Shown: one piece after another, positions 1-20,000 of the stretch
How positions within the stretch are numbered: position 1 is the first letter of the stretch
Layout: every line of letters begins with the position of its first letter
Sequence record: DRR378314_1550
Length of the DNA stretch: 20,000 nucleotides
Direction: 5' to 3' (one strand)
Made by a program: the position numbers and the translations under genes
The notes under the pieces: generated by a model
Seen by the model: the letters and a program-made list of their open reading frames with translations, nothing else
Told to the model about the DNA's origin: nothing
The model's database searches: none

Positions 1-12
1 TTAGGGGGAGCC

Positions 13-960
13 ATGCAAGAGATAATTAAAACCGATGAACGACTTCCCTTCATGCGCTTCCGCGGAATTATGGGCATTATCAGTGCAGTACTGGTAGTGG
101 CTTCCATAGTTTCGTTGTCAGTCAATAAGCTCAACTTTGGGTTGGACTTTACTGGCGGAACCTTACTTGAAGTTGGCTTTGATAGCGCGGCAGATTTAAG
201 TCGTGTTCGTGGCGCATTAGATGAAGAAGGGTTCAGTGACGCAGTGGTTCAAAACTACGGCTCGCAGGAAGAGATACTGATTCGTCTGGAGCCTCGGGAA
301 GGAGTAAAAGCGGAGCAGCTGGGTACCACAATACTTGAATCTCTGCGCACCGAGTTTGACCAAACCGTTGAAATGCGTCGTATAGAATTTGTTGGCCCAA
401 ATGTGGGCGACGAATTTATAGAGCAGGGCGGGTTGGCTATGCTAACCGCTTTAATCTGTATTTTGCTTTACATTGCGATGCGCTTTGAATGGCGTTTAGC
501 GGTAGGTGCTGTGGCAGCGTTAGCGCACGATGTCATTTTAACCTTAGGGCTGTTCTCCATATTGCAGTTAGAGTTTGACCTAACGGTTTTAGCGGCCTTG
601 CTGGCAGTTATTGGTTACTCAATTAACGATACGGTGGTGGTTTGCGACCGAATTAGGGAAACTTTCCGTAAGTTTGCTAAGTTAACCCCAGTGCAAACTG
701 TTAACCGGGCATTAACCGATACGCTGAGTCGAACGTTAATTACTTCAATAACAACGATACTGGTGTTATTGACCTTGTTCTTCCTGGGTGGGCCATTAAT
801 TCATGGTTTTGCTACAGCGTTATTATTTGGTGTGGTTATTGGTACTTATTCATCCATTTATATCGCAAGTTCTGTAGCCCTGAAATTTGGTGTTAGCCGA
901 GACGACTTAATGCCGCCAGAAGTGGAAAAAGAAGGCGCGGATCAAGATCCGCTGGGTTAG
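13..960 (+). CDS. secF: Protein translocase subunit SecF
   Basis: 315 aa with the SecD/SecF motif GLDFTGG, 'EFVGPNVG', 'GYSINDTVVVCDRIRE' and 'GTYSSIYIA'; six hydrophobic segments; GGGGAG Shine-Dalgarno just upstream. Confidence 0.97.
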   Translation: MQEIIKTDERLPFMRFRGIMGIISAVLVVASIVSLSVNKLNFGLDFTGGTLLEVGFDSAADLSRVRGALDEEGFSDAVVQNYGSQEEILIRLEPREGVKAEQLGTTILESLRTEFDQTVEMRRIEFVGPNVGDEFIEQGGLAMLTALICILLYIAMRFEWRLAVGAVAALAHDVILTLGLFSILQLEFDLTVLAALLAVIGYSINDTVVVCDRIRETFRKFAKLTPVQTVNRALTDTLSRTLITSITTILVLLTLFFLGGPLIHGFATALLFGVVIGTYSSIYIASSVALKFGVSRDDLMPPEVEKEGADQDPLG

Positions 961-968
961 TCTTACGG

Positions 969-974
969 TATAAT
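969..974 (+). promoter_or_regulatory. Possible sigma-70 -10 box (TATAAT) for yaaA
   Basis: Perfect TATAAT in the short secF-yaaA gap; no convincing -35 hexamer. Confidence 0.3.
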
Positions 975-993
975 TTGAATGGAGTGCATAGAC

Positions 994-1770
994 ATGTTGG
1001 CCGTTGTTTCACCTGCTAAAAACCTGGATTACGAAAGTGATTTACCGGAACTGAATGTTACTCAGCCACGGTTGCTGGATAACGCCGAAGAACTGGTTGA
1101 GGTTTGTCGGCAATTAAGCCCGCAACAACTCGGGTCGCTAATGAAAATTAGCGACAAGCTGGCGGGTTTGAATGCGGCTCGCTTTGAGGAATGGCAACGG
1201 CCTTTTAATGAAAACAATGCACGCCCGGCTATGTATGCATTTAACGGTGATGTTTATACCGGATTAGATGCTGCCAGCCTGAATTCAGAGGCCATAGGTA
1301 CGGCACAAAAACAATTGCGGATTTTGTCTGGTCTTTATGGTGTTTTACGGCCACTGGATTTGATGCAGCCTTACCGATTAGAAATGGGTACCAAGTTGGA
1401 TAATCCAAAGGGCAAAAACCTATATGAATACTGGGGCGATAGCATTACGCAGATGCTCAATAAAGACTTAGCTGAGCTGGGTAGCTCAACTTTAGTGAAC
1501 TTAGCTTCTAATGAGTATTTCTCGGCGGTCAAGCCAAAAGTGCTTAATGCAGATATTATTACTCCAGTGTTTAAAGATGAAAAAAATGGTCAATATAAAG
1601 TCATCAGTTTTTATGCCAAGAAGGCGCGGGGACTAATGGCGCGATTTATCCTGAACCAAAAGCCAAAATCCGTGTCTGATCTAAAAGAATTCGATGCAAA
1701 TGGCTATAGTTTCAATGAAGCTATGTCCAGCGATAAACAATTGGTTTTTTGTCGTGCTGAGCAAAAATAA
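994..1770 (+). CDS. yaaA: Peroxide stress protein YaaA (UPF0246)
   Basis: Begins [12 protein letters not shown] (family motif SPAK.LD); contains 'GDVYTGLDA', '[22 protein letters not shown]', 'NLASNEY', '[13 protein letters not shown]'. Start moved from 979 to ATG 994 (GGAG at 981-984, matches family N-terminus). Confidence 0.95.
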
Positions 1771-1781
1771 AGGAGCGCACA

Positions 1782-2666
1782 ATGAGTGACGATCAGGTTG
1801 AAACATCAACGGCAACAGAAGAAGCGAGTCGCAAAACGACTTGGGTTGTTGTTACGCTTATTGTGCTGGCGGTTATCGCTGCCATAGTATGGTGGTGGCT
1901 GCCGGCTTCTGAAGACAAGAAGCAACAAACCGAAACGGTAGAGGTTGATCAGCAGCAATCAACAGAAGTTCAGGTTGAGGGTTATGAACAAGAGTCTGAA
2001 GAACCTGAGCCTGAAATTGAGCCAGAACCGCTTCCAACCGAACCAGAATCTGAACCGGAACAAGAGCCGGTTGAACCTGAGCCCGAACCTATTGCTTTGC
2101 CAGAGCTGGACAATAGCACACCAACGGTGCTTCAGAATCTTGACTCAACCGACGTTAACATTCGTCCATTAAAAAGCTCTCAGATTATTCGTGACGCAGT
2201 TGTGCTGATGGACAATATCAGCAACGGCAGCATTGTTCGTGAACGGACTATTGTTCAGCGTCCCGACGGTCGTTTTAGTGTGCTGGAGGTAGATGGTGAA
2301 CTCTATATTGATGAAAGCAGCTATCGCCGATACGACGCTTTAGTTGACTGGTTTGTAAGTTTGCAACCTGACGCACTGGCAGAAAACTATGAGTTATTTA
2401 AGCCTTTAGTGCAAGAAGCCTACGCAGAAATTGGCTATCCGGAGTCAGACTTTGATGACACCTTGATAGAAGCCATTAATGTTATGCTTGATACTCCGGT
2501 TCCGGAGGGATTGGTTCAGGTAAAAGACGACAGCGTTATGTATACTTTTGCTAACGAGTCTTATGAGTCATTGCCTGCAGCGCAGAAACAACTGATTCGC
2601 ATGGGCCCTGAAAACATTAAGCGAGTGAAAGAAAAATTACGCGAGATAAGACGGGTACTACAGTAA
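1782..2666 (+). CDS. DUF3014-type protein: N-terminal TM anchor, Glu/Pro-rich linker, periplasmic domain
   Basis: TM helix at aa 21-40, EP-rich spacer, 'LPELDNS', 'SYRRYD', 'PLVQEAYAEIGYP', C-terminal 'ESLPAAQKQLIRMGPEN' recalled as typical of DUF3014; AAGGAG SD. Confidence 0.8.
   Translation: MSDDQVETSTATEEASRKTTWVVVTLIVLAVIAAIVWWWLPASEDKKQQTETVEVDQQQSTEVQVEGYEQESEEPEPEIEPEPLPTEPESEPEQEPVEPEPEPIALPELDNSTPTVLQNLDSTDVNIRPLKSSQIIRDAVVLMDNISNGSIVRERTIVQRPDGRFSVLEVDGELYIDESSYRRYDALVDWFVSLQPDALAENYELFKPLVQEAYAEIGYPESDFDDTLIEAINVMLDTPVPEGLVQVKDDSVMYTFANESYESLPAAQKQLIRMGPENIKRVKEKLREIRRVLQ
2001..2090 (+). repeat. Low-complexity (Glu-Pro)n coding repeat
   Basis: Encodes EPEPEIEPEPLPTEPESEPEQEPVEPEPEP; recurring GAACC/GAGCC units, including two copies of GAACCTGAGCC. 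Confidence 0.75.
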
Positions 2667-2670
2667 TTTT

Positions 2671-3273
2671 ATGACCGATAAACAAGTAATTCCGGAATTT
2701 GTTAAAGGCGAATTCCCTGTTAGCCATAACCGGTTTTTGCGCTGGGTAGGTCGTTTGGGCTTACGTGTACTGGGCGGCTGGAAAATTAATGGCGAAATGC
2801 CTCACGTGAGAAAAGCGATTCTTCCGGTTGCGCCGCACACATCTAACTGGGACTTCCCGGTTGGAGCCTGCGTCATGCTAGCTATGGGGTTAAAGCTGAA
2901 TTATTTAGCTAAGAGCAGTCTGTTCCGTTTTCCGCTGAAAGGTTTGTTAACCAAACTGGGCGGTCTCCCCATAGACAGAAGCAGCGCAAATGGTGTTGTT
3001 GGAAATATGGTGAGGGAATTTCGGGAGAAAAATGAACTGATTCTAGTTATAACTCCAGAAGGCACAAGAAAGCGTGTAAAAGAGTGGAAAAAAGGCTTTT
3101 TACATATGGCACAGCAAGCTCGTGTCCCTGTTGTTCCTATTGCGTTTGATTATGCACGTAAAGCTATCGATATAGGCCCCGCGCTGATGATTGGCGATGA
3201 ACTGGAAAAAGAGCTCGCCCGGGTTAAATCTTATTTTGAGCATGCGCACGGTAAGCATGGAGAAGCGTGTTGA
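2671..3273 (+). CDS. PlsC-like lysophospholipid / 1-acyl-sn-glycerol-3-phosphate acyltransferase family protein
   Basis: Catalytic HxxxxD motif (PHTSNWD), 'GGLPIDR', 'PEGTR', 'VPVVP'. Confidence 0.9.
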   Translation: MTDKQVIPEFVKGEFPVSHNRFLRWVGRLGLRVLGGWKINGEMPHVRKAILPVAPHTSNWDFPVGACVMLAMGLKLNYLAKSSLFRFPLKGLLTKLGGLPIDRSSANGVVGNMVREFREKNELILVITPEGTRKRVKEWKKGFLHMAQQARVPVVPIAFDYARKAIDIGPALMIGDELEKELARVKSYFEHAHGKHGEAC

Positions 3274-3917
3274 GAACGCTTTTTCGTAGTTTTCTGCTCC
3301 TGTTAATACTGCCGCTATTTAATGTGGCAGTAGCAACAGACTTCTGGCAAAAAGAATGGGTTGTCCCCGAATATGCCGAAGGTAATAGCTTAATTATTCG
3401 TCCTCTTAAAAGCTCCGATGCCGAGCGTTTCTTTCACAGCTATATGACGTCGCAGAAGTGGCTTTATAAGCGACTGGGATGGTCCTGGCCATCTGAAAAA
3501 AGCACTCTTCAGCAAAACGAAACCATGGTGAATTACCACTTGGAGCAGGCAAAAGCGCAAACAGCTTTTACTTATTTGGTGATTGATAAGGCAGATAAGT
3601 CCATTATTGGAGCCGTTTATATGGTACCGGTGGCTGCCAGTAGACAAGAAAAAAACGGCATTTCACGCAGTGCTTATAATGCTGAGGTCAGTTGGTGGCT
3701 TTTAGAATCGGCCATTGACGATAACTTGCATAACGATTTTTTTGTGCTTTTAAAAGACTGGCTGGAAGCAAGTTGGCCCTGGCGGCAAGTGCTGTTTCCG
3801 GTATCAGAAAATAACGAAACAGCGTTGCAGCTACTGGAAAGCAGTAGTGCCCGCTCGCTGGGTCGTGACTTAGATGCCCAGGAAAGGTATTTCTCCTACT
3901 CAATTTCACGCAAATAG
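3267..3917 (+). CDS. Exported GNAT-fold (RimJ/RimL-like) protein, function unknown
   Basis: GTG start overlapping the previous stop; N-terminal signal-like sequence (MLRTLFRSFLLLLILPLFNVAVA); RimL-like segments 'LIIRPLKSSDAERFF', 'FTYLVIDK..IIGAVYM', 'AEVSWWL', 'NETALQLLE'. Confidence 0.55.
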   Translation: MLRTLFRSFLLLLILPLFNVAVATDFWQKEWVVPEYAEGNSLIIRPLKSSDAERFFHSYMTSQKWLYKRLGWSWPSEKSTLQQNETMVNYHLEQAKAQTAFTYLVIDKADKSIIGAVYMVPVAASRQEKNGISRSAYNAEVSWWLLESAIDDNLHNDFFVLLKDWLEASWPWRQVLFPVSENNETALQLLESSSARSLGRDLDAQERYFSYSISRK

Positions 3918-3925
3918 CCCCACAT

Positions 3926-3936
3926 TGTGCTATGAT
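3926..3936 (+). promoter_or_regulatory. Extended -10 sigma-70 promoter for ribH-nusB-thiL-pgpA
   Basis: TGTGcTATGAT (TRTGn plus 5/6 -10 match) followed by GC-rich CGCGCGC discriminator, ~36 nt before the ribH ATG. Confidence 0.5.
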
Positions 3937-3972
3937 CGCGCGCAATTAACGAACGGTTAATAAGGAAAACTC

Positions 3973-4437
3973 ATGCAGGTAATTGAAGGTGGAATAAACG
4001 CGGCTGGTAAAAAGTTTGCCATTATCGTTTCTCGCTTTAACCATTTTATGGTTGAAAGCTTATTAGACGGTGCTGTGCAGACATTAAAGCATTATGGCGA
4101 AGTAGCGGACGACGATATAACCGTTGTGCGTGTTCCCGGTGCTTATGAAATGCCGGTAACGGCGAAACGTCTGGCCAGCTCTGGTAAGTATGACGCAATT
4201 ATTGCGGTCGGTGCGGTTATTCGCGGTGGAACACCACACTTCGAGTTTGTTGCCGGTGAATGTAATAGTGGTTTAGGCCGGGTTGCGACCGAGTTTGATT
4301 TACCTGTCGCATTTGGTGTTATCACTACCGATACGCTGGAACAAGCCATTGAGCGCAGTGGTTCTAAAGCCGGAAATAAAGGCTCGGAAGCCGCATTAAG
4401 CGCGCTTGAAATGGTCAATGTACTGAAACAACTCTGA
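3973..4437 (+). CDS. ribH: 6,7-dimethyl-8-ribityllumazine synthase
   Basis: 'IIVSRFN', 'VPGAYEMP', '[14 protein letters not shown]', '[14 protein letters not shown]'; precedes nusB. Confidence 0.98.
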
Positions 4438-4447
4438 GATACTTCAA

Positions 4448-4867
4448 ATGAAACCCGCAGCAAGAAGAAAGGCCCGCAAGTTGGCCGTGCAAGCAATTTA
4501 CTCATGGCAGCTATCGCAAAACAGCTTTAGCGATATTGAGGCTCAATTTTTAACGGAAAATGACACCAGCAAAGTGGACGTTGACTACTTTTTAGAGTTA
4601 GTCCGTGGTGTTGGCGGGCATTACCGGACACTGGATGAAGCGCTGGAACCGTTTTTAGACAGACCGATTAAAGAGCTTGACCCTATTGAACTGGCTGTTC
4701 TTCGACTGGCGGCTTATGAGTTGCGTGAACGCGTTGATGTACCCTATAAAGTGGCTATCAACGAAGCAATAGAGCTGGCTAAATCTTTTGGTGCCGATGA
4801 AAGCCATCGTTTTGTCAACGGCGTACTCGATAAAGCAGTAGACACTTTCCGCCCAACCAGGCAGTAA
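4448..4867 (+). CDS. nusB: Transcription antitermination factor NusB
   Basis: [11 protein letters not shown]-terminus, '[19 protein letters not shown]', 'FVNGVLD'. Confidence 0.98.
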
Positions 4868-4870
4868 CTT

Positions 4871-5866
4871 ATGCCCCGCGATGAATTTTCGCTAATTAAT
4901 GAATACTTCACTCATCGCTCCGCAAAACGGGGCGATGTTGCTATGGGCATTGGAGATGACGGCGCTGTTGTCCGGCCAATGCCTGAGCATGACCTGGTCA
5001 TTGTTACCGATACTCTGGTTGAAGGTGTGCATTTTGATATGACCACACCACCCCGTGCTATTGGTCATAAAAGTGTTGCCGTGAACTTAAGCGACTTAGC
5101 GGCTATGGGCGCTCAGCCGTGCTGGATCAGTCTGGCTTTGACGCTTCCTCGTATGGACGAAGACTGGCTACAGGAATTTAGTGGTGGCCTGGATGAAATT
5201 TGCAGTTATTACGATTGCCAGTTAATTGGCGGCGACACAACCAAAGGCCCGCTGACAATAACTATTACAGCTCATGGACAACTGCCTTCGGGCAGCGCGA
5301 TACCGCGTTCCGGGGCAAAGGCGGGCGACTGGATTTATGTCAGCGGCTCTTTAGGTGATGCTGGCCTAGGCTTGCAGGTTACGCAAAATAAAGTGAGCAC
5401 AACCGGACGACATTTGCAGCAGGTGATAGAGCGCCTGCATTACCCCACCCCCAGAGTCGCTTTAGGGCAAAGTCTGCGAGGCGTAGCAAGTTCCTGCATT
5501 GATATTTCTGACGGTCTGCTGGCCGATTTACGGCATTTAATGACAGAAGCAGGCACTCAGGCGCAACTGGAACTGGAAAAGCTGCCGCTGTCACTGGCGT
5601 TAACCGAAACACTTCAGGTGGATGACGCACTTGCTTTGGCTTTGACCGCCGGAGACGACTACGAGCTTTGCTTTACCTTGCCCGAGGAACATCGGGGGCG
5701 TATGGAAACCTTAACCACGCACCTTAAGACCCGACCGGTATGTATTGGTCGTGTAGCGAACGGTGAATCCGGTGACATTCAGTTGCGCTATAATGGCGAA
5801 GACTGGTTGCTGGCTGAGGGTTATAGTAGCTTTAATCACTTTCCGCAGAACGAAGCCACTAAATAA
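4871..5866 (+). CDS. thiL: Thiamine-monophosphate kinase
   Basis: 'EFSLINEYF', 'GIGDDGA', 'NLSDLAAMGA', 'LIGGDTT', 'DISDGL', 'GDDYELCFT'. Confidence 0.97.
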   Translation: MPRDEFSLINEYFTHRSAKRGDVAMGIGDDGAVVRPMPEHDLVIVTDTLVEGVHFDMTTPPRAIGHKSVAVNLSDLAAMGAQPCWISLALTLPRMDEDWLQEFSGGLDEICSYYDCQLIGGDTTKGPLTITITAHGQLPSGSAIPRSGAKAGDWIYVSGSLGDAGLGLQVTQNKVSTTGRHLQQVIERLHYPTPRVALGQSLRGVASSCIDISDGLLADLRHLMTEAGTQAQLELEKLPLSLALTETLQVDDALALALTAGDDYELCFTLPEEHRGRMETLTTHLKTRPVCIGRVANGESGDIQLRYNGEDWLLAEGYSSFNHFPQNEATK

Positions 5867-5889
5867 GAGATTTAAGGAGCCACAAGTCC

Positions 5890-6372
5890 ATGTCTCATGC
5901 GAAACTTTCATGGTTTAACCCCATACATTGGCTTGCGTTGGGTTTTGGCTCCGGTCTTGCTCCTAAAGCGCCGGGTACCTTTGGAACACTTATTGGTATT
6001 CCGGCCGTTTTTTTATTAGCTCCACTTAATTGGTGGGAATATTTGCTGGCTCTGGTGGTAATGACGCTGGCCGGTATTTGGATATGCCAGTATACCGCTA
6101 AGGCAATGGGTGAGCACGACCACCCTTCAATTGTCTGGGATGAAATAGTTGGCTATGCCGTTGCCATGTTCGCACTGCCTGTAGAGCCATTTTGGTTGCT
6201 GGCGGCCTTTGTGTTGTTCCGCATTTTTGATATATGGAAACCAGGCCCAATTGGCTGGGCAGATAAAAAGCTAAGCGGCGGCAATGGTATTATGATGGAT
6301 GACGTGCTGGCGGGGATTTTCTCGGCAGTATTACTGCATTTAGGTTGGTGGTTGTCAGGTCTGCTGGGCTAA
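5890..6372 (+). CDS. pgpA: Phosphatidylglycerophosphatase A
   Basis: 'GFGSGLAPKAPGTFGT', 'HDHPSIVWDEIVG', 'FRIFDIWKP', 'GIMMDDVLAG'; follows thiL. Confidence 0.97.
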   Translation: MSHAKLSWFNPIHWLALGFGSGLAPKAPGTFGTLIGIPAVFLLAPLNWWEYLLALVVMTLAGIWICQYTAKAMGEHDHPSIVWDEIVGYAVAMFALPVEPFWLLAAFVLFRIFDIWKPGPIGWADKKLSGGNGIMMDDVLAGIFSAVLLHLGWWLSGLLG

Positions 6373-6384
6373 AGCAAACCTGAC
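6354..6384 (-). other. Stem-loop at the convergent pgpA/dxs junction (possible 3' stabiliser or terminator)
   Basis: Minus strand GTCAGGTTTGCT-TTAGCCC-AGCAGACCTGAC forms a 12-bp stem with one G-U pair, 13 nt after the dxs stop; no following U-tract. Confidence 0.45.
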
Positions 6385-6397
6385 CTTGCCATATACT

Positions 6398-8254
6398 TCA
6401 GCTTTTTTTTATAAAGTCATTCACCTGCCGCTCAATACCTGCGGCATCCAGACCCAGTTCGGCACGAACTTCACCTTGCGAACCATGTTTAATAAACTCG
6501 TCCGGTAAGCCTATTGTTAACACTTGCGGGCTTGCTTTGTGTTGGGCTATGTATTCGCTCACGGCACTGCCTGCGCCGCCTGCTATGACATTTTCCTCTA
6601 CAGTTACCAGCACTGAATGGGTTGTCATTAACTGGTCCAGACAAGCTGTGTCCAGAGGTTTTATGAAACGCATATCGACAACGGTGGCATTAAATTTGGC
6701 TGCCGCTGCTTCCACTTCCGGCAGCAGGGTACCAAAATTAAGGAAAGCAATATTCTGCCCCTCAGTAAGGGGTTGAGCTTTTCCTATATCAATAACTTTA
6801 CCCTTACGAAGCTCCAGACCAACACCGGCTCCACGGGGATAACGAACTGCTGCCGGACCTTTGTACTGATACCCGGTGGTTAGCATGTCCAGACACTCTT
6901 GTTCATTACTGGGAGCCATTACCACCATATTAGGTATGCAACGAAGGTAACTTAAGTCAAATGCGCCCTGGTGAGTGGGGCCATCGGCACCGACAATACC
7001 GGCACGGTCAATGGCGAAGAGCACATCAAGGTTTTGCAGAGCGACATCGTGAATGAGCTGATCATAACCGCGCTGTAAAAAGGTGGAGTAAATGGCGACA
7101 ACCGGTTTCAGTCCTGAAATAGCCAGGCCCGCTGCGTAAGTCACACTGTGCTGTTCAGCTATAGCCACGTCAAAGTACTGTTGTGGATATTGCTGTGAAA
7201 ACGTCACCATACCGGAACCTTCACGCATCGCCGGTGTTATTGCCATTAGCGACTTGTCATTACTTGCGGTATCGCACAGCCATTGGCCAAAAATTTCAGA
7301 ATAGCTGGGAATACCCGGTGCTTTCTCAGGCAGGCTGGACTCTTTGGGATCAAACTTTGGCACGCCATGGTAACCAATAGGATCTTTCTCTGCAGGTCGG
7401 TAACCTTTGCCTTTTTGCGTCACAATGTGCAGCAACTGCGGACCGCCTAAACTGCGCATGTTCGATAACGTATCAACCAGAGTATCAACATCATGGCCGT
7501 CTATCGGGCCTATGTAATTGAATCCCAGCTCTTCAAAAATAGTGCCCGGTGCCATCATGCCCTTCATGTGCTCTTCGGCACGGCTGGCAAAATGACGAAT
7601 ATGAGGCAGCGGGCTGAGTAATTTTTTGCTGCCTTCCCGCAGCGAGGTATAAAAACGACCAGATAAAAGGCGGGCGAAATGATGGTTCAGAGCACCAACG
7701 TTTTCTGAAATAGACATGTCATTGTCGTTCAGCACCACCAACATATCTGGCTTTATATCACCAGCATGATTCATGGCTTCAAATGCCATACCGGCGGTCA
7801 TTGCACCGTCGCCGATAATAGAGACGACTTTTTGTCGTAGACTTTGTCTTTGCGCTGCTACCGCCATGCCTAACGCCGCTGATATAGACGTACTTGAATG
7901 CCCGACTGAGAGCACATCGTATTCACTCTCTTCGCGCCAGGGAAAAGGGTGAAGCCCGTCTTTTTGACGAATAGAGTGCAACCGTTGTTTACGGCCGGTC
8001 AGAATTTTATGTGGGTAAGCCTGATGGCCAACGTCCCAAACCAGCTTATCTTCTGGTGTGTGATACACATAATGCAGGGCAACCGTAAGCTCTACGGTGC
8101 CTAAACCTGACGCGAGGTGGCCGCTGCTTTGGCTCACTGAGGTTAATAAAAACTGTCTAATTTCTGCGCACAGTTCCGGCAATTGCGTCCGCGGTAAACG
8201 GCGCAGGTCAGCGGGGGAGTTAATTTTATCAAGTAACGGATATTGTTGAGTCAT
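6398..8254 (-). CDS. dxs: 1-deoxy-D-xylulose-5-phosphate synthase
   Basis: '[11 protein letters not shown]', 'GHSSTSIS', TPP-binding '[15 protein letters not shown]', 'DVAIAEQH', 'YSTFLQR', '[15 protein letters not shown]'. Confidence 0.99.
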
Positions 8255-8258
8255 TCAG

Positions 8259-9146
8259 TTAGTGGTCCCGCTTTAACAGCAAGTCGGAAAATTGTTCAAG
8301 TCTGTCTGTATTGTAAGGGATATCGCTTAACGACTGTAGTGCTTTATGGTGTAAGTTTTGCAGGCGTTGCTGAGCACCTTCAATACCGAGCAAACGCACG
8401 TAAGTTGATTTTTCAGACGCGGTATCTGACCCCTGAGGTTTGCCCAGAGCTTCAGTATTACCTGTTACGTCGAGGATATCATCCTGTACTTGAAATGCCA
8501 GCCCCAGATAATGAGCGAACTGCTCAAACTTTTCCCGCCATTGTTGTGCATTGTCATTACCGCACAATACACCCATATTGGCCGCGGCGGTTATCAACGC
8601 GCCGGTTTTACTTAAATGCATTTGCTCTAGTGCGTCTTCAGTGACGATTTTAGCTGTTGCCTGTAAGTCTATTGCCTGACCCGCACACATTCCGCGGGCA
8701 CCGCTGGCTTTAGCCAGTACCTGAACTAATTGCAGCTGTCGTTCACTGGGTAATTGTTCCATACGGTTTTCGGTTAAGACTTCGAAAGCCAGTGTCTGTA
8801 GCGCATCTCCGGCTAAAATCGCTGTCGCCTCGTCGTAAGCAATGTGGCAAGTCGGCTGACCACGGCGTAAATCGTCATCATCCATTGCTGGCAAGTCGTC
8901 ATGAATTAAAGAATAAGCATGTATCAACTCAACAGCGGCAGCGGCTTGCAGAGCGTCATTCTTATTGGCGCCACAAATATCGGCAACGGTCATCAGCAGA
9001 TAGGGGCGAATACGTTTTCCGCCCATTAACACTCCGTGCTGCATGGCCTGGTTCAGACGCGGGTTCAGGGTTAACTGCGCAAGCGCTTGCTTTAAGAATG
9101 AATCGACTTGTTCTCGTGTTGCTGCTGTTAACGAGTTAATCGTCAC
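8259..9146 (-). CDS. ispA: Farnesyl diphosphate synthase (geranyltranstransferase)
   Basis: 'GGKRIRP', first Asp-rich motif 'SLIHDDLPAMDDDDLRRGQPT', second 'FQVQDDILD'; between xseB and dxs. Confidence 0.97.
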   Translation of the reverse strand: MTINSLTAATREQVDSFLKQALAQLTLNPRLNQAMQHGVLMGGKRIRPYLLMTVADICGANKNDALQAAAAVELIHAYSLIHDDLPAMDDDDLRRGQPTCHIAYDEATAILAGDALQTLAFEVLTENRMEQLPSERQLQLVQVLAKASGARGMCAGQAIDLQATAKIVTEDALEQMHLSKTGALITAAANMGVLCGNDNAQQWREKFEQFAHYLGLAFQVQDDILDVTGNTEALGKPQGSDTASEKSTYVRLLGIEGAQQRLQNLHHKALQSLSDIPYNTDRLEQFSDLLLKRDH

Positions 9147-9379
9147 ATCAGTTCTCCATTGCTTTCATCATTTCCAGATTGCTGTTCAGCCAACAAAGTT
9201 GTCACTTTTTGCTCAGCTTGCTGCAATTGTTGCTGGCTGGAACGTGACAAGGCAATGGCTTGTTCGAATTTTTTCAGCGATTGCTCAAGCGGTAAGTCGC
9301 CTTGTTCCAGTTCATTAACCAGTTGCTCTAGCTGCTCCAGAGCCTGTTCGAAAGATTGCTGTTTCTGTTCGTCTGCCAT
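9143..9379 (-). CDS. xseB: Exodeoxyribonuclease VII small subunit
   Basis: 'SFEQALEQLEQLVNELEQGDLPLEQSLKKFEQA...LQQAEQKV'; start trimmed from 9415 to ATG 9379 to match family length; 4-nt overlap with ispA start. Confidence 0.93.
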   Translation of the reverse strand: MADEQKQQSFEQALEQLEQLVNELEQGDLPLEQSLKKFEQAIALSRSSQQQLQQAEQKVTTLLAEQQSGNDESNGELM

Positions 9380-9444
9380 AGCTAAGTCTGCCTTAAAATC
9401 TTTGGTGAGCCGCATTGCTAATAGAATGAAAGTTAATTATCCGA

Positions 9445-9471
9445 TAAAGAATCCGGAATGTCAGCCGATGA
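9445..9471 (+). promoter_or_regulatory. Sigma-28 (FliA) promoter of pomAB
   Basis: TAAA(9445-9448)-N15-GCCGATGA(9464-9471): one mismatch to the TAAA-N15-GCCGATAA consensus, ~110 nt upstream of flagellar stator genes. Confidence 0.8.
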
Positions 9472-9581
9472 TCTCATTATTCCTGTGTAAGATGAACAGA
9501 TGTCGCTTGTAAGCGCGACGCGATTGTTTAAGAATGAGCACAACAGCATAAATGAAAACTCAAATCGGGGAGGAAGGCTGA

Positions 9582-10349
9582 GTGGATATAGCAACGCTCT
9601 TAGGAATTATAGGGGCCATCGGCTTTGTCGTCGTTGCTATGGTTCTGGGTGGGGACATAACCCTGTTTTTAGATACCCAATCGTTCTTTATCGTCTTCGG
9701 CGGTTCATTATTTATAACCTTAGCGAACTTTTCTCTGGGCCAGTTTCTGGGCACGGGAAAAGTGGTCGTTAAAGCGTTTTTCTTTAAAATTGAACATCCA
9801 CAAGAGCTTATCGATACTGCTGTTGAGATGGCCGACTCTGCGCGTAAAGGTGGTTTTCTGGCGCTTGAAGAAGCGGAAATTCCGAACAAATTCTTTCGTA
9901 AAGGCGTAGACATGCTGGTTGACGGTCACGATGCTGAAGTTGTCCGCCAAACCTTGTCGAAAGACATAAAAATGAGCTTTGCCCGCCATGAAGAGGGCGC
10001 CCGGGTATTCAAAATACTGAGCGATGTAGCACCGGCTATGGGTATGATTGGTACCCTGATTGGTCTGGTTGCTATGTTATCTAATATGGATGACCCCAAA
10101 GCTATAGGCCCTGCCATGGCCGTCGCTTTGTTAACAACCCTTTATGGTGCCTTTTTAGCCAACGTTATTGCCATTCCTATTGCTAATAAGTTAGTGCTAC
10201 GGGCCGAACAGGAAAAGCTGAACCGGCAATTGATACTGGACGCCATTTTAGGTATTCAGGACGGTCAGAACCCTCGTGTCATTGAAGGTATTTTACGTAA
10301 TTACTTAGCTGAATCTAAGCGTATTGGTAACGAGGATGAGGACGAGTAG
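9582..10349 (+). CDS. pomA: Flagellar stator protein PomA (Na+-driven MotA family)
   Basis: GTG start after GGAGG; 'MDIATLLG', 'ARKGGFLALEE', 'APAMGMIGTLIGLVAML', 'IGPAMAVALLTTLYG', 'GQNPRVIE'; 255 aa, Vibrio PomA-like. Confidence 0.93.
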   Translation: MDIATLLGIIGAIGFVVVAMVLGGDITLFLDTQSFFIVFGGSLFITLANFSLGQFLGTGKVVVKAFFFKIEHPQELIDTAVEMADSARKGGFLALEEAEIPNKFFRKGVDMLVDGHDAEVVRQTLSKDIKMSFARHEEGARVFKILSDVAPAMGMIGTLIGLVAMLSNMDDPKAIGPAMAVALLTTLYGAFLANVIAIPIANKLVLRAEQEKLNRQLILDAILGIQDGQNPRVIEGILRNYLAESKRIGNEDEDE

Positions 10350-10351
10350 TT

Positions 10352-11290
10352 ATGGCCTCAGAGAAAGTCAGAGACGAAGAAGAAGAGGACTGCAACTGTC
10401 CGCCAGCGGGATTGCCCATGTGGATGGCAACCTTTGCCGATCTCATGACCTTGCTCATGTGCTTCTTCGTGCTGTTGTTGGCTTTCTCCGAAATGGACGT
10501 GCTGAAGTTTAAGCAAATAGCCGGTTCAATGAAGTACGCTTTGGGCGTGCAGAATAAAATTGAAGTGAAAGACATTCCTAAGGGTACCAGTGTTATTGCC
10601 CAGGAATTCCGCCCCGGGCGGCCTGAACCAACGCCAATTGAAACTATTCAGCAGCAAACTGTCGAAATGACACAGCAGATGCTGGAGTTCCAGGAAGGTG
10701 AGTCCGATTTTGCCGGTGGCCAGCAAACCGAGCGTGGCGGTCAGGAATCTGACAGCGCAGAAGACGCAAAAGAGGCGAAGGCAGAAAATACGGAAGCTAT
10801 GACGCAAGTATCTAAGGAGCTTATGCGTCGTATCGAACAGCAGCTTGAGAATGAGATTAAAGCCGGTACGATTGAGCTTGAGCAACACGGCCAGCAAATT
10901 ATTATCCGCATACGTGAACAAGGTTCATTCCCAGAGGGGTCTGCATTTTTGCAGCCACAGTTCCGGCCTATTATTCAGCAAGTCGCCGGGGCGCTGAAAG
11001 ATATTCCGGGTGAGGTCACTATTTCTGGCCATAGTGATAATGAAAAGCTGGTATCGGAAATCTACTCATCAGACTGGGATCTCTCCAGTAAGCGTGCCGT
11101 TGCTGTTGCGGAAGAAATGCTGAAAGTGGATGGCTTTAGCGAAGATCGGCTGGTGGTGATGGGTTACTCCGACACTAAACCGTTGGTGCCGAATAACTCG
11201 GAAGAGAACCGTAAGCGAAACCGTCGTGTTGAAATATCGGTCATGCAGGGTAAAGCGGCAGAATCTGACCCGGTTGATGTAATAGACTGA
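10352..11290 (+). CDS. pomB: Flagellar stator protein PomB
   Basis: 'CNCPPAGLPMWMATFADLMTLLMCFFVLL' with the conserved ion-binding Asp, plug 'KFKQIAGSMKYALGVQ', OmpA-like C-terminus 'NRKRNRRVEI'. Confidence 0.93.
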   Translation: MASEKVRDEEEEDCNCPPAGLPMWMATFADLMTLLMCFFVLLLAFSEMDVLKFKQIAGSMKYALGVQNKIEVKDIPKGTSVIAQEFRPGRPEPTPIETIQQQTVEMTQQMLEFQEGESDFAGGQQTERGGQESDSAEDAKEAKAENTEAMTQVSKELMRRIEQQLENEIKAGTIELEQHGQQIIIRIREQGSFPEGSAFLQPQFRPIIQQVAGALKDIPGEVTISGHSDNEKLVSEIYSSDWDLSSKRAVAVAEEMLKVDGFSEDRLVVMGYSDTKPLVPNNSEENRKRNRRVEISVMQGKAAESDPVDVID

Positions 11291-11317
11291 GCGCTGGTTT
11301 CTGCCGGGCAGGACACG

Positions 11318-11323
11318 TATAAT
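11318..11323 (+). promoter_or_regulatory. Possible -10 box (TATAAT) for thiI
   Basis: Perfect TATAAT followed by TGCCCAC, 33 nt upstream of the thiI ATG; -35 not evident. Confidence 0.35.
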
Positions 11324-11356
11324 TGCCCACTTTCCTAAAGACTTGACGATTTAGCT

Positions 11357-12808
11357 ATGAAGTTTGTTGTTCGCCTGCACGCTGAAATTACCATTAAAAG
11401 CCGTTCTGTTCGTAAGCGTTACGGTAAAGTACTGACCAATAACCTGCGTAAAATTCTGGCTCCGGTCGATGACTCGATATACGTCAAATGGCTGTGGGAT
11501 CGTATCGAAGTTTCTGCTGATGGCGACGACTCTCAGGTGCGTAGTGAAATCAAAGAGATTCTGCAAAACACCCCCGGTATTTCCTGGTTTGCCGAAGTTA
11601 TAGAGCGGCCGCTAACCGATTTTGATGCTATTGCCGAGTTAGTTGGTGAGCACTGGTTAAAGCGTTTACCGGGAAAAAGTTTTGCTATGCGGGTTAAACG
11701 CAAAGGTAACCACGAGTTTAATTCACAGCAGTTAGAACGCTATGTTGGCGGTTATTTGCTGGAGCGTGTTCCGGATACTTCTGTAAACCTCTCTAATCCG
11801 GACCTGGATATTGCGCTGCAAATTACTAATCAGATTGTGCATTTGGTCGGGGAACGAATGAATGGCTTAGGTGGTTTCCCTATTCCTACTCAGGAAACCG
11901 TACTGTCATTGTTAAGTGGTGGCTTTGATTCCGGCGTTGCAACCTATGATTTTATCCGGCGCGGCGCGCGGACTCACTTTTGCTTTTTTAATTTAGGCGG
12001 CGACGCCCATGAAGTGGCTGTGCGTCAAATAGCCTATTACTTGTGGAAGCGATACAGCTCCTCGCACCCCATTAAGTTTATTAGTGTTGATTTTGCCCCT
12101 ATTGTTGATGACATTCTGACAAACGTCGATAACGGCCAGATGGGTGTTGTGCTAAAACGGCAAATGCTGCGGGCTGCGGATAAAGTCGCTCGTTATGTCA
12201 AAGCGCAGGCGCTGGTAACGGGTGAAGCTATGGGGCAGGTATCCAGTCAGACCCTGTCTAATCTGAGGGTGATCGATCAAGCTACATCGGCATTAGTTTT
12301 ACGCCCGCTAATAACCAAAGACAAACAGGAAATTGTGGACGAGGCAAAGCGCATTGGCACCGAACCATTGGCTAAATCCATTCCTGAATATTGTGGCGTT
12401 ATTTCTAATAAGCCCACGGTTAAAGCCATTCCGGCGGTTATCGAAGCCGAAGAAGCGAAGCTTAACAAAGATTTACTCGATCAGGTGGTACGGGCGTCAA
12501 ACGTACTGAGCATGCAGGATATAGCGACGCAAACAGACGCAGAACTGGCGCTGCCGGATACCACAACGGAACTCAGTACCGACACAACCATCATAGATAT
12601 TCGAAGCGATGAAGAAATTGAAGCAGCACCCTTGTCAGTAGAAGTTGAGGTTATTGAAATTCCATTTTTCAAGTTAGCCTCTCAGTTTGCTGAACTGGAT
12701 CAAAGCCGGGAATACTTGCTGTACTGTGATCAAGGAATTATGAGCCGGATGCAGGCTTTGTTATTGCACGAAAATGGTTATAACAACGTATCGGTTTATA
12801 AGCCCTAA
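11357..12808 (+). CDS. thiI: tRNA 4-thiouridine synthase ThiI (THUMP + PP-loop + rhodanese)
   Basis: 'EITIKSRSVR', PP-loop 'LLSGGFDSGV', 'TGEAMGQVSSQTLSNL', 'PEYCGVIS', C-terminal rhodanese 'LYCDQGIMSRMQA'. Confidence 0.97.
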   Translation: MKFVVRLHAEITIKSRSVRKRYGKVLTNNLRKILAPVDDSIYVKWLWDRIEVSADGDDSQVRSEIKEILQNTPGISWFAEVIERPLTDFDAIAELVGEHWLKRLPGKSFAMRVKRKGNHEFNSQQLERYVGGYLLERVPDTSVNLSNPDLDIALQITNQIVHLVGERMNGLGGFPIPTQETVLSLLSGGFDSGVATYDFIRRGARTHFCFFNLGGDAHEVAVRQIAYYLWKRYSSSHPIKFISVDFAPIVDDILTNVDNGQMGVVLKRQMLRAADKVARYVKAQALVTGEAMGQVSSQTLSNLRVIDQATSALVLRPLITKDKQEIVDEAKRIGTEPLAKSIPEYCGVISNKPTVKAIPAVIEAEEAKLNKDLLDQVVRASNVLSMQDIATQTDAELALPDTTTELSTDTTIIDIRSDEEIEAAPLSVEVEVIEIPFFKLASQFAELDQSREYLLYCDQGIMSRMQALLLHENGYNNVSVYKP

Positions 12809-12826
12809 TTTAGAGAGAAGTAAACT

Positions 12827-13159
12827 ATGCTGGCAAGAGCCCTATTTTTTGTTGTGTTATCGACAGCCACCTTTCTGTTTTTGTGGCAGTTTCCAAGTAC
12901 CGGAGCTCAGAGCATTCCGCATCTGGATAAGTTGGTTCACTTTGGAATCTTTTTTGTCTTAGCACTGACGTTTCACAGAGCTTTTGCGTTGTCGGCTAAA
13001 CTGTCGTTACTGATTTTAGTTTGCTACGGCTTTTTAATAGAAATAGCCCAGTCTTATGCGCCTGGCCGTAGTGCCGATGTTTACGATTGGTTAGCGGATG
13101 CCAGTGGCGTTGTAGCTTATTTTATTTTGCACCATTTACTAAGCAAGAAGTCGCGTTAA
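12827..13159 (+). CDS. VanZ-like small membrane protein
   Basis: 'DKLVHFGIFFVL', 'IEIAQSYAPGRSADVYDWLADASG', typical VanZ-family motifs. Confidence 0.85.
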   Translation: MLARALFFVVLSTATFLFLWQFPSTGAQSIPHLDKLVHFGIFFVLALTFHRAFALSAKLSLLILVCYGFLIEIAQSYAPGRSADVYDWLADASGVVAYFILHHLLSKKSR

Positions 13160-14385
13160 CGCGACTTCTTCTTTTTATCCGTTTTCTTCTTCACTTTTTT
13201 CTTCGAGCGGGACTTTTCTGTCGACGGAAACTTATATTGAGGTTTTAACCCTTCAATAGTTCGTCTGTCTAGTTTGGCGTCCAGGTAACGCTCGACACGC
13301 CCCAGTAATAAAGCATCATGTGCTTCTACCAGCGATACGGCCGTTCCTTTTTGTCCGCCGCGGGCTGTGCGCCCAATTCGGTGCAGATAAACATCAGCTT
13401 GCTTAGGAAGGTCATAATTAACCACCAAAGTGATGTCGTCTACATCCAGCCCTCGCGCTGCAATATCAGTAGCAACTAAGGTAATTTCCGTCGTTTGTTT
13501 AAGCTCGTTCATAATGCGCTGACGATCACTTTGCGGCATATCGCCCCGCAGTGTCACAATTTTACGGCCGGTACCAAACTGGCTGCGCAGAAAGTTTGCA
13601 ATAAGCTCTACGCGTTCACGTGTTCTGACAAAGACAAACTGCCGCCCGGGGTGCGCCTGAAGCACGCTCATTAACAGTTTACGCTTATGTTCGTCGGTAT
13701 CCGCTAAATGAACCCACTGAAGAATTTTACCGCGCTCACGTTTGGGAGGCTGCACATCAATGTACTCGGGTTCGGTTGATAACTCGCGGGAAAACTTAAT
13801 CACGCCGGAGCTATTCAGCGTTGCTGACAGTAGCAAGGACTGCTGACGATGACGTGCCTGCAGAGCCATTTCTTTTACCGTTGCGGCAAAACCCATATCC
13901 AGCATTCGGTCGGCTTCATCAATAATCAGCCACTCAATGCCTTCCAGGTTGTACTGTTCGGCTTCAAGTAAGTCCATTAGTCGACCCGGTGTGGCAACCA
14001 GTATGTCGTGTGTCTTCTCTAATACCGACAGCTGCGAACCATAGTTGATGCCTCCGGTGACAACCACAGAGGTTAACCCGGTTTTGGCCTCAAACTGTTT
14101 AGCCTGTTCATGGATTTGTTCAGCCAGTTCGCGGGTTGGAGCCAACACCAGTATACGAGCTGGTCCCGGTTGTTGACGCGGGAAATCCAGCAAATGTTGC
14201 AGTGCCGGCAGCAGGAAAGCTAAAGTTTTACCTGTTCCGGTCGGTGCACTAATAAGTAAGTCGCGACCATCCAGGGCGGCAGGAATACTCTGTTGTTGTA
14301 CTTTTGCTGGTTTGTTCAGTTCAGCATCGCGAAGAACCGCAATTAAGCGGTCATCGAGATCAAACTCTTCCCAGTCTGGCGTCAT
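13156..14385 (-). CDS. srmB: ATP-dependent DEAD-box RNA helicase, SrmB-like
   Basis: 'APTGTGKT', 'QHLLDFPRQQPGPARILVLAPTRELA', 'DEADRMLDMGF', 'SAT', 'HRIGRTAR', 'AVSLVEAHD', Lys-rich tail; AAGGA SD. Confidence 0.9.
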   Translation of the reverse strand: MTPDWEEFDLDDRLIAVLRDAELNKPAKVQQQSIPAALDGRDLLISAPTGTGKTLAFLLPALQHLLDFPRQQPGPARILVLAPTRELAEQIHEQAKQFEAKTGLTSVVVTGGINYGSQLSVLEKTHDILVATPGRLMDLLEAEQYNLEGIEWLIIDEADRMLDMGFAATVKEMALQARHRQQSLLLSATLNSSGVIKFSRELSTEPEYIDVQPPKRERGKILQWVHLADTDEHKRKLLMSVLQAHPGRQFVFVRTRERVELIANFLRSQFGTGRKIVTLRGDMPQSDRQRIMNELKQTTEITLVATDIAARGLDVDDITLVVNYDLPKQADVYLHRIGRTARGGQKGTAVSLVEAHDALLLGRVERYLDAKLDRRTIEGLKPQYKFPSTEKSRSKKKVKKKTDKKKKSR

Positions 14386-14419
14386 GTTATTTTCCTTGAA
14401 ATCGTCTTGTTTGCTGCAA

Positions 14420-15268
14420 TTAACGTAGCAGCAATAAAGCGGAGTTAGTTGTCTGTAGCAGGCTAGTTGTGGTGCTGCCTACTAAAAACTGACGAATACG
14501 CGAGTGACCATAAGCTCCCATCACCAGAAGGTCAATATTGTGCTCTTCCTGGTAGGCATGAAGTGCAGGCTCAACTTCGCCTGAGCGTATTTCAAATCGC
14601 GCATTATGTCCCAGCTCCCGCAAGTGGTTAGATGCTGCTTCGATGGACGCGCGACTGTCGTTGGTATCAGCTCCGACCATAACCAAATGTAACGGAAGGC
14701 CTCTGAAAATAGGGCTTTCCGCAAGCATGCGAATACCTTTACGGGAAGAATCACTGCCGTCGAATGCTAACATCACATTTTTAGGTTCTGTAAACTCTTC
14801 AGGCGCAATCAGAATAGGTCTGTGCATTGTTCTTACAACGGTTTCCAGTTGGCTGCCAACGCGGTTCGTACGGGTCGTATCTTCGCCATGGAGACCCATA
14901 ACAAGCAGTCTCATTGAATCCTCAATTTCTAATAAGGATTCTGCCAGGTCGCCGTGTCGTTGGCGTAAGTTGATATGTTCGACGCCACTTTGTGCCGCGC
15001 GTAATTTGGCACTTTCCAGCATGTGGTGGCCTTGCTCTAAGGCTAACTTGCTGCGCTGCTGATCAAGCTCGGCTAACTGCTCGAGCAGAGCCTCTCTGCT
15101 ACCTAAGCCGATGTTACCTGTCATATTAGTCTCGGTGGGGTAACGCGCTTCGTCCAGAACATGAAAAAGCGTTAATGGCGTTTGTAAGCGTAATGCTGCC
15201 CAACTGGCGTAATCACAGACAGATTGAGTTGACGCAGAACCATCAATACAAGCAACAACATGTTTCAT
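14420..15268 (-). CDS. Tandem-domain universal stress protein (SulP-associated type)
   Basis: 'VVACIDGS', 'LLVMGLHGE', 'VGSQLETVVR', 'MLAFDGS', 'LLVMGAYGHSRIRQFLVGSTT'. Start at 15268 has AAGGA 7 nt upstream; alternative ATG at 15286 overlaps the sulP stop (TAATG). Confidence 0.92.
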   Translation of the reverse strand: MKHVVACIDGSASTQSVCDYASWAALRLQTPLTLFHVLDEARYPTETNMTGNIGLGSREALLEQLAELDQQRSKLALEQGHHMLESAKLRAAQSGVEHINLRQRHGDLAESLLEIEDSMRLLVMGLHGEDTTRTNRVGSQLETVVRTMHRPILIAPEEFTEPKNVMLAFDGSDSSRKGIRMLAESPIFRGLPLHLVMVGADTNDSRASIEAASNHLRELGHNARFEIRSGEVEPALHAYQEEHNIDLLVMGAYGHSRIRQFLVGSTTTSLLQTTNSALLLLR

Positions 15269-15285
15269 TATTAAATCCTTTTCCA

Positions 15286-16776
15286 TTAGTGCCCGCCCAT
15301 CAGCTTATCGACAGCGTCGGGTTTGTCATGTACGCCAAAGCGATCAACGATGGTCGCGCTGGCTTCATTAAGCCCTATAACTTCCACTTCAGCACCTTCA
15401 CGGCGGAATTTTACTACAGCACGGTCAAGTGCATCGACGGCGGTGATATCCCAGAAATGGGCCTGACTGAGGTCGATGACAACCTGCTCAACCCCTTCTT
15501 TGAAATCAAATGCGCCAAGAAACTTTTCAGATGAGCTGAAAAATACCTGACCAATGACCCGATAAGTGCGTTTTATGCCGTCAGAGTCAATCTCTGACTT
15601 AATGTACAGGTAATGCCCAATTTTGTTCGCAAAGAACATAGCGGCCAACAGCACACCAACCAATACACCATAAGCCAGGTTATGTGTTGCGACAACGACC
15701 GCAACTGTTGCAACCATGACAATATTGGTGGACAGCGGATGTTTCTTTAAGTTCTTAATGGAACTCCAGCTGAAGGTACCTATAGAGACCATGATCATTA
15801 CGGCAACCAGTGCGGCCATAGGAATTTGCACCAGCAGTTTGTCCAGAACCAGAACCATAATCAGCAGGAAGATACCGGCAGTTAATGTAGACAACCGTGT
15901 ACGACCGCCCGATTTCACATTAATAATGGACTGACCAATCATGGCGCAACCAGCCATTCCGCCTAACAGACCTGCGCCGATATTCGCAACGCCCTGACCT
16001 TTACATTCGCGGTTTTTATCGCTGGGGGTATCGGTTAGGTCGTCGACAATAGTCGCTGTCATCATGGACTCAAGTAAGCCCACTACCGCAAGCGCTGCCG
16101 AGTAAGGGAAGATAATAGCTAAGGTTTCGAAGTTTAACGGAACGTCAGGCCATAAGAAAATAGGCAGGGTGTCCGGCAATTTACCCATATCACCAACGGT
16201 ACGAATATCCAAACCTAAGAATACGGCGACGATAGTTAGGGATACAATACAAATCAGCGGAGAGGGCAGTATTTTCCCAATGAAAGGTATGTAAGGGAAG
16301 CCGTAAATAATGGCTAGGCCAGCAGCTGTCATTGCGTATACATGCCAGGTTACGTCAGTTAGCTCCGGCAATTGCGCCATAAAAATCAGAATGGCCAGAG
16401 CATTTACGAAACCGGTGACCACCGAGCGCGAGACAAAGCGCATCAGCTCGTCCAGTTTAAGGTAGCCGGCAGCAATTTGCAGCAAGCCGGTCAGTAAGGT
16501 GGCCGCTAACAAGTACTCAAGCCCATGCTCTTTGACCAGCGACGCCATAAGCAAGGCCATGGCGGCGGTTGCGGCAGATATCATCCCCGGACGACCGCCG
16601 GTAAAAGCAATAACAACGGCAATACAGAAAGAGGCATACAGGCCCACTTTAGGGTCAACGCCGGCGATGATAGAGAATGCGATGGCTTCAGGAATAAGCG
16701 CTAAAGCGACCACAATACCTGACAACAAATCACCACGTATATTAGAAAACCAGTTCTGCTGGATAGACTTCAACAT
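15286..16776 (-). CDS. SulP/SLC26-family anion permease with C-terminal STAS domain
   Basis: '[19 protein letters not shown]', 'GLYASF', '[11 protein letters not shown]', '[11 protein letters not shown]', STAS 'GQVFFSS...[17 protein letters not shown]'. Confidence 0.95.
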
Positions 16777-16876
16777 AGATAGATAACACCAAATTTTAAT
16801 CGTAAATATAAAGCGGCCGGAATGGCCAGAAAAGCAGAGAACAGCCTACTGCGCACCTGTGACAGGAAAGTGACGG

Positions 16877-16903
16877 CTAGGGTGGCGTAATACGCGTCAG
16901 CAC
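16877..16903 (-). CDS. Putative leader peptide (uORF) MLTRITPP upstream of sulP
   Basis: Minus strand reads TAAGGAG-ccacctac-GTG CTG ACG CGT ATT ACG CCA CCC TAG; SD AAGGAG (16912-16917) 8 nt from GTG; in-frame TAA just upstream. Confidence 0.6.
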   Translation of the reverse strand: MLTRITPP

Positions 16904-16949
16904 GTAGGTGGCTCCTTATGGTTTGAGGCTGGTCAAAAAAAGAGCGCGA

Positions 16950-16977
16950 ATTTTAGCATAAAATGTGCCAACTACAA
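16950..16977 (-). promoter_or_regulatory. Candidate promoter of the leader-sulP-usp unit (sigma-70 extended -10, overlapping sigma-54-like site)
   Basis: TTGTAG-N16-TAAAAT with TG extension (TGcTAAAAT); the same DNA reads TTGGCAC-ATTTT-ATGCT (GG-N10-GC). Confidence 0.5.
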
Positions 16978-16986
16978 CCGAAAAAA

Positions 16987-17664
16987 TTATTTTCGGTTGC
17001 TGTCCGGGGCATTGCGTTGTGACGGGTCACTTTTAAAGTCGCTGACCAGCTTGCGCGGGTTCAGCGCTTCGCGTTGTTTTTGTGTGGCTTCGGCCCACCA
17101 GCATAGCTGATTCAGAGTGCGCCCGAAATATTGGATCCAGCGCTCAGTGTCCTCAACCTCCTGAGTGAATTTGCCGTTTTCCTCAAACACGGTTTGCGCT
17201 TTAGGCACGTGGATCATAGCGGATACTGGCAGACAGCCTAACTCTGACAGGAAAGTGCGCATGTTAACCGCAGCGCGAACGCCACCCCACTGACCAGCCG
17301 AATAAGTCACAATGGCACTGGGTTTATAGGAGTACAACGACGCACCGAAGTGGTTCAGTAAATTTGCTAAAGCCGGACTCATGGAGTGGTTGTACTCAGG
17401 GCTGACCATAACGTAAGCATCGGCGGCTTCAATCTTTTTAGCCAGAGCGTCTAACTGTTCGGGAACGTCTTTTTCATGGTATGAAAAATGTGGCTTAAAA
17501 ACATCCTCAAATGGATAATCTAAAGGGTCAATAAGTTCGACTTCTGCGTTATCGAAGCTTTGTTCCAGGTAATTAACGCAGGCCTTTGCCACACGTTCGC
17601 CCAATCTGGCTGGCTTGGGCGGCGTACTGTCACGTACCGTACCTAAAAACACTAAATATTTCAT
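16987..17664 (-). CDS. NAD(P)H-dependent FMN reductase / flavodoxin-like oxidoreductase
   Basis: FMN-binding 'FLGTVR', 'ADAYVMVSPEYNHSMSPALANLL', 'KPSAIVTYSAGQWGGVRA'; AAGGA SD. Confidence 0.88.
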   Translation of the reverse strand: MKYLVFLGTVRDSTPPKPARLGERVAKACVNYLEQSFDNAEVELIDPLDYPFEDVFKPHFSYHEKDVPEQLDALAKKIEAADAYVMVSPEYNHSMSPALANLLNHFGASLYSYKPSAIVTYSAGQWGGVRAAVNMRTFLSELGCLPVSAMIHVPKAQTVFEENGKFTQEVEDTERWIQYFGRTLNQLCWWAEATQKQREALNPRKLVSDFKSDPSQRNAPDSNRK

Positions 17665-17679
17665 TGTGGTTCCTTAATA

Positions 17680-17735
17680 GTAGCCTGACATTTACGTCAG
17701 GTCAGATATCGCACCTGACATAAATGTCAGGCTAC
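17680..17735. repeat. GTAG-family REP doublet (REPIN/BIME-like)
   Basis: GTAGCCTGACATTTACGTCAGG (17680-17701), 12-nt spacer, inverted copy CCTGACATAAATGTCAGGCTAC (17714-17735); each unit is GTAG plus an imperfect palindrome; the units differ at 1 of 22 nt. Confidence 0.88.
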
Positions 17736-17741
17736 GACATA

Positions 17742-18953
17742 TCAGACGCGATGCTGCTCCCGCTCGGGCAAAAAGCTAATTGCTGCCGTGGATAATAGCA
17801 ATAACAGTGTTGATATCATTAGGCAAGCAACCAGCCCCCATTGCTGATACACCCAGCCGGATAAAACGGTACCCATTAGACGCCCGGCTGCGTTGGCCAT
17901 GTAGTAAAAGCCTACGTCCAAAGACACCCCGTCGGCGCGTGAGTAAGAGACAATAAGGTAACTGTGCAGCGACGAATTAATGGCAAACAGAATGCCGAAC
18001 AGCCCTAAGCCAATAATAATGCTCTGGGTAACGGGTAAGCCCTGCCAAAGCGCCAGAGCAAGTGCTAGAGGGCTAAGAGTCAGTAGCGCATTCCATACAA
18101 CAGTCTGAGTTTTCGGTACATCATTGCCCGTTTTTGTGAATTTAGGCGCAACACTTTGTACAAAGCCATAGCCAATAACCCAAAGTGCGAGAAAACAGCC
18201 GACTTGCCAGTGGTTCCAGTTAAGCTGGCTGGCTAAGAACACCGGCAAGGCCACCACAAACCAGACGTCGCGGGCACCAAAGAGCAGAAAACGGGCACCC
18301 GATAAAATATTGATAGGCCGGCTTTTGGATAAAATGTCTTTAAACTTGGGTTTGAACTTAGCTTTGCCCGACTCTTTTTTCAGGAAAATAAGACTGCCTG
18401 TCCACACAACCGCCAGCACTATTGCCATAGCCAGTACCGCGCCCTGAAAACCCATTAAGGTAAGCAGGAGTCCGCCGAGGAAAAAGCCAACGCCTTTTAA
18501 GGTGTTTTTAGAACCGGTCAGTATGGCGACCCATTTATACAGCTGATCTTGTTTGTCGTCAGGCACCAGTAGCTTAATGGTGCTTTTGGCGCTCATTTTG
18601 TTGAGATCTTTGGCAATACCAGACAACGCCTGGGCGGCCATCACCCAAATGACGGTGAGCATAGAGCTCGGTACCAGCAGCATTGCAAGCGCCACAATCT
18701 GTATGCCGAGCCCAATGTTCATGGTGCGATTGAGCCCCCAACGAGCTCCCAGCCAGCCACCAAATAAGTTAGTGACTATGCCGAAAAACTCATAAAACAG
18801 GAACAGCATAGCCACTTCCAGCGCGCTATAACCTAGCTGATGGAAATGCAGCACCACCAGCATACGCAGTGCACCATCAGTCAGGGTAAAAGCCCAGTAG
18901 TTACCCGTAACAATTAAGTATTGGCGTATAGCAGGCGACAGCTGACTCAGCAT
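17742..18953 (-). CDS. arsJ: Organoarsenical efflux MFS transporter ArsJ
   Basis: 'VTGNYWAFTLTDGALRMLVVLHFH', 'AQALSGIAKDLNKMSAKS', 'LTGSKNTLKG', 'FLLFGARDVWFVV', 'DVGFYYMANAAGRL'; ATG at 18953 overlaps the GAPDH stop (TAATG), so start trimmed from 19001. Confidence 0.93.
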   Translation of the reverse strand: MLSQLSPAIRQYLIVTGNYWAFTLTDGALRMLVVLHFHQLGYSALEVAMLFLFYEFFGIVTNLFGGWLGARWGLNRTMNIGLGIQIVALAMLLVPSSMLTVIWVMAAQALSGIAKDLNKMSAKSTIKLLVPDDKQDQLYKWVAILTGSKNTLKGVGFFLGGLLLTLMGFQGAVLAMAIVLAVVWTGSLIFLKKESGKAKFKPKFKDILSKSRPINILSGARFLLFGARDVWFVVALPVFLASQLNWNHWQVGCFLALWVIGYGFVQSVAPKFTKTGNDVPKTQTVVWNALLTLSPLALALALWQGLPVTQSIIIGLGLFGILFAINSSLHSYLIVSYSRADGVSLDVGFYYMANAAGRLMGTVLSGWVYQQWGLVACLMISTLLLLLSTAAISFLPEREQHRV

Positions 18954-19948
18954 TAGCCTACCTTTTCTACCAGTTCCACCGCACGGTTTGCATAACCCCA
19001 TTCGTTGTCGTACCAGGCATATATTTTCACGTGCGTGCCGTTAATGACCTTAGTCGACAGAGCATCGACAATGCTTGAGCGAGGGTCAGTTTTGTAATCT
19101 ATCGACACTAACGGGCGCTCTTCGTAGCCTAAAATGCCTTTGAGTTCGCCTTCTGACGCTTCTTTCATCCAGCCGTTAATTTCTTCAACTGAGGTGGCTT
19201 TTTGCACTTCGAAAACACAGTCGGTTAACGATGCATTCGCTAAAGGAACCCGTACCGCATGGCCGTCAATTTTATCTTTGAGCTCCGGGAAAATTTCGAC
19301 AATGGCAGAGGCTGATCCGGTAGAGGTCGGAATTAAGCTCATGCCGCAGGCACGGGCACGGCGTAAGTCTTTGTGCGGCGCATCCAGAATGGTCTGCGTA
19401 TTGGTTAAATCGTGAATGGTGGTAATTGACGCGTGCTTAATACCAATTTTGTCCTGCAATACTTTGACCACAGGCGCCAGACAGTTGGTGGTGCAGGACG
19501 CGGCGGTGAGAATTTGATGTTTATCAGGGTCGTAAAGGTGATCATTAACGCCCAAAACAATGTTCAGCGCTCCGGACTCTTTCACTGGAGCCGAGACCAC
19601 CACGCGTTTAACGCCCTGTGACAGGTAGTCGTTGAGCACTTTCACGGTTTTCATTTTGCCGGAGGCTTCCAGAACCACATCACAACTACTCCAGTCGTTC
19701 TCGGCAATGGTTTTGTGTTGAGTGAAAGCTATGCGTTCATCACCAATTTGAATGGCATTGTCCTGACCTTCGGCTTCATATCCCCAGCGACCATGCACCG
19801 AGTCAAAATTCAGCAGGTGCGCGAAGGTTGCAGCATCAGCGCCCGGGTCATTCACCTGAACAATCTCCAAATCAGGGTTTTCCCACGCCACGCGAAGCGC
19901 TAAACGACCAATACGACCCAAACCGTTAATTCCAACCTTAATAGTCAT
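18953..19948 (-). CDS. ArsJ-associated glyceraldehyde-3-phosphate dehydrogenase
   Basis: '[15 protein letters not shown]', catalytic 'ASCTTNC', '[19 protein letters not shown]', 'WYDNEWGY'; translationally coupled to arsJ; start at ATG 19948 with AAGGAG 6 nt upstream. Confidence 0.93.
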
Positions 19949-19975
19949 AAAAGACTCCTTTTGTGTATCTCCGAC

Positions 19976-19997
19976 GTAGCCTGACATTTATGTCAGG
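19976..19997. repeat. GTAG-family REP element (partner copy may lie beyond the window edge)
   Basis: GTAGCCTGACATTTATGTCAGG; 19975-19999 is an exact 25-nt reverse complement of 17712-17736. Confidence 0.88.
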
Positions 19998-20000
19998 TGA

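Follow-up and report, generated by a model that had tools for sequence, protein, structure and literature searches.

What occupies the 210 nucleotides that separate the stop codon of an FMN-reductase-type gene (16987) from the ATG of sulP (16776) on the minus strand of this locus, and does it control the genes that follow? The window, by which we mean the whole 20,000-nucleotide stretch of DNA analyzed from record DRR378314_1550, carries at this point a gene for an anion transporter, whose product matches TIGR00815 with a score below the cutoff of that model, and a usp gene whose start overlaps the sulP stop (Table 1). The original prediction, made from the letters of the window, placed in this gap a hidden leader peptide with a ribosome-stalling end, served by a near-perfect Shine-Dalgarno (SD) sequence that does not belong to sulP.

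The elements of that proposal are where they were said to be. The SD, the short frame behind it and the poor SD-like sequence of sulP itself were each confirmed, and the upstream open reading frame (uORF) reads GTG CTG ACG CGT ATT ACG CCA CCC TAG, with two proline codons directly preceding the stop codon (CCA CCC TAG, 16885-16877) and 100 nt between this stop and the sulP ATG. The duplex of TAAGGAG with the 3′ tail of 16S rRNA (-8.5 kcal/mol) is the strongest among the 46 distinct leaders compared below, and the position corresponding to the sulP SD reads AAGTGA in Pseudidiomarina relatives. The pyrimidine tract and both small hairpins are likewise present, as are the segments CACCTAC (16910-16904), AGGTG (16858-16854) and GTAGG (16849-16845), all on the minus strand, that had been proposed to form alternative folds. 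Four RNA-library runs from one sample contain contigs of 8-22 kb from a relative that is ~92% identical across the locus, and these mark neither the start nor the end nor the level of a transcript.

Table 1. Features of the sulP-usp locus and its leader in the window.
Feature	Coordinates	Strand	Basis or remark
-35-like hexamer TTGTAG, weak	16972..16977	-	read off the sequence; sulP-usp leader promoter
Extended -10 box TGcTAAAAT	16950..16958	-	alignment with Idiomarinaceae leaders
Leader-peptide SD TAAGGAG	16912..16918	-	8-nt spacer to GTG
Leader peptide gene, GTG start, 8 codons MLTRITPP, TAG stop	16877..16903	-	27-nt frame
First pyrimidine-rich patch, 13/16 C or T	16861..16876	-	directly 3′ of the uORF stop
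Small hairpin CCTG-tca-CAGG	16856..16866	-	conserved in the closest relative only
Second pyrimidine-rich tract CTGTTCTCTGCTTTTCT	16828..16844	-	read off the sequence
Weak terminator-like hairpin TGGCC-attcc-GGCCG, then CTTTATATTT	16804..16828	-	terminator scan
Weak SD-like GGTG of sulP	16787..16790	-	10 nt 5′ of the ATG
sulP, SulP-family anion transporter with STAS domain, 496 aa	15286..16776	-	Pfam Sulfate_transp, STAS
usp, tandem universal stress protein, 288 aa	14420..15286	-	Pfam Usp, 2 stretches

The leader appears to have a promoter of its own. It is not listed by a consensus scan of the window and was located through alignment; the scan omits the -35-like hexamer, 16 nt 5′ of the -10 box, because only 3 of its 6 positions match the consensus. 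A GC-rich discriminator (TCGCGC) and then a T-run lie 3′ of the -10 box, and transcription is predicted from the sequence to begin near 16943. The TAnnnT box together with CGCGC(C) is kept in 12 of 12 Idiomarinaceae leaders, where the promoter, the Thr-Pro-Pro-stop (TPP-stop) block and the sulP ribosome-binding site (RBS) are the sole conserved blocks. The same promoter arrangement is visible by eye in many other genera.

An SD followed by a short frame within a single 210-nt gap is expected by chance in roughly a few percent of cases. Hence the co-occurrence in one window is not beyond chance, and it is the conservation in orthologs that lifts the uORF above it. Conservation of the uORF and its Pro-Pro-stop in orthologous leaders was a point on which the original prediction had staked itself, and it was found. 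Among 76 distinct regions upstream of SulP orthologs, 42 carry a short ORF that ends in [T/S]PP-stop with an in-frame start within 25 codons, compared with a mean of 0.34 and a maximum of 3 in 200 dinucleotide shuffles, none on the reverse complement, and 15 of 3344 other 300-nt windows from the same loci; the sequences are related and these counts do not represent independent events. Eleven of 12 proteobacterial plasmids sampled carry the uORF as well (Leclercia IncHI2, Klebsiella, Citrobacter, Pantoea, Providencia, Proteus, P. aeruginosa, Shewanella and three Acinetobacter plasmids), and 50 of 5426 complete E. coli genomes carry the leader naturally. A quick tree of proteobacterial SulP with 89 rows places 51 sequences with TPP-stop leaders, 2 with another residue before Pro-Pro, 28 with neither, 7 with a bare start-stop and 1 with sul1 RNA, and the TPP-stop uORF occurs in nearly all subclades. 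These observations support a uORF that is real and under selection.

The pattern of variation among the 46 distinct leaders is that of a coding frame. The original prediction had proposed that synonymous-site variation should be visible in orthologs, and variation of this type falls on wobble positions and on the stop codon. The residue preceding Pro-Pro is Thr in 38 leaders (ACG 33, ACT 4, ACC 1), Ser in 6 (all AGT) and Leu in 2 (both CTT). The first Pro codon is CCG (27) or CCA (19), the second is CCC (23), CCA (14), CCT (8) or CCG (1), and the stop codon is TAG (39), TAA (5) or TGA (2). The residue before Thr is P, L, I, A or V in 45 of 46 leaders. Conservation is confined to the last four to five residues, and the N-termini vary freely in length and sequence to give peptides of 6-20 aa. 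An in-frame ATG, GTG or TTG is retained in all motif-bearing leaders. The prevalence of TAG prompted the idea of sensing specific to RF1 and UAG, a candidate weakened by the TGA and TAA stops found elsewhere; TGA ends the frame in five enterobacterial plasmid leaders (L081, L083 and L096-L098).

Could the conserved block instead be a nucleic-acid motif, such as a protein- or small-RNA-binding site or an RNA element, that is never translated? Some nucleotides are constrained beyond the needs of the code: the preference for ACG, the restriction of the first Pro codon to CCR, the frequency of TAG, and the C that follows the stop codon in 35 of 46 leaders. In Pseudomonas the block extends to CTGGCWGCC upstream and CGC downstream, and many leaders lack a good SD, which is strong (-4 kcal/mol or better) in 17 of the 46 and weaker in 29; among the weak-SD starts, some follow the -10 box by 9-10 nt and resemble leaderless ones. 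Set against these points are the wobble-position variation, the use of all three stop codons and always in frame, the constant presence of an in-frame start at variable distance, and the replacement of Thr by Ser through a different codon family. Moreover, no Rfam family and no conserved pairing accompany the block, and the nearest genome holds a single copy in leader position. We therefore regard an untranslated motif as very improbable. A multi-copy regulatory motif was also considered and rejected: in that genome (G001), which served as the reference for a genome-wide count, the 12-nt motif has 3 matches versus 2 for a control, and the two matches outside the leader lie inside long ORFs.

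Orthologous sulP genes are preceded by other leader types. The original prediction had singled out the sul1 motif for an Rfam scan, and the outcome is divided. No family reaches its gathering score within the 20-kb window, the region 16650-17100 yields two noise matches only at E<=10, and sul1 is absent from the window and from the gamma- and betaproteobacterial loci scanned. In contrast, the Sinorhizobium meliloti SulP ortholog (67.5% identity) has a sul1 RNA (RF03058) in its 5′ leader, with a score of 76.5 bits versus a gathering score of 36.2. According to excerpts of PMC5737381, sul1 is a cis-regulatory RNA located mostly before predicted sulfate transporters, with no known ligand. It thus occupies the same 5′-leader place before an orthologous SulP gene, but is a structured RNA rather than a peptide-coding frame. 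In the Thiobacillus clade, the corresponding position of the SulP leaders is occupied invariably by ATG-TAA or ATG-TAG. This start-stop sister clade lacks the prolines and, if its element is equivalent, prolines would not be the sole route to the same effect.

How might translation of so short a frame be read out? The RNA directly behind the stop codon has a distinctive composition. Across the 46 leaders its first 10 nt are 72% pyrimidine, with 46% C and 16% G, and its first 30 nt average 68% pyrimidine, a median background percentile of 0.03, such that 28 of 46 leaders fall in the top 5%. C exceeds G behind the stop in 40 of 42 leaders (mean skew +0.18). The window itself is less extreme: its first 30 nt are only 60% pyrimidine (21st percentile) and its first 80 nt show an unremarkable C-over-G skew (27th percentile), with the first 60 nt, at 65% pyrimidine, ranking in the top 3.4% of all 60-nt windows of the stretch. 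Rho utilization (rut) sites are not reliably recognizable from sequence. On composition, the pyrimidine patch would be a candidate for the start of a Rho loading site.

Folding of the leader gives little sign of a conserved switch. The predicted minimum free energy in the window is -38.3 kcal/mol, which is not unusually stable relative to shuffled sequences (z = +0.63), and RNAalifold applied to 16 Pseudomonas and Stutzerimonas leaders returns three invariant pairs and no covariation. The hairpins and alternative folds that the original prediction had pointed out are neither conserved nor unusually stable, and this part of the proposal is not supported. In the Pseudomonas and Stutzerimonas leaders, inspection by eye shows a hairpin at 25-35 nt past the stop codon, and its sequence varies.

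One way to couple the uORF to sulP would be translational, as in erm-type or SecM-type systems, where a ribosome held at Pro-Pro-stop would refold the leader RNA so that the weak sulP RBS becomes accessible. The sulP SD is indeed weak and non-canonical, both here and in Pseudidiomarina, and masking the uORF raises the predicted accessibility of the RBS in several Pseudomonas leaders (for example 0.33 to 0.55 in L007 and 0.27 to 0.51 in L049). However, these shifts do not generalize. Over 46 leaders the unpaired fraction of the RBS is 0.48 versus 0.46 in shuffled leaders, masking moves it from 0.48 to 0.51 versus 0.46 to 0.47 in shuffles, and the post-stop tract pairs with the RBS no more than it does in shuffles (0.83 versus 0.86 pairs). 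In the window, accessibility is unchanged (0.56 to 0.57) and no tract-RBS pairs form. The distance from stop codon to sulP, which ranges from 91 to 246 nt across leaders, is long for direct unmasking, and a consensus structure is absent. We consider this arrangement rather unlikely, and RBS unmasking by a parked ribosome was rejected as a general read-out, its effect not exceeding that in shuffled controls.

Another possibility is that the uORF of this Idiomarina locus drives a classical attenuator, in which the position of the ribosome decides whether the TGGCC/GGCCG hairpin forms ahead of its U-run. The presence of this weak terminator-like hairpin counts against a Rho-type model, so that in this leader the read-out could be intrinsic termination. 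The site is listed by a terminator scan and retained in the closest, 93%-identical relative (L001), 9 of 46 leaders contain a terminator-like site, about twice the 4.7 +/- 2.0 seen in shuffles, and the one in the leader of a Klebsiella plasmid (L083) is clearer. Yet the stem has only five pairs and its U-run is interrupted, the hairpin lies 49 nt past the stop codon and so beyond the reach of a paused ribosome, and the leaders show no conserved partner that could act as an anti-terminator. The whole leader also folds no better than shuffles, and 37 of 46 leaders have no such site. An intrinsic attenuator is accordingly quite improbable for this locus, and intrinsic termination was rejected as a general read-out on the same counts.

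The reading that we tentatively favor, at somewhat less than an even chance, is that the 27-nt frame truly encodes the leader peptide of a mobile cassette made up of promoter, leader, sulP and usp, in which the time that a ribosome dwells at Pro-Pro-stop gates sulP-usp expression, most likely by shielding the RNA from Rho. The leader would be transcribed from its own extended -10 promoter, and a ribosome would load at the strong SD and translate eight codons to reach Thr-Pro-Pro-UAG. Formation of the Pro-Pro bond would be slow and release of the Pro-Pro-ended chain slower still, such that the ribosome would dwell on the stop codon and its dwell time would be the regulatory variable. The parked ribosome would most likely cover the start of the pyrimidine-rich, G-poor RNA behind the stop, Rho would be kept off, and RNA polymerase would continue through the 100-nt leader into sulP-usp. 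If the ribosome departs early or fails to load, transcription would be terminated by Rho within the leader.

Two features associated with slow termination coincide in these leaders, namely Pro-Pro before the stop codon and, in most of them, a C after it. The pause itself would follow by analogy with published work: in excerpts of PMC3834316, a C-terminal Pro-Pro (YbeL-PP) impairs termination in each of the E. coli contexts tested, and half-lives of 21-32 s for peptidyl-prolyl-tRNA, cleavage of the A-site mRNA and ssrA tagging accompany it, in agreement with what the original prediction had assumed of Pro-Pro-stop. The two consecutive Pro codons would also make the frame a candidate for an EF-P-dependent stall of the XPPX type. 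We infer the involvement of Rho, the direction of control and the nature of the signal. The leader may respond to the condition of the machinery for termination or Pro decoding, or to a small molecule that acts on the terminating ribosome.

Need the uORF sense anything? It might be translated simply to park a ribosome and set a constitutive expression level, either by protecting the 5′ end of the mRNA from RNases or by imposing a constant block on Rho. A peptide of as few as six residues has no room for a sensor domain of the TnaC, SpeFL or CruR kind, the stalling of Pro-Pro-stop in all E. coli contexts tested (PMC3834316, excerpts) would fit a device of this kind, and plasmid transfer among very different hosts favors one that is independent of its host. 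Nevertheless, the residues ahead of Pro-Pro (Thr or Ser, and a hydrophobic residue or Pro) are conserved more strongly than a generic stall requires, and the riboswitch-like RNA on the alphaproteobacterial ortholog suggests conditional control. In addition, several lineages drop the uORF and retain the promoter and the gene. In four of these (L022, L047, L073 and L076) the leader is shortened, a pattern that fits a dispensable negative module and counts in favor of the preferred reading. Overall, a uORF that senses nothing is unlikely, and we retain conditional gating by dwell time at Pro-Pro-stop as the preferred reading.

A bolder proposal, and a rather improbable one, is that the terminating ribosome itself is the sensor. 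The release rate of [hydrophobic]-Thr-Pro-Pro, or of bare fMet in the ATG-stop clade, would be set by an input linked to the transporter, and the TPP-stop leader would be the gamma- and betaproteobacterial counterpart of sul1 that responds to the same signal. A small oxyanion or sulfur metabolite might act at the peptidyl-transferase center, as boric acid is reported to do at the plant AUG-stop. Alternatively, sulfur or S-adenosylmethionine (SAM) status might be conveyed by the SAM-dependent methylation that release factors or tRNA-Pro undergo. The plant NIP5;1 AUG-stop, as described in excerpts of PMC11915504, is likewise a uORF of minimal length, located in the leader of a solute-channel gene, and its termination stall responds to the transported solute. 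However, the plant element operates in a eukaryote by way of mRNA decay, and the action of a solute on a bacterial terminating ribosome would be an analogy only.

The reach of this arrangement is considerable. SulP orthologs in 80 loci are 75-93% identical, usp lies directly downstream of sulP in 68 of the 80, and tblastn finds SulP matches on 2158 plasmid records. Carriers of sulP-usp include IncHI2 and IncF plasmids and Acinetobacter dif modules, often adjoining arsenic-resistance genes, which places sulP-usp among the most widely spread accessory gene pairs. Annotations of these loci show two coding sequences only. If the preferred reading is correct, a leader of ~6-14 aa in which only x-Thr-Pro-Pro-stop is fixed would be among the smallest natural ribosome-pausing regulators, and would represent a natural use of Pro-Pro-stop termination arrest. 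To our knowledge, such arrest is otherwise familiar only from the engineered protein end YbeL-PP. Furthermore, three leader devices before the same orthologous gene (TPP-stop uORF, ATG-stop and sul1) would provide three independent handles on the signal, and their comparison also offers a handle on the ligand of sul1, an orphan since 2017.

As a short ORF with an RBS in a 5′ leader and a frame conserved in the manner of coding sequence, the uORF has two attributes of a cis-acting leader peptide. No description of a sulP leader peptide, or of any leader peptide characterized for the sulP-usp module, was found in the article texts searched, in accord with the original prediction. The peptide strings themselves gave two unrelated matches only, and the word "sulfate" does not occur in a review of Rho (PMC12360218). 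The sulP leader is most likely a ribosome-pausing switch that has not been described previously.

Several established designs differ from it. Classical attenuators of the trpL, hisL and pheL type are not matched by a frame with two Pro codons only and no conserved helix. MgtL, a 17-aa peptide with scattered Pro codons, works via alternative leader helices, whereas in the sulP leader the prolines sit together at the stop codon and conserved helices were not found. The two nevertheless resemble each other as short leaders, for in Salmonella mgtA it is the translation of Pro codons that sets the Rho-dependent attenuation of a transporter gene (PMC12360218, excerpts). The RAPP/RGPP arrest motif of ApdA, ApdP, SecM-like peptides and the CruR end is absent from the sulP leaders, because Pro-Pro directly follows Thr, Ser or Leu in all 46 leaders and never Ala; the position two before Pro-Pro is P, L, I, A, V or T, with Arg in none of the 46. 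YbeL-PP shares with MLTRITPP a Pro-Pro immediately before the stop codon, but is an engineered protein end made for work on ribosome rescue and not a natural regulatory leader. PepNL and NanCL of E. coli are, according to excerpts of PMC11890864, small uORFs that arrest without inducer at their own stop codons and affect the downstream gene, and in those excerpts, as here, no clear RBS-masking mechanism was found. PepNL is 14 aa long, has no Pro-Pro end, and folds into a mini-hairpin that blocks RF2 and is relieved by UGA read-through.

The closest parallels are the leaders in which a ribosome stalled on a stop codon shields a rut site, a group that comprises tnaC, speFL and cruR (PMC12360218, excerpts). 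TnaC is also a short uORF whose last residue is Pro, its ribosome is held on the stop codon, as that of sulP would be, its long spacer also lacks an intrinsic terminator, and its operon also contains a transporter gene. The stalled ribosome there shields the adjacent rut site from Rho (same excerpts), a dependence that we infer for sulP. TnaC differs in that it has 24 aa and requires distant sensor residues together with free tryptophan, whereas sulP peptides are as short as 6 aa, show conserved distant sensor residues nowhere, and have unrelated N-termini ahead of their conserved last four to five residues; there is no sequence similarity between the two. CruR, from Bordetella pertussis cruR-bfrG and considered together with CutF-like proteins, has a CXXC copper-binding motif and ends in RAPP, whereas the sulP peptide is much shorter and has no metal-binding motif. 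As parallels to the sulP uORF and its proposed read-out, CruR offers, in excerpts of PMC12360218 and PMC9973294, a C-terminal Pro-rich motif with Pro-Pro at the stop codon, a stop-codon stall, a Rho-dependent read-out, control of a transporter and an intergenic spacer of 162 nt (the last from PMC9973294). The geometry of the sulP uORF, with its 91-246 nt to the transporter gene and no general intrinsic terminator, matches that of tnaC, speFL and cruR.

Every element that the original prediction had placed in the 210-nt gap preceding sulP (a Shine-Dalgarno (SD) sequence, the frame for the peptide MLTRITPP, pyrimidine patches, hairpins and a GGTG) is present there, and 100 nt of leader lie between the stop codon of this upstream open reading frame (uORF) and sulP. 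Alignment with relatives gives the leader a promoter of its own, and transcription is predicted to start near position 16943. Located 5′ of sulP are genes for an ArsJ-associated GAPDH, an ArsJ permease and an FMN-reductase-type protein. This arsenate module directly adjoins sulP-usp, and plasmid-borne pairs likewise reside beside arsC, arsB or arsR (loci L081, L083 and L096), making the arsenic link a recurrent one. Just 5′ of the leader promoter, an A/T-rich hairpin may serve as a terminator separating the FMN-reductase and sulP units. A REP-like repeat within the module has 61 matches in the nearest relative's genome (both strands), and is also multi-copy in contigs of sequencing runs.

Features of the sulP leader and its surroundings in the window
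Feature	Coordinates	Strand	Remarks
usp	14420-15286	minus	tandem universal stress protein gene; start overlaps sulP stop
sulP	15286-16776	minus	496 aa; Sulfate_transp and STAS domains
GGTG ahead of sulP ATG		minus	weak
Terminator-like hairpin with T-run	16828-16804	minus	weak; terminator scan
Pyrimidine patch 2	16844-16828	minus
Small hairpin	16866-16856	minus
Pyrimidine patch 1	16876-16861	minus
Leader peptide frame GTG...TAG	16903-16877	minus	MLTRITPP-stop
Leader-peptide SD TAAGGAG	16918-16912	minus	8-nt spacer, then frame
Predicted leader promoter	16958-16950	minus	extended -10 box TGcTAAAAT, by alignment with relatives; then GC-rich discriminator and T-run
10-bp A/T-rich hairpin	16975-16999		CAACCGAAAA / TTTTCGGTTG; over FMN-reductase gene stop codon
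Arsenate module	16987-19987
REP-like palindromic repeat	17680-17736		between arsJ and FMN-reductase gene; two CCTGAC...GTCAGG hairpins in inverted order

An SD sequence and a short ORF in a single 210-nt gap are not rare and, taken alone, do not exceed chance; the window leader also folds no better than its shuffled versions (z = +0.63). The decisive test is conservation among orthologous leaders, for which we sampled 80 loci with SulP orthologs of 75-93% identity from Idiomarina, Pseudidiomarina, Pseudomonas, Stutzerimonas, Marinobacter, Halomonas, Alcanivorax, Cellvibrionaceae, Halieaceae, Thiobacillus and others. In counts that run over related sequences, a short ORF ending in Thr/Ser-Pro-Pro-stop (TPP-stop), with an in-frame start within 25 codons, occurs in 42 of the 76 distinct 300-nt upstream regions (window included), and in 44 when any residue may precede Pro-Pro. 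Dinucleotide shuffles (200 sets) yield a mean of 0.34 such ORFs and a maximum of 3, the reverse complements yield none, and other 300-nt windows of the same loci yield 15 in 3344. This conservation test was the one put forward in the original prediction, and its outcome bears out the uORF as conserved.

The codons of 46 distinct leaders indicate which part of the frame matters. The Thr/Ser position is occupied by ACG (33), ACT (4), ACC (1), AGT (Ser; 6) or CTT (Leu; 2), the first proline by CCG (27) or CCA (19), the second by CCC (23), CCA (14), CCT (8) or CCG (1), and the stop by TAG (39), TAA (5) or TGA (2), with three further TGA stops among plasmids opened later, outside this set. The residue before Thr/Ser is P, L, I, A or V in 45 of 46. 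The peptides comprise 6-20 amino acids, their N-termini are unrelated in sequence and length, and every tabulated leader has an in-frame ATG, GTG or TTG. Codon variation, unrelated N-termini and a constant in-frame start make up the pattern of a translated frame whose C-terminus alone is important. Idiomarinaceae leaders have as conserved blocks only the promoter, the TPP-stop block and the sulP ribosome-binding site (RBS). On the side of a nucleotide motif, however, codons are used more selectively than the code demands, the base after the stop is C in 35/46 leaders, and a recognizable SD is found in only 17/46. Some uORFs start 9-10 nt behind the -10 box (for example at L018, L023 and L034), which would make the mRNA of the peptide leaderless or almost so. 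A dispersed 12-nt element was rejected, given three matches in the nearest genome versus two for the control and a sole intergenic copy, that in the sulP leader. Sister Stutzerimonas leaders (MIRLPTAP-stop at L059, MIRLPTPP-stop at L077) provide a natural Pro-to-Ala variant at the penultimate residue.

The element is widely mobile. The SulP family has matches on 2158 plasmid records, and 11 of the 12 proteobacterial plasmids opened carry the uORF: MRITPP or MRLTPP with TGA in Leclercia (IncHI2), Klebsiella, Citrobacter, Pantoea and Providencia, MHITPP in Proteus, MIWLPTPP in P. aeruginosa and Shewanella, and MLLTPP or MTLTPP in Acinetobacter. The twelfth, from Aeromonas (L094), has another short uORF, MSFKPH-TAG, with a pyrimidine tract behind it; this variant, M(M)S[I/F]KPH-TAG at 188-199 nt 5′ of sulP, recurs in a Shewanella genome (L028), where a pyrimidine-rich tract again comes next. 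A TraR/DksA-family zinc-finger gene lies directly 3′ of sulP-usp on Shewanella, P. aeruginosa and Aeromonas plasmids (L092-L094). Among 5426 complete E. coli genomes, 50 carry the enterobacterial leader version. In a quick SulP tree with 89 rows (51 TPP, 2 xPP, 28 none, 7 start-stop, 1 sul1), nearly every subclade of the proteobacterial clade contains the uORF, and losses are scattered. At L022, L047, L073 and L076 the uORF is lost while the promoter is unchanged and the leader shortened; in other uORF-less lineages, sulP directly follows another gene. The TPP-stop uORF is absent from four more distant orthologs, from Sinorhizobium, Bacillus, Pseudonocardia and Staphylococcus. A tandem usp follows sulP at 68 of 80 loci, but the uORF is tied to sulP and not to usp, since Acinetobacter modules that have sulP alone retain it.

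How might so short a peptide act? Pro-Pro bond formation requires EF-P, and a C after the stop codon is a weak termination context. Chains with Pro-Pro at the C-terminus are released poorly, and one study gives peptidyl-prolyl-tRNA half-lives of 21-32 s (PMC3834316). A ribosome would thus dwell on the Pro-Pro-stop codon because release is slow, and could gate loading of Rho at a candidate site behind the stop. Rho loading (rut) sites are not callable from sequence, and the pyrimidine-rich, G-poor RNA behind the stop was judged by base composition: among 46 leaders, the first 10 nt past the stop are 72% pyrimidine (C 46%, G 16%) and the first 30 nt 68% (median background percentile 0.03; top 5% in 28/46), and C exceeds G in 40/42.

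Other read-outs fare less well. An intrinsic terminator was rejected as a general one (9/46 leaders versus 4.7 ± 2.0 in shuffles), as was opening of the sulP RBS by a parked ribosome, which shifts the predicted unpaired fraction from 0.48 to 0.51 in the 46 leaders versus 0.46 to 0.47 in shuffles (0.56 to 0.57 in the window). No consensus leader structure was found, and coupling of uORF and sulP translation is unlikely because the 91-246 nt between them is too far. Slow Pro-Pro release, the pyrimidine-rich tract, this elimination and a geometry like that of the uORF-dependent Rho attenuators tnaC, speFL and cruR, where stalling at the stop codon is described as letting the ribosome shield an adjacent rut site from Rho (PMC12360218, available text), lead us to rank gating of Rho loading first, albeit tentatively. 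Support in this window is weaker than the family average because pyrimidines make up 60% of its first 30 nt (21st percentile), with an unusual content only over the first 60 nt (top 3.4%), and a weak terminator-like hairpin is present.

Two other kinds of leader are found at this position. Thiobacillus/Hydrogenophilales leaders, one clade with 99% support in the quick tree, have no TPP uORF and carry an invariant ATG-TAA or ATG-TAG start-stop (7/7), with an invariant TGGACA/GATAAT promoter some 30-37 nt ahead of it and a pyrimidine-rich stretch behind it; the element lies about 140-200 nt 5′ of sulP (L024, L035-L041). A Sinorhizobium meliloti plasmid ortholog (67.5% identity), with no tandem usp behind it, has the Rfam RNA sul1 (RF03058), an orphan riboswitch candidate, about 80 nt before its start (L085:1367-1422; 76.5 bits versus a gathering score of 36.2). 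An Rfam scan matched no sul1 in the window; the TPP-stop element is not sul1. The accessible part of its description presents sul1 as a cis-regulatory motif mostly before predicted sulfate transporters, but also before serine acetyltransferase and SAM-dependent methyltransferase genes, and reports that sulfate binding was not observed (PMC5737381). As a lead rather than evidence, sul1 before an ortholog suggests conditional control of the transporter in connection with sulfur metabolism.

The uORF peptide has too few residues to form a tunnel sensor of the TnaC or SpeFL type. Possibly there is no signal and the leader sets a constitutive level; other possibilities are the state of the proline-decoding or termination machinery, or a small molecule that acts on the ribosome during termination. 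Should the ATG-stop clade be equivalent, it would speak against inputs specific to proline and in favor of termination or occupancy as the step in common. For stalling that depends on a solute at a minimal uORF, the AUG-stop of plant NIP5;1 offers a precedent (PMC11915504), again as a lead rather than evidence.

No account of a leader peptide ahead of sulP or sulP-usp emerged from a full-text literature search, and the available text of a 2025 review of Rho-dependent regulation has no sulfate or sulP case (PMC12360218). Two papers, in their accessible portions, deal with sulP-usp as a pair of cargo genes in Acinetobacter dif modules (PMC6449649) and with SulP as a USP partner (PMC11699434). 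Public annotations mark only coding sequences, also in the 50 E. coli genomes. We class the sulP uORF as a putative, undescribed regulatory leader peptide of the type that pauses the ribosome at termination. It is not a classical amino-acid attenuator, lacks the distant sensor residues of TnaC, and departs from the RAPP motif, since Thr, Ser or Leu precedes Pro-Pro in 46/46 leaders. It is distinguished by its minimal size, by a very broad spread on mobile DNA, and by appearing exchangeable for a start-stop element or sul1. CruR also ends in Pro-Pro, with a spacer given as 162 nt in the available texts (PMC12360218, PMC9973294); the sulP leader peptide is proposed to work like TnaC and CruR while belonging to neither family.
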